Below are positions 1-64,000 of a stretch of DNA of 64,000 nt, one piece after another. Within the stretch, counting starts at the first letter, position 1, and every line of letters starts with the position of its first letter. The stretch is from assembly GCF_036507355.1 (NCBI RefSeq), contig NZ_AP027877.1. One strand, given 5' to 3'. Origin of the DNA: Escherichia coli (lineage in GTDB: Bacteria; Pseudomonadota; Gammaproteobacteria; Enterobacterales; Enterobacteriaceae). The notes under the pieces were generated by a model. It did no database searches and was not told the DNA's origin. It worked only from the letters and a program-made list of their open reading frames with translations. The position numbers were made by a program, and so were the translations under genes.

Positions 1-252
1 AAAAGGCGCTCGGCATCGAATTCAGTCGCGTCGCATGTTTTTTGACAAATTCCTGGAACGCAGAGTGGTAGTGACCATAGCGAATAGAAGCACCAATGAC
101 CACACGGTCATAATTTTCCCATTGTGGTTCTTCAATGCGGTGCACATTGGCGACATCCGTCTGGATCCCCAGTTCTTTCAGTTCCGAAGCCAGGTAGGAG
201 GCAATCTCGCGCGTTTGTCCGTCCCTTGTTGAGAAAAGAATTAATGTTTTCA
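1..252 (-). CDS. hemG: Protoporphyrinogen oxidase HemG, N-terminal part only (gene runs off the window start); GTG start
   Basis: Minus-strand translation reads [31 protein letters not shown]..., matching the flavodoxin-like HemG N-terminus; GGAG RBS upstream of the GTG at 250-252. Confidence 0.85.
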
Positions 253-264
253 CGTATTACTCCA

Positions 265-1716
265 TCATTCACGCCAGAAAGTCGGGGTAAAGAGCACCAG
301 CAATGTAAAGACCTCGAGACGACCAAACAGCATGTTGGCAATCAGGATCCATTTAGCCACCGGGTTCATACTGGTAAAGTTATCAGCAACCACGCCAAGC
401 CCTGGCCCCAGGTTATTCAATGTCGCAACAACTGAGGCAAAGGCAGAAAAGTCATCCACGCCCGTGGCGATAATCGCCAGCATACTGACAATAAACACCA
501 ATGCATAGGCGGAGAAAAATCCCCAAACGGCTTCGAGGATACGTTCCGGCAGTGCGCGATTCCCCAGCTTAATGCTATAGACGGCGTTCGGATGCACCAG
601 TCGTTTCAGCTCACGGTTCCCCTGCTTAAACAGCAGCAGGATGCGGATCACTTTCAGGCCACCGCCCGTTGACCCGGCACAACCGCCGATAAAAGCCGAA
701 CATAAAAGCAGTACCGGCAAAAAGAGCGGCCAGCGGGCAATGCTGTCAGTCGTAAACCCGGCGGTTGTCGCCATCGACACCACCTGGAAAAACGCCTGGT
801 TAATTGTCATCAGCGCCGAACTGTAGACATTATGAAACCACAGTACGAGGGTACAAATAACCACCAGCGTAAACTGTACGCCGATAAACATGCGAAATTC
901 CGGATCGCGCCAATAAACCTTCAGACTACGCCCACTTAACAGTGAAAAGTGCAGACCGTAGTTACAGCCGGAGATCAGCAGGAAGATAGCAATGATAGTG
1001 TTAATAGTCGGGCTATCGAAATAACCGATACTGGCATCATGTGTCGAGAAGCCGCCAATAGCGATAGTCGCAAAGCTATGGCCGATGGCATCAAAGGCAT
1101 CCATTCCGGCAAACCACAACGCCAGCGCACAGGCGACGGTCAGCAAGACATAAATCAACCACAGGGTTTTCGCCGTTTCCGCAATTCGCGGGCGCATTTT
1201 GTTATCTTTCAGCGGGCCGGGCATTTCTGCGCGATAGAGCTGCATCCCACCCACGCCGAGGATAGGCAGTATCGCAACCGCTAACACGATGATCCCCATC
1301 CCGCCAAACCATTGCAGCATCTGGCGATAAAAGAGGATGGCGTGAGGGAGCGAATCCAGCCCCACCAGCGTAGTGGCCCCGGTGGTGGTCAGGCCAGAGA
1401 AAGATTCAAAAAACGCATCGGTAATCGTGAGGTTCGGGCTTTCCGAGAAGATAAAAGGGAGCGCACCGACACTACCCAGCACGGTCCAGAACAGCACCAC
1501 TATCAGAAACCCCTCACGGGATTTCAGTTCGCCCTTCTCTTTGCGGTTCGGCCACCACAGCATAGAGCCAATGGCGAGGGCGACAAAAAAGGTCTGGGTA
1601 AAAGCGCGGCCCGCTCCATCCCGGTAGATGAGTGCTACCAGCCCAGGGATAATCATGGTCCCTGAAAATAAGATGACCAGTAGTCCAACGATTCGGGTAA
1701 TGGCGCGAAAATGCAT
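265..1716 (-). CDS. trkH: Trk potassium uptake protein TrkH
   Basis: 483-aa polytopic membrane ORF starting MHFRAITRIVGLLVILFSG; conserved position next to hemG. Confidence 0.93.
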   Translation of the reverse strand: MHFRAITRIVGLLVILFSGTMIIPGLVALIYRDGAGRAFTQTFFVALAIGSMLWWPNRKEKGELKSREGFLIVVLFWTVLGSVGALPFIFSESPNLTITDAFFESFSGLTTTGATTLVGLDSLPHAILFYRQMLQWFGGMGIIVLAVAILPILGVGGMQLYRAEMPGPLKDNKMRPRIAETAKTLWLIYVLLTVACALALWFAGMDAFDAIGHSFATIAIGGFSTHDASIGYFDSPTINTIIAIFLLISGCNYGLHFSLLSGRSLKVYWRDPEFRMFIGVQFTLVVICTLVLWFHNVYSSALMTINQAFFQVVSMATTAGFTTDSIARWPLFLPVLLLCSAFIGGCAGSTGGGLKVIRILLLFKQGNRELKRLVHPNAVYSIKLGNRALPERILEAVWGFFSAYALVFIVSMLAIIATGVDDFSAFASVVATLNNLGPGLGVVADNFTSMNPVAKWILIANMLFGRLEVFTLLVLFTPTFWRE

Positions 1717-1754
1717 CTCTGCCGCTTCCTTAGTTCTGCAAAACGAAGTGGGGA

Positions 1755-2372
1755 TTATTCTTCAATCGCTAACAATTGCAATGAACCACGGCTAAAATCC
1801 GCCAGCTTTGCGGAAAATTCAGCCACTTTCGCCGCCGGAAGCGCCACCCGCAGCAGAACGAATGCCTGATAATCACTGTTGATAATTTTGCCGTCACACT
1901 GCCCCAGCAACGCTTCAATGCCGGTTAACTGACTATATTCACATTGCAAAGTATATTCGGTTAATGGCGTCTTGCGTTGGGTCGTTAGCTGGCGCAGCGC
2001 CTGATTCACGCCGCCGCCATACGCTTTCACTAACCCACCGGTGCCAAGCAATATGCCGCCGTAGTAGCGCACCACCACAGCGGTAATTTCCCCAACGCCG
2101 CTGCCCATTAGCTGGGCGAGCATCGGTTTACCTGCCGTTCCCGCCGGCTCCCCATCGTCAGAGAACCCCAGCTGTTGTGAATCATCCGGCGCACCCGCCA
2201 CCCACGCCACGCAATGGTGGCGGGCATCGGGGTGTTCTGCCCGCACCGATTCAACAAACGCTTTCGCCGCCTCAACGCCATCGGTATGCGCCAACATCGT
2301 TATGAAGCGGCTTTTTTTGATCTCTTCAACGACCGTGACCGGTGCCGCAGGAATTAACCAGCTTTCCATCAC
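1755..2372 (-). CDS. yigZ: IMPACT-family protein YigZ
   Basis: 205-aa ORF; position between trkH and pepQ; 4-bp overlap with the pepQ stop. Confidence 0.85.
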
Positions 2373-3700
2373 GCCAGTTTCAGATCCCGGGTCATGTTTT
2401 CCACGTTGTTTTCGTGGATCACCACGTTGTCTTCGATACGAATGCCGCCGAACGGTTTCAGTGCTTCAATTTTCTGCCAGTTGAAGTGCTTGCTGAACTG
2501 CCCTTCACGCCACGGTGCCAGTAGCGATTCAATGAAGTAGATACCCGGTTCGATGGTTAACACCATGCCCGGCTGGAGAATACGGGTGCAGCGCAGGTAC
2601 GGATATTTTGCCGGTGCCGCGAGGTGCGTACCGCTATCATCCTGCATAAAACCGGCGACGTCATGCACCTGCAGGCCCAGCGGATGGCCGATACCGTGCG
2701 GCATAAACGGTCCGGTGAGATCGTTTTCGACCATCGCTTCTTCACTCATATCGGTGATGATTTGATGTTTACGCAGCAGTTTGGCGATGCGCTGATGGAA
2801 CTGGATGTGGTAATCCACATAGCTAACGCCAGCTTTCATGGTCGCGATCAGCGCCAGTTGTTCATCATTTACGTCTTTCACCAGCTGTGCGTAGTCGTTG
2901 TCGCTTTTTGCCGACCAGGTACGGGTCAGGTCAGCGGCATAGCCGTTATATTCGGCCCCGGCATCCAGCAGGAAGCTGCGCATCTCTTCCGGCGCCTGAT
3001 GATCCAGTTTGGTATAATGCAGCACCGCAGCGTGTTCGTTGAGCGCCACAATGTTGCTGTAAGGTACGTCGGTATCACGATGACCGGTCGCAGTCAGATA
3101 GGCAATATTGATATCGAACTCGCTCATGCCAGAACGGAACGCTTCTTCTGCCGCGCGATGACCGTTGACCGCCATTTTCTGCGCTTCACGCATACAAGCC
3201 AGCTCGTACTCGGTTTTGAAGGAGCGGTAGTAATGCAGGTAGTCGATAACCCCTTTCGGGTTGATATTGCTGGCCTCAATACCCAGTTGCAGCGCACGTT
3301 CCGGCACCGGACCGATATAACCGATATTGCCGCGCGCAGCAGGCAACAGACTACCAATTCCATCGGCTTTCGGCAGCGCGATCACTTCTACATCTTCAGT
3401 CCAGAAGGAGGTCGGCAGCGGTTCGACGTTGTGCCAGTAATCAACCGGCAGATAAAACCACAGTTTCGGCTTGTTCACGCCATCCACCAACAACCAGCAG
3501 TTTGGCACCTGAGTTACCGGCACCCACGCTTTGAATTGCGGGTTCACTTTAAACGGATAGGGATGATCGTCGAGAAAAACATTGAACAGCTCGCCGGAGT
3601 GAATAAGTAACGCATCCAGCTTGAAGCGCGCCAGCGCATCGCGAGTCCGTTCTTGTAAGGTAGCTATATGATTTTTATAGAGCGAGGCCAGTGATTCCAT
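2369..3700 (-). CDS. pepQ: Xaa-Pro dipeptidase PepQ
   Basis: 443-aa ORF with metallopeptidase M24 character ([13 protein letters not shown]); divergent from fadB. Confidence 0.92.
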
Positions 3701-3847
3701 TTTTTACCCTTCTGTTTTTTTGACCTTAAGTCTCCGCATCTTAGCACATCGTTCATCCAGAGCGTGATTTCTGCCGAGCGTGATCAGATCGGCATTTCTT
3801 TAATCTTTTGTTTGCATATTTTTAACACAAAATACACACTTCGACTC

Positions 3848-3864
3848 ATCTGGTACGACCAGAT
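3848..3864. promoter_or_regulatory. FadR operator palindrome in the fadBA promoter
   Basis: ATCTGGTACGACCAGAT perfect palindrome about 25 bp upstream of the fadB ATG. Confidence 0.75.
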
Positions 3865-3889
3865 CACCTTGCGGATTCAGGAGACTGAC

Positions 3890-6079
3890 ATGCTTTACAA
3901 AGGCGACACCCTGTACCTTGACTGGCTGGAAGATGGCATTGCCGAACTGGTATTTGATGCCCCAGGTTCAGTTAATAAACTCGACACTGCGACCGTCGCC
4001 AGCCTCGGCGAGGCCATCGGCGTGCTGGAACAGCAATCAGATCTAAAAGGGCTGCTGCTGCGTTCGAACAAAGCAGCCTTTATCGTCGGTGCTGATATCA
4101 CCGAATTTTTGTCCCTGTTCCTCGTTCCTGAAGAACAGTTAAGTCAGTGGCTGCACTTTGCCAATAGCGTGTTTAATCGCCTGGAAGATCTGCCGGTGCC
4201 GACCATTGCTGCCGTCAATGGCTATGCGCTGGGCGGTGGCTGCGAATGCGTGCTGGCGACCGATTATCGTCTGGCGACGCCGGATCTGCGCATCGGTCTG
4301 CCGGAAACCAAACTGGGCATCATGCCGGGCTTTGGCGGTTCTGTACGTATGCCACGTATGCTGGGCGCTGACAGTGCGCTGGAAATCATTGCCGCCGGTA
4401 AAGATGTCGGCGCGGATCAGGCGCTGAAAATCGGTCTGGTGGATGGCGTAGTCAAAGCAGAAAAACTGATTGAAGGGGCGATGGCGATTTTACGCCAGGC
4501 CATTAACGGCGACCTCGACTGGAAAGCGAAACGTCAGCCGAAGCTGGAACCGCTAAAACTGAGCAAGATTGAAGCCACCATGAGCTTCACCATCGCTAAA
4601 GGGATGGTCGCACAAACGGCGGGGAAACATTATCCGGCCCCCATCACCGCAGTAAAAACCATTGAAGCTGCGGCCCGTTTTGGTCGTGAAGAAGCCCTAA
4701 ACCTGGAAAACAAAAGTTTTGTCCCGCTGGCGCATACCAACGAAGCTCGCGCACTGGTCGGCATATTCCTTAACGATCAATATGTAAAAGGCAAAGCGAA
4801 GAAACTCACCAAAGACGTTGAAACCCCGAAACAGGCCGCTGTGCTGGGCGCAGGCATTATGGGCGGCGGCATCGCTTACCAGTCTGCGTGGAAAGGCGTG
4901 CCGGTTGTCATGAAAGATATCAACGACAAGTCGTTAACCCTCGGCATGACCGAAGCCGCGAAACTGCTGAACAAGCAGCTTGAGCGCGGCAAGATCGATG
5001 GTCTGAAACTGGCTGGCGTGATCTCTACAATCCACCCAACGCTCGACTACGCCGGGTTTGACCGCGTGGATATTGTGGTAGAAGCTGTTGTCGAAAACCC
5101 AAAAGTGAAAAAAGCCGTACTGGCAGAAACCGAGCAGAAAGTACGCCCGGATACCGTGCTGGCGTCTAACACTTCAACCATTCCTATCAGCGAACTGGCC
5201 AACGCGCTGGAACGTCCGGAAAACTTCTGCGGGATGCACTTCTTTAACCCGGTACATCGGATGCCGTTGGTGGAAATTATTCGCGGCGAGAAAAGCTCCG
5301 ACGAAACCATCGCGAAAGTCGTCGCCTGGGCAAGCAAGATGGGCAAAACGCCAATTGTGGTTAACGACTGCCCCGGCTTCTTCGTCAACCGTGTGCTGTT
5401 CCCCTATTTCGCCGGTTTCAGCCAGCTGCTGCGCGACGGCGCGGATTTTCGCAAGATCGACAAAGTGATGGAAAAACAGTTTGGCTGGCCGATGGGTCCG
5501 GCATATCTGCTGGATGTCGTGGGCATTGACACCGCGCATCACGCTCAGGCGGTGATGGCAGCAGGCTTCCCGCAGCGGATGCAGAAAGATTATCGCGATG
5601 CCATCGACGCGCTGTTTGATGCCAACCGCTTTGGTCAGAAGAACGGCCTCGGTTTCTGGCGTTATAAAGAAGACAGCAAAGGTAAGCCGAAGAAAGAAGA
5701 AGACGCCGCTGTTGACGACCTGCTGGCAGAAGTCAATCAGCCGAAGTGCGATTTCAGCGAGGAAGAGATTATCGCCCGCATGATGATCCCGATGGTCAAC
5801 GAAGTGGTGCGCTGTCTGGAAGAGGGCATTATCGCCACTCCGGCAGAAGCGGATATGGCGCTGGTCTACGGCCTGGGCTTCCCTCCGTTCCACGGCGGCG
5901 CGTTCCGCTGGCTGGACACCCTCGGCAGCGCGAAATACCTCGATATGGCACAGCAATATCAGCACCTCGGCCCGCTGTATGAAGTGCCGGAAGGTCTGCG
6001 TAATAAAGCGCGTCATAACGAACCGTACTATCCACCGGTTGAGCCAGCCCGTCCGGTTGGCGACCTGAAAACGGCTTAA
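3890..6079 (+). CDS. fadB: Fatty acid oxidation complex alpha subunit FadB
   Basis: Start [25 protein letters not shown] with GGAG RBS; the ORF-track start at 3764 is an upstream extension running through the FadR operator. Confidence 0.95.
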
Positions 6080-7252
<1,173 letters not shown>

Positions 7253-7257
7253 CCACT

Positions 7258-7372
7258 TGCCGGATGCGGCGTGAACGCCTTATCCGGTCTACCGATCCGG
7301 CACCAATGTAGGCCTGATAAGACGCGCCAGCGTCGCATCAGGCATCGTGTGCCGAATGCCGGATGCGACATA
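7258..7372. repeat. BIME: cluster of three REP palindromic units
   Basis: Repeated GCCGGATGCGGCGTGAACGCCTTATCCGG-type and GTAGGCCTGATAAGACGCG-type palindromes. Confidence 0.85.
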
Positions 7373-7412
7373 GATCTAAATGCCACTGAATAAAGTTTTA
7401 GTTGCCGTTCTT

Positions 7413-7438
7413 CCCGCCTGTCAGGGGCGGGTTTTTTT
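7413..7438 (+). terminator. Rho-independent terminator after fadA (between convergent fadA and fre)
   Basis: CCCGCC-TGTCAG-GGCGGG stem-loop followed by a run of Ts. Confidence 0.7.
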
Positions 7439-7443
7439 ATATC

Positions 7444-8145
7444 TCAGATAAATGCAAACGCATCGCCAAACAGGCGATCTTCCCGCGCATTACGCTCACT
7501 GCAAAACAGGTCACGGGCAATTTTCGCCATCTCAAAACGTCCGGCAATATAGATATCATGCTCTGCCAGCGTACCGTGATCCTGCAATACCGCCGTTAAC
7601 ACGGTGCCAGTACGCCCACGCCAGCCCGCTTCCGGTTGTTCAACCACCGGCACCACTTGCAGACCAGGATGCTTCAACGAAAGCGCCTCAAGCTCGCAGA
7701 GATCATACAGATGCTGCTCTTCACGCCCGCCCCAGTAAATGGTGATATCACGGTTTGGGTTACGCGCCAACGCTGTCAGCAAAATCGAGCGGGCATAAGA
7801 GAACCCGGTGCCGCCCGCAATCAAAATCATCGGACGCTCTTCATCATCGCGCAGCCACGCTTCTCCGTGGGGAATATCGACCACGATTTGATGATCTTTG
7901 AGGATGCGGTCCATGACTGCTTTCGCGTAAAGGTTGATTTCAGAAGCGCCAATATGCAGCTCGATAAACCTTTTTTCATCCGGCGTCGAAGCCATTGAGA
8001 ACGGACGTTTGTCGCGCTCATCCATCACTACCATCAAATACTGACCAGCACGAAAAGAAAAGGCCGCGTCTGGCACGATGCGGACACGATATACGGTATC
8101 CGTGATAGCTTCTACCGAGGTCACTTTACAGCTTAAGGTTGTCAT
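7444..8145 (-). CDS. fre: NAD(P)H-flavin reductase Fre
   Basis: Start placed at [21 protein letters not shown] (233 aa); ORF track extends 11 codons further upstream. Confidence 0.9.
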
Positions 8146-8190
8146 GCGCTTTCTCTGTCGGATCGATAAATAGGGCAAAACAAACGCGCA

Positions 8191-9684
8191 TCAGGCGCTT
8201 TTACCGTTGTTAAAAATAGCCAGTTCATCCCAGATGGCGTCAATATGCGCGACAACATCTGGATCTTTTTTGATGGGACGTCCCCATTCACGCTGGGTTT
8301 CCCCCGGCCATTTATTCGTGGCATCCAGCCCCATTTTTGAACCCAGCCCGGAGACAGGCGAGGCAAAATCCAGATAATCAATAGGCGTATTTTCTACCAG
8401 AACAGTATCCCGCGCCGGGTCCATACGGGTGGTAATCGCCCAAATCACATCGTTCCAGTCGCGTGCGTTGACGTCATCATCGCAAACGATCACAAATTTA
8501 GTGTACATAAACTGGCGTAAGAACGACCAGACGCCCATCATGACGCGCTTCGCGTGTCCGGCGTACTGTTTTTTGATCGTCACTACCGCCAGACGATAAG
8601 AACAGCCTTCCGGCGGCAGGTAAAAATCGACAATTTCCGGGAACTGTTTTTGCAGAATCGGCACGAACACTTCGTTCAACGCCACGCCCAGTACCGCGGG
8701 CTCATCTGGCGGACGCCCGGTATAGGTGGAATGGTAAATCGCATCTTCACGCTGGGTAATATGCGTCACGGTAAATACCGGGAAACTATCGACTTCATTA
8801 TAGTAACCGGTGTGGTCGCCATACGGCCCTTCCGGCGCAGTTTCGCCTTGTTCGATATACCCTTCCAGCACAATCTCCGCACTGGCGGGCACTTCAAGGT
8901 CATTGGAGATACACTTTACTACTTCGGTTTTGGTGCCGCGTAGCAATCCGGCAAACGCATACTCTGAAAGCGTATCCGGAACGGGGGTGACTGCACCGAG
9001 AATCGTGGCGGGATCGGCACCCAGCGCCACAGAAACCGGGAAACGTTCGCCCGGATGCGCCGCACACCACTCCTGATAATCCAGCGCGCCGCCGCGATGC
9101 GACAGCCAGCGCATAATCAGTTTGTTTTTACCAATCAGCTGCTGGCGATAAATGCCCAGATTCTGCCGCTCTTTATGCGGGCCGCGCGTCACTGTCAGCC
9201 CCCAGGTAATCAGCGGCGCGGCATCTTCCGGCCAGCAGGTCATAATGGGAATGCGATTGAGATCGACGTCATCGCCAGAGACGATTTTTTGTTGGCAGGG
9301 CGCACCACGCAGCCGCTTTGTCGGCATGTTCAATACTTGCTTAAACTGCGGCAGTTTATCAAACAGGTCGCGGAAACCTTTTGGCGGCTCCGGCTCTTTC
9401 AGAAACGCCAATAATTTACCAACTTCACGCAGCGCCGAAACATCTTCCTGCCCCATGCCCATCGCCACGCGCTTTGGCGTACCGAACAGATTGCACAGCA
9501 CCGGCATTGAGTAGCCTTTAGGGTTTTCGAATAACAGCGCAGGCCCACCGGCACGCAAAGTGCGGTCAGCAATTTCAGTGATTTCCAGATGCGGATCCAC
9601 CGGGAGCGTGATACGTTTTAGCTCACCCTGCTGTTCAAGCAGCGTCAAGAAGTCGCGTAAATCGTTATATTTCATGGCGTCCAT
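8191..9684 (-). CDS. ubiD: 4-hydroxy-3-polyprenylbenzoate decarboxylase UbiD
   Basis: 497-aa ORF starting [25 protein letters not shown]. Confidence 0.95.
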
Positions 9685-9805
9685 TGTAGCCTCTTAATCT
9701 GCGCCCATTATACGGCGTTCATCTTTGCGATGCTGTAAATTTGTTAAATTAGCGTGAACTCTGACGGTATAACGCAAACCGGGGAATATAATTAACTTAG
9801 CGTAA

Positions 9806-11130
<1,325 letters not shown>

Positions 11131-11159
11131 ATGACAACCGCCCTGACGGGCGGTTGAAT

Positions 11160-11936
11160 TTATTCTTCAGTTTTTTCGCTTTCTGCTTCAGCGTCGTTTT
11201 CCTCTTCCCGATTTCGCCCTTTACCAACGTAAAAGCGTGAGAAGAAGACACCGATTTCAAACAAACAGTACATCGGGATCGCCAACAGCGTTTGCGAGAA
11301 GACATCCGGCGGCGTCAGCAACATCCCGACAACGAATGCACCAACCAGCACATACGGGCGTTTTTTGCGTAAGTCTTCTGGCGAGGTAATCCCCATCCAG
11401 CACAGCAGCACAATTGCCACAGGCACTTCAAAGGAGACACCAAACGCCATAAACAACGCCATAACGAAGCTTAAATAGCTGGCGATGTCGGTGGATACCT
11501 GCACCCCTTCCGGCGCGGTATTGGCAAGGAAGCCAAATGCCAGCGGAAAGACCACAAAGTAGGCGAACGCCATACCGATATAAAACAGCAGAGAGCTGGA
11601 AACCAGCAACGGCACCACCAGGCGACGTTCATGCTTATACAGCGCTGGGGCGATAAATGCCCACACCTGATAGAGAATCACCGGCGCTGACAGAATCAGC
11701 GACACCATAAAGGTCAGCTTGATCGGCGTAAAGAACGGCGAGGCCACGTCGGTGGCGATCATCGTTGAACCTTGCGGCAACTGCTTGATCAATGGCGCGG
11801 ATACCAGGTGATAGATGTCATTGGCGAAATAGACCAGACACAGGAATATCACGATCACCGCGATAATGCAGTTCAGCAGACGCTTACGCAGCTCAATCAG
11901 ATGCGTGATAAGCGGTTGAGTATCTTCTACAGACAT
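11160..11936 (-). CDS. tatC: Twin-arginine translocase subunit TatC
   Basis: 258-aa polytopic membrane [24 protein letters not shown]. Confidence 0.95.
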
Positions 11937-11938
11937 GT

Positions 11939-12454
11939 TTACGGTTTATCACTCGACGAAGGGGAAGGTGCAGCGGTTTTCGGTTCAGCGTCCGCAGCAG
12001 GTTTTACCACCGGCTCTGGCGTGGTTTCTGGCTTCTGTTCCGGCGAACTGGCCTGCGTTTGTGCAGCGGCAGGCGTTACGCCCTCATGCGCAGCTTCATT
12101 ATCTTTCACCACCGGGTTATGGATGGTGTGCGCTTCATCACTCGCCTTTTCAGGATCGTTTGCAACGTAGGAACGCTTCATCGACTCCGCGGCCTGGCGT
12201 AATTCATCCATCGACGCTTTCAGTTCGGGCGTCAGGTTAGTGAGGCTCGCCTTTTCAACCTTTTTCAGACTGTCCTGAAACTCCTGGAGTTTTAACTCCT
12301 GGGTCAGTTCGTTCTGCACCGTTGTCGCCAGTGAACGCAACGCGCGAATCCAGCCCGCTACCGTTTTTACCGCCACAGGCAGTCGTTGCGGCCCCAGAAC
12401 GACGAGGCCGATGATGAACACCAATAGCAGTTCGCTAAAACCGATATCAAACAC
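11939..12454 (-). CDS. tatB: Twin-arginine translocase subunit TatB
   Basis: 171-aa [29 protein letters not shown]. Confidence 0.95.
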
Positions 12455-12457
12455 GGA

Positions 12458-12727
12458 TTACACCTGCTCTTTATCGTGGCGCTTCGCGTCTTCTGTTTTA
12501 GCCTGTTCCTGATTCGTATCCGCCTGCTTATCGGCGATAGTTTTCGCAGTAAAATCAGCATCCTGACTGGTTTTATCCTGCTTTGGTTCATCATCGCTCA
12601 TTGCTTTTTTAAAGCCTTTGATCGACGCACCAAGATCGGAACCGATGGAGCCGAGCTTTTTGGTGCCAAAAAGCAGTACAACGATGACGGCAATAATCAA
12701 TAACTGCCAAATACTGATACCACCCAT
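12458..12727 (-). CDS. tatA: Twin-arginine translocase subunit TatA
   Basis: Start placed at [27 protein letters not shown] (89 aa); ORF track extends 14 codons upstream. Confidence 0.92.
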
Positions 12728-12805
12728 ACATGTTCCTCTGTGGTAGATGATGATTAAACAAGGCCGCATTATACGTTACACGGCCCGCCTTGAGCGATGA
12801 AAAAA

Positions 12806-15048
<2,243 letters not shown>

Positions 15049-15061
15049 TTCCGGTCTCCTG

Positions 15062-15817
15062 TCAGAACTTATAACCACGATGCAGCGCCACAACCCCTGC
15101 CGTCAGATTGTAGTAGTCGACACTTTCGAATCCGGCATCCTGCATCATGGCTTTCAGGGTATCCTGATCGGGATGCATACGGATGGATTCTGCCAGATAA
15201 CGGTAGCTGTCGGCGTCGTTCGCGACCAGTGAGCCAATACGCGGCAGCACATGGAAGGAGTATGCATCATAGGCTTTGCTCAGCGGCTCGATAATTGGCT
15301 TCGAGAACTCAAGCACCAGCAGGCGGCCGCCGGGTTTCAGCACGCGATACATTGAACGCAGTGCTTTATCTTTGTCGGTGACGTTACGCAGACCAAACGA
15401 AATGGTGATGCAATCAAAGGTGTTATCCGGGAACGGCAGCGCCTCAGCGTTCGCCTGAACATACTCAACGTTGCCAATCACACCGATATTACGCAGCTTC
15501 TCGCGGCCCATTTTGAGCATGGATTCATTGATATCAGCAAGGACCACTTTGCCAGTTTCTCCGACCAGGCGGGAGAATTTCGCTGTCAGGTCGCCGGTGC
15601 CACCAGCCAGATCCAGCACGGTCTGCCCACGGCGTACGCCGCTGCAATCAGTCGTGAATCGCTTCCACAAACGATGAATACCAAATGACATCAAATCATT
15701 CATGACATCGTATTTTGATGCCACGGAATGGAAAACGTGGGCGACCATATCCGCTTTTTGTTCCTTCGCGACGGTCTGAAAACCAAAGTGCGTCGTTTCT
15801 TGTGACTTATCCACCAT
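15062..15817 (-). CDS. ubiE: Ubiquinone/menaquinone C-methyltransferase UbiE
   Basis: 251-aa ORF with SAM-methyltransferase motif [10 protein letters not shown]. Confidence 0.95.
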
Positions 15818-15911
15818 CTCAATGCCTGCTCATCAAAAAATTGTTCCAGAAGTGTAACAGATTGGGCGTCGATGCCCTAGATTTCTACCCGGCTTAACTA
15901 CTCCCAATGGG

Positions 15912-17339
15912 CTAGCGCGACTGCTGATTATATTCATCATCGCGTTGATAAGCTTCATCATTCGGCTGCTCCGGAACCGACCGAAGTCGATAATCTTCAT
16001 CCTGGCTCACCGCCTGTTCAGCCAAATCCGGATTAATCTCGCGTTTAATTTCTACTCCTAAACCGCGAAACGCTTCTGCCTGCGCCAGCACATTTCCGCG
16101 CCCTGAAGAGAGTTTTTTCATTGCCTGCCGATAGTTATCCTGCGCTTTGTCGAGACTTTGACCAATCGCGGACATGTCATCGATGAACAAACGCATCTTG
16201 TCGTACAGCTTGCTGGCACGATCGGCGATTTGCTGGGCGTTGCGGCTTTGATGCTCATAACGCCATAGGTTGGCGATAGTGCGCAGCGCCACCAGCAGCG
16301 TAGTCGGGCTAACCAGCATGATATTGTTTTTCAACGCTTCGGTGATCAGCTCCGGCTGGCGGTCAAGCGCCAGTAAAAAAGCGGGTTCAACGGGAATAAA
16401 CATCAGCACGTAATCCAGAGTTCGCAGCCCCGGCAGCTGTTGATAATCTTTGCGTCCCAGCAAACGGATATGGTTACGCACCGACGCGATATGTTCCTGT
16501 AGCGCGCTTTCGCGGGTGTAGTCGTCTTCGGCGTTAAAATAGCGTTCATAGGCGACCAGCGTCATTTTGGCGTCGATCACCACATCTTTTCCCTGCGGCA
16601 GCCGCACGATGACATCCGGCTGCATCCGCGAGCGGGCGTCATTTTCGATGCTGACCTGGGTTTCATATTCATACCCTTCACGCAGACCGGAAGCCTCCAG
16701 CACCCGCGTCAATACTACCTCGCCCCAGTTGCCCTGGGTTTTATTGTCGCCTTTCAGCGCGCGCGTCAGGTTGATCGCTTCCTGGGCCATTTGCGCGTTG
16801 AGTTGCTGGAGATTGCGAATTTCGTGGGTCAGGGTATGGCGTTCTTGTGCTTCTTTACCGAAGCTGTCCTGAACCTGACGGCGGAAACCGTCCAGTTGTT
16901 CACGTAGCGGCGACAACAGGCTGTTCAGACTCTGACGGTTTTGCTCATCAACCCGGCGATTGCTGTGCTCAAAAATACGGTTGGCGAGGTTTTCAAACTG
17001 CTCACTGAGGCGCTGCTCGCTGTTAATCATCTGGCGAATTTTATCGTCAGCATGTTGCTGTGCGGCTTCCATCCGCGTGGTTACTTCACGCAGATCGGCC
17101 TCCAGAGAGGTGTTAATACTTTGCAGGCTGCGCACTTCGTTATTGAGTAACTCGCACTCTGCACGCCAGTGCTCGCTTTGGGTAATTTGTTGTTTTGCCG
17201 CGCTTAACTCCGCGACCATCTCTTCACGTTCAGCTAATTGCTCGGCTTTTTGCTGCGCATGTTGATAACTGGCAAACAGCCAGCCAATTGCCACACCCAC
17301 CAACGCAATAACTGCGTAAACCATGATTGAGAAATCCAC
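15912..17339 (-). CDS. rmuC: DNA recombination protein RmuC
   Basis: 475-aa ORF with N-terminal TM segment and long coiled-coil region. Confidence 0.92.
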   Translation of the reverse strand: MDFSIMVYAVIALVGVAIGWLFASYQHAQQKAEQLAEREEMVAELSAAKQQITQSEHWRAECELLNNEVRSLQSINTSLEADLREVTTRMEAAQQHADDKIRQMINSEQRLSEQFENLANRIFEHSNRRVDEQNRQSLNSLLSPLREQLDGFRRQVQDSFGKEAQERHTLTHEIRNLQQLNAQMAQEAINLTRALKGDNKTQGNWGEVVLTRVLEASGLREGYEYETQVSIENDARSRMQPDVIVRLPQGKDVVIDAKMTLVAYERYFNAEDDYTRESALQEHIASVRNHIRLLGRKDYQQLPGLRTLDYVLMFIPVEPAFLLALDRQPELITEALKNNIMLVSPTTLLVALRTIANLWRYEHQSRNAQQIADRASKLYDKMRLFIDDMSAIGQSLDKAQDNYRQAMKKLSSGRGNVLAQAEAFRGLGVEIKREINPDLAEQAVSQDEDYRLRSVPEQPNDEAYQRDDEYNQQSR

Positions 17340-17431
17340 AACGCCTCCTGACGCAACAACTTACCCGCACAAAATAGAATTGTGCTGTACAAACGTCCAG
17401 TTGGAAAGGCATTTCCTGCGAGGCGCTACGC

Positions 17432-17462
17432 AAAAATACAAAAGGCCGAACGCGTCGGCCTT
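17432..17462 (-). terminator. Rho-independent terminator downstream of udp
   Basis: AAGGCCGA-CGCG-TCGGCCTT stem-loop followed by a T-run on the minus strand. Confidence 0.7.
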
Positions 17463-17479
17463 CAGACAGGAGAAGAGAA

Positions 17480-18241
17480 TTACAGCAGACGACGCGCCGC
17501 TTCCACCACGATTTTCACCGCTTGGCTTTCAGTTTGTTTCATCGTCTCAGCATTCGGGATCTCTTGCTGGGTGCGGTTAACGATAACACCCGCTACCATA
17601 CCGGCACGCAGGCCCTGACTTGCACACATGGTCAGCAGGGTTGCAGATTCCATTTCATAGTTCATTACGCCCATCGCCTGCCACTCTTCCATAGAACCTT
17701 TAAAGTGACGAACTACGCGACCAGAGTAAGTATCGTAACGTTCCTGACCTGGGTAGAAGGTATCAGAAGAAGCTGTCACGCCAACGTGAGTTGTCGCGCC
17801 AATGGATTTCGCAGCTTCAACCAGCGCAGTCGTACATTCGAAATCAGCGACAGCCGGGAATTCCAGCGGTGCGAAGTGCAGGCTCGCGCCATCCAGACGG
17901 ACAGACGCCGTGGTAACCAGGACATCACCCACATTAATATGCGGCTGAATAGCGCCCGTTGTACCAATACGCAGGAAGGTGCGAATGCCCAGCTGTGCCA
18001 GCTCTTCAACAGCAATAGAGGTAGACGGGCCGCCGATACCGGTAGAGCAGACGATAACAGGTTTACCATCCAGCTCTGCACGCCAGGTAGTGAATTCGCG
18101 GTGAGATGCCAGCTTAACCGGCTTATCCATCAGCGCGGCGATCTTTTCCACACGATCCGGGTCGCCAGGGACGATGGCAAGCGTAGCCCCTTGTAAATCG
18201 TTTTTAGTGAGGCCGAGATGAAAAACATCAGACTTGGACAT
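17480..18241 (-). CDS. udp: Uridine phosphorylase Udp
   Basis: Start placed at [31 protein letters not shown] (253 aa). Confidence 0.95.
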
Positions 18242-18502
18242 ATACAACTCCTCTGTGAATCGGTTTAGTCAGAAGAAGCAAAAAGACACTTTACCGAAGG
18301 GTTTAACATTTTTTCGTGATACTCATCACCATGACGCAAATGCGTTGCATAAATTTACCCACCAAAAGTGATGCAAATCACATAAATCACTCTTCATTCT
18401 GCAGGACTGCATAAAAGATGAGCCGATTCAGGCAATGTGATTTGTTGCATGCTGACTATAGTTAACATTGCGCAACGTTTTTATAAGGGTACGGAGAATA
18501 CC

Positions 18503-19315
18503 ATGGCAACAACACAACAATCTGGATTTGCACCTGCTGCATCGCCTCTCGCTTCGACCATCGTTCAGACCCCGGACGACGCGATTGTGGCGGGCTTCAC
18601 CTCTATCCCTTCACAAGGGGATAACATGCCTGCTTACCATGCCAGACCAAAGCAAAGCGATGGCCCACTGCCAGTGGTCATTGTAGTGCAGGAAATTTTT
18701 GGCGTGCATGAACATATCCGCGACATTTGTCGCCGTCTGGCGCTGGAGGGGTATCTGGCTATCGCACCTGAACTTTACTTCCGCGAAGGCGATCCGAATG
18801 ATTTTGCCGATATCCCCACGTTGCTTAGCGGTCTGGTAGCAAAAGTGCCTGACTCGCAGGTGCTGGCCGATCTCGATCATGTCGCCAGTTGGGCTTCCCG
18901 CAACGGCGGCGATGTTCATCGTTTAATGATCACCGGATTCTGCTGGGGTGGACGTATCACCTGGCTGTATGCCGCGCATAATCCACAGCTAAAAGCCGCA
19001 GTGGCGTGGTACGGCAAACTGACGGGCGACAAGTCGCTGAATTCACCGAAACAACCTGTTGATATCGCAACCGATCTTAACGCGCCGGTTCTCGGCTTAT
19101 ATGGCGGTCAGGATAACAGCATTCCGCAGGAGAGCGTTGAAACCATGCGCCAGGCGCTGCGGGCTGCTAATGCGAAAGCAGAGATTATCGTGTACCCGGA
19201 TGCCGGGCATGCATTCAACGCTGATTATCGCCCGAGCTATCATGCCGAATCTGCGAAAGATGGCTGGCAGCGTATGCTGGAATGGTTTAAGCAGTATGGT
19301 GGGAAGCGGAGTTAG
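18503..19315 (+). CDS. ysgA: Dienelactone hydrolase-family protein YsgA
   Basis: Start placed at MATTQQSGFAPAAS with GGAG RBS; alpha/beta hydrolase. Confidence 0.85.
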   Translation: MATTQQSGFAPAASPLASTIVQTPDDAIVAGFTSIPSQGDNMPAYHARPKQSDGPLPVVIVVQEIFGVHEHIRDICRRLALEGYLAIAPELYFREGDPNDFADIPTLLSGLVAKVPDSQVLADLDHVASWASRNGGDVHRLMITGFCWGGRITWLYAAHNPQLKAAVAWYGKLTGDKSLNSPKQPVDIATDLNAPVLGLYGGQDNSIPQESVETMRQALRAANAKAEIIVYPDAGHAFNADYRPSYHAESAKDGWQRMLEWFKQYGGKRS

Positions 19316-19707
19316 TTTCCTCTTAGTCTATATTTGAGATGGTGAGTGAACGAGTGCGTTTTGCTGCCATCTCTGTCCCCCAAAAAATAATCAGTATGAA
19401 TTGATTGGAGATTACGACTCCGCTATTTGACCTTAAGAAAGTCGGCAAGTCATAGTCATAAATGAGTCTCTTCAATGGAAGACACCTTAGAGATTTACCA
19501 TCCACTCCCATTCACAAACAAACATTAATTATTATCAACACATTCACATTAATTATAAATCATCTCAGACCTTCCTGATAAAAAGATATTAAAGTGAAAC
19601 ATTGTGTTTTTCACATTTTAGTTCATCACTTTTAGGCGTAAATAAAGGTAAAAAAACAACAATACTATTTCTCTTTCACAAAAGAATTAACAAAAGGTTT
19701 TTCAAGG

Positions 19708-20856
19708 ATGAGTGATATTATTTACTTGACCATAACCGGAGAACAACAAGGATGTATTTCCTCTCGTTGTGGAACGAGCGCATCAATAGGTAATCGCTGG
19801 CAGATTGGCCATGAAGATGAAATCTTCGCGTTCTCGCTCTCTAATAGTATTACGAATACAGGCAAAGGGTCACAATTGCATGGCCTTAGTTTCTGTAAAT
19901 TGATTGACAAAAGCTCCCCGTTACTTATTAACGCTATTAACAATAACGAGCAGTTGTTCATGGAGTTTGACTTCTATCGGATCAATAGATTTGGTCGATG
20001 GGAGAAATATTACAACATTCAACTCCGCGGCGCGCTCTTATCAGCAATCAATCACCTGTTTACTGAGAACAATCTGGATACAGAAGCCATCACTGTCAGT
20101 TATGAATATATACTCTCCAGGCATCTGATTGCTAATACTGAATTTAGTTATTTGGCATTTCCCGATAACTACAACCGTCTGTTTATACCACGGCCAAAAA
20201 CTAAAGCTGGTAATGGTTTCAAAACACTTAACAGTAAAGCGGTTGGCAGACTGCTTGCTGCTGGTGGCATATACAATGGGAATATCGAAGGATTCAGGGA
20301 AACAGCAGACAAGTTGGGGGGAGATGCACCTGCTGGTTACGATCAATTTATGGATAACAAAGGGTTACTCATCGCTGGTGCTTCAATAGTTGCTGGAGCA
20401 GTTCTGGGGAGAATGAGACTCCCTGATTTGGAATCACTTGAGCATTTCGGAGCCAGAGGAGCAGTATCAGGAAGACCATTTAATCCCGACCTTGCCGGTG
20501 GTCCAATAGAAAATCTGACGACAGATGGCATAACAATCAACAGGGAAGGTATCGCTATTGTTGAAAAACACATAGCCAGATTTGGTCATGACCCTGTAAA
20601 TGAAGTGATGATCAATAGACTGAAAGACATTGAGAAAGGAAAAATCCCCCCAGAACAAGTAGATCTTAACTTCTATACTCATGAGTGTCGGGAATATCAG
20701 CGTTACTGTAATCTTGGTTGGGAAACAGGACAACCTGATGGTGACGCAGGCTATGCACTCTGGAATCATACGCATACTGCTACTCTAGAAGATTATAAAC
20801 TTAAGGGAGAACTTAATGACTTATACCACCAGGATGCACTTGACTATGATAACTGA
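19708..20856 (+). CDS. Hcp-fold protein with ~210-aa C-terminal extension (candidate 'evolved Hcp' type VI secretion effector); C-terminal domain unassigned
   Basis: N-terminal ~165 aa carry Hcp signature blocks (KLIDKSSPLL; FDFYRINRFG) aligning to KEIDSSSPYL and FKWYRIN of canonical Hcp; AAGGA RBS; gene visibly AT-rich; not in the K-12 ysgA-metE interval. Confidence 0.72.
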   Translation: MSDIIYLTITGEQQGCISSRCGTSASIGNRWQIGHEDEIFAFSLSNSITNTGKGSQLHGLSFCKLIDKSSPLLINAINNNEQLFMEFDFYRINRFGRWEKYYNIQLRGALLSAINHLFTENNLDTEAITVSYEYILSRHLIANTEFSYLAFPDNYNRLFIPRPKTKAGNGFKTLNSKAVGRLLAAGGIYNGNIEGFRETADKLGGDAPAGYDQFMDNKGLLIAGASIVAGAVLGRMRLPDLESLEHFGARGAVSGRPFNPDLAGGPIENLTTDGITINREGIAIVEKHIARFGHDPVNEVMINRLKDIEKGKIPPEQVDLNFYTHECREYQRYCNLGWETGQPDGDAGYALWNHTHTATLEDYKLKGELNDLYHQDALDYDN

Positions 20857-21091
20857 AACTGAAATTATCGTACTGAAAGTTATGGCTGAGAAAGATATAA
20901 ACTGGAACTGGATGAATCTCGATCGCACACTATCCATAAGGCAAATTCCAGGATTCGGTAATGTTGTTAACATTGTTAACAAATTAGCTAACGAGGGTTT
21001 GGTTATTATTGAGGATAGCGGACATAAGTCTATGCCTCACTACCACGTTACTGAAAAGGGATACAATTTCGTGAAAAGTGAGAATAAATAA
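20816..21091 (+). CDS. Small protein immediately downstream of the Hcp-extension gene; candidate cognate immunity protein (possible internal start at 20846)
   Basis: The ATG at 20846 overlaps the upstream stop in an ATGA arrangement; 81-91 aa; same strand; AT-rich. Confidence 0.5.
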   Translation: MTYTTRMHLTMITETEIIVLKVMAEKDINWNWMNLDRTLSIRQIPGFGNVVNIVNKLANEGLVIIEDSGHKSMPHYHVTEKGYNFVKSENK

Positions 21092-21237
21092 CGTAGCGTT
21101 GATTACTGAACAAATCGCTCAGGATTATATTTTGCGTAAAAATGATTCGGTTATTTCTGTATCTGAACGGGCGCAGATAGCAAAATGGCTTCCGGTGATG
21201 GAAGCCATCAGATTATTGGCAAAGTGCGCGTTGTTCA

Positions 21238-21325
21238 TGCCGGATGCGGCGTGAACGCCTTGTCCAGCCAACAAAACCCAAAAATTCAATAAATTGCATA
21301 AATTATGTAGGCCTGGTATCAGGCA
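21238..21325. repeat. REP unit plus IHF-site-like spacer plus partial REP (RIP-type BIME)
   Basis: TGCCGGATGCGGCGTGAACGCCTTGTCC, then AAAAATTCAATAAATTG, then GTAGGCCTGGTATCAGGC. Confidence 0.75.
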
Positions 21326-21375
21326 GTTTTGCCTCTTTCATCGTACTGCAATTTACAGTGACTCGTTAATATTCA

Positions 21376-23637
21376 TCATCCCCGACGCAAATTCTGCGCC
21401 GCCTGCACCATATTCGCCAGTGCTGCGCGGGTTTCTGGCCAGCCGCGCGTTTTCAGGCCACAGTCCGGGTTGACCCACAGGCGCTCTGCCGGAATGCGTT
21501 TTGCCGCTTTCTTCAGCAAGGCTTCAATCCATTCTACGCTCGGTACGTTTGGCGAGTGAATGTCATAGACGCCTGGACCGATTTCATTCGGATAATCAAA
21601 CTCTTCAAACGACTCCAGCAACTCCATGTCGGAACGCGAGGTTTCGATGGTGATGACGTCTGCGTCCAGTGCCGCAATCGAATCCATGATGTCGTTGAAC
21701 TCGCAATAACACATGTGAGTGTGGATTTGTGTGTCATCTTTCGCCACGGCGGCGTTGATACGGAAGGCCTCCACGCCCCACTGGAGATATGCATCCCAGT
21801 CGCTACGACGCAGCGGTAAACCTTCGCGCAGCGCCGGTTCATCAATCTGGATGATGCCAATTCCTGCGGCTTCCAGGTCCGCCACTTCATCACGCAGCGC
21901 CAGCGCAATTTGTTTGGCGATGGTTTCACGGCTGACATCTTCACGCGGGAACGACCAGCAGAGAATGGTCACCGGGCCAGTCAGCATCCCTTTCACCGGT
22001 TTATCAGTCAGAGATTGCGCATACTTCGCCCACTCAACGGTAATCGGTGCCGGGCGGCTAATATCACCAATGACAATCGGTGGCTTCACGCAGCGGGAAC
22101 CATAGCTCTGTACCCAACCGTTTTGCGTAAAGACAAACCCGTCGAGGTGCTCGCCAAAGTATTCCACCATGTCATTACGCTCGGCCTCGCCATGTACCAG
22201 CACATCCAGTCCCAAACGTTCCTGTTCAACAATGGCCTGCCTGATATGTTCTGCAATGCCCGTGCGGTAGTTATTGGCGTCGAGATTGCCCTTTTTGAAA
22301 TCCAGACGCAGGGTACGAATTTCCGTGGTTTGCGGGAAGGAACCAATCGTGGTGGTCGGCCACGCTGGCAGTTTAAAACGCGCACGCTGGGCTTCAGCAC
22401 GCACTTCATAGACATTCGCACGCTGGCTGTCCTGGGCGGTGATCGCCGCCAGACGCTTTTCTACCGCCGGATTATGTACACGAGTAGAGTGACGACGCGC
22501 CTGAATTGGGGCGCTCCACTCTGCCAGAGCTGCCGTGTCACCACTGTTCAGCGCATCGCGCAGCAGTGCCAGTTCATGGCATTTTTGTAGGGCGAAGGCA
22601 AACCAGCTTTTCACTTCTGCATCAAGACGCGTTTCCACGCTCAGGTCGATGGGGCTGTGCAGCAACGAGCAGGAAGATGCCACCCACAAATCACGTTTGC
22701 CGACAATGTCCTTAATTTGCGCATATTTCTCAGTAAGATCGGCGCGCCAGACGTTACGACCATTGATCAGACCCGCAGACAGCAGCCAGTCAGAAGGCAG
22801 GCGCTTGTGCAGTTCAACAACGTCATCTTTACCATGTACAAGGTCCACATGCAGCCCCTGAACAGGCAGCGCAGTAATCGTGTCGAGATTTGGCGTTACG
22901 CCTTCAAAATAGGTGGTCAGCAGCAGTTTCACCTGTCCCTGGAGCGCGTCGTAAGCGGGTTTGTATGCGTCCAGCCACGCCTGTGGTAGTTCCAGTACCA
23001 GCGCGGGTTCATCAATCTGTACCCACTCGATGCCGCGTTTCGCCAGTTCTGCCAGCACTTGCTGATAAACCGGCAGAATGTCGTTCAGCAGGCTAAGGCG
23101 GTCAAACTGTTCACCTTTCACTTTCCCCAGCCACAGCCAGGTAATCGGCCCCAGCAGCACAGGCTTAACGTTGTGGCCCAGCGCCAGCGCCTCGTCCACT
23201 TCCTCCAGCAGCTGCGTCCAGGTTAGTTTGAACTGTTGGCCTTTAACGAATTCCGGCACCATGTAGTGATAGTTGGTGTTAAACCATTTGGTCATTTCCG
23301 CTGCCGCCGCAGGTTCGCCAGTCGGCGCACGTCCACGACCAATACGGAACAGGGTGTCGATATCTACCGAACCGTCTTTGTTCTGATGACGCGCCGGAAC
23401 GTTACCCAGCAGCAGACTGGTGGTCAGAACATGATCGTACCAGGCAAAATCGCCCACCGGCAGCAGGTCGATACCCGCTTGCTTTTGTTGATCCCAGTGA
23501 CGAGCACGCAATTCACGCCCTACCGCCAGCAGTTCTTCACGCGTGGAGTTCCCCGCCCAATAACTCTCTTGCGCTTTTTTCAGCTCGCGACGCAGGCCAA
23601 CGCGAGGGAAACCGAGGGTGTGATTCAATATTGTCAT
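21376..23637 (-). CDS. metE: Cobalamin-independent methionine synthase MetE
   Basis: 753-aa [32 protein letters not shown]. Confidence 0.96.
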
Positions 23638-23785
23638 TTTTCTTCCTCTAATTATATGTAAATCCTATGGATTTTGAATTTAGGGAAGGCGGCAAGTTTA
23701 TTCATCCCTGGGAGCTTACTGAAGTAAGTGACCGGGGTGGAGAAACGCAGCCAACGTACCATAAATTTAAAAGACGAAGGATTTT

Positions 23786-23809
23786 AGCCGTCCAGATGTT
23801 TACACATCC
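23786..23809. promoter_or_regulatory. Tandem met-box-like 8-mers (candidate MetJ operator) in the metE-metR divergent control region
   Basis: AGCCGTCC-AGATGTTT-ACACATCC resemble tandem imperfect AGACGTCT boxes. Confidence 0.5.
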
Positions 23810-23872
23810 ATAATTGGCGGTTACTGTATATTCCTCAAGCGCAAATTATTCATGCCGAAGTGAAGGACTTTC

Positions 23873-24826
23873 ATGATCGAAGTAAAACACCTGAAAACGC
23901 TACAAGCGTTGCGGAACTGCGGCTCTCTCGCAGCCGCTGCGGCGACGTTGCATCAGACGCAATCCGCCCTGTCTCACCAGTTTAGCGATCTGGAACAACG
24001 CCTTGGCTTCCGGCTATTTGTGCGTAAGAGCCAGCCGCTACGCTTTACACCGCAGGGAGAAATCCTGTTGCAACTGGCAAACCAGGTGCTGCCGCAAATC
24101 AGCCAGGCACTGCAAGCCTGCAATGAACCGCAGCAGACGCGTCTGCGCATTGCCATTGAGTGCCATAGCTGTATTCAGTGGCTGACGCCCGCGTTAGAAA
24201 ATTTCCATAAGAACTGGCCGCAGGTAGAGATGGATTTTAAATCGGGCGTGACGTTTGACCCGCAGCCCGCGTTGCAACAGGGCGAGCTGGATCTGGTGAT
24301 GACCTCCGATATTCTGCCGCGCAGTGGCCTGCATTATTCGCCGATGTTCGATTATGAAGTACGCCTGGTGTTAGCACCTGACCATCCACTGGCGGTGAAA
24401 ACGCGTATTACACCGGAAGATCTCGCCAGCGAGACGCTGTTGATTTATCCGGTGCAGCGTAGCCGACTGGATGTCTGGCGGCATTTTCTTCAGCCGGCAG
24501 GCGTCAGCCCGTCACTGAAAAGCGTCGATAACACCTTATTGTTGATTCAGATGGTTGCCGCGCGGATGGGTATTGCCGCGCTACCACATTGGGTAGTAGA
24601 GAGTTTTGAGCGCCAGGATCTGGTGGTGACCAAAACCCTGGGCGAAGGCTTGTGGAGCCGGCTGTACGCCGCCGTGCGCGATGGCGAGCAGCGTCAGCCG
24701 ATTACAGAAGCATTTATTCGCTCAGCGCGCAATCACGCCTGCGATCATCTGCCGTTTGTGAAGAGCGCGGAGCGACCCACTTACGATGCACCCACAGTGA
24801 GGCCAGGATCACCAGCGCGCCTGTAA
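23873..24826 (+). CDS. metR: LysR-family transcriptional activator MetR
   Basis: 317-aa [48 protein letters not shown] with N-terminal HTH. Confidence 0.95.
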
Positions 24827-25613
24827 TAAACGTTGGCCAGTGCGGCTGTTGGTGCCAGATAGCCAGGTTTACCAGCAGCCCTGCCGGAACGTGCATATTA
24901 TTCATAATGCCCAGCGTTCCGGCGTCCACCTGCGTCGCGCCGTAGTTCCACATAAAGTAGCCAATCCCGGAAGCCACCACGCCAAGAAACACCAGAATGC
25001 CCCATTGCAACGTGGTTTGCGGCATTTTCTGCGCATTTCCCAGCAAGAACCATGCAATTACCGCCACCAGGAACGCGCCAAGATAGAACCACGCAAAGGC
25101 GTTATGCTGCGGCATCGGGCGAGTTTCCATCAGGCGTTTGTAACCCACCATGCCGATGGCAAAAGTGATATTGGAGAGTTGCACCAGCAGCAAGCCAGTC
25201 CAGAAATGGTCGGTGACCTGATCATAGCGAATAATCCCGGCACCAATCACCGCCAGCAAGGCGCTAAAAGCATAGCCCCAGCGCAGACGGCGCTTACTCA
25301 TGATGTCATAAATCAGCGTGATGTAGAGCGGCGTCAGTACGGTGAACAGCAGCAGTTCGGAGACCGTCAGGTAGAGATACGCGCGGAAACTCAGCATATA
25401 CATCACGCCGAGCTGCATCGCGCCCACCAGCATATACAGGCCGACCGTTTTCAGGCTATTGCCACGGGTACGCAGAAACGGCAGAAAAACGAGTGCCGCC
25501 AGGCCAACGCGCACCAGCACCGCAAAATAGCTATCGACGTGCCCCGCAAGGTACTCGCCATAAAAGCTAAAGGAGAAGGCCCACAGAATCGTGGTGATGA
25601 TAAGTAGCGCCAC
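24714..25613 (-). CDS. yigM: EamA/DMT-family inner membrane transporter YigM
   Basis: 299-aa polytopic ORF; 3' end overlaps the metR 3' end convergently. Confidence 0.85.
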
Positions 25614-25688
25614 AATGGAAAACTCTTTGATTAACGAGTATCCATTGTAGCGAAGTATCAGGTTGACAACTGACCAAATAAAGAACGA

Positions 25689-26489
25689 TTACGATAAATA
25701 GAGTTTACGCAGATAATGCGGCACCGCGTCTTCGGCATTAGTACCAATCACTTCCAGCTCGGGATGAAGGTCTTTCAGACGCTGGTGCGCACTGCCCATA
25801 ATGCAGCCTTTCCCCGCCATCGACAGCATTTCGGCATCGTTCATCCCGTCACCAAACGCAATACAATCCTTCAGGCTGTAGCCCAGTTTCTTCGCCACCG
25901 CTTCCAGCGCATGGCCTTTTGAAACGCCGCCCGCCATCACTTCCAGACAGGTTAAGGTAGAGAAACTGACGTTGACGCGATCGCCCCAACGAGCGTTAAT
26001 CGCCTGCTCCAGCGGCAGCAGTTGTTCATGGGAATCGCAGGTGAAGAACACTTTGCTGACACCTTCCGGCTCCAGTAATCCAGGCTCATACAGCGCATAT
26101 TTGAACACCGCTTCTTTAAAAAAGCGCATCTCTTCCGGGCGATGGCGATTCATAAACCATTCGTCGTCGCGATAAACGTTAGTAATGATGTCTGGATTGT
26201 CGTTGACTACGCCAAACAGATCGCTGGCAATGTCGCGATCCAGGTTATGAGCAAAAATCAGATTACCATCCAGATCGTGAACGCGCGCACCATTGGAGGT
26301 AATCATGTAAGACTTAATCTCCAGATTATCGCGAATTTGCCCCACATCAACGTGGTGACGACCGGTCGCAAACACAAAGTTGATGCCGCGCGCGGTGAGC
26401 AGCTTCAGAGTTTCTTTGGCGTAAGGGGATAACGTATGGTCGGGAGAAAGTAACGTGCCATCTAAATCAGACGCAACAACCTGGTACAT
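25689..26489 (-). CDS. yigL: HAD-family sugar phosphatase YigL
   Basis: Start placed at MYQVVASDLDGTLLSPDH (HAD motif I DxDGT); 266 aa. Confidence 0.9.
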   Translation of the reverse strand: MYQVVASDLDGTLLSPDHTLSPYAKETLKLLTARGINFVFATGRHHVDVGQIRDNLEIKSYMITSNGARVHDLDGNLIFAHNLDRDIASDLFGVVNDNPDIITNVYRDDEWFMNRHRPEEMRFFKEAVFKYALYEPGLLEPEGVSKVFFTCDSHEQLLPLEQAINARWGDRVNVSFSTLTCLEVMAGGVSKGHALEAVAKKLGYSLKDCIAFGDGMNDAEMLSMAGKGCIMGSAHQRLKDLHPELEVIGTNAEDAVPHYLRKLYLS

Positions 26490-26496
26490 AAGAAAT

Positions 26497-27519
26497 TTAA
26501 ACCTCTGTAGAGCGGTTTCCGCTGGGTGAGTTATGCCTGTTGAAAAAATCAACGATGGCGTGGAGCGCGACTGAGCGCATTGCGTCCTTTTCAAAAAGGA
26601 TCTCATGGTAAGCACCTTTAATTACCAACGGCCGTCCTCCTTCGACAGGATGGCCCGCGGCGGTGCGGAGTTCACAAAAACGGTCATGCATGCGGTTATC
26701 CACCACGCGTTCCTCTTCAGCCTGCAAGAGAAGCGTTGGCGTGGCGTCATCACCCGCACCGGCTAACACCTGTTCGCCAGCCAGAATACTTTCGCGTACC
26801 CAATGGTAGGTCGGCCCACCGACGCGAATCGTTGGGTCATCAGCATAGAAGCGTAAGTTACGTCGATATCGCTGTCTGCTGTGGGTCAGTACGTTGATAG
26901 CAAACGGCAACGCGCGCCAGCGCCCGGTGCCTATTGCATAGCCATCACGGAAACGTGGATGCGCTTCGGCCCAGTTGAGGATCTGCCGTGCCATAAATGA
27001 CGGCATACGAATCACGATCCCAAACATTGGCGCAGTTAGCGCAATGGCGTCACATACACCTGGATGGCGTTGCAGAAATAATGTGGAGATCGCACCGCCC
27101 ATCGAATGTGCCAGTATATAGCGTTTACGCCACGGACCGGGCTGGACCTCCTGTTGCCAGAATGCCGCCAGATCATCAACATAATCATTAAAGCGATTAA
27201 CATGCCCGAGATGCGGATCGGCTAACAGGCGACCGGAACGTCCCTGCCCGCGATGGTCGATGATTAAGACATCAAACCCCAAATGGAACAAATCGTAGGC
27301 CAGTTCCGCATATTTTACGTAGCTCTCAATACGCCCCGGGCAGATGACTACCACCCGGTCATGGTGCTGTGCGCGAAAACGGACAAAGCGCACCGGAATG
27401 TCATCCACACCAGTAAACTCTGCTTCATCACGCTGACGCCAGAAATCAGTCAGCGGTCCCATGGTAAAAGCAGCAAACGCGTTTTCTCTTGTTTCCCAGT
27501 CTTTTTGCTGCTGAAACAT
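26497..27519 (-). CDS. pldB: Lysophospholipase L2 PldB
   Basis: 340-aa alpha/beta hydrolase ORF with GHSMG nucleophile elbow. Confidence 0.92.
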   Translation of the reverse strand: MFQQQKDWETRENAFAAFTMGPLTDFWRQRDEAEFTGVDDIPVRFVRFRAQHHDRVVVICPGRIESYVKYAELAYDLFHLGFDVLIIDHRGQGRSGRLLADPHLGHVNRFNDYVDDLAAFWQQEVQPGPWRKRYILAHSMGGAISTLFLQRHPGVCDAIALTAPMFGIVIRMPSFMARQILNWAEAHPRFRDGYAIGTGRWRALPFAINVLTHSRQRYRRNLRFYADDPTIRVGGPTYHWVRESILAGEQVLAGAGDDATPTLLLQAEEERVVDNRMHDRFCELRTAAGHPVEGGRPLVIKGAYHEILFEKDAMRSVALHAIVDFFNRHNSPSGNRSTEV

Positions 27520-27629
27520 CGGGTAATCTGCCTCTTAAACCACGTAAAATCGTTTTTTTTAGCGTGCCTGACACAACGCTGCGACAGTAGCGTATTGTGG
27601 CACAAAAATAGACACACCGGGAGTTCATC

Positions 27630-28250
27630 ATGACCTTAGAATGGTGGTTTGCCTACCTGCTGACATCGATCATTTTAAGCCTGTCGCCAGGCTCTGGTGC
27701 AATCAACACTATGACCACCTCGCTCAACCACGGTTATCGCGGCGCGGTGGCGTCTATTGCTGGGCTTCAGACCGGACTGGCGATTCATATTGTGCTGGTT
27801 GGCGTGGGGTTGGGGACGCTATTTTCCCGCTCAGTGATTGCGTTTGAAGTGTTGAAGTGGGCAGGCGCGGCTTACTTGATTTGGCTGGGAATACAGCAAT
27901 GGCGCGCCGCTGGCGCAATTGATCTTAAATCGCTGGCCTCTACTCAATCGCGTCGACATTTGTTCCAGCGCGCAGTTTTTGTGAATCTCACCAATCCCAA
28001 AAGTATTGTGTTTCTGGCGGCGCTATTTCCGCAATTCATCATGCCGCAACAGCCGCAACTGATGCAGTATATCGTGCTCGGCGTCACCACTATTGTGGTC
28101 GATATTATTGTGATGATCGGTTACGCCACCCTTGCTCAACGGATTGCTCTATGGATTAAAGGACCAAAGCAGATGAAGGCGCTGAATAAGATTTTCGGCT
28201 CGTTGTTTATGCTGGTGGGAGCGCTGTTAGCATCGGCGAGGCATGCGTGA
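27630..28250 (+). CDS. rhtB: Homoserine/homoserine lactone efflux protein RhtB (LysE family)
   Basis: 206-aa [30 protein letters not shown]. Confidence 0.93.
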
Positions 28251-28259
28251 AAAATAATG

Positions 28260-28289
28260 TCGGATGCGGCGTAAACGCCTTATCCGACT
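28260..28289. repeat. Single REP palindromic unit
   Basis: TCGGATGCGGCGTAAACGCCTTATCCGACT. Confidence 0.75.
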
Positions 28290-28311
28290 TACTCTGAAGA
28301 CGCGTCTGGCA

Positions 28312-28932
28312 TCACCGCGAAATAATCAAATGAATGCCAAATCCGGCAAATAACGCCCCGGCAAAACCATCAATCCACTTCGCCAGACGTTGATAACCAC
28401 GGCGCATTTGCGGCAGGGCAAACAGGCTGGCAACGACGGTAAACCACGCCAGTGTTTCGACAATGATCAGCGCAAAAATGCCCCAGCGCGCGGTAGTGCC
28501 AACGTTATTACCGACAAACAATGAGAACACCGAGCCAAAGTAGATAATCGCTTTCGGATTAGCGAGATTGGTCAGTAAACCTTTCAGGAAACTGCGCCCA
28601 CTTTTCGCCAGCTCGACCTGTGGCGCAGGTGCAGAAACCGCCTCTTTTTTCAGCGCGCCGCGCAGCATCTGGTAACCCATCCAGCAGAGATACAGGCCAC
28701 CGCCAACCATAATCAGCGTATGCAGCCAGGCCATTTTTTCGATAATCAAATGCAGGCCAAGCAACGCAATCCCTGCCCAAACCATAACGCCGCAGGTAAT
28801 ACCCAGCACGCCCATCATCGCTTCTTTACGGGAACGACTGACAGCGGTCTGAGAGACAAAAAAGAAATCGGGACCGGGACTCATAAGCGCCACAATGTGC
28901 ACCATGGCGACGGTGAGAAATAACATCAACAT
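28312..28932 (-). CDS. rhtC: Threonine efflux protein RhtC (LysE family)
   Basis: 206-aa ORF MLMLFLTVAMVHIVALMSPGPDFFFV. Confidence 0.93.
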   Translation of the reverse strand: MLMLFLTVAMVHIVALMSPGPDFFFVSQTAVSRSRKEAMMGVLGITCGVMVWAGIALLGLHLIIEKMAWLHTLIMVGGGLYLCWMGYQMLRGALKKEAVSAPAPQVELAKSGRSFLKGLLTNLANPKAIIYFGSVFSLFVGNNVGTTARWGIFALIIVETLAWFTVVASLFALPQMRRGYQRLAKWIDGFAGALFAGFGIHLIISR

Positions 28933-28995
28933 ACATTTGACTCGCGGGGGAAACGTTTACGGAGTCTTCATCCTGGCACTTTTTTATGCTGCTGA

Positions 28996-30825
28996 CTACT
29001 CTTCGTCGTCGCCATCGACATGCGCACGAATCAGCGCCATAAACGGTTTACCAAAGCGTTCCAGCTTGCGCATCCCAACGCCGTTAACGCTGAGCATTTC
29101 GCTGGCGGTGATCGGCATCTGTTCAGCCATCTCAATCAAGGTTGCGTCGTTAAACACCACGTACGGCGGGACATTACTTTCATCGGCAATCGATTTACGC
29201 AGTTTGCGTAATTTGGCGAACAGTTTGCGATCATAGTTGCCGCCGAACGATTTCTGCATCGCTTTCGGTTTGAGCGCCACGATACGCGGCACGGCAAGTT
29301 GCAAAGAGGATTCGCCGCGCAGCACCGGGCGCGCGGCCTCTGTCAGTTGTAGGGCAGAATGCTGGGCAATATTTTGCGTCACCAGGCCGAGGTGAATCAG
29401 CTGGCGGATCACGCTCACCCAATGTTCATGGCTTTTATCACGGCCCATGCCATAGACTTTCAGTTTGTCATGACCATAGTCGCGGATACGCTGGTTATTA
29501 GCACCACGAATCACTTCCACCACATAACCCATCCCAAACCGCTGATTCACACGACCAATGGTGGAAAGGGCAATCTGAGCATCGGTTGAACCATCGTATT
29601 GTTTCGGCGGATCGAGGCAGATATCGCAGTTCCCGCACGGCTCCTGCCGCCCTTCGCCAAAATAGTTCAGCAATACCAGACGACGGCAAGTTTGCGCTTC
29701 GGCAAACGCGCCCATCGCATTGAGTTTGTGGCGCTCGATATCCTGCAACTGCCCCTGCGGCTTCTCTTCCAGACAACGGCGCAGCCACGCCATATCAGCC
29801 GGATCGTAAAACAGCATCGCTTCCGCAGGCAGGCCATCACGCCCGGCGCGACCGGTTTCCTGATAATAGGATTCGATATTGCGCGGAATATCAAAGTGGA
29901 CCACGAAGCGAACGTTTGGTTTATTGATGCCCATGCCGAACGCCACCGTCGCCACCACAATTTGCAGGTCATCGCGCTGGAATTTCTCCTGCACGTCGGC
30001 GCGGACATTATTTTCCAGCCCGGCATGATAGGCCGCCGCGCTAATACCCTTGCTTTGCAGGCGCGCAGCGGTGTCTTCTACTTTCGCCCGGCTGTTGCAG
30101 TAGATAATGCCGGACTTACCGCGCTGTTCCTGCACGTAGCGCATCAACTGATCGAGCGGTTTGAATTTCTCCATCAGCATGTAGCGAATATTCGGACGGT
30201 CAAAACTGCTGATTTGAATCAGCGGATCGTTCAGCCCCAGCAGGCGCACGATATCCTGGCGCGTGGTGTCGTCGGCTGTGGCGGTCAGCGCCATAAACGG
30301 CAGCGTCGGGAACCGCTGGCGCAACTGACCGAGCGCGGCATATTCCGGGCGGAAATCGTGGCCCCATTGGGAGATACAGTGCGCTTCATCAACGGCTAAT
30401 AACACCGGATTCCAGTGCGCCAGATGCTCAAGAAAGTTATCCAGCATCAGGCGTTCCGGGGCGATATAAAGCAGACGAATTTGCCCGGTGCGGCAGCCTG
30501 TCATCACTTCAAGTTGCTGTTCGCGGGTTTGCGTCGAGTTAAGGCACGCCGCCGCCACGCCGTTGGCTTGCAGTTGATCCACCTGATCTTTCATCAACGA
30601 AATCAGCGGTGAAACAACCACGGTAAGGCCGTTTAGCAATAAGGCAGGAATTTGATAGCAAAGGGATTTTCCGCCACCGGTGGGCATGACGACCAGGCAA
30701 TCGCGACCGGAAAACACAGTGTCGATAATTTCTTCCTGGCCGGGGCGAAACTGTTGGTAGCCAAAGGTTTCTTGTAAAACCTGTTTAGCTCCGGACTCCA
30801 GATTCAACACTTCCGCCTGCGCCAC
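28996..30825 (-). CDS. recQ: ATP-dependent DNA helicase RecQ
   Basis: Helicase motifs (VMPTGGGKS; DEAH) and HRDC C-terminus; start placed at the GTG giving (M)[11 protein letters not shown], 609 aa. Confidence 0.93.
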
Positions 30826-30844
30826 ATTCACCCCGATTGCCTGA

Positions 30845-30874
30845 AATAAAAACAGGCGCTATTTTCAGCGCCTG
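30845..30874 (-). terminator. Rho-independent terminator after pldA
   Basis: CAGGCGCT-GAAAAT-AGCGCCTG hairpin followed by TTTTTATTT on the minus strand. Confidence 0.7.
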
Positions 30875-30957
30875 CGCGAGAAACTGCAATGCTTTTAGTC
30901 TCTGAGAGGGTAATCCTGGATGCTGGATTCCAGATTTGCCAACCACTCAACCGTTCA

Positions 30958-31827
30958 TCAAAACAAATCGTTTAGCATAACCCCCACACCGACACGGGTC
31001 TGGTTGAAGTTATAGTCGATGAGCGATTCGCCATAGCCGCTGTAAACCTGAGTATAAAGGCGCACATGTTTGGTGATCGGGTAACTTAAGCCTAATTCCG
31101 CGCCGCCGTAGCCGGTGTTCCAGTTGTACTGTCCTTTCGCACTGAGCACCGCATCACCGAGGTGATAGCCGATTTTAAGCTGGTAGTAACCCATATATTT
31201 GGTGATATCCGGGTTATCGTCAGTATTACCCACCACATACCACGGCTTCACTTCTACCAGCCAGTTACCGTTTTCTGCCATCAGGCGAGTATAAAGGCGG
31301 TTCCAGCTGCGGGAGGTCGGGTCTGAACGCCCGTTAGAGTCGTGGTTATACCCCATCTCCACATCGCGCAGCGTCCAACCTGCAAAACGGTAATCGGTGG
31401 CAAAACCGAGGAACAATTGCGGTTCGTAGTTGGTTTCACGAAACGGTGAAGACTCTTCGCTATTGGACAGTTGCCACCAGGATTTTTGCGTATAAGACGC
31501 ACCCAACACCGAGTTCGGGCCTAAAATCCCACGCCACAGTGGAAATGCCAGGCTCAACTGAAACTTTACTTCATCCTTACGCGCATTTTCCGCCCAGTCG
31601 TAACTGGCAATCGCTTCTTTGTTCAGATCGCTGGTTTGGGTGTAGATGAGGTAGTTGGTGTCATAAGGATAGAGCGTGAACGGATTGTCATGCTCCTGCA
31701 GCATATTGGCGATAATACTGCCACGCACCGCTGGCGCGTCATGCACCTCTTTCACCGTTGCCTCTTGTGCATATACTGCCATAGGCAACATAAACACCGG
31801 CAACAACCAGCCCTGCAGAGTCCGCAT
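30958..31827 (-). CDS. pldA: Outer membrane phospholipase A PldA
   Basis: 289-aa ORF with signal peptide MRTLQGWLLPVFMLPMAVYA. Confidence 0.93.
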   Translation of the reverse strand: MRTLQGWLLPVFMLPMAVYAQEATVKEVHDAPAVRGSIIANMLQEHDNPFTLYPYDTNYLIYTQTSDLNKEAIASYDWAENARKDEVKFQLSLAFPLWRGILGPNSVLGASYTQKSWWQLSNSEESSPFRETNYEPQLFLGFATDYRFAGWTLRDVEMGYNHDSNGRSDPTSRSWNRLYTRLMAENGNWLVEVKPWYVVGNTDDNPDITKYMGYYQLKIGYHLGDAVLSAKGQYNWNTGYGGAELGLSYPITKHVRLYTQVYSGYGESLIDYNFNQTRVGVGVMLNDLF

Positions 31828-31991
31828 CGGTCGTGTTCTCCGTAACGAATTATTGATAAGGTGAATGTTTTTCTGCGGGCTATTTTACATACTTAACTCC
31901 ATTGCCGTTAGTTATCCCTTCCTAAAGTAGAAACCAACAACAAAGAAGCATAAAATCAACATTTCATTAACCAATGAAGTGTAAGGATGAT

Positions 31992-32459
31992 ATGTCTGCC
32001 GTACTGACCGCTGAACAAGCCCTGAAATTAGTGGGTGAGATGTTTGTTTATCACATGCCATTTAACCGCGCATTGGGGATGGAACTGGAGCGTTACGAAA
32101 AAGAGTTCGCACAGCTGGCCTTTAAAAATCAGCCAATGATGGTGGGCAACTGGGCGCAAAGCATTTTGCACGGCGGGGTCATTGCGTCGGCGCTGGATGT
32201 CGCCGCCGGTCTGGTGTGCGTGGGAAGTACCTTAACCCGCCACGAAACCATCAGTGAAGATGAACTACGCCAGCGGCTATCGCGGATGGGGACCATTGAT
32301 CTTCGCGTTGATTATCTGCGCCCAGGCAGGGGCGAGCGTTTTACTGCAACCAGTAGCCTGTTGCGTGCAGGCAATAAAGTCGCCGTCGCCCGCGTTGAAT
32401 TACACAATGAAGAACAGCTTTATATTGCCAGTGCCACCGCCACCTATATGGTAGGTTGA
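31992..32459 (+). CDS. yigI: Hotdog-fold acyl-CoA thioesterase YigI
   Basis: Start placed at [18 protein letters not shown] (155 aa). Confidence 0.85.
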
Positions 32460-32510
32460 AGACATAAAAGCAGGTAAACTGCTGTTACCAATTAAAAATG
32501 AGTATTCCCG

Positions 32511-33401
32511 ATGGATGCAAAACAAACGCGGCAGGGCGTATTACTCGCTCTTGCCGCTTATTTTATTTGGGGTATAGCCCCAGCGTACTTCAAGTTGATT
32601 TACTACGTGCCCGCCGATGAAATCCTGACGCATCGCGTGATCTGGTCGTTTTTCTTTATGGTGGTGCTGATGAGCATTTGCCGCCAGTGGTCCTATTTAA
32701 AAACGCTGATTCAGACGCCACAGAAAATTTTTATGCTTGCAGTCTCTGCCGTGCTGATTGGTGGCAACTGGCTACTGTTTATCTGGGCGGTGAACAATCA
32801 CCATATGCTGGAAGCGAGCCTTGGTTACTTTATTAACCCGCTGGTGAACATTGTGCTGGGGATGATTTTCCTCGGCGAGCGATTCCGCCGGATGCAATGG
32901 CTGGCGGTGATTCTGGCGATATGTGGCGTGTTGGTTCAGCTGTGGACTTTTGGTTCACTGCCGATCATCGCGCTGGGACTGGCATTTAGTTTTGCCTTCT
33001 ACGGTCTGGTACGCAAGAAGATTGCCGTTGAAGCGCAAACCGGCATGTTAATCGAAACTATGTGGCTGCTGCCCGTGGCGGCAATTTACCTGTTTGCTAT
33101 TGCCGATAGCTCAACCAGCCATATGGGGCAAAACCCGATATCGCTGAATTTACTGCTGATCGCTGCCGGTATTGTCACTACCGTACCGCTGTTGTGTTTT
33201 ACTGCAGCTGCGACACGCCTGCGTCTCTCAACGTTAGGCTTTTTCCAGTACATTGGCCCGACGCTGATGTTCCTGCTGGCTGTGACGTTTTATGGTGAAA
33301 AACCGGGTGCCGATAAAATGGTGACTTTCGCCTTTATTTGGGTGGCGCTGGCAATTTTTGTGATGGATGCAATTTATACTCAACGTAGAACGTCCAAATA
33401 A
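32511..33401 (+). CDS. rarD: EamA/DMT-family transporter RarD
   Basis: 296-aa polytopic ORF MDAKQTRQGVLLALAAYFIWGIAPAYFKL. Confidence 0.92.
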   Translation: MDAKQTRQGVLLALAAYFIWGIAPAYFKLIYYVPADEILTHRVIWSFFFMVVLMSICRQWSYLKTLIQTPQKIFMLAVSAVLIGGNWLLFIWAVNNHHMLEASLGYFINPLVNIVLGMIFLGERFRRMQWLAVILAICGVLVQLWTFGSLPIIALGLAFSFAFYGLVRKKIAVEAQTGMLIETMWLLPVAAIYLFAIADSSTSHMGQNPISLNLLLIAAGIVTTVPLLCFTAAATRLRLSTLGFFQYIGPTLMFLLAVTFYGEKPGADKMVTFAFIWVALAIFVMDAIYTQRRTSK

Positions 33402-33435
33402 AAAATAAATATATTCTGAAAAAATATGCCGACTC

Positions 33436-33813
33436 TTGCATGAGAGTGGGCATATTGCCATGCTGACAGGAGACTCACACAAGGATGTAAAATTTATGTT
33501 ACGTATGTTTATCCCAACATCTAACGGTAAGATTTCCAGACGCCGTTATATATTTTCATTTATTTTAATAAACTTCATTTTTGCCTTTCTTATTATCTTT
33601 TTTAACGATGGAGAAGCAGGTTTTCTTGTTATAGTCTCTACCATCTTACTCCATTATCTCGTCATCAATCTGAATTGCCAACGACTCCGTGATAGTGGTT
33701 TCGTCTATATAAAAACTTATGTTTTTGGTACATTAGCAGTATATATCATCTCTATCATCACAATGATAGCCGAAGATTTTGCCTGTTCAGGCAATGGTTC
33801 GATGATTTTTTAA
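33436..33813 (+). CDS. yigG: Small inner membrane protein YigG
   Basis: 125-aa ORF with two hydrophobic helices; position after rarD; AT-rich. Confidence 0.6.
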
Positions 33814-33888
33814 TTTGTTATTTTTCCACTTTCAGTATGCTAATGCTTGCACCTACTGATTCATCAAAACAATAGTTATGGAGTATTT

Positions 33889-34269
33889 ATGAGTAAGGAA
33901 TATATGAACGATGGTTCATTAAGTGAAAAATGGAAATACCGATTTAATTTTTATGATCAACATGGTTTTCCTGGATTCTGGGGGGCAACACCAGAATATA
34001 AAGCAGCATTTAAAGCATTAAAAGTAAGACAACGCTTAACTATTCAAATGAATTTCATTGCTTTCTTCTGTTCCTAGATATATTTATTTGTCCTGGGGTT
34101 ATGGAAAAAAGCAATTATAGTTCTATTACTTGGTATTCTATCTCTATTTGTTGGTGCACTAATTGGCGTTAACATTCTGGGTATTGCCGTAGCAGCCTAT
34201 GTTGCTGTTAACACGAACAAATGGTTCTATGAGAAAGAAGTAAAAGGGTTAAATACCTGGAGCCTTTGA
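33889..34269 (+). pseudogene. yigF: yigF (DUF2628-type small membrane protein) interrupted by an in-frame amber codon at 34075-34077
   Basis: MSKEYMNDGSLSEKWKYRFNFYDQHGFPGFWG... stops at TAG after 62 codons, then the same frame stays open for 63 more protein-like hydrophobic codons to TGA at 34267-34269. Confidence 0.6.
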
Positions 34270-34309
34270 ATAAGAGGTGGCTTAGCCAGGCTAAGCCACC
34301 GCCTTCTTT

Positions 34310-34445
34310 TTACAACCAGTTCTTGCGCTTAAAGTACAGATACGGTGCCAGGCCCGCGAGGATCATAAAGATAATCGCGCCTGGGTAGCCGAAACTCCAC
34401 TTCAGTTCTGGCATAAACTCAAAGTTCATGCCATAGCTGGAGGCA
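34310..34445 (-). repeat. Orphan near-identical copy of the corA 3' end (direct repeat of 36017-36150)
   Basis: Encodes ...[43 protein letters not shown], the CorA C-terminus including the GMN motif; only a few mismatches to the intact corA 3' end. Confidence 0.85.
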
Positions 34446-34637
34446 ATCCGCGTAGGAAAAAGTTTCCTAATCGGTAAATTCAACATATTGTTATTAACAA
34501 TGGGCAAAACCAATCAATAACGAGATTCCCTTCGGAATGTAATAAAAATGTGAAGTGTACTTCTTTTTTAAAATTTTTTATCCTAGCATTTGTTCTCAAA
34601 TTGATATTGAGCTTAAATATAACCAAGGAAAATGTAA

Positions 34638-35345
34638 ATGAATAACACATTACTTCCATCAATTAATATTCCCTGTACACTTTTCGAAACTATTAGTTTA
34701 TTTGATGATTATTCTGCTGATGATATGCAATATGGTGATATGGTAGAACAAGATTTTCTCTCACTCGGCCTAAGCGATATCTCAGCAAAAGTTGATCCTT
34801 ACAGACTTATTAAATACCATTTCCCTGGCCCAGGTTCTGTTAATGTTGTTTTTAGTGCCTCAAGTTCCGGAACAAAAATATCACAACGTGAATGCACTGA
34901 TATTTTATTTGCAGAAATGAAAGAACTAGCAAAAAATTTTTCCTTTTTTGGACAATATAAAACACTTATCGAAGATCTGATTGAACATTTTAGATATGGA
35001 AATGGCAGCAATTTTCATAGCCAACAATTAAATTTATCTTTTCATGAAAAGATAAATAAATATGGTTATAATAGTCCAATACGAATAATCAAAGAATGTA
35101 TCGAAAATGGCATTAATTCAACTCCCTCGACAGGATACCAACCTCTTATCCTGCAAAGCATTAAAACCAAATTACTTTCATCAAGACTAAATAAATTTAA
35201 TGACTTCGAGGACAGTTTTAATGGCTTAGGAATCAGTATTCATGATATTTCAGCTCAAAAAAATATCTCTTTTAAGCTTTCAAAAATACGCTATAGGGTG
35301 GAGTGCGACAATTCATTTTGTAGCACAGGACCACTTCGGTCTTGA
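34638..35345 (+). CDS. Hypothetical protein in the AT-rich corA-adjacent insert; probably frameshifted (alternative frame continues to 35487)
   Basis: 235-aa ORF with no match recalled; AT-rich; an A7 tract at 35260-35266 lies where a second frame opens and runs to a TGA overlapping the next gene start. Confidence 0.45.
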   Translation: MNNTLLPSINIPCTLFETISLFDDYSADDMQYGDMVEQDFLSLGLSDISAKVDPYRLIKYHFPGPGSVNVVFSASSSGTKISQRECTDILFAEMKELAKNFSFFGQYKTLIEDLIEHFRYGNGSNFHSQQLNLSFHEKINKYGYNSPIRIIKECIENGINSTPSTGYQPLILQSIKTKLLSSRLNKFNDFEDSFNGLGISIHDISAQKNISFKLSKIRYRVECDNSFCSTGPLRS

Positions 35346-35483
35346 TGTAACTGATATCAAAAACAAGACTTACAGCAAATATAGATTTTTTCGCATATGG
35401 TTCTTTTTACAACGGCATAAAGGCTTTGCTTTCAAACCTTTTTTCACCAATTTTAACACTATCGAAAGAATCGAAAATTATCT

Positions 35484-35975
35484 ATGAAAAGCAAACGCCA
35501 GAAAATTATATTATGTTTATTTCTTCTATGCTGTATCTATAATTTATGGACATTGCGTCCTGTACAGATTTTGTATACATACTCTGATGCTGGCAATTCA
35601 GTCTTTCTGGTCGTTGATCATCTGCCATGGACTGACAGCGATAAAATAAATTGGTATCTGAAGCATCAGAATGAAATTAAAAATCAACATCCCCTACCAG
35701 AAGGTAGTTGGCATACCTGGTATGTCATTGATATCGGTAATGGCTTCACTGACTATAAAAAATATATCGAAGGGCCGTATGAAGATCTCTACTGTTTCCC
35801 GACAATTAAGAGCAATGATAATTGCATCGTGAAAAATTACTTAATGGTTATTAATGAATACCCTTATCGTAACACTCATATTGGTATTAACGATTTTACT
35901 GAGTATCAATTAACACAAGAAAATAAAATAGAGCGAGTTTTCAATCCGCATGACTTTAAAAAAGACAATTTTTAG
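35484..35975 (+). CDS. Hypothetical small membrane-anchored protein (N-terminal signal/TM segment), second gene of the insert
   Basis: 163-aa ORF MKSKRQKIILCLFLLCCIYNLW...; Trp/Tyr-rich; AT-rich; followed by a GCCGGATAAA...TTTATCCGGC hairpin. Confidence 0.5.
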   Translation: MKSKRQKIILCLFLLCCIYNLWTLRPVQILYTYSDAGNSVFLVVDHLPWTDSDKINWYLKHQNEIKNQHPLPEGSWHTWYVIDIGNGFTDYKKYIEGPYEDLYCFPTIKSNDNCIVKNYLMVINEYPYRNTHIGINDFTEYQLTQENKIERVFNPHDFKKDNF

Positions 35976-36016
35976 AAATAAGCCGGATAAAAAAATAGCT
36001 TTATCCGGCACTCATA

Positions 36017-36967
36017 TTACAACCAGTTCTTCCGCTTAAAGTACAGATACGGTGCCAGGCCCGCGAGGATCATAAAGATAATCGCGCCTGGGTAGCCGAA
36101 ACTCCACTTCAGTTCTGGCATAAACTCAAAGTTCATCCCGTAGCTGGAAGCAACCAGCGTTGGCGGCAGGAACACGACGGATACCACCGAGAAAATTTTG
36201 ATGATGCGGTTCTGCTCGATGTTGATAAAACCCATTGCCGCCTGCATCAGGAAGTTCACCTTCTGGAACAGGGATTCGTTATGCGGCAGCAGGGATTCGA
36301 TATCTCGCAGGATTTCACGCGCCTGCTCCAGTTGCCCACCCGGTAAGCGTGCTTTACGTACCAGGAAGTTGAGAGCGCGCTGGGTATCCATCAGACACAG
36401 GCGAACTTTCCAGCCGATATCTTCCAGTTCCGCCAGAGTGGAGAGCGCCTCGTCGTACTCATCGCCCTGATGCCCTTCCATAATCACCCGGCTCAATTGC
36501 TCCAGGTCGCTATAGATATTTTCAATTTCATCTGCCAACTGTTCGATTTTGGTTTCGAACAAATCCAGCAGCAACTCGTAGGCGTTACCGTCTACCATCG
36601 ACTGGCTACGGGCACGCATACGATATAGACGAAAAGCGGGCAGTTCACGCTCACGCAGAGTAAACAGACGACCATCACGGATGGTAAATGCCACAGTGGA
36701 GTTACCGGCGTGATCTTCCGCATCTTCAAAGAAGAAGAAGGAGTGAATATGCAGGCCGTCATCGTCTTCAAAGAAACGTGCCGATGCTTCGATGTCTTCC
36801 AGTTCCGGGCGGGTTGCCAGGCTCTGGCCAAGTTCAGATTGTACGCGCAGTCGCTCGTCGTCGTCCGGTTCGACAAGATCAATCCATACTGCATTTACAA
36901 GGGGTTGTGACTCTTCGACTTCCAGCCGGGTCAGTCGGTTATTTTCCAGTTGAAATGCGCTCAGCAT
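36017..36967 (-). CDS. corA: Magnesium/cobalt transport protein CorA
   Basis: Start placed at [31 protein letters not shown] (316 aa); GMN motif and C-terminal TM helices. Confidence 0.95.
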
Positions 36968-37336
36968 GACCGGGACTCCCAATGCTTAAAATATCGGACA
37001 GTTCGGTGGGCACACAGAAACAAATTGGGTTTCAGACCATTAAACAGCCTGACTCAGCGCGACGGGAAAAATTGAGGTCGCTGACAACCGCTAAGGCTAT
37101 CAGCAAAAAGGGATAGCCTTAGGAGTTGATCCTGGATGACAGGATAGTGAGCCAGTATCTACTGGGTGTGTCCAAGGCGAATGTCCTCTTAGAGTGATCG
37201 TGCGCGCATGTTACGCCAGCAAAATTTTGCCGTCAACACGCAACAGAACACCACAGAACAATAGTTGAACTTCGCGCTTTTTGGTACTCGTCAAGGTCGC
37301 TAACAGGATAAAAAAATCCCACATCCAGGACCTATA

Positions 37337-38101
37337 ATGGCGCATCGGCTACTCATTGGTAAAGGAATGATCACCTTGAATCTCAAACGGATTTTTCTCG
37401 CCCTCACCTTACTTCCCTTGTTTGTTGTTGCCGCTGATGATTGCGCACTCTCAGATCCGACGCTGACCGTACAGGCGTATACCGTTAATCCTCAAACAGA
37501 GCGGGTGAAAATGTACTGGCAAAAAGCCAATGGCGAAGCGTGGGGAACTTTACATGCTCTGCTGGCGGATATGAATAGTCAGGGTCAGGTGCAGATGGCG
37601 ATGAACGGCGGCATCTATGATGAAAGCTATACGCCGCTCGGTTTGTACATCGAAAACGGTCAGCAGAAGGTGGCGTTAAATCTCGCTTCAGGTGAAGGGA
37701 ATTTCTTTATCCGTCCTGGCGGCGTGTTTTATGTCGCGGGAGATAAAGTCGGCATCGTTCGTCTGGATGCCTTCAAAACCAGTAAAGAGATTCAGTTTGC
37801 GGTGCAGTCAGGGCCAATGTTGATGGAAAACAGTGTAATTAATCCGCGTATTCATCCCAACGTCGCCTCACGTAAAATTCGTAACGGTGTTGGGATTAAT
37901 AAACATGGGAATGCCGTGTTTTTGTTGAGCCAGCAGGCGACAAATTTTTATGATTTTGCCTGTTATGCCAAAGCGAAACTGAACGTTGAGCAGCTGCTTT
38001 ATCTTGATGGCACGATTTCACATATGTATATGAAAGGCGGGGCAATCCCGTGGCAACGCTATCCTTTTGTCACCATGATTTCCGTCGAGCGGAAAGGTTA
38101 A
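37337..38101 (+). CDS. yigE: Secreted protein YigE
   Basis: 254-aa ORF with N-terminal signal sequence; position between corA and uvrD. Confidence 0.8.
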   Translation: MAHRLLIGKGMITLNLKRIFLALTLLPLFVVAADDCALSDPTLTVQAYTVNPQTERVKMYWQKANGEAWGTLHALLADMNSQGQVQMAMNGGIYDESYTPLGLYIENGQQKVALNLASGEGNFFIRPGGVFYVAGDKVGIVRLDAFKTSKEIQFAVQSGPMLMENSVINPRIHPNVASRKIRNGVGINKHGNAVFLLSQQATNFYDFACYAKAKLNVEQLLYLDGTISHMYMKGGAIPWQRYPFVTMISVERKG

Positions 38102-38183
38102 GCATTGTACACTCGAGGAGGCCAGACAAACTGGGGCTGGCTACACAGCTGGAAAATCATCAGATAAATGAAGGGAAACAAAA

Positions 38184-39086
38184 ATGAAAAAAACGCTCGC
38201 AACGTTATTTTTATTAACGTGTCTGGGATCATCATCCGCTTATGCGGATAACGCTTTGATTTTACAAACGGATTTTAGCCTGAAAGATGGCGCCGTCTCG
38301 GCGATGAAAGGGGTCGCATTCGGTGTTGACCATAATCTTAAAATATTTGATTTAACACACGAAATTCCACCGTATAACATCTGGGAAGGCGCATACCGCC
38401 TGTATCAGACCGCCAGCTACTGGCCGCAAGGTTCGGTGTTTGTCAGCGTGGTCGATCCGGGCGTGGGGACTGACCGTAAATCGGTGGTGCTGAAAACCAA
38501 AAACGGTCAATACTTCGTTTCACCGGATAACGGTACGCTCACTTTGGTGGCGCAATCGCTGGGTATTGAGAGCGTCCGGCAAATCGATGAAAAAACCAAC
38601 CGCCTGAACGGTTCCGAAAAGTCATATACCTTCCACGGTCGTGATGTGTATGCCTACACCGGTGCGCGTCTGGCTTCCGGGGCGATCACGTTCGAACAGG
38701 TGGGGCCAGAGCTTCCTGCAAAAGTTGTCGAACTGCCTTATCAGAAAGCCAAAGCAACAAAAGGTGAAGTAAAGGGCAATATCCCGATTCTCGATATTCA
38801 GTACGGCAACGTCTGGAGCAATATCAGCGACGAGTTGCTGAATCAGGCAGGAATCAAACTCAACGATACGTTATGTGTGACCATTTCCGAAGGTTCCGAG
38901 AAAAAATACGAAGGGAAAATGCCGTATGTCGCCAGCTTCGGCGATGTGCCGGAAGGACAGCCGATGGTGTATCTGAACAGCTTATTGAATGTTTCCGTGG
39001 CGCTGAATATGGATAATTTCGCGCAGAAACATCAGGTTGCGTCTGGTGCTGACTGGAATATTGATGTGAAGAAATGTGATAAGTAA
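38184..39086 (+). CDS. Signal-peptide-bearing SAM hydroxide adenosyltransferase-like (DUF62 / fluorinase-chlorinase fold) protein
   Basis: Signal peptide MKKTLATLFLLTCLGSSSAYA, then LILQTDFSLKDGAVSAMKGV matching the DUF62 N-terminal signature (xxLxTDFGxxDxYVGxMKGV); not in my recollection of the K-12 yigE-uvrD interval. Confidence 0.6.
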   Translation: MKKTLATLFLLTCLGSSSAYADNALILQTDFSLKDGAVSAMKGVAFGVDHNLKIFDLTHEIPPYNIWEGAYRLYQTASYWPQGSVFVSVVDPGVGTDRKSVVLKTKNGQYFVSPDNGTLTLVAQSLGIESVRQIDEKTNRLNGSEKSYTFHGRDVYAYTGARLASGAITFEQVGPELPAKVVELPYQKAKATKGEVKGNIPILDIQYGNVWSNISDELLNQAGIKLNDTLCVTISEGSEKKYEGKMPYVASFGDVPEGQPMVYLNSLLNVSVALNMDNFAQKHQVASGADWNIDVKKCDK

Positions 39087-39130
39087 GGTGCTGATGCCGG
39101 ATGCGGTGTGGCGCACCGCATCCCGCAACG

Positions 39131-41293
39131 TTATACCGTCTCCAGCCGGGCGTATGCCGCCACCAGCCATTTAATACCCTGGCCCTGGAATGCCACCTGC
39201 AAACGGCTATGCTCGCCGCTGCCTTCCATATTGACGATAGTGCCTTCACCAAACTTAGCGTGGCGTACACGCTGGCCGAGCTTGTAGCCGCTGTCGTTCT
39301 CGACCATCGGCGTACCCATACGCTGATGGCTGACCGGGCGGCTTACCGTGGCGCGCAGGCGCACCTCTTCCACACACTCTTCCGGCAACTCACCGATAAA
39401 GCGCGACGGGCGATGGTAAACCTCTTTGCCATACAGACGGCGAGTTTCCGCGTAGGTCAGCGTCAGTTTCTGCATCGCGCGGGTTACGCCAACGTAGGCC
39501 AGACGGCGTTCTTCTTCCAGACGACCGCCTTCATCCAGCGACATCTGGCTTGGGAACATGCCCTCTTCCATACCGACGATAAACACCTGCGGGAACTCCA
39601 GCCCTTTCGCCGAGTGTAGCGTCATCAACTGCACCGCGTCCTGCCAGGTATCCGCCTGCCCCTCGCCCGCTTCCAGCGCCGCATGGGAGAGGAATGCCTG
39701 CAGCGGCATTAAATCTTCGTCTTCTTCGTTGTAGCTGAACTGGCGCGTTGCCGTCACCAGTTCCTCCAGGTTTTCGATACGCGTCTGACCTTTTTCGCCC
39801 TTCTCCTGCTCGTACATGGTGCGCAGGCCGGAGTCTTTAATTACCCGGTCAGTCTGTACATGCAGCGGCATATCGGCAGTTTCCTGCGCTAAGGCGTCGA
39901 TCAGTTCCATAAACCGCTGTAAGGCGCTGGCAGCACGTCCGGCGAGGGCTTTTTCCTGCAACAGTTCACGACATGCCTGCCAGAGTGTTAACTGGCGATC
40001 GCGCGATGTCTGACGTACCACGTCCAGCGTCCGGTCACCAATACCCCGCGTTGGCGTATTCACCACACGCTCAAAGGCCGCGTCGTCGTTGCGGTTGGCA
40101 ATCAGGCGCAGATACGAGAGCGCATCTTTGATTTCCTGGCGTTCGAAGAAGCGCATCCCGCCGTAAATACGGTACGGCATACTGGCCTGCAATAACGCCT
40201 CTTCGAGCACCCGCGACTGGGCGTTGCTGCGGTAGAGAATGGCGCACTCGGCAAGCGCTCCGCCGTTGTCCTGCCAGGTTTTGATGCGGTTAACCACAAA
40301 ACGCGCTTCATCGAGTTCGTTAAAAGCGCAATAGAGGGAAATAGGCTCACCGTCCGCGCCATCGGTCCACAGTTTTTTACCCAGACGCCCGTTATTGTTT
40401 TCAATCAGGGCGTTAGCGGCGCTCAGAATATTGCTGGTAGAGCGGTAGTTTTGCTCCAGACGAATAGTTTCAGCACCGGGGAAATCATTGAGGAAACGCT
40501 GAATATTCTCTACCTGCGCCCCGCGCCAGCCGTAGATTGACTGGTCGTCATCACCGACGATCATCACTTTGCCGGTGTCGCCCGCCAGCAGGCGGATCCA
40601 CGCGTACTGAATGTTGTTGGTATCCTGGAATTCGTCCACCAGGATATTGGTAAAACGTTCGCGGTAGTGTTGCAGGATATGCGGCTTGTTAAGCCACAGT
40701 TCGTGGGCGCGCAGCAGCAGCTCGGCGAAATCCACCAGACCCGCGCGGTCACACGCTTCCTGATACGCCTGATACACCTTCTGCCAGGTCTGCTCCACCG
40801 GATTACCGTAGCTTTGAATATGATGCGGACGTAAGCCTTCATCTTTCTGGCTGTTGATGTACCACATTGCCTGGCGCGGCGGCCACTGCTTCTCGTCGAG
40901 GTTCATCGCCTTGATCAAACGCTTAAGCAGGCGCAGCTGGTCTTCACTGTCGAGGATCTGGAAATCCTGCGGCAGATTGGCGTCCATATGGTGCGCACGC
41001 AGCAGGCGGTGCGCCAGCCCGTGGAAGGTGCCTACCCACATGCCGCCCTGGCTGGTGCCCATCAGTTGCCCGATACGATGACGCATTTCCGCCGCCGCTT
41101 TGTTGGTAAACGTCATCGCCATAATCGAGTATGGCGAGCAGTTTTCCACGCTCATCAGCCAGGCGATACGATGCACCAGTACGCGCGTCTTACCACTGCC
41201 CGCGCCCGCCAGCACCAGAAGGTTGCTGCGTGGCGCGGCCACCGCTTCGCGCTGTTTGTCATTAAGGCTGTCGAGCAGGTAAGAAACGTCCAT
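39131..41293 (-). CDS. uvrD: DNA helicase II UvrD
   Basis: Start placed at MDVSYLLDSLNDKQREAVAAPRSNLLVLAGAGSGKTRV (720 aa); the ORF-track 63-codon extension overlaps yigB and is discounted. Confidence 0.95.
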   Translation of the reverse strand: MDVSYLLDSLNDKQREAVAAPRSNLLVLAGAGSGKTRVLVHRIAWLMSVENCSPYSIMAMTFTNKAAAEMRHRIGQLMGTSQGGMWVGTFHGLAHRLLRAHHMDANLPQDFQILDSEDQLRLLKRLIKAMNLDEKQWPPRQAMWYINSQKDEGLRPHHIQSYGNPVEQTWQKVYQAYQEACDRAGLVDFAELLLRAHELWLNKPHILQHYRERFTNILVDEFQDTNNIQYAWIRLLAGDTGKVMIVGDDDQSIYGWRGAQVENIQRFLNDFPGAETIRLEQNYRSTSNILSAANALIENNNGRLGKKLWTDGADGEPISLYCAFNELDEARFVVNRIKTWQDNGGALAECAILYRSNAQSRVLEEALLQASMPYRIYGGMRFFERQEIKDALSYLRLIANRNDDAAFERVVNTPTRGIGDRTLDVVRQTSRDRQLTLWQACRELLQEKALAGRAASALQRFMELIDALAQETADMPLHVQTDRVIKDSGLRTMYEQEKGEKGQTRIENLEELVTATRQFSYNEEDEDLMPLQAFLSHAALEAGEGQADTWQDAVQLMTLHSAKGLEFPQVFIVGMEEGMFPSQMSLDEGGRLEEERRLAYVGVTRAMQKLTLTYAETRRLYGKEVYHRPSRFIGELPEECVEEVRLRATVSRPVSHQRMGTPMVENDSGYKLGQRVRHAKFGEGTIVNMEGSGEHSRLQVAFQGQGIKWLVAAYARLETV

Positions 41294-41376
41294 TGGCACC
41301 GCCGCGTAAAAATAGGTTGGGCGGAGAAGCGCAACGCCCTCCGCCAAAAAGCTGGGTATATATACAGATTTGCTGA

Positions 41377-42093
41377 TTATATCAGCGAGGTCAGAGATGC
41401 CAACCGGGAAATTTCCAGATGCGGCAGTAAACGGCTGTCCCAGGTTTGCATCAGATCGCCATTTTCCGGTCTGATCCAACAAGCCTGCATTCCGCTGCGA
41501 ATTGCCCCACCCACGTCAGTGGTGAGATCGTCCCCGACATGTAAGATCTCGCCGATCGGCACGTTGAGTTTTTCCGCAGCCAGAAAGTACATATCGCTGA
41601 ACGGTTTTGAGCGCCCGTGCGGGCCAGCGCGCAGCACAAACTCAAAATAATCCCCCAAACCAAACAGTTCCGGCTGGGCGTTACCGTTGGTGATCGCCAC
41701 CAGCGGCCATTTCTTCGCCAACTGTTTTAAGGTGTCGTGAGTTTGCTGCGGGACGTCGATTCGGCTGCGCCATTTGGCAAAGTTAATCATTGCTGCGTGT
41801 GCGCCTGCACTGGCTTCTTCGGCACTCAGCCCGGCGTCGAGCATCGCTTGTTCAATCGAACGAAAACGCCAACGCGTCACGTCGTGATAAATCTCGGGTT
41901 CCGCTTCCCGTACCGCCTGGCGCAGGCGTTGCAGATCTTCATTCTGGAAGCTGCGCAGCGCCGGATGATAATTTTGCACAAAGGTAAGCGCCTCTCGCTC
42001 GGTGCGCAAAATCACCGGACGGTTATCGTAAAGGGTATCATCCAGGTCAAAGGTGAGCGCCGAGATGCGCCCCAAAGGCCGGTAAAAACGCAT
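41377..42093 (-). CDS. yigB: HAD-family phosphatase YigB
   Basis: 238-aa ORF with HAD motif [12 protein letters not shown]. Confidence 0.9.
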
Positions 42094-42989
42094 TATTTCC
42101 CCCGTTTGGCGCGTGGATGCGCCGCATCGTACACCGAGGCAAGGTGTTGAAAATCAAGATGAGTATAGATTTGCGTGGTGGAGAGGTTGGCATGACCCAG
42201 CAGCTCCTGCACACCACGAAGATCGCCGCTCGACTCCAGCATATGCGTAGCGAACGAGTGACGTAATTTATGCGGGTGAACGTGATTATTCAGCCCTTGT
42301 TTTATGCCCCATTCGGCAAAGCGTTTCTGCACATTACGCGCGGAGATACGCTTGCCCAGTTTCGACAGAAAAAGCGCGTCGTCTTCGCTACCAAACAGGT
42401 CGCGCAAATCAAGCCAGTGCTCAATCCACGCCACAGCGTTGCGACCAATCGGCAGGCGGCGCTCTTTGCTGCCTTTCCCCATTACCCACACTTCACCAGA
42501 CTCCAGGTCGAGGTGTTTGATATCCAGCCCCACCAGCTCGGAAAGACGCAGACCCGCGCCGTACATCACTTCCAGCATTGCACGGTCGCGTACAGCGAGG
42601 GGATCGTTGATATCAATATCCAGCAGCCGATTCATATCGTCGACGTCGATGTTTTTCGGCAGATGACGCGGCGCTTTCGGTGCCGAAACACCTTTCGCCG
42701 GGTTAGCTTTGAGTTCGTTCTGGCTGACCAGCCAGTCAAAAAAGCTACGTAGCGCAGAAAGCCGTAACGCGAGGCTTGCTGCTCCCAGCCCTTTACGGCG
42801 ACTGCGTACAGCAAAATTGCGTACCATCGCTGCATCGCATTGTTGCCAGCTTTGCAGGCCGTTTTCGCTGGCAAAATTGATGATCGCCTCAAGCTGACGC
42901 TGGTAGTTAAGTAGGGTTATCGGGCTAAGCTGACGCTCCACGCTCAGATAACGTAGGTAGCGTTCTACATCGGTGTGTAAATCGGTCAT
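42093..42989 (-). CDS. xerC: Tyrosine site-specific recombinase XerC
   Basis: 298-aa ORF with integrase motifs ([12 protein letters not shown]; C-terminal Tyr). Confidence 0.95.
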
Positions 42990-43693
42990 ACGCGTTCAAT
43001 CCAACGCTCCAGAAGCTCCGGCAACATCAGCGCAATTTCATGAAGTAACTGCGTTCCCTGCCCTTGTTGATAGTGACTGGCATCGCGACTGGTAAACAGC
43101 ACGACACCCAAATCAGCATCGCTTCCCAGCATCGACATCGCCACCGATCCCACCGCTTTCGCTTCCGGTAGCACCACCAGCAGCTCCGGTCCGTTAAGCG
43201 GCCCAAGATAGTGCTGTTCCTGCCCCAAACGCTGAATACGCAGCGGTTCGAAAGACTGACGGCTTAATGCCAGATGAGTGTGGTTCGACGGCGCACCTAA
43301 GCGCCAGCGATCTGGAAACAGGCGCAGACTCGCACCAGCCAGGCCGAGATCGCGCGCCCAGCGGTGAAAGCGCATCAGCATATCGTCGAGACTGCTGGCG
43401 GCGGTGAGACTGCGCTGCAGGTAGAGTAGGCGATAAAACAGGCCTTCGTTGGCGATAGCCTGTTCCATCAACAGCGCCATGTTCTCTTCCAGAACATGAA
43501 TATGATTACGTGCGCGGGCCATGTGCCACTCGACCAACGAAACGGTGCCGCGTACCGGATGCGGCACACGTATCGCTTCTACTGCGCGCGCATTGCGGAT
43601 AAAAAACTCAGGATTTTTAATCAGATAATCGACAACCGCCCGGTCATCAAGCTCCGTGAGTGTTTCCTGCAGTTCTTCCCCTGGTTGCTTCAT
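42986..43693 (-). CDS. yigA: DUF484-family protein YigA
   Basis: 235-aa ORF, 4-bp overlaps with dapF and xerC in the conserved dapF-yigA-xerC-yigB operon. Confidence 0.88.
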
Positions 43694-44514
43694 AGATGAA
43701 TAAATCCGTCGTAGACATGTACCGCCGGGCCAGTCATATATAACGGGTGACCCGGACCTTTCCAGGCGATATCAAGACGACCGCCGGGGAGTTCCACGCG
43801 TACTTCTTCGGCCAGCAAACCTTGCTGAATCCCTACTGCAACCGCCGCACACGCGCCGCTGCCGCAGGCCTGGGTTTCTCCTGCCCCACGCTCATAAACG
43901 CGTAAACGAATATGCTCGCGCTTAACCACTTGCATAAAACCGATATTGGCTCGCTCCGGAAAACGCTCGTGGCTTTCCAGAACAGGACCAAGCGTTTCTA
44001 CCGCCGCGGTATCGACATCATCGACCTGAATCACGCAATGCGGATTTCCCATCGACACCACGCCGCATAAGATTGTCTGCTCGGCGGCGCGCATAATATA
44101 GGTCTTTTCCGCTTTGTTAGCGCGAAACGGCACAGCGGAAGGTTCGAAGTTGGGTTCGCCCATATTTACGCGGACCAGATCATCATCGGTGACGGTCAGA
44201 ACCATCCGCCCGTTGGCGGTGCTGACGCGGATATCGCGCTTATTGGTCAGCCCTTTCAGGCGCACAAAACGGGCAAAGCAGCGCGCACCGTTGCCGCACT
44301 GCGCCACTTCACTGCCATCAGCATTGAAAATGCGATAGTGAAAATCCAGTTCAGGATCATACGGCGGCTCAACCACCAGCAGCTGGTCAAACCCTACCCC
44401 CAGGTGCCGATCCGCCAGGCGACGAATCAGCTCCGGTGAAAAAAAGACATTCTGCGTTACCGCGTCGACGACCATAAAATCGTTGCCAAGGCCATGCATT
44501 TTCGAGAACTGCAT
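43690..44514 (-). CDS. dapF: Diaminopimelate epimerase DapF
   Basis: Start placed at [21 protein letters not shown] (274 aa). Confidence 0.95.
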
Positions 44515-44550
44515 CATTTACTCCAATCACGCGGGTACAGAAACTGACTT

Positions 44551-44754
44551 TTAGTAATTCACCTGGGATGGACCATCGCCAGTGGCGCGATCGTTTTTAT
44601 CCGGCACCGTGGATTGCGTTTGCGTCTCTACCGGTTTGGTCGGCGGCGGTGCGTTTTTATCTGCAGGCGGGAAATAGAGCGGACCTTTCAGACCGCAGCC
44701 CGTCAGGCTGAAGAGAGTAAGTAATACAGTGAGTGCCTTAAACACGTTTTTCAT
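44551..44754 (-). CDS. yifL: Small lipoprotein YifL
   Basis: 67-aa ORF with lipobox MKNVFKALTVLLTLFSLTGC. Confidence 0.85.
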   Translation of the reverse strand: MKNVFKALTVLLTLFSLTGCGLKGPLYFPPADKNAPPPTKPVETQTQSTVPDKNDRATGDGPSQVNY

Positions 44755-44942
44755 TATGGATTGCCTGTAAAGTTCATCGCTTTCTGCTTTCTATCATCGC
44801 AGGAGAAGGCGTAAAAGCAAGCGTTTAGCGACTCTTTATGAAGTCTGAAAAGTGAGGAAATGCTGCGAGTATAACGCTTACTCGTGGGGATTTATGTTTT
44901 GCTGGTAGTTTCGTGATCGGCACCTCGCGCCAGGATGGCTTT

Positions 44943-46421
44943 ATGCACTATCGCAATGTGGTTTGTTTGTTGGCTTGTTCGTTGTTTTTATCGTCGGCAT
45001 GGGGATGTCGGCTTTCCGCACCTGAACATAATATTTACCAGAAACAGGGAAAAGGCGTGGTGTACCTGCGCCCTTATAAAGAAACAAATCTTTCTCTACC
45101 TGACGTGAATTACAAGAGTTTGCGTCGGTTACCCAATTTATTAATAGACCCGACAACACTAGACGAATGGGATAAAGAACCGCCTCAGACTGATTTGACA
45201 ACCGACTACCTCTATGAGGGCGCACAGGCCTGGTATCCTCATTATTCCTGGTATAGCGATGGTCGCAATATCCTCTACGCGGGTGAAGTTGTGCAAAACC
45301 CTCCCGGCACACCTCCCGTCGATGTCGCCTCGTTCAAGGCATGGGGTGATTTTGCTGCAGATAAACACAGTCTCTATTTTGAAGGCAAGCGCACCGATGA
45401 CAATGGTGGGAGAAATAGCTTAGATATCAAAACGCTGCATCAGGTGGAATTCCGGCCTCCCTGGGCTCCTGACTTACTGGGGCTGATATTACGTGACGCT
45501 AATTTCTTGTATATCAATGGGCATCGCCTCGCTGACCCCGAGAGTTTCCGTGTGCTGGCGCAGAAGTCCTGGGATCAGCGAGGAAAGTTTTCCACCACGT
45601 TTAACCCCTGCGTTGCCGTACCATTCGGCCCCTGGGATACCCTGGCTCGTACACGGACCAAAATCCTGATCAACGGCGAACAGCTTGATGCCGACCCGGA
45701 CACCTTTTCCGTCGTGCGCTGGATGCCCGGCTCACTCTTGACCTGGCGTGATAAAAACGGGCTACAGCGTAAAGTCCTCGACAAGGAAAATCTGGCGTGG
45801 GATGAGGATTTAACAAAGCACTGTCTGGATTTTTCTCTGCTGGAAAAGAAAGTGTTCTGGCGTCAGGGGCCTGACTGTAAACAGGAAGAATTACCGGGAC
45901 TCGATCCGGAACAGTTTCACCCCATCAGTGATGCTGTCGCACAGTATCAGGACTCGCTTTATACCATCATCGAAACAGAGTCTGGTGACCGCAAGCTGGA
46001 GATCGTGAAACTTGATGATCCCAATCTTATTATCAACAAACGTTTCAACGCCGGGAAACGCCACGGCTATTTACTTACGCGTGCCGAAGGGTGGCCATAC
46101 CATTCCGGTTTACACGTGTTTGAATCTGACGGACCGCTGATCTTACTGGATAACCGCTCTCCGGATGAACGCGAAGCCCATCTTAATGACCATCCCTTTT
46201 TGCGCAGATGGTATGCCCGCGATAACCGCTACGTTTACAGCTTTGATGGCGCGCAGCTCTGGCGATACCGCACCGCGGATCCGAAACAAGTTCGCTTAAT
46301 CTGGAAGGAACAACATTCGGGATATGGCTACGGGGTAAATTACAAAACGGGATATCTGGACGGAAAAATTACCGATGACGGCGAATTTATTCCTGCCCCG
46401 CGCAATGAGGCGACAAAATGA
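44943..46421 (+). CDS. Secreted repeat protein, paralog 1 (DKNYY-like repeats); alternative GTG start at 44913
   Basis: ATG at 44943 with AGGA RBS gives signal-like N-terminus MHYRNVVCLLACSLFLSSAWGC; repeated D-x-x-x-(L/V)Y-(F/Y)-x-G ... ADP-x-(S/T)F motifs; not in my recollection of the K-12 yifL-cyaY interval. Confidence 0.6.
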   Translation: MHYRNVVCLLACSLFLSSAWGCRLSAPEHNIYQKQGKGVVYLRPYKETNLSLPDVNYKSLRRLPNLLIDPTTLDEWDKEPPQTDLTTDYLYEGAQAWYPHYSWYSDGRNILYAGEVVQNPPGTPPVDVASFKAWGDFAADKHSLYFEGKRTDDNGGRNSLDIKTLHQVEFRPPWAPDLLGLILRDANFLYINGHRLADPESFRVLAQKSWDQRGKFSTTFNPCVAVPFGPWDTLARTRTKILINGEQLDADPDTFSVVRWMPGSLLTWRDKNGLQRKVLDKENLAWDEDLTKHCLDFSLLEKKVFWRQGPDCKQEELPGLDPEQFHPISDAVAQYQDSLYTIIETESGDRKLEIVKLDDPNLIINKRFNAGKRHGYLLTRAEGWPYHSGLHVFESDGPLILLDNRSPDEREAHLNDHPFLRRWYARDNRYVYSFDGAQLWRYRTADPKQVRLIWKEQHSGYGYGVNYKTGYLDGKITDDGEFIPAPRNEATK

Positions 46422-47743
46422 ATGGTCAAATAATCACTGTTGCACTCATCCTGTTGGGGCACATATTTCTGACGCCTGCTGTACAGGCCATAGGGTTCGA
46501 CTATTACAATGATCACGGTGTTATGTCTTACGGTAAAGGTTATGGGGAGGATGAGAAAATCATTGCCCAATTTCCGAAGATGAACAGAGCCGATTTGCGC
46601 CTTGTGACAAATATATCCGGGGAGCGGGAGTTAGTGGAAGGCTATATACCCACCGATGAAATAAGCATAAAAAATGAGGAATACCACTGGGTGACAGACG
46701 GCCGCGTTATTCTCTGGCGTGGCAAAATCGTTAGCAATCCACCGGGAACACCCACTGTCGATATTGCCAGCTTTCAGGCTATGGGCCGCTTCGCGGTCGA
46801 TAAATATAGCCTCTATTTTGATGGACAGCGCACCGAAAGTAATAGCGGCGCGTCACGTGTTGATCTGGCGACACTAAAAGCTATCGAAGGTAACTCTACC
46901 ACGCTGGTGGATAGTAAAAATCTCTATTTGTCCGGTCGACGTCAGGGGAGCAGCAGTAATGTTACTGTATTAGAAAAAAGATGGTGGGGTATTAATCCAC
47001 GTCTTATGAGTGTAAACAGAAATTTGTATTCCAATGATCTGCTTATCCGCAGTGGGCAGAATATTTATTTAAATGCCGTTCACCTTACAGCGAATGCAGA
47101 CTCATTTGAGATAATTCGCTGGATATCTCATTCACTGCTGGTTTTTCGCGACAATAAGGGTCTGCATCGTTATCCCTTTGGGCAATTGTCTGGCAAAGCG
47201 ATACCCGTAGATGATGACGTCTCTTTTGAAGTAGGGGAAAGTCGCGTTCGCTGGCGTAAACAGCTCACGCCCGACCGTCAGTGGAGCAAGTGGATAGACC
47301 TACCAGGTATTGAACCTGAACAATTTCATCTGATTACTGGCAATATTGCGCAATATAAAGATCGGTTGTATGTAACAAAATTATCGACATTTGGTGAAGA
47401 CCAGCTTGAGATAATCCCGCTGGATACGCCAGACCTGGTCATTGATCACTCATTTAATAGCGGCAAACAGCATGCTTATTTTATCCGCCAATTACGGTCA
47501 AAGAGCGTGCAAATTATTCCAGTTAACGGTCCGCTAACTAAAAACGATCGCTTCGCTTATGACGATCGCAATGTTTATACATGGACCGATACAGAGGTAA
47601 GGATTACACCCTCCCCCTGCCCGGCGAAAACACGCGTCAGAGAAGAGAATGTGCGCGAACTTCACAACAGAGACATTATTATTCCGTTGACGGATGAATC
47701 ATGCCGTAACGCAGCCGCAGAGGTGCAAACTTTGAAGCCCTGA
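46418..47743 (+). CDS. Secreted repeat protein, paralog 2 (DKNYY-like repeats), translationally coupled to paralog 1
   Basis: ATGA start/stop overlap; signal peptide MNGQIITVALILLGHIFLTPAVQA; shares blocks with paralog 1 (NPPGTP(P/T)VD(V/I)ASF; (D/E)PEQFH; LEI(V/I)(K/P)LD). Confidence 0.6.
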   Translation: MNGQIITVALILLGHIFLTPAVQAIGFDYYNDHGVMSYGKGYGEDEKIIAQFPKMNRADLRLVTNISGERELVEGYIPTDEISIKNEEYHWVTDGRVILWRGKIVSNPPGTPTVDIASFQAMGRFAVDKYSLYFDGQRTESNSGASRVDLATLKAIEGNSTTLVDSKNLYLSGRRQGSSSNVTVLEKRWWGINPRLMSVNRNLYSNDLLIRSGQNIYLNAVHLTANADSFEIIRWISHSLLVFRDNKGLHRYPFGQLSGKAIPVDDDVSFEVGESRVRWRKQLTPDRQWSKWIDLPGIEPEQFHLITGNIAQYKDRLYVTKLSTFGEDQLEIIPLDTPDLVIDHSFNSGKQHAYFIRQLRSKSVQIIPVNGPLTKNDRFAYDDRNVYTWTDTEVRITPSPCPAKTRVREENVRELHNRDIIIPLTDESCRNAAAEVQTLKP

Positions 47744-47790
47744 CCCCATGCCGCTATACTGCCGCCATCACTTAAAAACAGGATACAACA

Positions 47791-48111
47791 ATGAACGACA
47801 GTGAATTTCATCGCCTGGCTGATCAACTGTGGCTGACCATTGAAGAGCGTCTGGACGACTGGGATGGCGACAGCGATATCGACTGCGAAATCAACGGCGG
47901 CGTGCTGACCATTACCTTTGAGAATGGCAGCAAAATCATTATCAACCGCCAGGAACCGCTGCACCAGGTATGGCTGGCAACCAAACAAGGCGGCTACCAT
48001 TTTGATCTGAAAGGCGATGAGTGGATTTGCGATCGCAGCGGCGAAACCTTCTGGGATTTGCTGGAACAGGCGGCGACGCAGCAGGCGGGTGAAACAGTCA
48101 GTTTCCGCTAA
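47791..48111 (+). CDS. cyaY: Frataxin homolog CyaY
   Basis: 106-aa [66 protein letters not shown]. Confidence 0.96.
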
Positions 48112-48150
48112 GATTGCATGCCGGATAAGCCTCGCTTTCCGGCACGTTCA

Positions 48151-50697
48151 TCACGAAAAATACTGCTGTAATAGCGGCGTATCGTGATCCTGATTGGCAG
48201 GCGGCATGTTACCGATAGATTTTGTGCGGAACGGAATCACCTGTTCACGACCATCAACCTTCACAATCTGATAGAACTGCGGCAGGTTGAAGTTGATGAA
48301 GCTTGAGCCGTAGGTAAAACGGTCATGCGATGACGAGTAGAAGCGACTGACGTCACGTACCAGCTCCTCTTTGCTGCCTTCGCAGTGGTGATACACCTCA
48401 ACCCGGTTGCTTTCGTCGAGAATGTAGATATTAAAGCCATTCTCGTCTTGCGTTTCTTCGAAAAAGAACTGGATGATCCCTTCGCTGGCAAAGCCGTCCA
48501 CCACCGCCGGTAATTTGACGTGATTGGTTTCAACCTGCACTGACAGGCCGTGCAGTTTGTTATGCGAAATCGCGCCATAAAACTCGATGGCGTTTTCCAG
48601 TTTCTGTACCGATACATTCAGGCGTTCGAAGAACAACCCCCAGGTTTGACCAGAAACGCGCAGCGCCTTGAAACGCCCGGTTTCCTGGCGGGTGCTGGAA
48701 AGGCGCAGTTCAATACACTCAGAAACCAGTTGCTGCACGCGAGTACGGATTAACCCGCGCAGATGCTGGCTATAACAGAAGACTTCCACGCTATCTGGCG
48801 GTGCGGCGTCCTGATGCATTTTGCCGAGAATAGTTTTCAGGGCTTCGATCATCGATTGCTCGCCGTTGAAGTGCAGCGTACGCACTTCGTTCCACGAGTT
48901 GCGGTACAGCAGGTCAACGCTACCTACCAGGCAATTTTGATTCTCGCCAAAGCTGAAGACATCCAGCTTACGGAAATCGAAATGCACCACCTGATTGCGG
49001 AACGCAGCTGTCGGGTCATATTCCAGGTTAACGATAATCGCCAGATGGCGGATCTCACACGGACTGTAGAGCGCCTTCGGTGTCGGTGCAGGTAAGCGCA
49101 GCGGGAAATGGTGCGACACGTCGGCGACCATCTCCTGCAACTTAGGCAAATCGACAATGCCGTTACCTTTAATATACAAGCGGGTGCGCGAGGTCAGCAG
49201 GCCGTTAAACCATGCCCACGCCACCAGTTTATTCAGGTAACGGTTATATTCCAGCGGCTGATGGCTGATGATCGACTCAATATTTGGCGCGCGGTTATAC
49301 AGATACCAACCTGAACGGTTAGCACGGCCCGGCGGCACATAAATAAAGGTCAGATTCGGTTCCGAGAGATCGGGCGAAATCTGCGGGTTTACCAGCGTCA
49401 CTTTACCTGGCAATGCTTCAAACGCGGCATACAGTTTACGCGTCAGTACGCCGATATCCTGCGGACTGGCGGAGACGCTAAGGTTATTGCGACGCGCAAA
49501 GCGGATCAGATTACGGTAGCTCTGCATCATCGCGTCGAGCAGCTCGTTGTGCGCCTCACGCACCTGATCAATCTTCCAGTTAGCACGGTTATCGAGCATT
49601 GCCAGACGAGCTTCGTCCCAACCCCACTCGCTCACTAACTGGCTCAACACTGCGCGACGCCAGCCTACGCAGGCGCGTTCACGGCTGAGCTTTTCGCACA
49701 CTTTTAAATAGAAGCAGCGACGTACTAAATCCAGACGGGTAAAATCTTCAATCGCCGTCAGGTATTCAGTAACACGCTCCAGCATCATGCAGTATGGATC
49801 GAGGCCAAACGATACAATCTCGCCATCGTGCAAACGCTGTTTGATATCTTTCGCCAGCAGACGTGGGTTCGGGTATTCCCAGGAATAGGCTTCCAGCAGC
49901 AGTGTTTTCAGCACCGCTTTGTATGGGGAATCGATACTCTTGTAGAGCTGCCAAAGGCTGGCACCAAAGTACTCTTCAGCAGAAAGCGAGCTTAAGCCAC
50001 CGAGATCCAGCCATTCATTTGGCGTCAGCACGCCCTGCGCGTAAAGCGTCATCACATAGTCGTCGTAATGCTCTTCTTCGTCGCACGGCACCATATTCCA
50101 CAGAATACGCTTACCGGCGAGACGCACGGCGGTACGATAAAATTCGTCAAGCAACAGTATATGCTGGGTGGAGCCACAATCTTCGCCCCCCAGACTGCCA
50201 CTTTCATTATGACGGAAACGGTTTTCATCAATCAGGAAGAAGCTGACTTCCACACCCAGCGAGGCGGCCCAGCTTTCCAGCAGACTACATTTACGTTGTA
50301 GCAACTGGCGCTCTTCGCTATCGAGCCAGGATTGATGACAGACCCAGATATCCAGGTCAGAGGAACAACTTTGCCCTACGGACGAGGTGCTGCCCATGGT
50401 GTATACACCAGTAATTGGAAGCTCACCTTTCGGCGGGTCCTGTACTGACATTCCACGATACAGTTCAAGCTCGTTCAGGTAGTGGCGTTGAGTTTCATCA
50501 GGCGTGTAAAGGCAAATGCCTTTGGGAACGTTACCATCAAGGTAACCCGGCATTAGCGGATGGTGATAGTGCAACAATGTCGGCAGTAGACTGTAGACCT
50601 GTTGGAATGCAGGCCCCATAGCAGCAAGCGCGCGATCCACTCGCAATTGATTTATGGCATCCAGTCTCTGTTTCAGAGTCTCAATATAGAGGTACAA
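48151..50697 (-). CDS. cyaA: Adenylate cyclase CyaA (TTG start codon)
   Basis: 848-aa [32 protein letters not shown]; initiation codon is TTG (revcomp of CAA at 50695-50697), as known for cyaA. Confidence 0.96.
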
Positions 50698-51083
50698 GAC
50701 GTATCGCCTGATTTGCTACCCGTCATGACTGTGATTCCGCCAACATCAACGGTAACACGCGGCATTCGGGATATTTCGTATGTCAAAGGTAACCGTTACC
50801 ACTTTTCGCGCCTGGTTTTTTTAGTTTCACGACGAAAAAATGGTCTAAAACGTGATCAATTTAACACCTTGCTGATTGACCGTAAAGAAAGATGCGCTAC
50901 ATACAAGTGTAGCACCGTTTATTCTCTGTAAATTCCTTATTACGACGGCGTGAAACGCCTGTCAGGATCCACTGCCAGACCTCATTTTACGGTTTGCGCA
51001 GGCGTCTACGTTTCACCACAACACTGACATCACTCTGGCAAGGATGTTAGGATGGACCACGGATGATAATGACGGTAACAAGC

Positions 51084-52025
51084 ATGTTAGACAATGTTTT
51101 AAGAATTGCCACACGCCAAAGCCCACTTGCACTCTGGCAGGCACACTATGTCAAAGACAAGTTGATGGCGAGCCATCCGGGCCTGGTCGTTGAACTGGTA
51201 CCGATGGTGACGCGCGGCGATGTGATTCTTGATACGCCGCTGGCGAAAGTAGGCGGAAAAGGCTTATTTGTAAAAGAGCTGGAAGTCGCGCTCCTCGAAA
51301 ATCGCGCCGATATCGCCGTACACTCAATGAAAGATGTGCCGGTTGAATTCCCACAAGGTCTGGGACTGGTCACTATTTGTGAGCGTGAAGATCCTCGCGA
51401 TGCCTTTGTGTCCAATAACTATGACAGTCTGGATGCGTTACCGGCAGGCAGTATCGTCGGGACGTCCAGTTTACGTCGCCAGTGCCAACTGGCTGAACGC
51501 CGCCCGGATCTGATTATCCGCTCCCTGCGCGGCAACGTCGGCACTCGCCTGAGCAAACTGGATAACGGCGAATACGATGCCATCATTCTTGCCGTAGCCG
51601 GACTAAAACGTTTAGGTCTGGAGTCCCGCATTCGCGCCGCGTTGCCACCCGAGATTTCTCTTCCGGCGGTAGGGCAAGGTGCGGTGGGCATTGAATGCCG
51701 CCTTGATGATGCACACACTCGCGAGCTGCTCGCCGCGCTGAATCACCACGAAACTGCACTGCGCGTTACCGCCGAACGCGCCATGAATACCCGTCTCGAA
51801 GGCGGATGTCAGGTGCCAATTGGTAGCTACGCCGAGCTTATTGATGGCGAAATCTGGCTGCGTGCGCTGGTCGGCGCGCCGGACGGCTCGCAGATTATTC
51901 GCGGTGAACGCCGCGGTGCGCCGCAAGATGCCGAACAAATGGGGATTTCGCTGGCAGAAGAGCTACTGAATAACGGCGCGCGCGAGATTCTCGCTGAAGT
52001 CTATAACGGAGACGCCCCGGCATGA
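51084..52025 (+). CDS. hemC: Porphobilinogen deaminase HemC
   Basis: Start placed at [20 protein letters not shown] (313 aa); upstream in-frame ATGs at 51063/51069 are alternatives. Confidence 0.93.
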
Positions 52026-52762
52026 GTATCCTGGTCACCCGCCCGTCTCCCGCTGGAGAAGAGTTAGTGAGCCGTCTGCGCACACTGGGGCAGGTGGCCT
52101 GGCATTTTCCGCTGATTGAGTTTTCTCCGGGTCAACAATTACCGCAACTTGCTGATCAACTGGCAGCGCTGGGGGAGAGCGATCTGTTGTTTGCCCTCTC
52201 GCAACACGCGGTTGCTTTTGCCCAATCACAGCTACATCAGCAAGATCGTAAATGGCCCCGACTACCTAATTATTTCGCCATTGGACGCACCACCGCACTG
52301 GCACTACATACCGTAAGCGGACAGAAGATTCTCTACCCGCAGGATCGGGAAATCAGCGAAGTCTTGCTACAATTACCTGAATTACAAAATATTGCGGGCA
52401 AACGTGCGCTGATATTACGTGGCAATGGCGGTCGTGAGCTAATTGGGGATACCCTGACGGCGCGCGGTGCTGAGGTCACTTTTTGTGAATGTTATCAACG
52501 ATGCGCAATCCATTACGATGGTGCAGAAGAAGCGATGCGCTGGCAATCCCGCGAGGTGACGACGGTCGTTGTTACCAGCGGTGAAATGTTGCAGCAACTC
52601 TGGTCGCTGATCCCACAATGGTATCGTGAGCACTGGTTACTACACTGTCGACTATTGGTCGTCAGTGAGCGTTTGGCGAAACTCGCCCGGGAACTGGGCT
52701 GGCAAGACATTAAGGTCGCCGATAACGCTGACAACGATGCGCTTTTACGGGCATTACAATAA
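52022..52762 (+). CDS. hemD: Uroporphyrinogen-III synthase HemD
   Basis: 246-aa ORF with 4-bp overlap on the hemC stop. Confidence 0.93.
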
Positions 52763-52783
52763 CTCTCATAACAGGAAGCCATA

Positions 52784-53977
52784 ATGACGGAACAAGAAAA
52801 AACCTCCGCCGTGGTTGAAGAGACCAGGGAGGCCGTGGACACCACGTCACAACCTGTCGCAACAGAAAAAAAGAGTAAGAACAATACCGCATTGATTCTC
52901 AGCGCGGTGGCTATCGCTATTGCTCTGGCGGCGGGCGTCGGTTTGTATGGCTGGGGTAAACAACAGGCCGTCAATCAGACCGCCACCAGCGATGCCCTGG
53001 CTAACCAACTGACGGCATTGCAAAAAGCCCAGGAGAGCCAAAAAGCCGAGCTGGAAGGCATTATTAAGCAACAAGCTGCACAGCTTAAGCAGGCGAATCG
53101 TCAGCAAGAAACGCTGGCAAAACAGTTGGATGAAGTCCAACAAAAGGTCGCCACCATTTCCGGCAGCGATGCTAAAACCTGGCTGCTGGCTCAGGCCGAT
53201 TTTCTGGTGAAACTCGCCGGACGGAAGCTGTGGAGCGATCAGGACGTCACGACCGCTGCAGCGTTGCTGAAAAGTGCAGACGCCAGCCTGGCGGATATGA
53301 ATGACCCAAGTCTGATTACCGTTCGTCGGGCAATTACCGATGATATCGCCAGCCTTTCTGCAGTATCGCAGGTGGATTATGACGGCATCATCCTTAAGCT
53401 TAATCAGCTTTCAAATCAGGTAGATAACCTGCGTCTGGCCGATAATGACAGCGATGGTTCGCCGATGGATTCCGACGGTGAAGAGCTTTCCAGTTCCATC
53501 AGCGAATGGCGTATCAATCTGCAAAAAAGCTGGCAGAACTTTATGGACAACTTCATTACGATTCGCCGTCGTGATGACACCGCCGTACCGCTGTTAGCGC
53601 CAAATCAGGATATCTATCTGCGCGAAAATATTCGCTCTCGCCTGCTGGTCGCAGCACAAGCTGTACCGCGTCACCAGCAAGAGACTTATCGCCAGGCGCT
53701 GGAGAACGTCTCCACCTGGGTACGTGCTTACTACGATACTGATGATGCCACCACCAAAGCGTTCCTCGACGAGGTGGACCAGTTAAGCCAGCAAAATATC
53801 TCGATGGATCTTCCGGAAACCCTGCAAAGCCAGGCGATGCTGGAAAAACTGATGCAGACTCGCGTGCGTAACCTGCTGGCACAACCGGCAGCGGGGACAA
53901 CGGAAGCTAAACCTGCACCTGCACCGCAAGCTGCACCGCAAGCTGATACTCCGGCAGCCGCGCCGCAAGGAGAATAA
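52784..53977 (+). CDS. hemX: HemX membrane protein
   Basis: 397-aa ORF with TM segment and Gln/Ala-rich coiled coil; Pro/Ala-rich C-terminus. Confidence 0.9.
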
Positions 53978-53979
53978 CC

Positions 53980-55176
53980 ATGCTAAAAGTGTTATTGCTC
54001 TTTGTGTTGCTGATTGCGGGGATCGTGGTTGGCCCGATGATTGCCGGTCATCAGGGTTATGTGCTGATCCAGACCGACAACTACAATATCGAAACCAGCG
54101 TCACGGGCCTGGCGATCATATTGATTCTGGCGATGGTAGTGCTGTTTGCCATTGAGTGGCTACTGCGGCGGATCTTCCGCACTGGCGCGCACACCCGTGG
54201 GTGGTTTGTCGGGCGTAAGCGTCGCCGTGCACGTAAGCAGACCGAACAGGCGCTGCTGAAACTGGCGGAAGGCGATTATCAGCAAGTTGAAAAGCTGATG
54301 GCGAAAAATGCCGATCACGCTGAACAACCGGTGGTGAACTATCTACTGGCTGCCGAAGCCGCGCAACAACGTGGTGATGAAGCGCGCGCCAACCAACATC
54401 TGGAACGCGCAGCGGAGCTGGCCGGCAATGACACCATTCCGGTAGAAATCACCCGTGTACGTCTGCAACTGGCCCGTAATGAAAACCATGCTGCACGCCA
54501 CGGCGTGGATAAGCTGCTGGAAGTTACGCCACGCCATCCGGAAGTATTACGTCTGGCGGAACAGGCGTATATCCGCACAGGTGCATGGAGTTCGCTGCTG
54601 GATATTATCCCATCAATGGCGAAAGCCCATGTTGGTGATGAAGAACATCGTGCAATGCTGGAACAACAGGCATGGATTGGCCTGATGGATCAGGCGCGTG
54701 CCGATAACGGTAGCGAAGGTTTGCGTAACTGGTGGAAAAACCAAAGCCGGAAAACGCGTCATCAGGTAGCGTTGCAGGTGGCAATGGCGGAACATCTTAT
54801 TGAATGTGACGATCATGATACTGCCCAGCAAATTATCATCGATGGCCTGAAACGCCAGTACGACGATCGCCTACTGCTGCCGATTCCTCGACTGAAAACA
54901 AACAATCCGGAACAGCTGGAAAAAGTGCTGCGCCAGCAAATCAAAAACGTCGGCGATCGCCCGCTGTTGTGGAGCACACTGGGCCAGTCACTGATGAAGC
55001 ACGGAGAATGGCAGGAAGCATCGCTCGCCTTCCGCGCAGCGCTGAAACAACGTCCGGACGCCTACGATTACGCATGGCTTGCCGACGCGCTGGACAGACT
55101 GCACAAGCCGGAAGAAGCTGCAGCGATGCGTCGCGACGGTTTGATGTTAACGTTGCAGAACAACCCACCACAGTAG
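53980..55176 (+). CDS. hemY: HemY TPR-containing membrane protein
   Basis: 398-aa ORF MLKVLLLFVLLIAGIVVGPMIAGHQGYVLIQTDNYNIETSVTGLAIILILAMVVLFAIEWLLRRIF. Confidence 0.93.
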   Translation: MLKVLLLFVLLIAGIVVGPMIAGHQGYVLIQTDNYNIETSVTGLAIILILAMVVLFAIEWLLRRIFRTGAHTRGWFVGRKRRRARKQTEQALLKLAEGDYQQVEKLMAKNADHAEQPVVNYLLAAEAAQQRGDEARANQHLERAAELAGNDTIPVEITRVRLQLARNENHAARHGVDKLLEVTPRHPEVLRLAEQAYIRTGAWSSLLDIIPSMAKAHVGDEEHRAMLEQQAWIGLMDQARADNGSEGLRNWWKNQSRKTRHQVALQVAMAEHLIECDDHDTAQQIIIDGLKRQYDDRLLLPIPRLKTNNPEQLEKVLRQQIKNVGDRPLLWSTLGQSLMKHGEWQEASLAFRAALKQRPDAYDYAWLADALDRLHKPEEAAAMRRDGLMLTLQNNPPQ

Positions 55177-55223
55177 TTCCTTCTCACCCGGAGGCAAGCA
55201 CCTCCGGGGCCTTCCTGACACAT

Positions 55224-55430
55224 AAAAAAACGCCTGCTCTTATTACGGAGCAGGCGTTAAAACAGGTCTGTATGACAACAAGTGGGTGCTTCACTCAACG
55301 TTGTGTCCATGGTGTCTGATGAGGCATAAGCGACATCTGTCAGTGGACGATAAGCACCGTAAACGGCTCTGCGTCATTCCGGAGTTTATGAGGCACTAAG
55401 GCGAACATAAGAGATGGAATGAGCATCTAC
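55224..55430 (-). ncRNA. glmZ: GlmZ small regulatory RNA
   Basis: Minus strand reads GTAGATGCTCATTCCATCTCTTATGTTCGCCTTAGTGCCTCATAAACTCC...AACGCCTGCTCCGTAATAAGAGCAGGCGTTTTTTT, matching GlmZ as recalled, in the expected hemY-aslA spacer with its terminator. Confidence 0.88.
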
Positions 55431-55854
55431 TCGTTTATTATGCCACAGAGAATCGGGAAATAACATCCCTTAACACTTGTTATGAGATAATTCTGTAATC
55501 CTCTTTGCTTCCTGAGTAATAACTTCCTGAGTGAACATTTAACCTGAGCTTGATCCTACACATACTTATTATGAATGATAAAATTCATTCAATTAATAAC
55601 ACATATATTAATTGCCGTTAAAACTAAAAACATCATTAATAATCAACGCGATATAATAAACCTGCCTTACATATCAACTGCGCCAGAGGTAGGATTGAAA
55701 ACGCTCTCCTGATTTTTAAATTCATTTCTTGGATAAATAAATAATTTATTTTTATCACTATTATTTATGTAATCATCCTGTCAGGGAGAGGGATCTCAAT
55801 TATCAATGCTTAATTACGTCATCATTTTGTTGACATGAAACCGGAGCATTTTGC

Positions 55855-57510
55855 ATGGAATTTTCGTTTTCACCCAAACGTCTTGTTGTTGCTGTCGCCG
55901 CCGCTCTTCCTCTCATGGCCAGCGCAGCAGATACCCCGTCAACTGCCACCGCACGCAAAGGCTTTGCCGGATACGATCACCCAAACCAGTATCTGGTTAA
56001 ACCGGCGACCACTATTGCCGACAATATGATGCCAGTAATGCAGCATCCGGCGCAGGATAAAGAAACCCAGCAGAAGCTGGCAGAACTTGAGAAAAAAACC
56101 GGTAAGAAACCGAATGTGGTTGTTTTCTTGCTGGACGATGTGGGCTGGATGGACGTCGGTTTTAACGGTGGCGGCGTGGCGGTGGGTAACCCTACACCAG
56201 ATATCGACGCCGTTGCCAGCCAGGGGCTGATTTTAACTTCGGCGTATTCTCAACCAAGCTCTTCCCCAACCCGCGCCACCATTCTCACCGGACAATACTC
56301 CATCCACCACGGCATTCTGATGCCGCCAATGTACGGGCAACCGGGCGGGCTGCAAGGGTTAACCACGCTGCCGCAGTTGCTGCACGATCAGGGCTACGTC
56401 ACTCAGGCCATCGGGAAATGGCATATGGGGGAAAACAAAGAGTCGCAGCCGCAGAACGTTGGCTTTGATGATTTCCGTGGCTTTAACTCGGTGTCTGATA
56501 TGTACACCGAATGGCGCGACGTTCACGTAAACCCGGAAGTGGCCCTGAGTCCGGACCGTTCTGAATACATCAAGCAATTACCATTTAGCAAAGATGACGT
56601 TCATGCGGTGCGCGGCGGCGAACAACAGGCCATTGCCGACATTACGCCGAAATATATGGAAGATCTGGATCAACGCTGGATGGAATATGGCGTTAAGTTC
56701 CTCGACAAGATGGCGAAGAGTGATAAGCCTTTCTTCCTCTATTACGGCACTCGCGGCTGTCACTTCGATAACTACCCGAACGCCAAATATGCGGGTAGCT
56801 CTCCGGCACGCACCTCGTATGGCGACTGCATGGTGGAAATGAACGATGTGTTCGCTAATCTGTATAAAGCACTGGAGAAAAACGGTCAGCTTGATAACAC
56901 GCTGATTGTCTTTACCTCCGATAACGGACCGGAAGCCGAAGTACCGCCGCACGGACGCACACCGTTCCGTGGTGCGAAAGGATCTACCTGGGAAGGCGGC
57001 GTTCGCGTTCCGACTTTCGTGTACTGGAAAGGGATGATCCAACCGCGTAAATCTGACGGTATTGTCGATCTGGCAGATCTCTTCCCTACCGCGCTGGATC
57101 TGGCAGGGCATCCTGGCGCGAAAGTGGCGAATTTAGTGCCGAAAACCACCTTTATCGATGGTGTGGACCAGACATCTTTCTTCCTGGGAACAAATGGTCA
57201 GTCTAACCGTAAGGCCGAGCACTACTTCCTCAACGGTAAACTCGCTGCTGTGCGTATGGATGAATTCAAGTATCACGTCCTGATTCAGCAACCTTACGCT
57301 TATACCCAGAGCGGATATCAGGGTGGATTCACCGGCACAGTAATGCAAACAGCCGGATCGTCGGTGTTTAACCTGTACACCGATCCGCAGGAGAGCGACT
57401 CCATCGGCGTGCGCCATATTCCGATGGGTGTACCGCTACAGACCGAAATGCACGCGTATATGGAGATCCTGAAAAAGTATCCACCACGCGCGCAGATTAA
57501 ATCTGATTAA
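55855..57510 (+). CDS. aslA: Arylsulfatase AslA (signal peptide)
   Basis: 551-aa ORF with signal peptide and sulfatase features ([11 protein letters not shown]...[10 protein letters not shown]). Confidence 0.93.
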
Positions 57511-57546
57511 GCCGGCGATATCGCTACATCGGGCCACACTGACCTT

Positions 57547-57652
57547 GCCGGATGCGGCGTGAACGCCTTATCCGGCCTACAAGCCTTGCAAATTCAATAA
57601 ATTGTAACGTTCTGTAGGCCGGATAAGATGCGGTCAGCATCGCATCCGGCAA
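57547..57652. repeat. RIP element (REP - IHF-site spacer - REP)
   Basis: GCCGGATGCGGCGTGAACGCCTTATCCGGCCTAC ... GCAAATTCAATAAATTG ... GTAGGCCGGATAAGATGCGGTCAGCATCGCATCCGGCA. Confidence 0.85.
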
Positions 57653-57676
57653 TCAACCGCAGGCGGCCGCCGATTT

Positions 57677-58822
57677 CTACTTACTCACCACCAGCAAATG
57701 CGCCTGCATAATGTCGCTGGCCGGGCGACCGTGCGCCAGCAAATCAGCCATTGCTTTAAGATATGGCGGTAGATGGCGGAAATAACGCTGATACCCGGCA
57801 CACAAATAATTCAGCCCCGGTTTGCCGCTGGCATCGAGCATGAAGCGGTGTTTCGGGCAGCCTCCCCAACATGCTTTTAACACGTTACAACTGCGACACT
57901 GCGCCGGTAACTGCTTAAATTTATCTTCACCAAACACCTGCTGTTGCGGGGAATCGATCATTTCTGCAATTGTTTGCTGGTGCATATTCCCCAGTCGATA
58001 TTGCGGATAAACATAGTGATCGCAGGCGTAAACGTCGCCATTGTGCTCAACAATCACCGAGCGCCCACAGGTTGGCTGATGATGGCAAACCGCACCCGGC
58101 GCACCGACAAAATTGGCAAACGCCCATTCGATATTCATCACGAAAATCTTGCCGACGTCGCATTTGATCCAGTGGTCGAATATCGCCACCAGAAATTCAC
58201 CAAATTCATCGGGGCGCACCGACCATTCCGTCAGTTCCCCCTGAATATCACCAGGCGCATGTAGTTTCAGTCCATCGCGGGCAGCTGTTTCATCAGCCAG
58301 GCGCTCGACCACCGGAATAAACTGGATGAATTCGACTCCCGCATCGCACAAAAAATCATATACCTGCAACGGTTGCTGCGCGCTGGTGCGATTAACGCAG
58401 ACCAGCACGTTATAGTCGACATGATGTTTTTGCAGGAACGTCAGGGCACGCATCACCAGCTTATGCGTGGGTCTGCCACCTTTAGTCACGCGATATTGAT
58501 TGTGGATCTCAGCCGGACCATCCAGCGATAACCCAACAAGAAAATGATTTTCTGCCAGAAATGCACACCATTCATCATCGAGCAGCACGCCGTTAGTCTG
58601 GAAGCTGTTACTTATCTTCCTGCCAGCACCATATTTCGCCTGTAGCGCTACGGCACGGCGGTAAAACTCCAGCCCGAGTAGCGTTGGTTCGCCGCCCTGC
58701 CAGGTAAAAGCCACTTCGTTTTGCGGTTCGCTGGCAGCGATATAGTGACGGACATACGCTTCCAGCGTGTCATCGTCCATATGCGTGACTGGCTTTTCGC
58801 GGTAAAGGGATTGTTTTTCGAG
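57677..58822 (-). pseudogene. aslB: Anaerobic sulfatase-maturating enzyme AslB, 3' portion (codon 31 onward), separated from its 5' end by an IS insertion
   Basis: Minus strand reads LEKQSLYREKPVTHMDDDTLEAYVRHYIAASEP... directly abutting the IS end; the radical-SAM CxxxCxxC start of the gene lies on the other side of the IS. Confidence 0.88.
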
Positions 58823-59892
58823 GCTGAATTTACAATCCAAGTGCAACAAAAAAAGAAGTACTCATCAACTAGAATATAATTTTGTTTCCACACAAAAACC
58901 ACTTCCAAATGATGAGTACTTCCTACCGACATCTTACAATAAACGAGCGAGAAAAGATAATGATTTTACTCGCACAGGGCAAAAAACAAGCAGAAATTGC
59001 CAAAGCACTGGGACGTAGCTCCAGCACCATTTCTCGCGAGCTGAAACGACACGCTCTAGAAAGCTACAGTGCAACGAACGCACAAAACAGCTATTTGAAG
59101 CATCGTCAAAATAGCAAAGCACAGCGCAAATTAGAGCAGCCTGAATATTTCAATTTGGTGCAAGAAAAGTTTCTGACAGAAAACTGGTCGCCCGAACAAA
59201 TCAGCGCACGATTAAAATTGGAAAAATCTGAATTATCCATTAGTTATTCAACCATTTATCGTGGTATTTATTCAGGGTTGTTTGATATAGGCGAACGCAA
59301 AGCCAGTCGCAAACTGCGCCACAAAGGCAAAACACGGCATACAAAAAATCATCATGAAAAACGTGGCAAAATTCAGATATCCAACCATTTGAACGACCGT
59401 CCCATTTCGGCGCAAAATCGCAGTCGCTTTGGACATTGGGAAGCCGATACCGTACTGGGTAAAGCGGGTGGAGCTTGTTTGCTGACGCTGACGGAACGCA
59501 AAAGTCGTTTTGAGTTGGTGAAGAAAATTCCTGCCAAAAAAGCCGAAGCAGTCCAAAAAGCCATGATTGAATTGCTGGATTCACATATATTGCGGTCAAT
59601 TACGCCAGACCGTGGTAAAGAATTTGCCCAACATCGTTTGGTAACAGAAGCACTGGGTGTAGAATTTTACTTCCCCGAGCCGCATCAACCGTGGACACGG
59701 GGAACGAATGAAAATACAAATGGGTTACTTCGTGAATACTTTCCGAAGCACCAAGACATCAATCAGTGGAGCGAAGTTGATATTCAACAGGTGATCAATA
59801 AACTGAATTTACGACCACGTAAATGTTTAGGTTGGAAAACACCTTATGAAGTTTACTTCAAAAAATCGTTGCACTTGGTTTGACAATTCAAG
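58823..59892 (+). mobile_element. IS30-family insertion sequence, 1070 bp, ISApl1-like by size and 2-bp target duplication
   Basis: Imperfect terminal inverted repeats (left TGAATTTACAATCCAAGTGCAAC; right revcomp TGAATTGTCAAACCAAGTGCAAC); flanked by AG at 58821-58822 and 59893-59894; removing the element plus one AG restores aslB ...CDYCFYLEKQSLY... Confidence 0.85.
58909..59883 (+). CDS. IS30-family DDE transposase
   Basis: MMSTSYRHLTINEREKIMILLAQGKKQAEIAKALGRSSSTISRELKRH (HTH) ... GHWEADTV ... PWTRGTNENTNGLLREYFPK, typical of IS30-family transposases. Confidence 0.88.
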   Translation: MMSTSYRHLTINEREKIMILLAQGKKQAEIAKALGRSSSTISRELKRHALESYSATNAQNSYLKHRQNSKAQRKLEQPEYFNLVQEKFLTENWSPEQISARLKLEKSELSISYSTIYRGIYSGLFDIGERKASRKLRHKGKTRHTKNHHEKRGKIQISNHLNDRPISAQNRSRFGHWEADTVLGKAGGACLLTLTERKSRFELVKKIPAKKAEAVQKAMIELLDSHILRSITPDRGKEFAQHRLVTEALGVEFYFPEPHQPWTRGTNENTNGLLREYFPKHQDINQWSEVDIQQVINKLNLRPRKCLGWKTPYEVYFKKSLHLV

Positions 59893-59984
59893 AGATAAAA
59901 ACAGTAGTCACAGTTCAGATTACAATCGGAACCGCTCGGTTTCGCCATCACATGAAAAGCACGCGTTGGAACCTGTTGCAGCAT
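59893..59984 (-). pseudogene. aslB: aslB 5' fragment (first ~30 codons) stranded by the IS insertion
   Basis: Minus strand reads MLQQVPTRAFHVMAKPSGSDCNLNCDYCFYL, including the radical-SAM CxxxCxxC motif, then runs into the IS right end. Confidence 0.85.
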
Positions 59985-60094
59985 GGTCGCTCCTTGCCTG
60001 AAGTCATCCTTCAATACGTTAAGGGCGAAATCATACCGTGGGGCAATGAGTTATTACGGGCGTTTATTGCGAAGGGAGGGTGACGAAATGCACA

Positions 60095-60124
60095 GAAAAC
60101 AAAAAACCCCGCCGAAGCGGGGTT
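60095..60124 (-). terminator. Rho-independent terminator of the argX-hisR-leuT-proM tRNA operon
   Basis: Minus strand CCCCGC-TTCG-GCGGGG hairpin followed by TTTTTTGTTTT, immediately 3' of proM. Confidence 0.8.
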
Positions 60125-60130
60125 CAAAAT

Positions 60131-60207
60131 TGGTCGGCGAGAGAGGATTCGAACCTCCGACCCACTGGTCCCAAACCAGTTGCGCTACCAAGCTGCGCTA
60201 CTCGCCG
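60131..60207 (-). tRNA. proM: tRNA-Pro
   Basis: Minus strand reads CGGCGAGTAGCGCAGCTTGGTAGCGCAACTGGTTTGGGACCAGTGGGTCGGAGGTTCGAATCCTCTCTCGCCGACCA. Confidence 0.95.
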
Positions 60208-60249
60208 AAATACTGCTTTTTGAATTTTTAGTTCAATTCTTTAAAGTCG

Positions 60250-60336
60250 TGGTGCGAGGGGGGGGACTTGAACCCCCACGTCCGTAAGGACACTAACACC
60301 TGAAGCTAGCGCGTCTACCAATTCCGCCACCTTCGC
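60250..60336 (-). tRNA. leuT: tRNA-Leu (long variable arm)
   Basis: Minus strand reads GCGAAGGTGGCGGAATTGGTAGACGCGCTAGCTTCAGGTGTTAGTGTCCTTACGGACGTGGGGGTTCAAGTCCCCCCCCTCGCACCA. Confidence 0.95.
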
Positions 60337-60356
60337 ATTGTCACAACTTCTAATAA

Positions 60357-60433
60357 TGGGGTGGCTAATGGGATTCGAACCCACGACAACTGGAATCACA
60401 ATCCAGGGCTCTACCAACTGAGCTATAGCCACC
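60357..60433 (-). tRNA. hisR: tRNA-His
   Basis: Minus strand reads GGTGGCTATAGCTCAGTTGGTAGAGCCCTGGATTGTGATTCCAGTTGTCGTGGGTTCGAATCCCATTAGCCACCCCA. Confidence 0.95.
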
Positions 60434-60490
60434 ACTACAAATCTTGTTACGCGGTATTACTACCACCGCAGCTCAAGCGCCGGGACTAAA

Positions 60491-60567
<77 letters not shown>

Positions 60568-60669
60568 TTAGCGCCGTTGCGGGGGTGGATAATACGGACT
60601 TCCCACCCCTCTGTCTAGTCCCTTTTTAAATAAATTGCGCGTTTGGTTACGGTTTGTGCGTTTTGTTGC

Positions 60670-62055
60670 TTATTCCTCCAGTTTATGCGCTTTCCCGTGG
60701 CGATTAAGGCCAAAAACTTTATAAATCGCCGTCACCGCCAGCATAAAGATGATGCCAACAAACAGCGACATACGCGTATCTTCATTAAAGTACATGCCGA
60801 TCAAAACGCAAATCAGGAATGCCATTGTTACGTAGTTGGCCCACGGGAACAGGATTGAGCGGAACGGATGGCTGGCAATCGCCGCTTTATGTGCACGCCG
60901 AAAACGCAGCTGGCTTATCAATATCACAAACCATGGCACCATCCCCGGAAGCACGCTGGCACTGTAGACGTAGACAAACACACGCTGCGGATTGGGAATG
61001 ATGTAGTTCAGGCATGAGCCAATTAGCAGAATAGCAATAGATACTGCCACACCCGCAACTGGTACGCCGTGACGGGAAACTTTCGCCATCGCCGCCGGTA
61101 ACTGACGGTTTTTCGCCAGTGCGTAGAGCATACGTCCGCAACTGTACATGCCGCTGTTACAGCCAGAGAGCGCAGCCGTCAGCACCACAAAGTTGATAAT
61201 GCCCGCCGCTGCGGTAATACCGATTTTGGCAAAAGTCAGTACGAACGGGCTGCCGTTGCTGCCTATTTCATTCCACGGGAAGATGGTGACGATAACGAAA
61301 ATCGCGCCTACGTAGAAAATCAGGATCCGCCACAGCACCTTGCCTACGGCACTGCGCAGCGTCACCTGCGGATTCTTCGCTTCACCGGCAGTAATGCCAA
61401 TCAGCTCCACGCCCTGGTAGGACGCCACCACAATACACAGCGCGGTCAGGAACCCTTTCCAGCCACCCGCAAAGAAACCGCCATGCTCTGTGAGATTGCT
61501 AAAACCAATCGACTGCCCGCCATTGCCAAAGCCAAAGAAAATCACGCCCAGGCCAATGACAATCATCACGATAATCGTGGTGACTTTGATCATCGCGAAC
61601 CAGAACTCGATTTCGCCGTACAACCGCACCGCCGCCAGATTCGCCAACGCCACCAGCGCCACTGCGATCAATGCGGGTATCCACTGCGCCATCTCCGGGA
61701 ACCAGAACTGGACATAAACGCCAATGGCGGTGATTTCAGAGATCCCCACCGCCATCCACATAAACCAGTAAGACCAGGCGGTGAGATAGCCAAAGAACGG
61801 GCTCATATAACGATGCGCATAAACGGCGAACGAACCGGTAACCGGTTCGAGGAACAACATTTCGCCCATTGAACGCATGATGAAAAAGACGAACAGCCCG
61901 GCGATGATATAGGCCAACAATACGGATGGCCCGGCCCATTTCAGGGTACTGGCGGCCCCCATAAACAGGCCGACGCCAATGGTGCCCCCCAGGGCGATGA
62001 GTTCGATATGTCGAGCTTCCAGCCCACGCTGTAGCTCTGGTTTGTTATCTGCCAT
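60670..62055 (-). CDS. yifK: APC-family amino acid permease YifK
   Basis: 461-aa polytopic [39 protein letters not shown]. Confidence 0.92.
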
Positions 62056-62245
62056 AAATCCTCGTGTTGTGTTTGCATGCTTTCCGGTGTTACCGGTTAT
62101 CGTTATGGGTACATCGAGTGTTGCGAATGTTTTCGTAATTCAGGAGAAATGGCAAATAAAGCATTAAAAATTTGAATGCTTTGTGTAATAAAAAAGCAGA
62201 CAGGCGACGGAGTGACCACTCCGTCGCTTTACAAAGAGAGGAAAA

Positions 62246-62986
62246 TCAGAGGTTGCCGGTGTAGTGCCAGCGTAAATAACGCAGCAAACGAAGCTGACGC
62301 TTAATGCGGCTCGGCTGCGAAAGCAGGCGGTAGAGCCACTCCAGTCCCAGCGTTTGCCAGATTTTCGGTGCGCGTTTTACGTGACCGGTGAAAACATCGT
62401 AAGTCCCGCCAACGCCCATATACAGCGCATCTGGATGCACCAGACGGCAGTCGCGCATGAAGATCTCCTGCTTTGGCGATCCCATCGCAACGGTGACGAT
62501 TTGCGCTCCGCTGGCATGAATGCGTTCAAACAGCGCCTGACGCTGCTCGGGTTTAAAATAACCATCCTGACTGCCAACGATATTCACATTCCATTGGTTG
62601 CGCAGTTTAGCTTCAGTTTGCGCCAGCACTTCAGGTTTACCGCCCACAAGAAATACCGGCGTCCCTTCTTTGCCTGCGCGCGCCATCAGCTCTTCCCAGA
62701 GATCGGCACCGGCAACGCGGGAAACCTGCGCCTGCGGGTACTTTTTACGTACTGAACGTACAACGCTGATGCCATCCGCATATTTAAATTCGGCAGCGTT
62801 AATTAACTCCCTGACCTCGGCGTTATCTTCAATGGTCAGCATTTTTTCAGCATTAATGGCAACCAGCGTTCCCTGCTTAAGCTGCCCGTCAGCAAACAGA
62901 TAATCGAGGGCGTGCTGCATATCACGCCAACCAATCAACTGTAAGCCACGCAGCGTATAGGTCGGTGCCGTGGTGTTGTTATTCAT
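62246..62986 (-). CDS. wecG: UDP-N-acetyl-D-mannosaminuronic acid transferase WecG (ECA biosynthesis)
   Basis: 246-aa ORF; start overlaps the wzyE stop region. Confidence 0.9.
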
Positions 62987-62988
62987 TG

Positions 62989-64000
62989 TTATCCTTCAAC
63001 CTGCGTCCGGAGCGATGATTTTGTACGTTTATGAATGAGTCCGGCGCTTTCAAAAAGCCAGTACAACAGTTTTGCGATCATCAGACATGCGCCGAAGACC
63101 ACGATAAAAAAGACTACGCGTGAGACAAACGAATCCAGCCCTTCACGTGCCAGCACGATCATATTGAAGATCGCCCCAAAGCAGAAACTGTGCAATATCG
63201 CAGCCTTATAGCGATTAGTCTCGCGGTTGCCCAGCTCATACAGCCAGTCGAACCATTTGATGATCAGTCCAACCACAATCGCCCCGAGCGGGATGAACAA
63301 CGCGCCGCCCATCACCACCAGTGAGCCTATAAGCGTAGGCGAGATCGCCAGTCCGGAGTGGTTATTCAGCACTTCCCAGGTAAAGTAGTTGGCTGAGTTC
63401 AGCACCATACTCGGGCGACCCGGCCACAGCCAGGAAGGGATAAAGACATAGAAATCGCGGACAATTGGAGCCAGGCCCTGGAAGTCGATGTTGTCGTAGT
63501 TCTGCAACAGCAACGCCAGATTCTCCCACGGCGAGAAGGTGTCGCGAGTGAGATAGAGAAACGTATAGAACGCTTCATCGCCGCTCACATTCATTCCATA
63601 GCGTTTTAGCGCCAGCCAGAACATGCCAACAATCCCCAGCACGCCCGCCGCCGCCAGCATCCACAACGAAATCCAGCCGCGAATAATGCCAATAAACAGG
63701 AAGATAGCGAATGCGATGATGATATTGGCGCGAGTGCCGCCGACAATCATATAAGTCAGCAAGCCAAAGGCGACCGTGCTGACGAGGAAAAACAGCCACG
63801 CTTTGCTGTCCTGGCGCAGAAAATAGACCACCAGCATCGCCGGGATGAAAAAGTAAAAGAAGCGTTTTAACGCCACGCCGGAGACTTCACTGGAAAAGAT
63901 CTGACTGTAGGAGTTAAGCCGGAACAGCAAAAAGCCGTTGTGCATGAAGAAGATGCCGACGCTTACCAGCGCGATACCCATCAGGATCACCCACATAAGA
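62989..64000 (-). CDS. wzyE: ECA polysaccharide polymerase WzyE, C-terminal part (gene continues past the window end)
   Basis: Polytopic membrane ORF open to the window edge; the M at 63996 is internal. Confidence 0.85.

Follow-up and report, generated by a model that had tools for sequence, protein, structure and literature searches.

An orphan Hcp-fused toxin candidate and its predicted immunity gene between ysgA and metE in Escherichia coli

Introduction

[quoted passage not shown] As far as reviews and a preprint summarize it, Hcp-ET1 is antibacterial, is delivered in a T6SS2-dependent manner and is neutralized by ETI1. Hcp-ET1/YhhZ and ETI1/YrhA, known from O104:H4 C227-11, 55989 and STEC004, form an orphan two-gene module outside the T6SS clusters with the immunity gene directly downstream, and in C227-11 this module is located at yhhY-yrhA. 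Another orphan operon encodes T6EC4/T6IC4 of Citrobacter koseri, in which Hcp is followed by an unannotated C-terminal domain. In the cytoplasm of E. coli, T6EC4 was shown to act as a toxin from which the downstream gene rescues the cells, and its toxin tip was reported to be Tox-REase-5-like (Geller et al., 2024, Mol Syst Biol, PMC11148199). Usp/Hcp-ET3-4 and Imu1-3 of UPEC are reported to combine an Hcp-like N-terminus, bacteriocin-type killing domains and several immunity genes that follow. In a more general way, polymorphic toxin systems (Rhs, PAAR, CdiA) within the framework of Zhang and Aravind combine a conserved delivery part with a swappable C-terminal toxin and an adjacent immunity gene. 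Orphan immunity cassettes and the occurrence of one toxin on many carriers are found there as in the family described here, with no difference in principle.

Here, a locus at the ysgA-metE junction was analyzed in a stretch of 64,000 nucleotides of E. coli DNA, in the following called the window (Table 1). We regard it as probable that this locus is an orphan module acquired horizontally, which encodes a T6SS effector of the Hcp-ET class together with its immunity protein. Judged from its sequence, the window protein is a further member of the published class, and its predicted toxin domain is unlike those of the members that were studied.

Table 1. Coordinates of the island and of its features in the window.
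Feature	Position	Strand	Description
Inserted island	19307..21379	.	2,073 bp, GC 0.397; from empty-site comparison with E. coli 55989
Non-coding leader	19316..19707	+	392 bp, GC 0.33
hcp-ET gene	19708..20856	+	Intact 382-aa ORF, putative specialized Hcp effector
Hcp/TssD tube-protein domain	19708..20148	+	aa 1-147
Linker/pre-toxin module	20155..20427	+	aa ~150-240
C-terminal toxin domain (predicted)	20440..20853	+	aa ~245-382, ~140 residues
Candidate cognate immunity gene	20846..21091	+	81 aa, predicted winged-helix fold
Stem-loop	21185..21208	+	Perfect 9-bp, ATGGCTTCC / GGAAGCCAT, 3' of immunity gene
129-bp segment	21209..21337	.	Missing from UTI89-type locus (alignment)

The island at the ysgA-metE junction

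In E. coli 55989 ysgA and metE are direct neighbors with 38 bp between them, and this empty site allowed the borders of the island to be defined. A sequence-only reading of the window had described an AT-rich block splitting ysgA from metE and had proposed that it is foreign. Both points hold: the GC content amounts to 0.33–0.43 across the block vs. 0.52–0.57 in the flanks, the island as delimited has 0.397 vs. 0.512 for the whole window, and the low GC content together with the existence of the empty site shows that the island was acquired horizontally. It stands in place of 47 bp of the empty junction, and these 47 bp comprise the last three codons of ysgA, the intergenic hairpin and the stop codon of metE. 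The metE-side junction of the island is identical in UTI89. As an observation on the base composition of the window as a whole, the stretch with its lowest GC content is not the island, as values down to 0.337 occur at approximately 33.5 kb.

The non-coding leader contains two sigma-70-like matches at 19364–19391 and 19427–19456, which are consensus matches only (nine promoter-consensus matches seen vs. 6.4 ± 2.6 expected). The UTI89-type locus has the last ~190 bp of the leader in common with the window, and the yhhZ (Hcp-ET1) locus the last ~73 bp. Downstream of the coding region, an alignment shows that the 9-bp stem-loop is kept in the UTI89 type. It may represent a structure at the transcript end, and as it lacks a T-run it is not a canonical terminator. 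The adjoining 129-bp segment holds a REP-like element (~21240–21270) as well as a terminator-like hairpin (21311–21324) found by a terminator scan. We attribute it to this REP-like element that a wider query (19316–21375) matched nearly every genome, while a query restricted to the coding region did not. Finally, a check of 50 kb of the window against the annotation of the collinear genome 88-3493 revealed no T6SS genes, which agrees with the orphan status within the window that had been proposed beforehand.

Domain organization of the hcp-ET gene

The intact 382-aa ORF contains the sequences KLIDKSSPLL and FDFYRINRFG, which had been read as hallmarks of Hcp. Profile searches support this assignment, since TIGR03344 matches aa 1–147 with 125.8 bits (cut-off 58.9; E 1.6e-36) and PF05638 matches aa 6–135 with an E-value of 1.3e-13, and the best match of the N-terminus to an Hcp structure in the PDB is 6a2v (1e-14). 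The exact 382-aa sequence is already present in public databases, and in 88-3493 the gene was named "tssD" by PGAP. PADLOC returned no match. The Hcp domain stops at approximately aa 147, which leaves an extension of ~235 aa, above the threshold of 60–120 aa for Hcp-ET proteins. This extension had been taken as one stretch of unrelated sequence. The C-terminal 230 residues are indeed without relation to Hcp, but they do not form a single unit, consisting of a linker and a separate toxin tip. The 382-aa protein is thus a three-part chimera of an Hcp domain, a conserved linker and a toxin domain of ~140 residues.

The linker carries the sequence KTLNSKAVGRLLAAGGIYNGNIEGF (G187xxxG191xxxG195) and a hydrophobic Gly/Ala-rich stretch, GLLIAGASIVAGAVLG, and its hydropathy peaks at aa 219–233. 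Residues 169–236 match PHROG 31266 and 14497 with E-values of ~1e-14, and the linker is also found in DUF8093 and Pantoea proteins. Moreover, it is common to Hcp-ET1 and the C. koseri Hcp-ET, so that one chassis carries three unrelated toxins. Its conservation and composition suggest that the linker could be a dedicated module for entry into the cytoplasm. The single Hcp-plus-linker chassis with at least three unrelated toxins constitutes a natural experiment in toxin-tip swapping.

The comparison with Hcp-ET1 shows where the common chassis ends. Hcp domain and linker of Hcp-ET1 are 74% identical to aa 1–230 of the window protein and the similarity ends there. The toxin tips are unrelated, with a weak HNH signature in Hcp-ET1 and an all-helical domain without Pfam match in the window protein. 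The immunity proteins are likewise unrelated: YrhA has 164 aa, whereas the window encodes an 81-aa predicted winged helix, and BLASTP aligns only a short N-terminal stretch with an E-value of 0.02. In both systems the immunity gene is directly downstream, but the modules occupy different sites, yhhY-yrhA and ysgA-metE. An identity of the window gene with Hcp-ET1 was therefore rejected, as the chassis is the same and tip and locus are others. A similar picture emerges for the C. koseri Hcp-ET (363/366 aa), which shares the chassis of Hcp domain and linker with 64% identity and parts from the all-helical window tip after ~aa 218. The 363-aa protein is probably T6EC4, an assignment made by species and length of the extension (227 aa) only. 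The window protein has no match to PF15648 (Tox-REase-5), and at the C. koseri locus the tip is a different one and the window-type immunity gene is present solely as an orphan copy. The window gene was judged to be probably a sibling of T6EC4 and not its orthologue. Usp differs by its Pyocin_S and colicin-DNase (HNH) domains, neither of which is found in the window protein. Upstream domains of the Pyocin_S type (PF06958) are absent from it and PF05638 is the only Pfam domain found.

The C-terminal toxin domain

The sequence-only reading had suggested that the C-terminal part is a toxin, and its remote homology was followed up by Pfam searches, an AlphaFold2 (AF2) model and fold searches. The domain is modeled confidently as an all-alpha structure (pLDDT 93), and it has no match in Pfam and none among the solved structures of the PDB. 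Its homologues form 551 clusters at 50% sequence identity. Of 263 homologues retrieved, including Rhs giants, 252 carry the domain at the C-terminus. A family alignment revealed the invariant residues G281, H288, F292, D319, H325, E326, E329, W352 and H356 and the motifs YTHE(C/L)RExxRY and LWNxxHTATLEDY. The domain is attached to Hcp, to DUF8093, to an unnamed N-terminus of 130 aa and to PAAR, RHS/YD-shell, He_PIG and S-type pyocin proteins, and the fold matches add S-type pyocins, PAAR and DUF8093 proteins to its carriers. This spread over taxa and architectures was seen in searches of AFDB and of representatives. One toxin domain is thus found on varied delivery domains and at the extreme C-terminus, as in polymorphic toxins. 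These comparisons identify it as a widespread and mobile predicted killing domain, with pyocins and Rhs proteins among its other carriers.

Many proteins annotated as S-type pyocins or as proteins with a pyosin/cloacin translocation domain end in the killing domain of the window protein (TM 0.80–0.85, 41–49% identity), and small immunity genes follow there as well. However, the delivery differs, as S-type pyocins diffuse and possess domains for receptor binding and translocation, whereas the window protein is a predicted subunit of the T6SS tube. None of the characterized pyocin killing domains checked (HNH, E3, E5 and D types in the PDB) matches the fold. Literature searches on the toxin motifs, on DUF8093, on ysgA/metE together with Hcp and on novel pyocin killing domains returned nothing on this domain. 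We tentatively suggest, at somewhat less than even probability, that the ~140 residues at the C-terminus belong to a family of killing domains described neither biochemically nor structurally, i.e., an all-helical family with a conserved H/D/HE..E/H cluster and without Pfam model or solved relative. In this reading, Gamma- and Betaproteobacteria deploy the family by four routes of delivery (Hcp, PAAR/Rhs, giant YD-shell proteins and S-type pyocins), and a separate family of winged-helix immunity proteins is its partner. If the family is indeed of this kind, elucidating what it does would extend the bacteriocin and T6SS toxins by a new enzymatic class. The toxin is likely a metal-dependent hydrolase, with nucleic acid as the most probable substrate. 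The 140-residue domain and its 81-residue partner offer a tractable entry to this widespread killing domain.

Some public annotations suggest another identity. Fragments of the family are named "HNH endonuclease" or "colicin" by NCBI, a marginal match to HNH_4 (E 0.08) occurs in one of 58 family members, and Hcp-ET1, built on the same chassis, is of the HNH type. The domain might therefore be an HNH/colicin-type DNase, i.e., another Hcp-ET1. Yet the similarity to Hcp-ET1 is nil past aa 230, no Pfam match to HNH or colicin-DNase appears even at E ≤ 10, His-Me structures are missing among the PDB matches, and in the confident all-helical model the candidate histidines are located inside helices and not in a beta-beta-alpha finger. 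Pfam, AF2 and fold searches hence led us to reject an HNH/colicin DNase, a reading to which we give hardly any probability.

The target of the effector has to be considered as well. Usp, in which an Hcp-like part and a nuclease domain are followed by immunity genes, is reported to be genotoxic to mammalian cells, and ETEC (for example O169:H41), EHEC and ExPEC lineages are among the carriers of the module, which would fit an effector aimed at eukaryotic cells and not at bacteria. This is very improbable, as the same killing domain occurs in S-type pyocins and in colicin-like bacteriocins, whose targets are bacteria, and as a producer would hardly need an immunity gene of its own for this toxin if it were not itself sensitive.

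The candidate immunity gene

The small ORF downstream had been proposed as the partner of the toxin, with a start overlapping the toxin stop in a 4-nt ATGA. An overlap exists, but it comprises 11 nt (ATGATAACTGA) and includes the stop codon TGA of the toxin gene (20854–56). The 4-nt overlap is instead found in B2 and Pantoea variants. The ORF as such comprises 91 aa (20816..21091). The PGAP call and the N-terminus common to the homologues both place the conserved start at the ATG of position 20846. The partnership itself is supported, as the protein accompanies the toxin domain in different genera and behind different N-terminal domains. In Citrobacter, Pantoea, Atlantibacter and one metagenomic member, the gene directly 3' of the toxin domain encodes a homologue, and counted over genera and N-terminal architectures there are at least five such cases. 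An hhalign comparison with a distant member yielded a probability of 96.8% (E 2e-10). In addition, the subtype of a loop and the tail of the toxin co-varies with the subtype of an immunity loop in a small sample of seven pairs, and orphan immunity cassettes exist. The immunity protein of the window belongs to subtype A (loop IEDSGHKSMP), and the 85-aa protein of UTI89 to subtype B (loop NGEGNSKP). Orphan copies accumulate in arrays beside known immunity families such as Imm35. The 81-aa protein is therefore likely a cognate immunity protein of the toxin, as it follows the toxin domain whatever the N-terminal domain is, and not a "MarR regulator". A fusion of toxin, linker and immunity protein modeled with AF2 as proxy for a complex reached a pTM of only 0.66, and a contact between the two proteins is therefore putative.

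The name given to the 81-aa protein in public annotations, "MarR family transcriptional regulator", points to a different explanation, in which the locus would hold no toxin pair but a specialized structural Hcp with an accessory domain and a small MarR-like regulator. AF2 predicts an H-H-H-E-E-H arrangement with pLDDT values of 85–97, i.e., a winged helix, and weak Pfam matches to wHTH families (HTH_45, EarA, PadR, DUF4364) with E-values of 0.004–0.16 are consistent with it. Dimeric MarR proteins have a length of ~140–150 aa, so 81 aa are too short for a MarR dimer, and neither Pfam nor NCBIfam yields a MarR profile match. Moreover, the same C-terminal domain ends toxin carriers (S-type pyocins, Rhs and PAAR proteins), and both the persistent position of the small protein behind it and the arrays shared with immunity families speak against a regulator, which we consider extremely unlikely. 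The identification as candidate immunity gene corrects the annotation of a common gene pair known only as "TssD" and "hypothetical" or "MarR regulator".

Proposed mechanism

By analogy to Hcp-ET1, the Hcp domain would be built into the tube of a T6SS whose genes lie at another place of the genome, and the rings would probably be mixed, with the chimera as the minor component. Contraction of the sheath would then fire the chimera into a neighboring bacterium. The linker, with its glycine-zipper-like and hydrophobic sequences, might help the toxin to reach the cytoplasm, which is the weakest step of this model. There, the toxin is predicted to act via the conserved cluster of H288, D319, H325, E326, E329 and H356. 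In the producer and its kin the 81-aa protein would bind and neutralize the toxin, as suggested by the conserved adjacency and by the co-variation.

In the closest genome, 88-3493, a T6SS cluster is located at aspV. Its Hcp (159 aa) is 41% identical to the Hcp domain of the window protein. The aspV cluster of 88-3493 may be of another type than the T6SS2 on which Hcp-ET1 reportedly depends.

Distribution and decay across genomes

The comparison of the ysgA-metE interval across 5,426 complete E. coli genomes by megablast showed that the module is common but not ubiquitous, being present in 848 of them (15.6%) and absent in 4,578, and literature searches returned no characterization of the ysgA-metE locus or of its toxin tip. 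With about one complete genome in six, ysgA-metE is a second chromosomal hotspot of E. coli for Hcp-fused toxins besides yhhZ.

In other lineages the toxin gene has decayed, as read from the inspected records of UTI89, ATCC 25922, O145:H28 and Shigella. In UTI89 and ATCC 25922 it is broken by an internal stop, in O145:H28 it is split by an IS3 insertion, and in Shigella there are IS1-named toxin fragments. This inactivation suggests that the selection for the toxin is weak. The immunity gene persists: that of O145:H28 is identical to the one of the window, UTI89 retains an 85-aa paralogue (60% identical to the window protein) and an 81-aa orphan copy (88%), and C. koseri carries orphan immunity arrays and keeps a homologue of the window type without its toxin. 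Members of the immunity cluster occur on at least 1000 contigs. Furthermore, one gene of the aspV cluster in 88-3493, encoding a VasL-domain protein, is frameshifted. All of this is compatible with a decaying relic, in which the selected function is that of the immunity gene against the same toxin delivered by others and the toxin is no longer deployed here. For the window this is unlikely, although it deserves more weight than the other alternatives discussed above, since the 382-aa ORF is intact, matches the Citrobacter orthologues in length and has every invariant residue of the toxin family, and since it still has its leader and its overlap with the immunity gene. An active effector-immunity module remains our preferred reading. 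The loss of the toxin with retention of immunity in the other inspected lineages bears on the defense between E. coli lineages in the gut. In Citrobacter, the toxin of the window type sits at the yhhZ site itself.

An Hcp-ET with a swapped tip

The 382-aa protein encoded in the island between ysgA and metE is composed of an Hcp domain, a linker (residues ~150-240) and a C-terminal toxin tip (residues ~245-382). Its N-terminus is an Hcp, as the sequence-only reading had proposed: residues 1-147 score 125.8 bits against TIGR03344 (cut-off 58.9), with further matches to PF05638 (E 1.3e-13) and to Hcp structures of the PDB. Hcp proteins with C-terminal toxins are an already published class (Ma et al.), and in reviews and a preprint Hcp-ET1 is reported to be delivered via T6SS2 and neutralised by ETI1 (YrhA). 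The Hcp-ET1 gene in O104:H4 C227-11 is the yhhZ-locus gene, flanked by yhhY and yrhA. Strain 55989 carries Hcp-ET1 yet its ysgA-metE site is empty, so that the locus studied here is a different one. The chassis is common to both proteins (74% identity over residues 1-230), whereas the tips, unrelated beyond these residues, and the chromosomal sites differ. Relative to yhhZ/Hcp-ET1, the module is a paralogue whose toxin-immunity tip has been swapped, and it falls into the known Hcp-ET class, in line with the overall observation and interpretation made from the sequence.

Moreover, a 363-aa Hcp-ET of C. koseri has Hcp and linker in common with the window protein up to residue ~218 but then continues into a third tip. 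It probably corresponds to T6EC4, judged only by species and extension length (227 aa); T6EC4 was shown to be toxic, and its downstream gene to relieve the toxicity (Geller et al., 2024). By sequence comparison, a single carrier bears at least three unrelated toxins, the hallmark of polymorphic toxin systems.

Features in the window, in order of position
Feature	Position	Strand	Remark
ysgA, mechanical ORF with GTG start	18437-19315		292 aa
ysgA (PGAP)	18503-19315	+	270 aa; upstream flank of island
hcp-ET, 382 aa	19708-20856	+	ORF call
Linker residues 169-236	20212-20415		PHROG matches
81-aa immunity candidate	20816/20846-21091	+	ORF call; 81 aa from the start at 20846
40-aa 'hypothetical protein'	21132-21254		PGAP, in 88-3493
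Perfect 9-bp hairpin	21185-21208
129-bp segment	21209-21337		REP-like element (GCCGGATGCGGCGTGAACGCCTTGTCCAGCC), terminator-like hairpin
metE (PGAP)	21376-23637	-	downstream flank of island
Lowest GC of the window	~33500-35600		0.337 over 2,073 bp
DKNYY-family pseudogene fragment	42325-42503		frameshifted, internal stop

The toxin tip

The C-terminal part, initially read as unrelated sequence forming a toxin domain, has many uncharacterised relatives but neither a Pfam family nor a solved relative. When 1.84 billion representatives were scanned in full with HMMER, residues 160-382 matched 551 clusters (E ≤ 1e-3), 410 of them with E ≤ 1e-10, and the common core was residues ~245-380. None of 58 diverse toxin-domain members matched a Pfam family at E ≤ 1e-3, and newer, precomputed Pfam assignments on these proteins comprise PF05638 alone. 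Against the PDB, the best Foldseek match of the tip has an E of 1.8, and a profile search of PDB sequences returned zero matches.

Of 263 retrieved proteins, 252 carry the domain no more than 25 residues from their C-terminal end. Its carriers include proteins of 1,450, 1,695, 5,157 and 5,214 aa, a YD-shell/RHS protein (P0165) and a protein with He_PIG repeats (P0132). Foldseek against AFDB50 gave 122 matches at E ≤ 1e-3. Beyond E. coli, Shigella and Citrobacter, these comprise PAAR and RHS proteins along with dozens of entries named 'S-type pyocin' or 'pyosin/cloacin translocation domain' protein; the pyocin-type matches are found in Salmonella, Serratia, Pseudomonas, Pectobacterium and Morganella (TM 0.80-0.85) and are probably the reason for the NCBI label 'colicin' on fragments. 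Since it is C-terminal on many carriers, including PAAR, RHS and S-type pyocin proteins, the tip is, on sequence and model comparison, a real and mobile killing domain. That bacteriocins equipped for pyocin/cloacin-type translocation use it speaks for a target in the cytoplasm.

Invariant in the alignment of the 58 members are G281, H288, F292, D319, H325, E326, E329, W352 and H356, with the motifs YTHE(L/C)RExxRY and LWNxxHTATLEDY. The conserved His/Asp/Glu/Arg/Tyr set suggests a putative metal-dependent hydrolase, whose substrate may be nucleic acid or nucleotides. AlphaFold2 confidently models the toxin domain as six helices with nearly no strand (pLDDT 93.1, pTM 0.84). This predicted fold is incompatible with the beta-beta-alpha finger of HNH nucleases. 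What is new here is the tip, a widespread killing domain without Pfam model or solved relative, of which no description was found in the literature searched.

The immunity candidate

The sequence-only reading had the two genes overlap by an ATGA, which was wrong: the overlap is 11 nt (ATGATAACTGA). Its placement of the small ORF as a partner of the toxin held, as homologues adjoin the toxin domain whatever the carrier. They lie directly 3' of it with 4-11 nt overlap in Citrobacter (yhhZ site, Hcp carrier), Pantoea (unknown N-terminus) and Atlantibacter (two pairs in tandem, DUF8093 carrier). Furthermore, the gene after a metagenomic toxin of only 58% identity encodes a 79-aa protein matching the immunity profile (hhalign probability 96.8%, E 2e-10), and a 79-aa ORF also follows the 5,157-aa RHS protein. 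Toxins with the loop GQPDGDAGY and the tail ...DLYHxDALxYDN pair with immunity IEDSGHxSMPxY, those with GEPxGxxGY and ...DLFHPDAxK with ...ExxSKPxY; this apparent co-variation of subtypes is suggestive only, with n=7 pairs.

Only 38 clusters, all from Enterobacteriaceae at the sensitivity used, make up this small family, which is publicly named 'MarR family transcriptional regulator'. The 81-aa protein did not match a MarR profile and gave only weak wHTH matches. AlphaFold2 predicts a winged helix (H-H-H-E-E-H, pLDDT 85-97); toxin, linker and immunity protein fused into one chain reached a pTM of 0.66. Its place behind the toxin domain makes the 81-aa protein a candidate immunity protein, from a dedicated family with a predicted winged helix that is publicly listed as MarR regulator.

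The linker

The linker is conserved in all three Hcp-ETs and is also found behind non-Hcp N-termini, namely DUF8093 (Atlantibacter, Citrobacter) and an unnamed ~130-aa domain (Pantoea). Residues 169-236 match the function-unknown families phrog_31266 and phrog_14497 (E ~1e-14), so that proteins encoded by phages or prophages contain the module, too. Within the linker lie G187xxxG191xxxG195 and GLLIAGASIVAGAVLG, the most hydrophobic segment of the whole protein. Like the glycine-zipper and cytoplasm-entry modules known from other toxins, it might help the toxin across the inner membrane of the target.

The complete linker-toxin-immunity unit was seen on the unnamed domain in Pantoea (L012/L013, 6001-7316) and on DUF8093 (PF26362) in Atlantibacter (L014, 4301-7393). 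Neighbours in Pantoea are a type I restriction system, a reverse transcriptase and an OLD-like ATPase.

T6SS availability, distribution and decay

Over the 50 kb compared, the window runs collinear, without any shift in coordinates, with its closest genome, that of E. coli 88-3493 (NZ_CP027457.1). The annotation of these 50 kb contains no T6SS genes, which makes the module an orphan within this stretch. The genome of 88-3493 encodes a full T6SS cluster at aspV, ~0.86 Mb away (tssB, C, E, F, G, tagH, tssJ, K, dotU, clpV, vasI, tssA, tssM, two hcp, vgrG and Rhs). Its VasL-domain gene is annotated as frameshifted (L022, 33839-35249), which could affect T6SS function in this strain. The window Hcp domain is 41% identical over the full length to the 159-aa Hcp of the cluster and 30% to the 172-aa one.

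Across E. coli, the module is not ubiquitous, yet it is common: the coding module is present, always on the chromosome, in 848 of 5,426 complete genomes, 123 at ≥ 95% identity (window type) and 725 at 80-95%. In the two genomes of the latter type that were inspected, UTI89 and ATCC 25922, a 16-kb region listed as 'GR29 metE..ysgA' in a recent comparative paper carries it on the metE side; the metE junction is identical to that of the window, and the ysgA side is unrelated. Their hcp-ET has an internal stop, while both immunity paralogues behind it, an 85-aa one (60% identical to the window's) and an 81-aa orphan copy (88%), are intact (L004/L005, 3001-4708). Given the 88%-identical copy, the window-type toxin may not harm these strains. 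An IS3-family element splits the window-type hcp-ET after codon ~218 in O145:H28 EHEC RM13514 (L023, 994-3688), but the immunity protein there (WP_000627421.1) does not differ from that of the window. Shigella entries include short toxin-domain fragments, one named 'IS1 orfB'. The window allele is intact and of full length. Citrobacter yhhY-ggt loci (L009-L011, L017-L019) carry tandem Hcp-ET genes at the yhhZ site and arrays of small orphan ORFs, among them an Imm35-family protein and a window-type immunity gene without its toxin.

The insertion site

An AT-rich block parting ysgA from metE was confirmed: the GC content is 0.33-0.43 compared to 0.52-0.57 in both flanks, and the gap in 55989, the empty-site reference, is only 38 bp. 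Homology to this site stops at 19306 and restarts at ~21380, which gives an insert of 2,073 bp (GC 0.397). The insert displaces 47 bp, among them the last three ysgA codons, the stop codon of metE and a hairpin between the two genes, changing the metE end from GGG TAA to GGA TGA and the ysgA end from KSL* to RS*. The island ends lack a target-site duplication. PGAP names hcp-ET 'tssD' and the 81-aa gene 'hypothetical protein' in 88-3493. The 40-aa ORF is probably not a real gene, because it overlaps the 9-bp hairpin and enters the REP-like element. The 129-bp segment belongs to the window type and is missing from the UTI89-type locus; a query with the wider island matched almost all E. coli genomes, which was attributed to its REP-like element. 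The lowest GC of the whole window lies outside the island and below its value, where the collinear genome has yigG, yigF and corA; its annotation also places the DKNYY-family fragment between lptM and cyaY.

Follow-up and report, generated by a model that had tools for sequence, protein, structure and literature searches.

Three kinds of described systems stand close to the locus reported here. The Hcp-ET1 to Hcp-ET5 effectors of Enterobacteriaceae combine, like the protein analyzed in this work, an N-terminal Hcp with a C-terminal toxin, and are encoded together with an adjacent immunity gene at an orphan chromosomal site. They fall into five clans: HNH, DUF2235, Pyocin_S, Colicin-DNase and papain-like (PMC6099711). 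Short C-terminal toxins that lack a Pfam assignment and are accompanied by immunity genes, again as in our case, are represented by PT1 and PT7, shown to be DNases (Nachmias et al.), and by the Hcp-fused T6EC4, a proposed DNase (Geller et al.). The third kind comprises the S-type pyocins and nuclease colicins, which carry the same C-terminal killing domain as our protein, followed by an immunity gene of ~85–96 codons. In these bacteriocins the toxin directly follows the Pyocin_S domain, an inner-membrane-translocation (IMT) module that occurs with cytoplasm-acting nucleases and is absent from periplasm-acting bacteriocins (PMC9040868).

The closest relatives, along with many unnamed pyocins and colicins, are carocin D (CaroDK/CaroDI) and carocin S3 (CaroS3K/CaroS3I) of Pectobacterium carotovorum, which resemble the locus described below both in the killing domain and in the immunity gene overlapping the toxin gene by ATGA. 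[quoted passage not shown] Purified carocin S3K was found to degrade genomic DNA in Mg2+ buffer and to be inhibited by CaroS3I, a 90-aa protein whose gene overlaps caroS3K by ATGA (PMC7461348). Carocin D is cited as a DNase in a review listing and in the carocin S3 paper (PMC7461348). The evidence for carocin DNase activity is modest: carocin S3 was assayed on simple gels, and DNA digestion was reported for the immunity protein by itself, too (PMC7461348). One review counts carocin S1, carocin S3, pyocin S3 and Hcp-ET3 among the nucleases “with undetectable domains.”

The locus is located in a 64,000-nucleotide stretch of Escherichia coli DNA (contig NZ_AP027877.1), hereafter the window. It occupies a place on the E. 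coli chromosome between rmuC, udp and ysgA on one side and metE and metR on the other. A low-GC islet of ~2 kb between ysgA and metE (19316–21375, strand not applicable) contains the whole module; its GC content is 0.42, as compared to ~0.50–0.55 in the flanks. The main gene of the islet (19708–20856, plus strand) codes for a 382-aa protein and is intact in the window; strain 88-3493 and other strains represented in RefSeq likewise have an intact copy. RefSeq genomes with the same insert are annotated in the order ysgA, tssD, two hypothetical genes, metE. No T6SS cluster is present within the 64-kb window. The region between the immunity gene and metE also contains a 40-aa ORF (~21132–21254), hypothetical in RefSeq, and a REP-like GC-rich palindrome (~21228–21262). 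When the 2.1-kb module was used as a query, it matched 2–19 places per genome (median 9), probably because of the REP copies.

A second low-GC islet (33400–36000, GC content 0.32–0.40) was observed in the window between rarD (32511–33401) and corA (36017–36982, minus strand). It encodes a protein of the “YPO3983 family” (TIGR03034; 34638–35345) and several small ORFs with no assigned function.

The N-terminal part of the 382-aa protein (aa 1–160; 19708–20187, plus strand) is an Hcp/TssD tube-protein domain, as established by three sequence comparisons. TIGR03344 matched aa 1–147 with 125.8 bits (cut-off 58.9), Pfam T6SS_HCP matched aa 6–135 with an E-value of 1.3e-13, and the PDB Hcp chains 6a2v and 3he1 were found by sequence search with E-values of 1e-14 and 1e-12, respectively. 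The Hcp fold proposed for this part in the initial annotation of the stretch is thus real, and all peptides quoted there are present in the translation of the ORF.

The C-terminal extension starts near aa 161 (nt 20188), slightly upstream of the position 20200 (aa 165) previously assigned to it. Having been treated as a single domain of ~210 aa, it actually consists of two units, a linker of ~80 aa (aa 161–240; 20188–20427, plus strand) and a 142-aa toxin domain (aa 241–382; 20428–20853, or 20428–20856 with the stop codon, plus strand). The linker, or pre-toxin region, has no Pfam match and contains a Gly/Ala-rich hydrophobic segment, GLLIAGASIVAGAVLG (aa 219–234; 20362–20409), which is the sole strongly hydrophobic stretch of the protein, with a Kyte-Doolittle maximum of 2.27 over 15 aa. 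In an AlphaFold (AF2) run on linker plus toxin the linker obtained pLDDT values of 26–57 and no confident structure, so that no stable fold is predicted for it. It accompanies the toxin domain also where the N-terminal carrier is DUF8093 rather than Hcp. The toxin domain, assigned to the carocin D/S3 type by homology, by its AF2 model and by the invariant residues that it keeps, contains the peptide LEHFGARG..., starting at aa 244 and followed in the translation by FYTHECREYQRY and WNHTHTATLEDY. Its AF2 model (aa 241–382), built from a nine-sequence alignment, has a mean pLDDT of 89 and a pTM of 0.85, and comprises four main helices, preceded by a long N-terminal loop that includes a small hairpin.

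Searches of Pfam, NCBIfam and PADLOC with the full protein, the isolated domain, the nine-member alignment and the immunity protein returned the Hcp domain as the only match. The extension and the isolated domain remained without a Pfam match even at E<=10, and the extension had no match in NCBIfam or PADLOC. The PDB sequence search, in which the single protein as well as a profile served as query, found only Hcp chains and nothing for the extension, and the PDB fold search with the toxin-domain model, a check suggested together with the initial annotation, gave no match. The absence of Pfam, NCBIfam, PADLOC and PDB matches to the extension therefore confirms the earlier observation that it is not recognizable from sequence as any known toxin family. 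In the literature search, the peptide motifs of the domain were not found in the main text of any paper.

By Pfam, the toxin domain belongs to none of the five Hcp-ET clans, although it may figure as unclassified in the original Hcp-ET description. The architecture is that of an Hcp-ET protein in other respects, with an N-terminal Hcp/TssD, a C-terminal toxin domain, recognized by homology only, and a predicted immunity ORF downstream. Identity with PT1 or PT7 was rejected: crystal structures of these proteins exist, yet the PDB sequence and fold searches with our domain missed both. Identity with T6EC4 or the Tox-REase-5 toxin TseT was likewise rejected, T6EC4 being Tox-REase-5-like while our domain is modeled as all-helical and has no Pfam Tox-REase-5 match.

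The sequence of the toxin domain shows homology to the carocin D and S3 killing domains from Pectobacterium: in BLASTP it aligned over 131 aa with the C terminus of CaroDK (45% identity, E-value 1e-33) and over 131 aa with that of CaroS3K (44% identity, E-value 1e-35), the carocin sequences having been taken from the supplementary alignment of PMC7461348. The motifs KGxYSGR, AGGP, HxxRF, FYTHExRE and WNxTHTATLEDY are common to our domain and to carocins S3K and DK; at greater length, the shared motifs read KGKYSGR, DKAGGP, KLHTGRF, NKVMIxRL, DKRFYTHEIRELxRYRNLG and WNxTHTATLEDYKI. The extension had been suggested to be an uncharacterized effector domain, which holds insofar as it has no curated family or solved structure, but not for its function, since the homologous killing domains of carocins D and S3 are reported DNases. 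A match to a characterized domain, named at the outset as what would speak against novelty, was obtained in none of Pfam, NCBIfam and PDB, but the carocin D and S3 domains do match, at 44–45% identity.

Two irregularities were noticed in the supplement of PMC7461348. One row bears the label “Pyocin S3K” but follows the carocin DK row with hardly a difference until it stops short; its probable source is a mislabeled Pectobacterium sequence and not pyocin S3 of P. aeruginosa. A carocin S3K motif printed there as WNNHTTATLEDY is likely a transposition of WNNTHTATLEDY.

Membership in the His-Me finger (HNH) superfamily is implied by the names “HNH endonuclease” and “colicin” that some homologues have in databases, and by a review table in which carocin D is listed under the His-Me finger clan with no Pfam family. 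However, neither an HNH nor a Colicin-DNase profile matched in Pfam at E<=10, the AF2 model is all-helical, and no His-Me finger structure occurred among the PDB fold matches, which makes such membership very improbable.

A profile search of 1.84 billion cluster representatives assigned 781 clusters to the toxin family at E<=1e-3 and 258 at E<=1e-30, numbers that lie far outside what chance would give. Among the best 150 of the 781 representatives, the domain is located at the extreme C terminus in all but four, with a median of four residues after it, in proteins ranging from 138 to 5157 aa; in 54 of these 150 a Pyocin_S domain ends 1–4 residues before the toxin. S-type pyocin and colicin architectures are the commonest kind of carrier, and the others include YD/Rhs and PAAR proteins, a ferredoxin-domain (pectocin-like) bacteriocin, Hcp and, in Pantoea, Cronobacter and Citrobacter, proteins with an N-terminal DUF8093 (PF26362) domain. 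The proposal that the extension is an effector (toxin) domain is borne out by this C-terminal carriage on pyocin, Rhs and PAAR proteins and by the carocin homology. Examples of the S-type pyocin and colicin architecture are a 694-aa “pyocin killing protein” of P. aeruginosa, with Pyocin_S at residues 403–546 and the toxin from residue 547, and a Salmonella protein in which a Cloacin domain and two Pyocin_S domains precede the toxin. The 640-aa pyocin G of P. aeruginosa was looked for among the clusters of the toxin family and was not found. The 7-kb mobilizable ColE1-type E. coli plasmid pS19_141-d (NZ_CP075644.1, locus coordinates 2637–5385) carries a classic colicin operon, in which a gene for a 747-aa Pyocin_S activity protein ending in the toxin domain is accompanied by a 90-aa immunity gene, with a 4-nt overlap, and by a lysis gene. 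Klebsiella has plasmids of this kind of 3.8–5.8 kb.

A scan of one genome per species yielded 150 relatives, distributed among Enterobacterales, Pseudomonas, Burkholderiales, Xanthomonadales, Rhodobacterales, many Cyanobacteria, Planctomycetes, Bacteroidota and Acidobacteriota; the family spans at least seven phyla. In Pantoea agglomerans (locus coordinates 6001–7316) the linker, the toxin and an immunity gene of the same family as in the window (family A, see below) follow an N-terminal DUF8093/PF26362 domain and not Hcp. The neighbors of this locus are a type I restriction-modification system and reverse-transcriptase/AAA genes, with no T6SS genes adjoining. Microcoleus, Tychonema and related cyanobacteria encode the toxin domain on its own, as an ORF of ~136 aa; the protein that follows it (~160 aa) belongs to immunity family A in its N-terminal part and has an additional C-terminal part.

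The protein encoded in the window does not have a Pyocin_S (PF06958) domain directly N-terminal to the toxin, according to Pfam, and in this it differs from the S-type pyocins and colicins, where the toxin directly follows the IMT domain and the immunity protein is of family B. The carriage of the same toxin on Hcp via a hydrophobic linker instead of an IMT domain is new relative to carocins, pyocins and colicins. The position of Pyocin_S/IMT directly before the toxin in the homologues provides independent support for a cytoplasmic nucleic-acid target (PMC9040868).

The likely chemistry was approached through residue conservation in 240 distinct domain sequences. Positions conserved in at least 95% of them (numbered as in the ORF) are G251, R256, G264, G265, H288, R291, F292, N298, R304, D319, Y323, H325, E326, R328, E329, R332, Y333, W352, N353, H356, L360 and E361, with S254 (92%) and D362 (94%) just below the threshold. 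Relative to these 240 sequences, the copy in the window keeps all positions conserved at 80% or more, except for one Pro-to-Gln replacement near the C terminus. The roughly 30 residues conserved across the family are all intact in it. Neighboring helices carry three invariant His, five Arg and two or three acidic residues, next to two Gly-rich loops. This set suggests a metal site with phosphate binding, consistent with the reports of Mg2+-dependent DNase activity. Conserved His, Glu and Cys residues had initially been taken to fit a nuclease or other hydrolase. The His and Glu are indeed near-invariant, but the Cys part of the suggestion was not sustained: C327 and C334 are conserved only in the Hcp/DUF8093 clade, the pyocin clade having Ile/Val/Leu and Arg/Ser at these positions, and are therefore not catalytic.

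With the same effector/immunity architecture, the toxin could be an RNase acting on tRNA or rRNA: the invariant His/Glu/Arg/Thr/Tyr set would fit metal-independent RNA cleavage as well, the IMT/Pyocin_S module serves as carrier for the rRNase and tRNase domains of colicins E3, D and E5, too, and the authors of the carocin S3 study in one passage name the C terminus “the catalysis centre of ribonuclease” (PMC7461348). We consider this unlikely, given that DNase activity is the only one reported among family members (carocin S3 with Mg2+, and carocin D) and that no RNase toxin family or fold was matched in the Pfam and PDB fold searches. Less probable still is a cytoplasmic enzyme other than a nuclease, which would modify a protein target or else use ATP, NAD or a similar nucleotide, by consumption or transfer, the GxxSGR and AGGP loops binding cofactor phosphates. 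The two invariant Gly-rich loops and five invariant Arg do resemble nucleotide-binding features, the fold is without a nuclease neighbor in PDB, and the published DNase assays are of low stringency. Against such an enzyme, DNase activity of homologues is described in two reports, all characterized toxins found after an IMT domain are nucleases, and the PDB searches indicated no similarity to Fic/Doc, ART, NADase or (p)ppApp synthetase folds. A nuclease, as already guessed in the initial annotation, is still the best reading, the carocin homologues being reported DNases. Overall, this is a real, intact toxin domain of a family that is uncurated and structurally unsolved but has been touched by experiment, and it is most likely a metal-dependent DNase.

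The gene directly downstream of the toxin (20846–21091, plus strand) codes for an 81-aa product, hypothetical in RefSeq (WP_000627421.1), and starts within the stop-codon region of the toxin gene (ATGATAA). Its position and family relationships make it a candidate immunity gene. Homologues located directly downstream of the toxin are 52% identical in Pantoea and 59% identical in CFT073 and LF82. More generally, 78 of 79 related loci have a small ORF downstream of the toxin, mostly ~30 nt or less from its stop codon and up to 140 nt away in a few cyanobacterial loci. Family A, to which the product from the window belongs, accounts for 45 of the 78 downstream ORFs. About 30 others constitute family B, ending in ...KGPNWKEPKFVTEKKYGIE, and all of these stand beside pyocin-type toxins. 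Alignment between the two families is marginal (hhalign probability 46%, E-value 2e-4). Family A itself produced only weak winged-helix-like matches, namely to PadR/HxlR-type structures (E-value ~1) and to Pfam HTH_45 (E-value 0.12). Among the loci compared, the immunity protein in the window thus differs in family from those of the pyocin- and colicin-type toxins.

The Hcp part was found in 846 (~16%) of the 5426 complete E. coli genomes, 833 of which have it at 95% identity or more. The toxin and immunity part is much more variable, being at least 95% identical in 118 genomes, 80–90% identical in 292 and 60–80% identical in 436. Comparison of the proteins from the window with the CFT073 allele revealed identities of 97.5% for Hcp, 90% for the linker, 73% for the toxin and 59% for the immunity protein. 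Such a fall in identity from Hcp to the immunity protein is the pattern expected of a polymorphic toxin–immunity pair. Independent events inactivated the Hcp-ET gene in several E. coli lineages, all of which retain an intact immunity gene: a stop codon at W98 in the B2 strains CFT073 (locus coordinates 1079–2786) and LF82, an IS3 insertion in O145, and a frameshift in strain 2013C-3264, where the toxin half is annotated as “colicin.” The B2 strains possess two immunity genes, the cognate one with 59% identity to that of the window and an orphan with 88% identity.

Given the observed domain architecture, carocin homology, immunity synteny, modular carriage and lack of a known fold, the locus probably encodes an orphan Hcp-ET effector with a carocin-type, cytoplasm-acting and probably metal-dependent DNase, together with its immunity protein. 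The Hcp domain would load the protein into the T6SS tube. The hydrophobic Gly/Ala-rich linker may then carry the toxin across the inner membrane of the target cell, in place of a Pyocin_S/IMT domain, and the killing domain would perform divalent-metal-dependent degradation of DNA in the target cytoplasm. Its putative site would comprise H288, H325, E326, E329, H356 and E361, and phosphate would be bound by several invariant Arg. The 81-aa downstream product would act in the producer and in related cells by binding and blocking the toxin. More tentatively, and with rather more doubt than confidence, the family may be regarded as a structurally new nuclease superfamily. It would be defined by a four-helix domain of ~140 aa that has no neighbor among solved structures, whose metal site is of the three-His/Glu type and whose Gly-rich loops bind phosphate. 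This domain is carried as a toxin by pyocins, colicins, Rhs, PAAR and Hcp proteins in bacteria from Proteobacteria to Cyanobacteria, Planctomycetes and Bacteroidota; in its Hcp/DUF8093 clade it would cross the inner membrane by means of a short, hydrophobic, glycine-zipper-like linker instead of an IMT domain.

This analysis connects a bacteriocin killing domain that has been studied by experiment with an unannotated “tssD” gene found in ~16% of complete E. coli genomes, and reveals a large cross-phylum toxin family that has no entry in Pfam, NCBIfam or PDB. Current pipelines label its members “TssD,” “colicin,” “HNH endonuclease” or “hypothetical,” and surveys of nuclease bacteriocins that use the five known cytotoxic-domain profiles would miss the family. 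The structure of a toxin–immunity complex could define a new nuclease fold. Passage of T6SS and bacteriocin nucleases through the inner membrane could be studied as a natural experiment, by comparing the IMT-linked carriers with those that have a hydrophobic linker.

Follow-up and report, generated by a model that had tools for sequence, protein, structure and literature searches.

Very probably, the product of the small open reading frame at 20846-21091 is a cytoplasmic immunity protein, cognate to the Hcp-fused toxin whose gene lies directly upstream at 19708-20856. Both genes lie in a stretch of 64,000 nucleotides of Escherichia coli DNA (contig NZ_AP027877.1), the whole of which is referred to here as the window. 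An initial sequence-only reading had proposed an effector-immunity pair at this position. That proposal is supported by the composition of the upstream gene, an Hcp domain followed by a toxin extension, by the linkage of the small open reading frame to the tip of that toxin and by the existence of orphan copies of the small gene.

According to this reading, effector and small gene would form one transcription unit, and the small gene would be translated via coupling or re-initiation at the ATG at 20846. [quoted passage not shown] The toxin itself would work in the cytoplasm of the target cell. This location is suggested by the small protein, in which no signal peptide or transmembrane segment is evident on sequence inspection, and by the hydrophobic segment that precedes the toxin tip. 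It is also suggested by the PAAR-fused versions of the tip, which have transmembrane regions and lie behind a DcrB/Eag chaperone gene. The assignment would correct an annotation error that recurs, the name "MarR family transcriptional regulator", and gives a tractable pair for seeking new toxic activity.

The effector gene, the small gene and the hairpin

The features of the locus are the following.

19708..20856, plus strand: hcp-ET effector gene, 382 aa, tssD according to PGAP (WP_001612076.1)
Effector residues 1-147, plus strand: Hcp/TssD domain (TIGR03344, Pfam T6SS_HCP)
Effector linker, plus strand: common to other Hcp-ETs, with a hydrophobic Gly/Ala-rich segment at about residues 216-232
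20446..20853, plus strand: predicted toxin tip domain, 136 aa, residues 247-382, FGARG...NFYTHECREYQRY..LGW..LWNHTHTATLEDY
20816..20845, plus strand: optional N-terminal extension of the small protein with in-frame ATGs at 20816 and 20834, absent from homologues
20846..21091, plus strand: putative immunity gene, 81 aa (WP_000627421.1), with an 11-nt overlap with the effector 3′ end
21185..21208, no strand assigned: palindromic hairpin ATGGCTTCC-N6-GGAAGCCAT, 94 nt beyond the stop of the immunity gene

The N-terminus of the effector matches TIGR03344 (E 1.6e-36; score 125.8 bits, cut-off 58.9) and Pfam T6SS_HCP, and the matches to Hcp structures in the PDB span residues 3-145 only. The C-terminal extension is predicted to be a transferable toxin domain. 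Its invariant residues (H288, R291, D319, H325, E326, E329, R332, W352, H356 and D362) are all present in the window effector. Searches with the tip returned no match in Pfam, NCBIfam, PHROGs, PADLOC or the PDB (single sequence and profile). The names "colicin", "HNH endonuclease" and "klebicin D activity protein" found in the source records were set aside, as the tip sequence gives no detectable basis for them. In one such protein (P0327) the Pyocin_S match is limited to residues 3-47, preceding the tip. One sequence match, P0206 (522 aa, seven matched stretches), turned out to be an ankyrin-repeat protein and was discarded as a false positive.

The small open reading frame is a real gene. 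Its dN/dS of 0.08-0.39 against homologues, orphans included, and the AlphaFold2 pLDDT of 91.4 place it beyond chance, and its family is under purifying selection. As originally described, the gene is AT-rich (GC 0.38-0.39 over 20750-21199 against 0.52-0.58 in the flanking core genes) and its product is non-hydrophobic (GRAVY -0.27, pI 6.3). The ATGs at 20816, 20834 and 20846 indeed share one frame to the TAA at 21089-21091, giving products of 91, 85 and 81 aa. The overlap with the effector gene had been described as an ATGA joining the start at 20846 to the upstream stop codon. The ATGA is present at 20846-20849, but the upstream gene does not read this TGA in frame: it ends in ...GAC TAT GAT AAC TGA with the stop at 20854-20856; the overlap is therefore 11 nt and not 4. 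Genuine 4-nt ATGA overlaps are found in three homologous loci (L007, L016 and L017), and effector and immunity genes overlap by 4, 4, 4, 7, 11, 11, 11 and 17 nt in eight loci.

Position 20846 is the sole conserved start, with all homologues opening MITETE-like, and is also the start called by PGAP. The 10 codons upstream of it show no conservation among homologues, and the upstream ATG sits in another frame in other loci. Translation of the immunity protein probably does not include the extension at 20816-20845. A GGAG at 20806-20809 precedes the ATG at 20816 by 6 nt, so that, judged from the sequence, E. coli may also use this start.

The hairpin, previously placed at about 21186-21207, is real and shifted by 1 nt, with arms at 21185-21193 and 21200-21208. 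Within a 56-nt context it folds at -19.7 kcal/mol on the plus strand and -18.7 kcal/mol on the minus strand (z -3.4 and -4.2), and it is kept with an altered loop in the B2-type allele of locus L016. We rejected it as the terminator of the pair given that a consensus terminator scan made no call at 21185-21208 and that a U-tract (UUUUGC) follows the hairpin on the minus strand only, opposite to the pair. More plausibly, it would terminate transcription of the convergent metE gene or act as a terminator in both directions.

Linkage to the toxin tip and orphan copies

The toxin domain was found in at least 191 species-representative genomes, whose range extends from Enterobacterales as far as cyanobacteria and Planctomycetes. 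Tips joined to Hcp (E. coli, Citrobacter and Salmonella), to DUF8093 (Cronobacter) or to an unannotated N-terminus (Pantoea, and a Mangrovibacter contig on which the gene lies beside traI) have a homologue of the small open reading frame directly after them. Besides the PAAR fusions, further versions carry the tip at the end of a Pyocin_S domain, and stand-alone tip genes also exist.

Linkage was assessed with an HMM of the small-ORF family at 79 tip loci, comprising 2,480 ORFs, from species-representative genomes of diverse bacteria. The HMM matched 50-51 of the 2,480 ORFs, all of them directly 3′ of the tip, with zero matches elsewhere in the 79 loci; 41 of 48 small ORFs start at most 25 nt from the toxin stop. 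Counting against the immunity reading, a different small-protein family occupies the same position in 25 of the 79 loci, and the winged-helix family is thus not the sole partner of this toxin. Across eight pairs the identities of tip and small ORF co-vary (Mantel r 0.85, p 0.001), a correlation that could come from joint inheritance instead of co-adaptation, and the small ORF diverges faster than the tip.

Orphan copies of the small ORF occupy arrays with Imm35 and Colicin_immun genes. The orphan copy comes after Imm35 in Citrobacter arrays, and C. koseri has an orphan copy with the window tip absent. The E. coli island that harbours the pair is present in about 16 % of complete genomes (848/5,426); strains PCN033 and 88-3493 also carry it. 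About 730 E. coli genomes carry the orphan as a second gene beside a different tip allele: the tip has only about 80 % nucleotide identity to the window tip and its own cognate immunity gene (85-aa product) 60 % protein identity, while the orphan (81-aa product) has 94 % nucleotide identity to the window gene. The widely used strains UTI89, 536 and ATCC 25922 carry the island and are among those that combine the B2 allele with a window-type orphan immunity gene. This orphan-immunity pattern predicts E. coli lineages that resist given Hcp-ET alleles, which is relevant to the competition of gut and extra-intestinal strains.

The winged-helix fold and alternative roles

In the AlphaFold model the small protein folds as a minimal winged helix that most resembles MarR/PadR/RosR and consists of the wHTH core and one C-terminal helix only; this resemblance accounts for the NCBI name "MarR family regulator". 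Several observations on the fold count against an immunity function. The structural neighbours are all DNA-binding regulators (MarR, RosR, MepR and PadR), NCBI labels some homologues as MarR family transcriptional regulators, and distant relatives weakly match Pfam PadR (7/67 at E<=1e-3). For the window protein, Pfam gives nothing significant (best HTH_45 and EarA, E 0.12-0.16), and its match to the NCBIfam model Lrs14 scores 12.3 bits, below the cut-off of 90. Homology showing an unrelated function had been named beforehand as grounds for abandoning the immunity proposal; the MarR/PadR-like fold and the regulator names do point that way, but only nominally.

These observations would fit a protein that is solely a MarR/PadR-type transcription factor, acting on the hcp-ET operon or on other genes without neutralising the toxin, a role that we consider quite improbable. 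MarR proteins are about 140-150 aa long, with dimerisation helices flanking the wHTH, whereas the window protein is half that length and lacks both the N- and the C-terminal dimerisation helices. Unlike the MarR/PadR/RosR regulators it is not basic but near neutral (pI 6.3, net charge -1), with one basic residue in the "recognition helix" (helix 3, VVNIVNKLAN), and the motif of its family, W-x-W-(Y/M)-x-LDR, is not a regulator signature. Upstream of hcp-ET no convincing operator-like palindrome was found, just weak AT-rich repeats. In contrast to regulators, the family is toxin-linked in every genomic context examined, and its position is fixed 3′ of the toxin domain under at least five unrelated delivery modules with differing promoters. 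Toxin-less orphan copies persist in immunity arrays under purifying selection. A regulator would moreover leave the toxin with no immunity gene at all, no other plausible one having been found in the island. The genomic context weighs more than the MarR/PadR resemblance, which is one of fold.

Tight coupling to the effector gene is also what an accessory chaperone or adaptor that stabilises or loads the Hcp-toxin would show, and some T6SS effectors need small dedicated chaperones of this kind. Such a role is hardly credible here: the family also follows stand-alone tips and tips delivered by other routes, and so goes with the toxin domain irrespective of how it is delivered. The PAAR versions have their own Eag/DcrB chaperone upstream, and toxin-less orphan copies would be senseless for a chaperone. 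It is likewise highly improbable that the pair is a decaying remnant, with a toxin that is inactive or undelivered and a small ORF kept by linkage only. Decay does occur, hcp-ET being interrupted by an IS3 element in O145:H28 strains and by an internal stop in APEC IMT5155, and no T6SS genes were found within 20 kb of the island. However, the window toxin ORF is intact at 382 aa with every invariant tip residue, differs by 11 residues from the PCN033 protein and by 0.1 % of nucleotides from the nearest RefSeq locus, and the dN/dS of the small ORF is well under 1. Orphan hcp-ET islands distant from the T6SS cluster are, in addition, usual for this class (PMC6730261; bioRxiv 10.1101/2024.03.05.583533). 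Deletion of PCN033 Hcp3, most likely the counterpart of the window effector, caused no clear loss of K-12 W3110 killing (PMC4882540), a competition result in line with a remnant that we also counted against the immunity reading.

A more far-reaching reading, which we hold to be speculative and rather unlikely, takes the tip and the winged helix as an ancient toxin-antitoxin (TA) module that later became a cassette in Hcp, PAAR, Rhs-type and pyocin delivery, with the 81-aa protein as a dual antitoxin. The module would still stand alone in cyanobacteria, sometimes fused to HicB. The toxin would have a helical enzymatic fold not seen before, built on an invariant His/Glu/Arg/Asp set; the 81-aa protein would neutralise it and would also bind operator DNA by its MarR/PadR-like winged helix, resulting in TA-style autoregulation of a T6SS effector operon.

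Comparison with known systems

We compared the pair, read as an Hcp-fused toxin with its cognate immunity protein, to systems of related layout. As in type II TA systems with HTH/wHTH antitoxins, the tip can occur on its own: cyanobacteria, Planctomycetes and Thiotrichaceae have it as a separate gene of about 135-165 aa, with a window-family gene next to it downstream, in some cases fused to a HicB-like domain. These stand-alone pairs are confined to other phyla, and the window tip differs in being part of a putatively secreted Hcp fusion and not a free intracellular toxin. Colicins and S-type pyocins offer another parallel, since in Serratia, Pseudomonas and Pantoea the tip takes the position of the killing domain after Pyocin_S and is followed by a small gene, sometimes in tandem copies. 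The tip is, however, without similarity to the known DNase, rRNase and tRNase domains of colicins and pyocins, and the downstream gene of the pyocin-like loci comes from another family (A6) of marginal similarity to the window family (hhalign probability 40 %, E 3e-4).

Winged-helix immunity has a precedent in polymorphic toxin systems, Imm-NMB0513/DUF596, with two conserved tryptophans (Zhang et al. 2012, PMC3482391), and the window family likewise has conserved W20 and W22. The toxins partnered with Imm-NMB0513, Ntox20 and Ntox7 (PMC3482391), are domains different from the window tip. Membership in DUF596/Imm-NMB0513 was rejected, as 0/67 family members match Pfam DUF596; 2O5H is not among the structural neighbours listed for the small protein.

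Two systems with an Hcp fusion come closest. In T6EC4/T6IC4 of C. koseri, an orphan operon encodes an Hcp with an unannotated toxin and, downstream of it, a small immunity protein, and co-expression rescues the cells (Geller et al. 2024, PMC11148199); the window has a similar arrangement, an Hcp whose C-terminal toxin is unannotated and a small gene after it. In C. koseri genomes other than FDAARGOS_164 itself, the Hcp-ET (363 aa), which we take to be T6EC4 by inference only, as PMC11148199 gives no sequence or gene ID, has a different tip. It is followed by a 78-aa ORF unrelated to the window protein, and the window-family genes in these loci are orphans (82.5 % and 57.5 % identity). On the evidence available, identity with T6EC4/T6IC4 was therefore rejected.

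Hcp-ET1/ETI1, equated with YhhZ/YrhA (Ma et al. 2017, as reported in PMC6730261, PMC6099711 and bioRxiv 10.1101/2024.03.05.583533), has the same layout as the window pair: the hcp gene is an orphan, encodes a C-terminal toxin and overlaps an immunity gene. Residues 1-228 of the window effector (Hcp and linker) share 74 % identity with YhhZ from strain 55989; beyond residue 228 the two diverge, and the Hcp-ET1 tip, which has an HNH motif, bears no relation to that of the window. YrhA has 164 aa and is unrelated to the small protein, with no significant similarity between the two (E 0.02 over 68 aa). The loci differ as well, with Hcp-ET1 at yhhY-ggt and the window pair at ysgA-metE, and strain 55989 carries Hcp-ET1 yet has no metE-ysgA island; identity with Hcp-ET1/ETI1 was discarded.

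Searches of the literature by WP accession and by Hcp-ET together with metE returned no match for the pair; Pfam and NCBIfam have no family for either partner, and no solved structure of either exists. The layout is ordinary, but the pair is distinct from the published Hcp-ET1/ETI1 and T6EC4/T6IC4 and brings together a tip domain and a winged-helix immunity family not previously described.

The small gene and its position behind the toxin domain

The small ORF is very probably the immunity gene of the effector gene that precedes it, an assignment first made in the sequence-only reading that holds on the reality of the gene, its fold, its strict co-localisation with the toxin tip, the pattern of orphan copies and the modularity of the pair, with corrections to the start-stop geometry and to the reading of a downstream hairpin. 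The features concerned are:

19708-20856 (+), hcp-ET, 382 aa: Hcp/TssD, linker and tip (residues 247-382, a 136-aa putative toxin domain)
20179-20445 (+), linker of hcp-ET (residues 158-246), common to YhhZ and other Hcp-ETs: NSKAVGRLLAAGGIYNGN...GGDAPAGY, then a Gly/Ala-rich hydrophobic stretch
20846-21091 (+), small ORF, 81 aa, WP_000627421.1, putative immunity gene

The small ORF encodes a real protein. Its homologues share 37-85% identity, and dN/dS against the window gene is 0.08-0.39 in comparisons with unsaturated synonymous sites. The AlphaFold2 model of the product (pLDDT 91.4) is a compact winged helix comprising helix 4-15, a short strand, helices 22-31 and 40-49, a beta-hairpin wing at 53-68 and helix 70-80. 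Searched with a profile, 1.84 billion representative proteins yielded 103 relatives, nearly all of them stand-alone proteins of 75-100 aa with the common motif W-x-W-(Y/M)-x-LDR. One 159-aa metagenomic protein, P0219, carries the last ~75 tip residues and the full small-ORF family domain in a single called protein; the two could be truly fused, or the call could stem from read-through or a frameshift.

Re-reading the sequence confirmed the in-frame ATGs at 20816, 20834 and 20846 and the TAA stop at 21089-91. The ATGA stop-start overlap originally described, however, is a frame error: hcp-ET ends ...GAC TAT GAT AAC TGA with its stop at 20854-56, and the overlap with ATG 20846 is therefore 11 nt. 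Gene overlaps in homologous loci measure 4, 4, 4, 7, 11, 11, 11 and 17 nt; tight coupling is thus conserved, its exact form is not. PGAP likewise places the start at 20846, the MITETE position is the start in all homologues, the ten codons upstream lack conservation, and where the overlap phase differs the upstream ATG falls in another frame. Since GGAG at 20806-09 is well placed relative to ATG 20816, a 91-aa form may nevertheless be made in E. coli.

From 79 tip-containing loci totalling 577 kb we extracted all ORFs of at least 55 aa (n = 2,480). The family HMM matches 50-51 of these ORFs, each directly 3′ of a tip-coding sequence and none elsewhere in the 79 loci; three matches overlooked in a first pass lie downstream of frameshifted toxin genes. 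The small ORF starts within 25 nt of the toxin stop in 41 of 48 cases. Across 8 pairs, tip and small-ORF identities co-vary (Mantel r 0.85, p 0.001), which is consistent with an immunity function, although joint inheritance could give the same correlation; the small ORF diverges faster (26-78% identity vs 58-83% for the tip).

In 25 of the 79 loci the place of the small ORF is taken by a different family of 85-96 aa (LDR...KGPNWKEP-F), often with additional tandem copies; these loci mostly encode pyocin-like proteins of Pseudomonas, Serratia and Pantoea. At five pyocin-like loci (L069, L075, L082, L093 and L095) it is present two or three times, in tandem or close by, an arrangement like that of bacteriocin immunity arrays. 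This second family has no Pfam match. Profile-profile comparison aligns it with the window family in the same register at marginal significance (probability 40%, E 3e-4), and one member weakly matches the window-family HMM; the two families may share one fold, the second as a highly diverged branch. Four of the 79 loci have no candidate partner ORF.

The effector and its mobile tip

Residues 1-147 of hcp-ET are Hcp/TssD (TIGR03344, E 1.6e-36; Pfam T6SS_HCP; PDB Hcp chains), and over residues 1-228 the protein shares 74% identity with the YhhZ of strain 55989, with complete divergence beyond. Of the whole query, some 3,000 other E. coli genomes, among them K-12, contain the linker alone, which suggests that it acts as a recombination junction before the variable toxin; its Gly/Ala-rich hydrophobic stretch, GLLIAGASIVAGAVLG, might help entry into the target cytoplasm. 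Searches of Pfam, NCBIfam, PHROGs, PADLOC and PDB sequences gave no match to the tip. Invariant across its diverse homologues are H288, R291, D319, H325, E326, E329, R332, W352, H356 and D362, a pattern that would suit an enzyme. The toxin would be delivered via the T6SS and act in the cytoplasm, and the small protein would bind and neutralise the tip.

Judged by its fusion partners, the tip appears to be a mobile toxin cassette on varied delivery modules. It is fused to Hcp in Citrobacter and Salmonella (yhhY-ggt hotspot), to DUF8093 in Cronobacter and, in Pantoea as well as on a Mangrovibacter contig beside traI, to some 140 aa of unannotated N-terminal sequence. It is also carried by a PAAR protein that has transmembrane regions and is encoded downstream of a DcrB/Eag chaperone. 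In Serratia it starts directly where a Pyocin_S domain ends, as a bacteriocin killing domain would. A distant small-ORF relative lies 3 nt past a 5,157-aa RHS protein, a candidate further carrier of the tip. Scanning one genome per species gave 191 tip relatives, ranging over Enterobacterales, Pseudomonas, Burkholderiales, Dyella, many cyanobacteria, Planctomycetes, Kordia and an acidobacterial MAG. On the Mangrovibacter Logan contig (L002), the non-Hcp toxin version and its immunity gene have genes for a TraI relaxase/helicase and a DsbA-like protein next to them; a Colicin_immun (PF09204) gene and an EcoRII restriction-modification pair come after. This neighbourhood suggests carriage on a conjugative element.

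Island, orphan copies and hairpin

On the E. coli chromosome, hcp-ET and the small ORF lie in a 2-kb AT-rich island (GC 0.31-0.46 vs 0.52-0.58 in the flanks) inserted between ysgA (+) and the convergent metE (-, 21376-23637), with ubiB-ubiJ-ubiE-rmuC-udp-ysgA on one flank and metE-metR-bioP on the other. Two further features bear on this region:

L014 (E. coli 55989) 16373-16410, GC-rich hairpin GACCGGGTGGTATTACCACCCGGT in the ysgA-metE spacer of island-free strains
21132-21254, PGAP 40-aa 'hypothetical protein' WP_001230617.1, downstream of the immunity gene; 58 aa (21078-21254) from GTG 21078

In island-free strains such as 55989 the spacer is just 38 nt and carries this different hairpin; the island has therefore taken the place of the ancestral shared terminator region.

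The small-ORF gene occurs in 848 of 5,426 complete E. coli genomes and the tip in 846, with the window allele of both genes in about 118 (at least 95% identity). In about 730 genomes, with UTI89, 536, ATCC 25922 and APEC strains among the matches listed, the tip is just ~80% identical (nucleotide) and has its own cognate of 85 aa, 60% identical; next comes a second gene, with 94% (nucleotide) and 86% (protein) identity to the window gene. Such a two-gene pattern is what a toxin-immunity cassette typically leaves behind when a new one displaces it and the old immunity gene is retained. Further copies stand apart from their tip and behave as immunity genes would: Citrobacter arrays place a family member after Imm35 and upstream of an Hcp-ET with its own cognate, and C. 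koseri has two family members with the tip absent. At the Mangrovibacter locus the Colicin_immun gene lies downstream of the pair. In O145:H28 and related strains an IS3-family transposase splits hcp-ET, and in APEC IMT5155 (L015) hcp-ET has an internal stop; the immunity gene(s) are still annotated as intact in both.

The hairpin that the sequence-only reading placed after the pair exists (arms 21185-93 and 21200-08; ~ -19 kcal/mol, z -3.4 and -4.2) and is kept in another allele with an altered loop, but its U-tract is on the minus strand, so that it better fits a metE or bidirectional terminator than one belonging to the pair. A consensus terminator scan did not call it (21185-21208). The WP_001230617.1 ORF includes the hairpin, its 3′ end reaches a REP-like sequence (by eye) and conservation of its DNA in the B2-type allele is partial; the ORF could be what remains of a gene, or an artefact of annotation. 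After the hairpin and before the metE stop (~21210-21330), the window has ~120 nt that are absent from the B2-type allele (L016 3860-3880); they include GCCGGATGCGGCGTGAACGCCTTGTCCAGCC, which we take to resemble a REP element.

Regulatory ancestry and known systems

Going by its winged-helix fold, the small protein could instead be purely a regulator of the MarR/PadR type. Searches with the family profile reach PadR-like PDB chains (E 1e-5 to 1e-4), Pfam PadR matches 7 of 67 distant members, and NCBI names some homologues "MarR family transcriptional regulator"; by these resemblances the family is clearly an offshoot of the wHTH regulator superfamily. The small protein itself, however, lacks dimerisation helices, is near neutral in charge and has one basic residue in helix 3, and no clear operator was found upstream of hcp-ET. 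The family goes with the toxin domain and not with any promoter or delivery module, it occurs in orphan arrays, and if the small ORF were not the immunity gene the toxin would have none. These points argue against a purely regulatory role, and the small protein may combine neutralisation with regulation. In cyanobacteria (L054-L062, L066 and L077) and other phyla, and at loci L043 and L047, a stand-alone tip of ~135-165 aa is followed by a family member, fused in Microcoleus to a HicB-like C-terminal domain, an arrangement that looks like a type II toxin-antitoxin module.

As an effector-immunity layout the immunity-gene interpretation is standard and of low surprise; the novelty lies in the toxin domain and in the MarR/PadR-derived immunity family, both of them unannotated and widespread. 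Identity with Hcp-ET1/ETI1 was rejected, the latter being YhhZ/YrhA, whose tip has an HNH motif and whose immunity protein is 164 aa long, as was identity with the Hcp-ET of the examined C. koseri genomes, which we infer to be T6EC4/T6IC4 (PMC11148199). Imm-NMB0513/DUF596 is a published winged-helix immunity family with two conserved Trp (PMC3482391), but the window family does not match it. In porcine ExPEC PCN033, Hcp3 is described as encoded far from the T6SS cluster and its second half as lacking homology; the hcp3 mutant is reported to have invasion and colonisation phenotypes, with no clear role of the gene in killing K-12 (PMC4882540). The island is also present in PCN033, where the toxin differs at 11 positions and the small protein at 2; by gene numbering the hcp-ET effector is probably Hcp3 of this strain.

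Follow-up and report, generated by a model that had tools for sequence, protein, structure and literature searches.

Partitioned selection and proposed stop-codon locking in the conserved 113-bp convergent coding overlap of metR and bioP in Enterobacteriaceae

Introduction

Among convergent overlaps of 5 nt or more between bacterial coding sequences, the commonest phase is (123:132), which accounts for 49% of cases (PMC2174442), and among overlaps longer than 60 bp, 54 of 178 candidates were judged not to be misannotations (PMC2478687). One pair in Escherichia coli has been remarked on in the context of deletion mutants by Côté et al. 2016 (mBio 7:e01714-16, PMC5120140), who noted that yigM overlaps metR substantially and that deletion of metR also disrupts yigM. 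In that study, the Keio metR deletion was synthetic lethal with bioA and sensitive to a BioA inhibitor, as was the yigM deletion, because deleting metR also removes the end of yigM (PMC5120140). The name yigM is the older one, and the gene is now called bioP; its product functions as a biotin transporter (PMC4049904, PMC5120140).

The metR-bioP overlap is thus already known, being annotated in RefSeq and K-12 and remarked on by Côté et al. 2016, whose metR-yigM overlap is the identical feature, 113 bp in K-12. As the published remark is a practical one, covering deletion mutants only, the analysis described here adds the conservation of the overlap, the partition of constraint between its two reading frames, the locking of its stop codons and the features of its transcript ends.

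Results

The two genes and their shared DNA

The genes and their overlap lie in the window, by which we mean the whole 64,000-nucleotide stretch of E. coli DNA that was analysed (contig NZ_AP027877.1 of assembly GCF_036507355.1).

23873..24826, plus strand: metR, LysR-type activator of metE/metH; ATG start, 317 aa, stop TAA at 24824-24826
24714..25613, minus strand: bioP (yigM), biotin transporter of the DMT/EamA family; GTG start, 299 aa, stop TAA at 24716-24714
24714..24826, both strands: the 113-bp convergent coding overlap, from ORF calls, sequence and the alignment of loci

Pfam domains, thousands of length-conserved homologues, structures of MetR domains and the published function of BioP establish both as real protein-coding genes. 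MetR carries an N-terminal HTH_1 domain (aa 5-63, E = 4.6e-18) and a LysR substrate-binding domain (LysR_substrate, aa 86-288, E = 1.4e-46), and with metE adjacent and divergent, upstream of metR (21376..23637, minus strand), the protein is assigned to the LysR-type MetR regulators. Its residues 1-92 match PDB 5fo5 (MetR residues 1-92), and PDB 4ab5, the regulatory domain of Neisseria meningitidis MetR, aligns to aa 87-296. An AlphaFold2 model of MetR was unusable (mean pLDDT 39.6, shallow alignment of 16 sequences), and the 4ab5 sequence match was therefore used in its place. BioP is 99.7% identical to the RefSeq bioP product, and its membership in the BioP/YigM transporters follows from two EamA repeats (two EamA stretches in Pfam), orthology to E. 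coli YigM and ten long helices in an AlphaFold2 model with a mean pLDDT of 89, the last of these helices spanning aa 259-283.

The initial annotation held that the coding 3' ends of the two genes overlap by 113 bp, that both proteins have their expected full lengths and that the overlap is real rather than a mis-call. The ORF list, the sequence and the RefSeq annotation confirm that the ends share exactly 113 bp on opposite strands, with metR codon positions 1, 2 and 3 facing bioP positions 1, 3 and 2, a phase written as (123:132) in the nomenclature of Lillo & Krakauer (PMC2174442). A second in-frame TAA directly follows the metR stop, at 24827-24829. The RefSeq annotation of E. coli strains shows this geometry too, and in K-12 MG1655 bioP (4011076..4011975, plus strand) and metR (4011863..4012816, minus strand) likewise overlap by 113 bp; 5425 of 5426 complete E. 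coli genomes match the window at 95-99.3% identity. The lengths of 317 and 299 aa agree with those expected from the ORFs and orthologues. The view that the overlap is no mis-call is borne out by public annotation, by published genetics (PMC5120140) and by the comparison across species that the initial annotation had proposed as a check, in which both reading frames were found to be kept in several Enterobacterales families.

Phylogenetic distribution

Loci from 80 different Enterobacteriaceae species were compared together with the window and two E. coli RefSeq records. Of these 83 loci, 79 have an overlap of 113 bp; in the other four it measures 116 bp (twice), 98 bp and 68 bp, and no indels were found across the overlap region. 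Proteins of 317 and 299 aa are the norm in nearly all sampled Enterobacteriaceae species, which rules out a 3' extension confined to one genome, the criterion of Pallejà et al. 2008. Beyond this family, the overlap measures 113 bp in Yersinia, 95 bp in Rahnella, 116 bp in Nissabacter, 98 bp in Dickeya, 89-92 bp in Hafnia and 116 bp in Providencia, and it is absent in the compared loci of Serratia, Erwiniaceae and Plesiomonas. Because the C-terminal extension relative to Erwiniaceae, Vibrio and Plesiomonas is common to whole families, it represents an evolutionary state and no annotation error. From parsimony over a family tree taken from the literature, we infer that the overlap was ancestral for most of Enterobacterales and was later resolved in Serratia and Erwiniaceae.

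For Serratia, the resemblance of protein tails would suggest that the genes were separated through a tandem duplication. No similarity was detectable at the DNA level, where local alignment of the MetR-tail DNA to the reverse-complemented downstream bioP end scored within shuffles, and a duplication is thus at most suggested by the protein tails. A locus considered as a distant overlap-bearing relative (L086, BioP 57% identical) proved to be a contig resembling Dickeya and carrying an artefactual frameshift inside it, and adds no phylogenetic depth.

Constraint in each frame

Constraint was measured by entropy and by parsimony steps per site, split by codon position, and divides the overlap into the following segments.

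24720..24761, both strands: metR-frame segment, MetR R283-V296 (end of the folded regulatory domain) opposite BioP tail aa 285-298
24762..24779, both strands: doubly constrained core, MetR K297-P302 opposite BioP W279-S284, holding the invariant GCGGAGCGACCCA
24780..24826, both strands: bioP-frame segment, BioP transmembrane helix 10 (TM10, aa 263-278) opposite MetR tail aa 303-317 and the metR stop

Selection is partitioned between the frames, with one frame ruling each half of the overlap and only about 12-18 nt in its middle constrained in both. At metR codon positions 1, 2 and 3, parsimony steps per site were 1.9, 0.6 and 12.5 in metR-only sequence; 0.8, 0.55 and 6.2 in overlap part A; 2.1, 9.1 and 1.5 in overlap part B; and 2.4, 13.5 and 0.8 in bioP-only sequence. 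Entropy and steps by codon position in 24720..24761 follow the metR-only pattern, and the pattern by codon position in 24780..24826 is that of bioP-only sequence. The hold of the metR frame over the first ~48 bp comes from their coding for the final helix of the MetR regulatory domain (aa 283-296), and that of the bioP frame over the last ~47 bp from their coding for BioP TM10.

Synonymous sites are not slowed across the whole overlap, as dual coding would have it; slowing was confined to the 12-18 nt at the centre and to the bioP stop with E299. The metR synonymous sites opposite the BioP tail are ~25-30% slower than elsewhere, a non-significant difference, and the bioP synonymous sites in 24780..24826 evolve at a nearly neutral rate (13.1 vs 15.6 steps, p=0.23), such that the slowing of sites facing the partner's tail is non-significant against gene-wide rates in both cases (p = 0.12-0.23). 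Within the core, the block pairing MetR A299-P302 with BioP W279-P282 has a single variable site, the wobble position of E300 (2 steps), with all other synonymous sites of the central block at 0 steps (percentile 0.016-0.018), and the edges (MetR K297-S298, BioP R283-S284) vary slightly (2-5 steps). A few bioP wobble sites opposite MetR D305, P311 and S313 are also still (0-2 steps); considered as evidence of tail function, they are too few to withstand multiple testing.

Protein ends

One further segment, at the metR-ruled end of the overlap, holds the end of bioP itself.

24714..24719, both strands: bioP stop and BioP E299, opposite MetR F281-I282 (TTT ATT); all bases invariant in 77 sequences

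The bioP stop is the reverse complement of the TTA inside the codons for Phe281 and Ile282, which do not vary in MetR; at the wobble sites of both F281 and I282 the count of parsimony steps is 0, and BioP E299 and the bioP TAA are themselves invariant. At the opposite end, the metR stop faces BioP Ile/Leu263 followed by a codon beginning with A. Stops locked in this manner by conserved partner codons would explain the stable lengths of 317 aa, 299 aa and 113 bp.

The protein tails themselves vary among relatives. BioP has 280-288 aa in Serratia, Erwinia, Pantoea and Mixta, where the tail is absent, and 292-294 aa in Microbulbifer and Vibrio, where the tails are unrelated and the gene does not adjoin metR. 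Across 50 BioP homologues the family core stops after TM10, and model confidence falls over the same region, with a mean pLDDT of 55 over aa 281-290 and 44 over 291-299, and values below 50 throughout 288-299. Alleles that naturally truncate BioP, to 278, 284 or 285 aa, have been found among E. coli, Salmonella, Kluyvera and Citrobacter; the W279* allele was found in 0 of 5423 complete E. coli genomes. MetR has 311-312 aa in both Rahnella and Dickeya; in taxa without the overlap its length is 302-313 aa, and its tail is variable or shorter in other genera. The apparent conservation of the BioP tail is mostly mechanical, as it arises from invariant MetR residues on the opposite strand.

RNA features beyond the bioP stop

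No terminator-like site for intrinsic termination was found on either strand in 24500-25100, and no GC-rich hairpin with U-tracts that could serve as a shared bidirectional terminator was found between or within the gene ends. Searches in and around the overlap yielded no relevant Rfam families, and the predicted RNA structure of the overlap itself is no better than that of shuffles (z -0.4 and -0.15). Adams et al. 2021 place a region of Rho-dependent termination at K-12 4011704 on the bioP strand (Rho score 5.07, p = 1.3e-12), a coarse coordinate drawn from 800-nt windows; that study lists the Rho region only, with no curated 3' end for metR or yigM. Neither metR nor bioP is present in the SMRT-Cappable-seq supplements.

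Beyond the bioP stop, two stem-loops were predicted in bioP-sense RNA.

24658..24701, minus strand: stem-loop 1, beginning 13 nt past the bioP stop, over metR codons 262-277
24614..24640, minus strand: stem-loop 2, over metR codons 248-256

Stem-loop 1 has a predicted dG of -28.1 kcal/mol (z -3.79), with 96.4% of cells paired in 46 sequences and 9 compensated cells vs 2.1 in shuffles, and the R263 codon within it is CGG or CGA in 86 of 105 overlap-bearing sequences. Stem-loop 2 (dG -17.1 kcal/mol, z -3.46) has almost invariant pairs, and the stem-loops at 24614-24701 are without a U-tract. Compared with Erwiniaceae, taxa that carry the overlap have both stem-loops more stable by about 9-10 kcal/mol; the comparison is equivalent to one or two independent contrasts between clades (Erwiniaceae, Serratia), and covariation support is moderate. 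The largest gap, again with overlap taxa more stable, relates to stem-loop 2 and lies in folding windows that start at codons 241-247 (-8.8 to -10.2 kcal/mol), and stem-loop 1 is one of the two metR regions with the largest stability excess over Erwiniaceae. To judge from these predicted folds, synonymous sites of metR appear to be used for 3' stem-loops of the convergent neighbour's mRNA. A candidate structure past the metR stop (plus strand, inside bioP) folds well in the single sequence (z -2.94) and was rejected, as 46 sequences together give it only a weak consensus (-10.3 kcal/mol, one compensated pair).

Discussion

The metR-bioP pair is best explained as a genuine, ancient tail-to-tail overlap of unrelated genes that is mostly a frozen accident and no designed dual-coding element, the BioP and MetR tails behaving as passengers that are dispensable in nature; we place the probability of this whole explanation at roughly 0.75. 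Under this explanation, both proteins would be read through the shared DNA, with a structured MetR helix and BioP TM10 encoded there and BioP function abolished by metR deletion. The cytoplasmic tail of BioP would take whatever the antisense of the metR-ruled ~48 bp gives, the MetR tail would be a passenger on the bioP-ruled ~47 bp, and the stop codons, held by the partner's codons, would fix both protein lengths. Because the essential end of each gene lies inside the other, the pair would presumably be hard to separate. No room would be left for a normal intergenic terminator, bioP-sense transcription would be ended by Rho, as the published data indicate, and the two stem-loops directly past the bioP stop probably stabilise or define the 3' end of the bioP mRNA. 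Some selection may nonetheless act on the tails, since truncated BioP is rare and E299 and the TAA stop are invariant.

The extra C-terminal residues of E. coli MetR and BioP relative to the outgroups Erwiniaceae, Vibrio and Plesiomonas might be taken to mean that one gene really ends or starts elsewhere and that no coding DNA is shared. This reading is effectively refuted, as start codons are irrelevant in a tail-to-tail overlap and both stops are unambiguous, the overlap includes indispensable parts of each protein (the conserved MetR helix 283-296 aligned to 4ab5, and BioP TM10), both lengths are conserved in almost all sampled Enterobacteriaceae species, and deletion of metR destroys BioP function (PMC5120140). 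It is unlikely that the overlap is instead kept for the sake of two functional tails (MetR 303-317, with a Pro-rich RPxxDxPTxxPxSP pattern, and BioP 285-299). Two-frame constraint is clear in the central 12-18 nt, E299 and the TAA stop do not vary, W279* is missing from the 5423 complete E. coli genomes, and Serratia MetR tails, in the absence of an overlap, still resemble those of overlap-bearing relatives (ARP....VKPL). However, the synonymous sites facing the tails evolve at rates not significantly different from the gene-wide ones, the unusually still wobble sites opposite D305, P311 and S313 are no commoner than multiple testing predicts, and Erwiniaceae, Serratia, Hafnia, Dickeya and Rahnella have other tails or none. 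The low pLDDT of BioP 288-299 and the mechanical origin of most BioP tail conservation also argue against functional tails.

Convergent overlapping transcripts can interfere with each other's expression, and biotin synthesis consumes SAM (BioC, BioA, BioB), which offers a conceivable rationale for a regulatory coupling in which convergent transcription or 3'-end pairing makes metR and bioP expression interdependent, for instance by linking methionine and SAM to biotin uptake. Transcripts reaching their own stops would be mutually complementary over at least 113 nt, Rho limits bioP-sense read-through into metR, and antisense RNA crosstalk is reported for the comparable convergent pair arfA-mscL (PMC10070815). 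We nevertheless regard such coupling as improbable, with odds of about the order that one would give a long shot, as a literature search turned up no direct evidence of interference at metR-bioP, Serratia and Erwiniaceae have separated the genes and evidently manage without an overlap, the overlap has no unusual RNA structure, and the conserved stem-loops lie outside it and fit 3'-end protection equally well. Slightly more doubtful still is a conserved post-transcriptional module formed by the overlap and the two stem-loops, in which the bioP 3' end would be set inside metR and metR transcription, rising when MetJ/SAM repression is lifted, would modulate the stability or termination of bioP mRNA. 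Were this true, biotin uptake would be coupled to methionine/SAM status, and the overlap would be maintained for that coupling, beyond inertia.

As a mostly frozen accident, the locus offers a clean, well-sampled case of a long antisense overlap that has lasted very long under little two-frame selection, with the dispensable tail of each gene placed over the indispensable end of the other and the stops held by partner codons. Serratia and Erwiniaceae, where the overlap has apparently been undone in nature, let one see what is relaxed once the genes separate. Known methionine and biotin biology is left unchanged by these findings; the practical consequence is that deleting or engineering metR or bioP damages the other gene. 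In the standard Keio design, said to be that of Baba et al. in 2006, the metR deletion reportedly removes BioP 270-299 and the yigM deletion removes MetR 288-317. Hence what is scored as a phenotype of one gene may in truth be due to its partner, as with the metR-bioA synthetic lethality of Côté et al.; a literature search for methionine auxotrophy in the Keio yigM deletion found nothing.

Several described systems share individual features with this locus. Stem-loops are reportedly found at the 3' ends of Rho-terminated transcripts, as Dar and Sorek are said to have described in 2018, and the predicted bioP stem-loops are like this type in being GC-rich, without a U-tract, just downstream of the stop and in a Rho-dependent region. 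They differ in lying inside the coding sequence of the convergent partner and in being built from its synonymous sites, and their link to the bioP 3' end is a predicted one. The panF-yhdT pair shows cross-effects in deletion collections, as metR-bioP does, with a much shorter overlap of 10 nt, and holD-rimI is likewise a conserved enterobacterial coding overlap, although co-directional and shorter (32-56 bp). The arfA-mscL pair of E. coli is convergent like metR-bioP, with transcripts complementary at their 3' ends (PMC10070815); antisense RNA crosstalk is reported there, whereas at metR-bioP the coding regions themselves overlap and crosstalk is hypothetical.

The locus also resembles the conserved long convergent overlaps treated by Pallejà et al. 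2008, Lillo & Krakauer 2007 and Rogozin et al. 2002 (as cited in PMC2478687), which like metR-bioP are tail-to-tail and arise through 3' extension past an old stop. The metR-bioP pair is absent from the main text of PMC2478687, and counts among the small number of genuine convergent overlaps longer than 60 bp. Most real cases in Pallejà et al. are conserved in very close species only, whereas the metR-bioP overlap spans at least five Enterobacterales families.

Gene ends and conservation of the overlap

The 3' ends of the two convergent genes are arranged as follows.

23873..24826, + strand, metR: ATG start, TAA stop, 317 aa; Pfam HTH_1 and LysR_substrate
24714..25613, - strand, bioP (formerly yigM): GTG start, TAA stop, 299 aa; Pfam EamA in two stretches
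24714-24826, both strands, metR/bioP coding overlap: 113 bp

The open reading frames and the sequence confirm the shared 113 bp exactly as the initial annotation gave it, and protein searches show that the 317 aa of MetR and 299 aa of BioP, which it had taken as expected lengths, are standard across genera. The overlap is real in sequence and already in public annotation: the geometry is identical in the RefSeq annotation of two strains, K-12 MG1655 carries bioP at 4011076..4011975 (+) and metR at 4011863..4012816 (-), and the 2-kb metR-bioP region is matched at 95-99.3% identity in 5425 of 5426 complete E. coli genomes. A scan with one genome per species yielded 80 Enterobacteriaceae loci, 83 when the window and two E. 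coli RefSeq records are included. Conservation of both frames across species, which had been proposed as a check, is borne out in this set, with an overlap of 113 bp in 79 of the 83 loci, 116 bp in two, 98 bp in one (MetR of 312 aa) and 68 bp in one (BioP of 284 aa), and zero indels between the two start codons.

In the complete genome of E. coli Z135-6 (match H12, NZ_CP159632.1), the region was matched in two pieces with only 41% covered, and the annotation of metR there is split into a hypothetical protein and a LysR-family regulator, suggesting that metR, and hence possibly the end of bioP, is disrupted. One of 5430 places for the region lies on a record classed as plasmid; this copy may be match H10 (NZ_CP170379.1, 294 kb), and either a large plasmid/chromid or a piece of chromosome binned wrongly could account for it. 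A 255-aa ORF at 24840-25607 (+) runs antisense to nearly all of bioP in a frame that differs from that of metR, and was taken to arise mechanically, as an antisense ORF in a codon-biased gene. The mechanical yigL ORF (25689-26615, -) has 308 aa versus 266 aa (801 nt) for RefSeq YigL, whose annotated start is internal to this longest ORF. In the metE-metR intergenic region (23658-23832, +), two Rfam matches, Ysr49 at 27.9 bits against a gathering score of 95 and V_AS5 at 26.9 bits against 96, fall far under threshold and are probably chance.

Division of constraint between the two frames

Parsimony steps per site were counted on an alignment of 77 sequences (76 Enterobacteriaceae species loci and the window), using a neighbour-joining tree built from the non-overlapping parts.

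Parsimony steps per site at metR codon positions 1 / 2 / 3
metR alone: 1.9 / 0.6 / 12.5
Overlap, first half (MetR aa 281-300): 0.8 / 0.55 / 6.2
Overlap, second half (MetR aa 301-317): 2.1 / 9.1 / 1.5
bioP alone: 2.4 / 13.5 / 0.8

By these counts, the pattern of change follows metR in the first half of the overlap and bioP in the second. When synonymous rates were compared within degeneracy classes at conserved residues, metR four-fold sites facing BioP 285-298 were mildly and non-significantly slower (10.1 versus 13.9 steps, p=0.12), two-fold sites facing the same residues likewise showed no significant difference (7.2 versus 9.5 steps, p=0.15), and bioP sites facing MetR 303-317 were near neutral (13.1 versus 15.6 steps, p=0.23). 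The central block, MetR A299-P302 and BioP W279-P282, lies within the invariant GCGGAGCGACCCA at 24767-24779 and is nearly unchanged, with only the wobble site of E300 varying (2 steps); the bioP stop and E299, facing MetR F281-I282, are frozen. Apart from the 6 nt at the bioP stop, true two-frame constraint is thus confined to some 12-18 nt of the 113.

Because metR codon positions 1, 2 and 3 face bioP positions 1, 3 and 2, any NTY codon followed by an ANN codon is a stop on the opposite strand, and each stop is thus held by codons that the partner needs. On the opposite strand, the TTA within the codons of the invariant MetR Phe281-Ile282, T[TT A]TT, reads as the bioP stop TAA, and the alternative TTC-A would give TGA, likewise a stop. 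The metR stop T[AA] faces the last two bases of BioP Ile/Leu263 (ATT, ATC or CTT) together with the initial A of codon 264, which encodes Thr or Ile; where species alternate between TAA and TGA in metR, the bioP counterpart is a silent ATT/ATC change. The earlier metR stop of Dickeya and Rahnella is made by an Ile-Ile or Met-Ile pair that comes earlier in BioP transmembrane helix 10 (TM10). The fixed lengths of 317 and 299 aa would then be a by-product of this locking.

Constrained ends and variable tails

Residues 283-296 of MetR belong to the folded regulatory domain; the solved structure of this domain from N. meningitidis MetR (4ab5) aligns to E. coli residues 87-296. For BioP, an AlphaFold2 model from a 50-sequence alignment (mean pLDDT 89, pTM 0.85) has a helix at 259-283, placing residues 263-278 within the predicted last transmembrane helix, and gives pLDDT below 50 to residues 288-299. 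The BioP family core stops after this last helix, with unrelated tails among 50 members down to 34% identity. The tail motif QTADDRRRD is the antisense reading of an invariant 11-residue MetR stretch, so its apparent conservation is mechanical. The E. coli-type MetR tail is in turn the antisense reading of TM10, and in Serratia, where this frame is unused, the same stretch still reads APPNGDAPTAKRQSPPRR followed by two stops.

Both tails can be lost. In Serratia, Erwinia, Pantoea and Mixta, BioP is only 280-288 aa long, and truncated forms occur in overlap-bearing species, at 284-285 aa in Kluyvera, Citrobacter, Salmonella Gaminara and one species representative, and at 278 aa in E. coli and Salmonella (Salmonella-type protein P0427). 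The E. coli 278-aa allele (loci L091-L093, positions 2335-2337) is W279*, a TGG>TAG change equal to window 24778 C>T and silent in metR (P302 CCC>CCT), which leaves only 50 bp of overlap. The assembly collection has this allele in 119 indexed blocks, but 0 of 5423 complete RefSeq E. coli genomes carry it, a rarity that possibly reflects weak selection for full-length BioP. The MetR proteins of Rahnella, Dickeya and Pectobacterium run to 311-312 aa, and those of taxa without the overlap to 302-313 aa, with other tails.

MetR proteins P0008 (Citrobacter braakii, 323 aa) and P0091 (Salmonella type, 332 aa, 7 members) leave the normal tail at residues 297-298 and are unrelated thereafter, consistent with frameshifts in the shared region that would alter the BioP tail too; they could be real alleles or sequencing errors. 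At MetR position 249 (24617-24619), the window has Asp (ERQDLVV), while 15 of 15 other aligned sequences and other E. coli seen have Gly (ERQGLVV) in a nearly invariant column; the closest E. coli match to this MetR differs by one residue.

The standard Keio design, reportedly that of Baba and colleagues from 2006, is said to take out window 23876-24805 in the metR deletion, so that BioP residues 270-299 and the stop codon would be lost. Côté et al. (PMC5120140), who remark that a substantial part of yigM overlaps metR, show that this deletion is synthetic lethal with bioA and confers sensitivity to a BioA inhibitor. They blame both phenotypes on concomitant yigM disruption, and the phenotypes thereby provide genetic evidence that BioP needs the shared DNA. 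The role of YigM as biotin transporter traces to Ringlstetter 2010 and Finkenwirth et al. 2013.

Origin and persistence of the overlap

Arrangement of metR and bioP by lineage
Dickeya: overlap 98 bp
Yersinia: overlap 113 bp
Rahnella: overlap 95 bp
Nissabacter: overlap 116 bp
Providencia: overlap 116 bp; MetR 73% identical
Hafnia: overlap 89-92 bp; MetR 335 aa, with an insertion of ~18 aa in the tail
Serratia: convergent neighbours, no overlap; gap 4-36 nt
Erwinia, Pantoea, Mixta: convergent neighbours, no overlap; gap 476-884 nt or more
Plesiomonas: convergent neighbours, no overlap; gap 216 nt; MetR-like protein 55% identical

A metagenome scan using a MetR motif pattern supplied the Nissabacter, Providencia and Hafnia loci, whose taxa were named by exact-sequence cluster look-up. 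In Vibrio and Microbulbifer, the BioP homologue lies away from metR altogether. All overlap-bearing families have the identical junction, with the bioP stop within the MetR Phe281-Ile/Thr282 codons, and Serratia groups in the Yersiniaceae with Yersinia, Rahnella and Nissabacter. From this shared junction and the position of Serratia, we infer a single early origin in Enterobacterales, reversed later in Serratia and Erwiniaceae; the direction of change follows from parsimony and published family relationships. These relationships are reportedly those of Adeolu and colleagues from 2016.

In the two Hafnia loci (L169, L197), the MetR insertion (EIYHSKIANGLSPHDEQSS) lies between VRDA and the antisense-TM10 tail, and the BioP stop falls inside it, so the overlap no longer reaches the MetR folded core.

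A frozen accident is the best-supported picture of this arrangement. An ancestral deletion or stop loss would have run both genes into each other up to the next stop; the outcome would have been tolerated because each added tail is largely dispensable, and separation would have become hard since the essential end of each gene sits inside the other. Misannotation of either gene end is excluded, given the RefSeq annotation and the conserved frames, and the initial judgement that the overlap is no mis-call therefore holds. A less likely alternative is that both C-terminal tails are functional; its support comes down to the central block, E299 and how seldom truncations occur. Mutual transcriptional interference, raised initially as a possible consequence, is plausible in general for such a pair and hypothetical at this locus. 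Lineages with separated genes show that the overlap is not required.

Transcript ends and embedded stem-loops

A simple scan found no hairpin-plus-U-tract site in or beside the overlap, and Rfam placed no family there; on neither strand does the 113-bp stretch fold better than its shuffles (z -0.4 and -0.15). On the bioP-sense strand, Adams et al. 2021 describe a region of Rho termination that peaks at K-12 4011704 (window ~24985), where coverage falls from 98 upstream to 21 downstream without bicyclomycin and is 300 and 326 with it (Rho score 5.07, p = 1.3e-12, 800-nt windows); they list no curated 3' end of metR or bioP. We infer that bioP-sense transcription is stopped by Rho after ribosomes leave at the bioP stop, within antisense metR.

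Sliding 100-nt folds were run over 31 sequences (30 species loci and the window), and the most stable windows of the 1.7-kb metR-bioP span fell at 24603-24713 on both strands. This stability is due to two stem-loops.

24658-24701, bioP-sense RNA, stem-loop 1: -28.1 kcal/mol, z -3.79
24614-24640, bioP-sense RNA, stem-loop 2: -17.1 kcal/mol, z -3.46

Stem-loop 1 begins 13 nt past the stop on the bioP-sense RNA, and 96.4% of its cells are paired in 46 sequences. Four pairs are compensated versus 1.7 in shuffles (16 of 500 reach four), as are nine cells versus 2.1 (0 of 500 reach nine). It spans metR codons 262-277, whose encoded peptide is almost invariant, so the structure depends on codon choice. 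At Arg263, the 105 distinct overlap-bearing sequences use CGG (52), CGA (34), CGC (10) and CGT (8); the first two are rarely used in E. coli, and CGA preserves a G-U pair on the bioP-sense strand only. Erwiniaceae encode the same peptide with bioP >470 nt away and mostly use CGC or CGT at Arg263, and the 48-nt segment has a mean energy of -15.8 kcal/mol there versus -25.4 kcal/mol in overlap-bearing sequences, a comparison that amounts to one or two clade contrasts. As a control, across 141 windows of metR the group energy difference averages -0.64 (sd 2.5), and the only strong outliers are stem-loop windows, at -8.5 to -9.1 for those starting at codons 261-263 and, for stem-loop 2, -6.7 to -10.2 for those starting at codons 241-247; overall GC content of the two groups is equal (0.586 and 0.595). 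We read the stem-loops, from these sequence comparisons, as putative 3' structures of the bioP mRNA embedded in metR synonymous sites, which may stabilise the Rho-terminated transcript or help set its end. The region after the metR stop, inside bioP, held no convincingly conserved structure.

Where the genes stand apart, a GC-rich hairpin occupies the short spacer. In locus L182 (Serratia liquefaciens type), and likewise at L207, it lies between the two stops, which are 32 nt apart in L182, and reads GGGCAGCtcgcgcttgGGCTGCCC then GTTTATTT; it looks like an ordinary terminator common to both convergent genes.

Comparison with known overlaps

The overlap is already annotated and published and is not new as a kind of feature. 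The details added here are modest, namely the partition of constraint, the locking of stop codons, the range of lineages with the overlap and its secondary resolution in some of them, and the stem-loops embedded in metR. Long conserved convergent overlaps are uncommon as a class (Pallejà et al., PMC2478687), and the metR/bioP phase is (123:132), the commonest among convergent overlaps of at least 5 nt, at 49% (Lillo & Krakauer 2007, PMC2174442).

Follow-up and report, generated by a model that had tools for sequence, protein, structure and literature searches.

The locus considered here raises the question of why the yigF gene of this Escherichia coli chromosome contains an amber codon halfway along its reading frame. 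The stop could be an error of sequencing in an intact gene, a real mutation that has inactivated the gene, or a codon that the cell reads through, and a real mutation in turn invites questions about its origin and its spread. The stretch of DNA that was analysed (64,000 nt, referred to as the window) is the trkH-fadBA-ubi-tat-metE-recQ-pldA-rarD-corA-uvrD-cyaA-hem region of E. coli.

On the plus strand, positions 33889 to 34269 consist of 62 sense codons, a TAG at 34075–34077, a further 63 sense codons and a TGA at 34267–34269, and translation of the region agrees with the earlier note, which had described this arrangement. The same note held that a 63-codon open run is improbable by chance, and for this region of 34.4% G+C the probability from composition alone was computed as approximately 0.006. 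Homology is nevertheless the stronger argument for a single split frame. Codon 63 aside, the window encodes the reference protein YigF (WP_000032581.1), whose 126 aa correspond to the combined length given for YigF in the note, and references extend to this full length rather than ending at the position of the TAG, the outcome that would have spoken against a split gene. When aligned with E. coli XJ34, the window yigF shows two differences, namely TAG in place of TGG at codon 63 and a synonymous site at 34182, and TGG is also found at codon 63 in BL21 and E275a. The nonsense mutation from TGG to TAG suggested in the note is therefore borne out, and the mutated base is 34076, where a G to A change converts Trp63 to amber. 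Once W63 is restored, the 126-aa protein matches the Pfam family DUF2628 (PF10947) over residues 17–117 with 40.6 bits and E = 3.7e-10, against a gathering cut-off of 23 bits. Furthermore, the position is orthologous, as the gene lies 3′ of yigG in the rarD-corA interval, as it does in XJ34, BL21, E275a and N3. A functional member of the family would have an uninterrupted frame of 126 codons, and here the TAG at codon 63 breaks it, so the window yigF (33889–34269, plus strand, 126 codons on readthrough) is classed by homology, Pfam and synteny as a pseudogene of the YigF/DUF2628 family.

A change of a single base is the kind of difference that a sequencing or assembly error could also produce, in which case yigF would actually be intact, and a homopolymer difference recorded only for this genome, at position 35257 in the nearby YPO3983-family gene, is a possible assembly error that might lend some weight to such a reading. 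Independent data from the same lineage, however, carry the identical TAG. Assembly GCA_905398585.1 has the TAG and matches the window throughout 6,189 nt apart from a single A in the homopolymer at 35257, SRR17480487 is 100% identical across 3,360 nt with the TAG included, and SRR31122001 has the TAG on the window haplotype with a single base different in 3,360 nt. The same 62-aa truncated YigF product is found exactly in 156 public contigs and 295 index blocks (counts that are inflated by clonal expansion and contig ends), under several NCBI accessions including BED24471.1, and the TAG is thus present in many assemblies beyond this lineage's own. Nor is the assembly error-prone in general, for in a comparison of approximately 47 kb with two other genomes the short indels that could be assigned to the window lay in the AT-rich islet around yigF or between genes, and nowhere else. 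As the three same-lineage datasets all bear the TAG, base-calling error, which the earlier note had kept as its alternative, is excluded as the source of this codon, and we consider it scarcely credible that the gene is intact. The amber codon is very probably a real, inherited and inactivating nonsense mutation, and we hold with similarly high confidence that yigF here is a pseudogene by way of the single G to A transition at 34076. What the shared haplotypes show is that the change is inherited within a small natural lineage of E. coli.

Outside this lineage and its scattered counterparts the allele is rare. A probe of 61 nt with the TAG at its centre was run against complete RefSeq E. coli genomes and gave no exact match in any of the 2,299 that carry yigF, the nearest matches being one mismatch off; the base aligned to 34076 is G, and the codon TGG, throughout these genomes. 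As a separate observation, the sole difference between SRR31122001 and the window in the 3,360 nt is itself an additional TGG to TAG change, which lies in rarD at the equivalent of window position 32785 (context ATCTGGGCG) and is not at a Dcm site.

The gene directly upstream has also been lost. In yigG (33496–33875, plus strand), a run of seven T residues has been shortened to six at 33806–33811, which leads to a stop at 33811–33813 and a product of 105 rather than 126 aa. The deletion is common to GCA_905398585.1, SRR31122001 and SRR17480487, and since these relatives share it, the yigG lesion is no artefact either, and in combination with the yigF amber it identifies the lineage. A Shigella-like background, a mutator phenotype or an error-prone assembly was considered as the cause of this cluster of lesions and is not supported, because the short indels are localised and the remaining genes of the window look intact. 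The two genes lie on the same strand with 13 nt between them inside the rarD-corA interval and are probably co-transcribed. With the yigG frameshift added to the yigF amber, it is inferred that both genes of the module are dead, and that this lineage has lost the module's function with little or no penalty.

For the YigF protein itself, translation would end at codon 62 and leave a soluble fragment of 62 aa that lacks the membrane-spanning part of DUF2628. Hydropathy of TM grade is found at approximately residues 50–72 and 60–109, and the amber sits inside the first of these hydrophobic segments. The part that is still translated (33889–34074, plus strand) has a top 19-residue Kyte-Doolittle mean of 0.69 in residues 1–62 and is without a membrane-spanning segment, and the truncation deletes over half of the DUF2628 domain (residues 17–117). 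The hydrophobic segments fall in the untranslated remainder of 63 codons (34078–34266, plus strand), where no in-frame ATG, GTG or TTG occurs downstream of the TAG, which makes it unlikely that the C-terminal half is translated separately. Directly 3′ of the gene, at 34276–34300, lies a strong bidirectional intrinsic terminator hairpin with an 11-bp stem containing 7 G-C pairs, and as yigF is the last gene ahead of this terminator the amber should have no polar effect. Taken together, the hydropathy, the missing restart codon, the Pfam span and the terminator suggest that the allele is likely to be null.

The same 63 codons bear on whether full-length YigF might still be made, either by an amber-suppressor tRNA encoded elsewhere or by efficient readthrough, so that the TAG would be silent or regulatory. 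They are undecayed and encode the residues of the wild type, as a frame still in use would, but a recent mutation predicts undecayed downstream sequence equally, and the state of these codons fits a recent event. Further evidence argues against continued synthesis. Among the 2,299 complete genomes with yigF none has the stop and all have TGG, and since the stop is not conserved among orthologues the TAG does not qualify as a site of recoding or readthrough. Instead, TAG at W63 is dispersed over unrelated haplotypes beside wild-type twins, with carriers at a distance of 0–1 bases from their wild-type relatives. No suppressor tRNA is encoded within the 64-kb window, in which the only tRNA genes are those of the cluster proM-leuT-hisR-argX (60131–60567, minus strand), with the anticodons Pro-tgg, Leu-cag, His-gtg and Arg-ccg. 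Moreover, the partner gene yigG is broken too, which argues for simple loss of the module. It is accordingly very improbable that the stop is bypassed, and the pseudogene reading is retained.

The module appears to be one that E. coli can do without. The yigF gene was found in 2,468 of 5,426 complete E. coli genomes; UTME-3 lacks the yigG-yigF pair and has instead another small hypothetical gene on the opposite strand (window 33436–34269 versus 26759–27034 of the UTME-3 locus); and the yigG of BL21 is annotated as an "internal stop" pseudogene. On these grounds the pair is regarded as accessory. BL21 resembles the window in that a partner gene of the same rarD-corA module has been naturally inactivated, although compared with the window yigF it is the other gene that is affected, by another lesion, and the yigF of BL21 is intact. 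In the literature, YigF was found mentioned once, in PMC11747333, where it bears the label "virulence factor" taken from a database. As YigF is without known function, no phenotype can be predicted for its loss.

The presence of the same amber codon in strains outside this lineage could reflect either repeated mutation or the spread of one allele. Codon 63 is TAG, and never TGA, in all nine sequenced carriers (eight public loci and the window), and these carriers lie on different haplotypes, some of which include the neighbouring YPO3983/DUF943 insert and some of which lack it. Seven of the carriers were compared and fall into five haplotype clusters, so that the TAG occurs on at least five haplotypes. 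One carrier, L008, differs from BL21, which has TGG, by one base in 3,301 nt, this base being the TAG, and from the window by 83 bases. Similarly, two others (L005 and L006) show no differences from E275a, also TGG, when the Trp codons are masked.

It could be proposed that the TAG arose a single time and was moved to other haplotypes by homologous recombination, which would make a mutational hotspot unnecessary. E. coli does recombine, and the occurrence of the TAG both with and without the adjacent insert is compatible with such exchange. However, L008 equals BL21 at all other positions of the 3,301 nt, and an import would be confined to the few hundred bases that separate the flanking haplotype-specific SNPs (33812 or 33557 to 34182). 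A separate import would also be required for each of the five haplotypes, and the other nonsense alleles of yigF likewise occur on many backgrounds, which is explained more simply by repeated mutation. A single origin followed by recombination is therefore considered improbable. Repeated mutation is the simpler account because its alternative needs five separate short imports, and on the alignments it appears to fit better than the spread of one TAG allele.

Repeated mutation directs attention to the sequence in which the change occurred. The TAG is part of a former Dcm site at 34073–34077, which now reads CCTAG and in the wild type reads CCTGG (CCWGG); the wild-type context, TTCCTGGATA, contains CCTGG in all references examined. 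A change of G to A at the fourth base of CCTGG is equivalent to C to T at the inner C of CCAGG on the bottom strand, and it is this position that deamination would affect. In the proposed mechanism, 5-methylcytosine at the inner C of the bottom-strand CCAGG would deaminate and turn CCTGG into CCTAG on the top strand, and the deaminated site would have escaped very-short-patch (VSP) repair. Such a hotspot would help to explain why W63* has had several origins and why it ranks first among the nonsense alleles of yigF.

[quoted passage not shown] The lacI hotspots and yigF have in common an amber codon produced in E. coli by C to T at the inner C of CCWGG, and the lacI change from CCAGG to CTAGG, read on the complementary strand, is precisely the CCTGG to CCTAG change of yigF. 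Unlike the lacI ambers, which come from CAG codons, the yigF amber comes from a TGG Trp codon, on the strand opposite the methylated C. Moreover, the lacI mutants form a laboratory collection, whereas the yigF allele is found in natural isolates and its Dcm origin is a proposed one. The chemistry itself has been described, in that 5-methylcytosine deamination that escapes VSP repair gives changes of the CCTGG to CCTAG type (PMC2715241), and CCWGG is an accepted G:C to A:T hotspot at the methylated base in E. coli (PMC13250602). According to published work, VSP repair serves to preserve Dcm sites (PMC2715241), and it does so mainly in stationary phase (PMC3527292).

Other nonsense alleles of yigF in public assemblies offer a comparison. 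Like W63*, the alleles W72*, W112* and W124* replace a Trp codon by TAG or TGA, and each has been found on several haplotypes. Among the remaining Trp codons of yigF, W124 alone lies within a CCTGG. The exclusive use of TAG at codon 63 speaks for a Dcm origin, as a TGA there would yield an identical product, but at W124 both TAG (5) and TGA (2) occur, which speaks against it. W72 and W112 lie outside Dcm sites, unlike W63, and their nonsense alleles were found in fewer contigs. The two alleles at Dcm-site codons, W63* and W124*, yield the commonest truncated YigF products (156 and 109 contigs; 295 and 240 index blocks), approximately 3–4 times those of the non-Dcm alleles W72* and W112* (44 and 32 contigs; 68 and 86 index blocks), although clonal expansion and "partial" proteins at contig ends swell all these counts, which for this reason are weak support only. 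The same contamination affects a count of the truncated products of all transition-derived nonsense sites, which had been intended as an internal control. Real stops were confirmed in the DNA of the nonsense-allele loci. As W124* loses three residues only, it may leave a working protein. The predicted Dcm-site missense change G29R was recorded in 90 contigs and was left out of the argument, as only 40 of 2,168 cluster members had been read.

Recurrence on several haplotypes cannot serve as proof of a Dcm hotspot, since in the loci sampled nonsense alleles at the non-Dcm Trp codons are just as widespread, with W72* on 6 haplotype clusters and W112* on 3–4. When sampling is this deep, a gene under weak constraint will as a rule show recurrent alleles, and their recurrence alone does not indicate a hotspot. 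A second comparison, which is free of ascertainment and carries no control for codon position or VSP-repair bias, counted transitions at CCWGG sites over approximately 47 kb against two other genomes (L042 and L043) and gave 2/282, 5/313 and 2/307 at the inner position compared to 5/282, 12/313 and 15/307 at the outer position, with p of approximately 0.002 for the last pair. Transitions at the inner position were also fewer than at other C/G sites in the same comparison. This deficit weakens the Dcm origin without deciding the matter, and any hotspot is invisible in the long-term divergence of this region. The depletion may reflect VSP repair that preserves Dcm sites, or codon-position effects. 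In addition, E. coli B strains lack dcm, and the BL21-like local haplotype of carrier L008 counts against a Dcm origin. The dcm gene of the strain itself lies beyond the 64-kb window. Overall, the position and type of the change on the one hand and these comparisons on the other leave an evenly balanced case that the yigF amber arose by deamination of 5-methylcytosine at a putative methylated Dcm site.

The number of independent losses could suggest that inactivation of yigF, and of yigG, has been positively selected rather than being a matter of neutral decay. Nonsense alleles have arisen independently at W63, W72, W112 and W124 on many haplotypes, yigG is broken both in the window and in BL21, and the module is missing from over half of the genomes. 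Nevertheless, with hundreds of thousands of E. coli sequenced, each possible transition in a gene under weak constraint should turn up repeatedly, and W63* is in none of the 2,299 complete genomes with yigF. The nonsense alleles are, on this count, rare and shallow, as neutral or slightly harmful changes are, and selection for loss is considered unlikely. It is a similarly doubtful proposal that losing the yigG-yigF pair is advantageous in some niches, with the Dcm-site Trp codons offering the quickest route to a knock-out. The window yigF is better described as an ordinary lineage-specific pseudogene in a dispensable accessory gene.

The significance of these findings scarcely extends beyond annotation. 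In this genome yigF and yigG should be annotated as pseudogenes and the TAG should not be "corrected", and the combination of the yigG frameshift and the yigF amber is a usable marker of this small lineage. The Dcm-site context would provide a natural example of a textbook mutational hotspot, and the locus also illustrates that an identical pseudogene allele in different strains need not imply common descent. The W63* allele and its 62-aa product are already in public databases, and what is described here is known biology rather than a new phenomenon.

Several minor observations were made in the surroundings of yigF. Many draft contigs of approximately 32–33 kb (e.g. L036–L038) end inside yigF at varying codons, and this yields dozens of YigF entries of irregular length that are labelled "partial"; a repeat or IS element in or beside the yigF of a common clone is a possible cause of these breaks. 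Downstream, the YPO3983/DUF3289-family gene at 34638–35487 is split by an extension of six A residues to seven (run 35251–35257) and encodes 235 rather than 282 aa. This lesion is missing from the otherwise identical GCA_905398585.1 and is recorded only for the genome of the window (BED24473.1), which leaves a very recent slippage event or a misassembled homopolymer as its explanation. The gene belongs, together with a DUF943 gene, to an AT-rich insert of 1.7 kb (34% G+C) that is found in BL21, E275a, N3 and UTME-3 and is absent from XJ34. A copy of the 3′ end of corA, 144–147 nt long and 95.8% identical (34310–34456 versus 36017–36160), flanks the insert, which has the appearance of an old insertion event in which the 3′ end of corA was duplicated or replaced. 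Disruption of corA itself at approximately 34445 was considered and rejected, as this stretch is the duplicated 3′ fragment and an intact corA lies at 36017–36967.

Further from yigF, an intact ORF of 382 aa at 19708–20856, between ysgA/dlhH and metE, corresponds to a gene annotated as tssD (type VI secretion tube protein), with an apparent C-terminal extension; its counterpart is frameshifted in N3 and interrupted by an IS3-family element in UTME-3. In hemX, at 53926–53931, a tandem repeat of the CACCTG/CTGCAC type has fewer copies in the window than in UTME-3 and N3. Finally, two genes of 502 and 441 aa at 44913–47743, between lptM/yifL and cyaY, are annotated in N3 as a DKNYY-family gene and a hypothetical gene, and this pair appears to be an accessory insertion that the window shares with UTME-3 and N3.

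Follow-up and report, generated by a model that had tools for sequence, protein, structure and literature searches.

The AT-rich block between yigF and corA in the window, as we call the whole 64,000-nucleotide stretch of the Escherichia coli contig NZ_AP027877.1 that was analysed, is probably a DUF3289/DUF943 effector-immunity operon whose toxin gene is broken in this strain, and the duplicate of the corA 3' end at its border is probably a recombination scar. The finding is real and largely ordinary, the function of DUF3289 and DUF943 having already been published in 2024-2025. What we add is modest: a frameshift, an account of how the site varies across the population, and the apparent reuse of a corA remnant. 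Current understanding is not overturned; the value lies in annotation and in a test case for orphan-effector delivery and immunity allele specificity. A concrete function can nonetheless be attached to a pair of genes found in half of sequenced E. coli, both of which were 'domains of unknown function' until 2024, and the locus would offer a small, well-defined example of a competition module that enters and moves at a core-gene boundary and decays to immunity only.

The toxin and immunity genes

Two plus-strand open reading frames (ORFs) are present in the block, at 34638-35345 (235 aa) and at 35484-35975 (163 aa). The earlier note on this DNA, made from the sequence alone, took each of them as a gene, which is correct for the 163-aa ORF, found intact; the 235-aa ORF is only the front part of a longer one. 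Together with an 81-aa ORF (35242-35487) it makes up a single gene of 282 codons if intact (34638..35487, plus strand), belonging to the DUF3289/TIGR03034 'YPO3983 family' of toxins and split by a +1 frameshift. In the alignment the A-run at 35257-35263 has seven residues (A7), as against six (A6) in three intact E. coli homologues. The truncated product consists of native residues 1-208 followed by 27 out-of-frame residues, with a stop codon at 35343-35345.

Profile searches assign the gene clearly. An intact homologue matched Pfam DUF3289 (PF11692) with E 9.9e-85 and NCBIfam TIGR03034 with E 7.7e-132 (438.8 bits, cut-off 156.45) over model positions 1-274, whereas the window's truncated ORF matched TIGR03034 (E 6.7e-89, 297.9 bits) over only positions 1-215 of 274. 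The part that is lost includes the family motif QDHFGLDxxD...F..W..LQ...PF.T (residues 230-270 of the intact protein), which is out of frame in the window, and all nine residues invariant in a 45-sequence alignment (H232, F233, G234, D239, F251, W254, L257, Q258 and P267) lie 3' of the break at residue 208. A profile search of the PDB aligned the DHFGLDxxD motif with 9JDI (E 3.8e-22), and the fold is that of a solved DUF3289 protein. The window's toxin gene therefore seems to be a family member by descent, yet a pseudogene, in which the extra A of the homopolymer would truncate the toxin upstream of its invariant DHFGLDxxD core.

Either the A7 lesion is confined to this strain or the A-run was misread in sequencing. 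The exact combination of a 235-aa and an 81-aa ORF was matched in one public record only, and A6 is the state of all other aligned copies. Some sequencing chemistries often get the length of homopolymers wrong, and it may be that a sequencing or assembly error conceals an intact, working toxin-immunity operon like that of most carriers. We regard this as unlikely, if still a serious contender, on two grounds. First, yigF (DUF2628; 33889..34269, plus strand), the left neighbour outside the cassette and 1.2 kb from the A-run, has an in-frame stop, W63* (TGG to TAG, base 34076), in a codon-wise comparison with the K-12 and Res13 genes; as this nonsense mutation is a base substitution, it does not stem from a misread homopolymer, and it points to genuine decay of genes in the lineage. 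Second, loss of the toxin with retention of the immunity gene does occur at this locus, as in strain EC18, where IS1 has caused a second, independent toxin knockout. The EC18 case supports the idea of decay towards an orphan immunity gene, a fate familiar from polymorphic toxin loci, at which toxins are lost, immunity is retained and relatives may hold immunity arrays. In the population as a whole both genes are apparently maintained by selection and functional, because the toxin has a dN/dS of 0.12-0.25 against Salmonella and the immunity gene one of 0.16-0.21, the mark of purifying selection.

The intact DUF943 immunity gene (35484..35975, plus strand, 163 aa) begins with an ATG that overlaps the toxin stop codon by 4 bp (ATGA). 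Its product matched Pfam DUF943 (PF06092) over positions 1-150 of 151 (E 4e-27), and in the predicted structure (pLDDT 88) residues 2-24 form a transmembrane helix, after which comes an alpha/beta domain. The order of toxin and then immunity gene is the same in Salmonella, Enterobacter, Lelliottia and PAAR-fused loci. Both families had been suggested in the earlier note, and the Pfam and NCBIfam matches bear the suggestion out; its description of the genes as unassigned was mistaken, as every RefSeq record that we inspected labels them DUF3289 or YPO3983 family and DUF943 family. We infer that this strain keeps the immunity gene only, and such an orphan would still protect against same-type DUF3289 toxins from neighbours.

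A region common to all three cassette states described below (34474..34637, plus strand) precedes the toxin gene and is presumed to hold the promoter or leader of the operon; no strong sigma-70 consensus was found in it. At the other end a terminator scan returned a hairpin at 35982..36009 (GCCGGATAAAAAAATAGCTTTATCCGGC), a cassette-type terminator for DUF943 and corA that is identical in L003, a genome with the cassette and no corA remnant. It corresponds to the hairpin that had been seen between the repeat copies. The same scan found a second one at 34276..34300 (GGTGGCTTAGCCAGGCTAAGCCACC, 11-bp stem), of the type that forms the bidirectional terminator between yigF and corA in K-12 and now stranded beside the corA remnant. 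Terminal inverted repeats, integrases and IS elements are absent from the block and its ends. An anti-phage or prophage origin was considered and dropped, as PADLOC and PHROGs gave no matches for the toxin, the immunity protein, yigF, yigG or a 99-aa protein of O157.

Occupants of the rarD-corA interval

The insert is missing from K-12, in agreement with the earlier note: BW25113 reads rarD-yigG-yigF-corA with nothing between yigF and corA. Of 5426 complete E. coli genomes, 2635 (49%) carry it at a coverage of at least 80%, among them O157, O145, BL21(DE3) and strain C. Its GC content (0.27-0.36 over 34450-36000) is low against that of corA and rarD (0.50-0.53), in line with the AT-richness first noticed between the repeat copies, but the neighbours yigG and yigF are equally AT-rich (0.31-0.34).

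The rarD-corA interval has at least six states in E. coli. State (a) is the K-12 type, yigG-yigF, and in state (a') the yigG and yigF alleles are only 80-86% identical to those of K-12. State (b), the arrangement of the window, is yigG-yigF-hairpin-corA'-cassette, where corA' denotes the remnant of corA. In state (c), that of O157, an 845-bp segment with other small membrane-protein ORFs is followed by an 'empty-site' type intergenic stretch and then by corA'-cassette. In state (d) a decayed 5' yigG stub is joined directly to the cassette, with no corA', and state (e) is empty, with 128 bp between rarD and corA. Queries specific to each junction counted (b) in 300, (c) in 1410 and (d) in 931 genomes, a sum of 2641 against the 2635 carriers, so that the state of the window is the rarest of the three with a cassette.

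Outside E. coli, Salmonella enterica subspecies houtenae, arizonae and salamae have the order rarD-toxin-immunity-corA at the same site (64% amino-acid identity), with an upstream region too diverged to define the left end of the cassette; in Enterobacter and Lelliottia the pair lies between other core genes. The pair thus appears to be an old, polymorphic occupant of the site and no recent exotic import. The proposal of a foreign cassette in the earlier note stands as far as recombination into the corA 3' end is concerned; its exotic provenance does not, given the presence in 49% of E. coli and at the same site in Salmonella. A plasmid vehicle was likewise rejected: the cassette is absent from true plasmids, both full-length 'plasmid' matches being chromosome-sized records (1.0 and 4.8 Mb), and the other 51 plasmid matches cover only the last 98 nt before corA.

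Origin and possible reuse of the duplicated corA tail

A repeat search of the window found a 152-nt direct repeat, 34305-34456 against 36012-36163, with 94% identity and a spacing of 1707. The near-identical direct copy of the corA 3' end reported earlier is therefore there, and it is far beyond chance, because no other repeat longer than 22 nt was found in 33300-37100. In a pairwise alignment the corA tail and the left copy are near-identical for ~134 nt from the stop codon and the similarity fades to noise by ~34470, the inward decay that had also been described. Alignment and repeat search delimit the left copy, corA', to 34310..34466 on the minus strand, a pseudogene fragment representing the last ~50 codons of what would be the resident's former corA. 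Its minus-strand translation ends in KRKNWL and can be aligned with the CorA C-terminus, and in other genomes RefSeq labels it 'CorA family divalent cation transporter, incomplete'. The right copy lies within the functional corA, the magnesium-transporter gene (36017..36967, minus strand, 316 aa), in the 3' ~180 nt (36017 to ~36194) that are of cassette type. Similarity to corA is gone by ~34463, and the sequence common with the remnant-free state (d) begins at 34474 (GTAAATTCA) after a junction zone at 34467..34473; some 10-16 nt at the junction, 34458-34473 (AAAAAGTTTCCTAATC), lie between the end of corA similarity and the shared cassette sequence.

The two copies differ in their affinities. 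The remnant carries K-12-type SNPs (CATGCCATAGC), and in state (b) the yigF/corA hairpin of K-12 type still comes after it. The tail of the functional corA, like its hairpin, is the one found in state (d) genomes. When the SNPs of seven corA genes are set side by side, those of the window, Res13 and O157 agree with the (d) type as far as ~36194 and depart from it further on, whereas K-12 corA has 9 differences within the first 180 nt. Because the flanks and SNP patterns of the remnant are K-12-type and the tail in use is cassette-type, the simplest reading is that the remnant would be the former corA tail of the resident, and that the one in current use arrived with the cassette. The flanks, the hairpins and the SNPs alike agree with the earlier suggestion of a cassette that entered the corA 3' end by recombination, together with a corA-like tail of its own.

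The simplest course of events, reconstructed from seven genomes, would consist of one homologous crossover and one illegitimate join. Incoming DNA with the upstream region, toxin, immunity gene, terminator and corA tail would have crossed over ~180-210 nt inside corA, and its other side would have been joined illegitimately to the resident corA ~150 nt from the stop codon, leaving the old tail stranded beside yigF. One homologous anchor in a core gene combined with one illegitimate join is also the pattern of homology-facilitated illegitimate recombination. The scar differs here in being a 150-nt duplicate of a core-gene tail that persists in 1710 genomes and appears to be reused as a homology arm.

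On its own, the illegitimate join leaves it unexplained why the yigG' join of state (d) falls at almost the same end of the cassette, within 0-16 nt of the end point of corA'. A join so near to that point is what one would expect had state (d) descended from a chromosome resembling (b), through a deletion in which the repeat was lost while the sequence upstream of the operon needed to be retained; such a descent is conceivable. As for state (c), the first bases of corA' follow the 'empty-site' background (TTACAG vs TTACAA), consistent with later exchanges in which corA' may have acted as a homology patch. By such exchanges the remnant would since have placed the cassette next to different left flanks.

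Recombination has also occurred within the cassette. Between the window and the (d) cassettes divergence is 13-20% from 34474 to ~35368 and drops to 0-1% from 35369 through DUF943 into the corA tail, and therefore a recombination breakpoint lies inside the toxin gene. As a result a single immunity allele (98-99%) accompanies two toxin alleles whose amino-acid identity is 85%.

It is also conceivable that there was no illegitimate join at all. Integration of a circle (cassette plus corA tail) by a single homologous crossover yields exactly a cassette flanked by direct repeats of its target; or else rarD-cassette-corA could be ancestral and yigG-yigF-corA' inserted later, an order for which the remnant-free arrangement of Salmonella and the remnant-free state of 931 E. 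coli genomes speak. We think neither likely. No integrase, IS or att-like site is found in or beside the cassette; a decayed 5' part of yigG survives in state (d), so yigG predates the cassette-adjacent deletion; and the remnant carries a resident-type terminator. We thus favour the crossover combined with an illegitimate join.

More tentatively, and in our view doubtful, the duplicated corA tail could be a built-in homology arm that makes the cassette portable, such that RecA would insert it at any E. coli corA 3' end and excise it precisely. If so, this would explain why the same corA'-cassette junction stands beside two unrelated left flanks in 1710 genomes, and the cassette would have become fixed in place where lineages lost the remnant by deletion (931 genomes). 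IncHI1 plasmids with an IS1-captured piece (DUF943 end, corA and ysgD), which have the cassette-type tail, could then carry the homology by conjugation, and immunity-only derivatives such as the window would represent a defensive end state.

Related systems and delivery

The toxin/immunity layout proposed from the gene pair is borne out by published experiments on both families. A Yersinia pseudotuberculosis PAAR-DUF3289 protein was toxic and caused rounding of the cells when placed in the periplasm of E. coli, and the downstream DUF943 protein, with one transmembrane helix and a periplasmic body, rescued them (Geller et al. 2024; PMC11148199). The experimental evidence for binding and neutralisation of a cognate toxin by DUF943 comes from this Yersinia pair, and the same study proposed DUF3289 as a colicin M homologue from a Foldseek match to PaeM (PMC11148199). 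[quoted passage not shown] 2025; PMC12135965), and in a Klebsiella survey DUF3289/DUF943 clusters co-occur with T6SS (PMC12469244). DUF3289 is also the C-terminal toxin of PIX-domain orphan effectors in Enterobacterales. We found no literature on 'YPO3983' by name.

Among 1.84 billion representative proteins the family occurs in three architectures: stand-alone proteins of ~280 aa; proteins of ~400-450 aa with an N-terminal extension, one of them a PAAR-DUF3289 followed by DUF943; and fusions of 600-1449 aa that match only residues ~85-280, at the C-terminus. This appears to be the pattern of a polymorphic toxin domain. Relatives also have arrays: in Lelliottia three DUF943 genes stand behind a single toxin gene, and Enterobacter has two tandem pairs.

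The Yersinia pair T6EC1/T6IC1 resembles the E. coli operon most closely in composition, sharing the two Pfam families, the order of toxin and then immunity, the full 274-position TIGR03034 module and an immunity protein with one N-terminal transmembrane helix and a periplasmic body; it differs in that T6EC1 is fused to PAAR inside a T6SS operon, whereas in E. coli the module stands alone, without PAAR and without T6SS genes beside it. In the latter respect A. jandaei is the better parallel, with a stand-alone DUF3289 away from T6SS genes and a small membrane immunity gene directly downstream, although it belongs to another genus and its immunity protein is not DUF943 and has 95 aa and three transmembrane segments. 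BtpeA of Bacteroides fragilis, known from the structures of its C-terminal domain and of BtpiA (PDB 9JDI, 9JG8/9JG9), differs as a 608-aa PAAR-type effector of a Bacteroidota T6SS, and the DUF943 model lacks similarity to any PDB chain, BtpiA included. Cmi, the colicin M immunity protein, likewise has an N-terminal helix as its anchor and is exposed to the periplasm. A structural likeness of DUF943 to Cmi or BtpiA was rejected, as a Foldseek search of the model against the PDB gave nothing significant (best E 0.03, probability 0.11). For the toxin, the comparison with colicin M (and with the ColM-like PaeM and pectocin M1) rests on a fold proposed to resemble the ColM catalytic domain and on action in the periplasm with cell rounding or lysis. 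A regular-expression search of the intact protein did not find the ColM catalytic motif DxYD(x5)HR; its conserved acidic/histidine motif is DHFGLDVTD (231-239).

On these grounds the intact 282-aa protein would be made in the cytoplasm, with no signal peptide, and would be toxic only in a periplasm, where it may damage the cell wall; its target could be the peptidoglycan precursor lipid II, in the manner of colicin M, as published work proposes. DUF943 would be anchored in the inner membrane by its single N-terminal helix and would neutralise the toxin in the periplasm, into which its globular domain would project. Delivery to rivals would most probably be by T6SS, as an unlinked 'orphan' cargo effector, and from its relatives we infer this role for the E. 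coli DUF3289 protein.

No T6SS genes lie beside the pair at the E. coli, Salmonella, Enterobacter or Lelliottia loci examined, where the neighbours are rarD, yigG, yigF and corA (E. coli and Salmonella) or fadH-like and lsrK-like genes (Enterobacter and Lelliottia). Linkage or fusion to vgrG, hcp, PAAR or adaptor genes was not found here; only more distant relatives are fused to PAAR. This raises the question of whether the pair is T6SS-independent in E. coli, being a chromosomal addiction or bacteriocin-like module that uses another route to the periplasm or to other cells and whose immunity gene stabilises the locus. The presence of the cassette in the B/BL21 and C lineages and the purifying selection on the toxin gene would suit such a module. 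An orphan location is, however, usual for cargo effectors, and linkage is not required. All 282 aa of the protein are accounted for by the TIGR03034 module, leaving neither a signal peptide nor a colicin-type receptor-binding or translocation domain, and beside the relatives fused to PAAR there are orphan DUF3289 effectors shown to use T6SS (PMC12135965). A T6SS-independent role is thus quite improbable, and delivery by T6SS is the reading that we prefer.

BL21, the host killed by periplasmic T6EC1 (PMC11148199), itself carries the cassette. Its own DUF943 evidently did not cross-protect against T6EC1, or was not expressed. A widely used laboratory host thus has a chromosomal DUF943 immunity gene of its own.

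Mosaic toxin gene and inactivating changes at the locus

Compared with the remnant-free cassette of another E. coli (L003), the window diverges by 13-20% over 34474-35368 and by 0-1% over 35369-36194. This drop is abrupt and located within the toxin gene: the two cassettes have in common the final ~40 toxin codons, together with the immunity gene and corA tail, while the first ~240 toxin codons represent different alleles (85% amino-acid identity overall).

We also observed an in-frame stop in yigF relative to K-12 and strain Res13 (W63*, window 34075-34077; TGG to TAG at 34076), which constitutes a second inactivating change less than 1.2 kb from the toxin frameshift. In E. coli EC18 (L017 1921-3238), the 5' part of the DUF3289 toxin gene is interrupted by IS1, with the DUF943 immunity gene intact, and another IS1 lies near rarD. 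The corA remnant, the stranded 3' end of an old corA, still holds an open 67-aa ORF with a TTG start (window 34310-34513, minus strand), which takes in the final transmembrane helix of CorA as well as the region of its GMN motif.

A corA segment on IncHI1 plasmids

A 1699-bp counterpart of window 35919-37617, 98.6% identical, is carried on IncHI1 plasmids (R27, pHCM1 and ~50 more), in R27 at 87328-89026 (L015, NC_002305.1). Besides the final 57 nt of DUF943, it contains the hairpin, corA and ysgD, and it extends into the beginning of yigE. Because an IS1 end immediately adjoins this segment, its sequence context looks like that of an IS1-mediated capture, for which the source would be a cassette-bearing E. 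coli chromosome.

Immunity in BL21

The cassette is also present in BL21(DE3) and related expression strains, BL21 derivatives being among the matched genomes. Yet periplasmic Yersinia DUF3289 killed its BL21 host (PMC11148199), which implies that the chromosomal immunity of BL21 is either allele-specific or conferred by a poorly expressed gene.

Contents of the rarD-corA interval and arrays at another site

The rarD-corA interval seems to be a collector of alternative small membrane-protein genes. Strain S87 (L006) has no such genes at this site, and the yigG/yigF alleles of L005 are only 80-86% identical to those of K-12. In O157 (L002), yigG and yigF are absent, their place being taken by a 99-aa multi-transmembrane protein (5075-5374, minus strand), for which a family match was not found, and an unannotated 128-aa ORF (5590-5976, plus strand) with a yigG-like 'KRIRDTG' stretch.

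Arrays of cassette genes occur at a core-gene-bounded site different from rarD-corA, flanked in both genera by fadH-like and lsrK-like genes. In Lelliottia wanjuensis (L014 6001-8459), three DUF943 genes come after a single DUF3289 gene, and Enterobacter sp. (L009 4499-7319) carries two toxin-immunity pairs in tandem.
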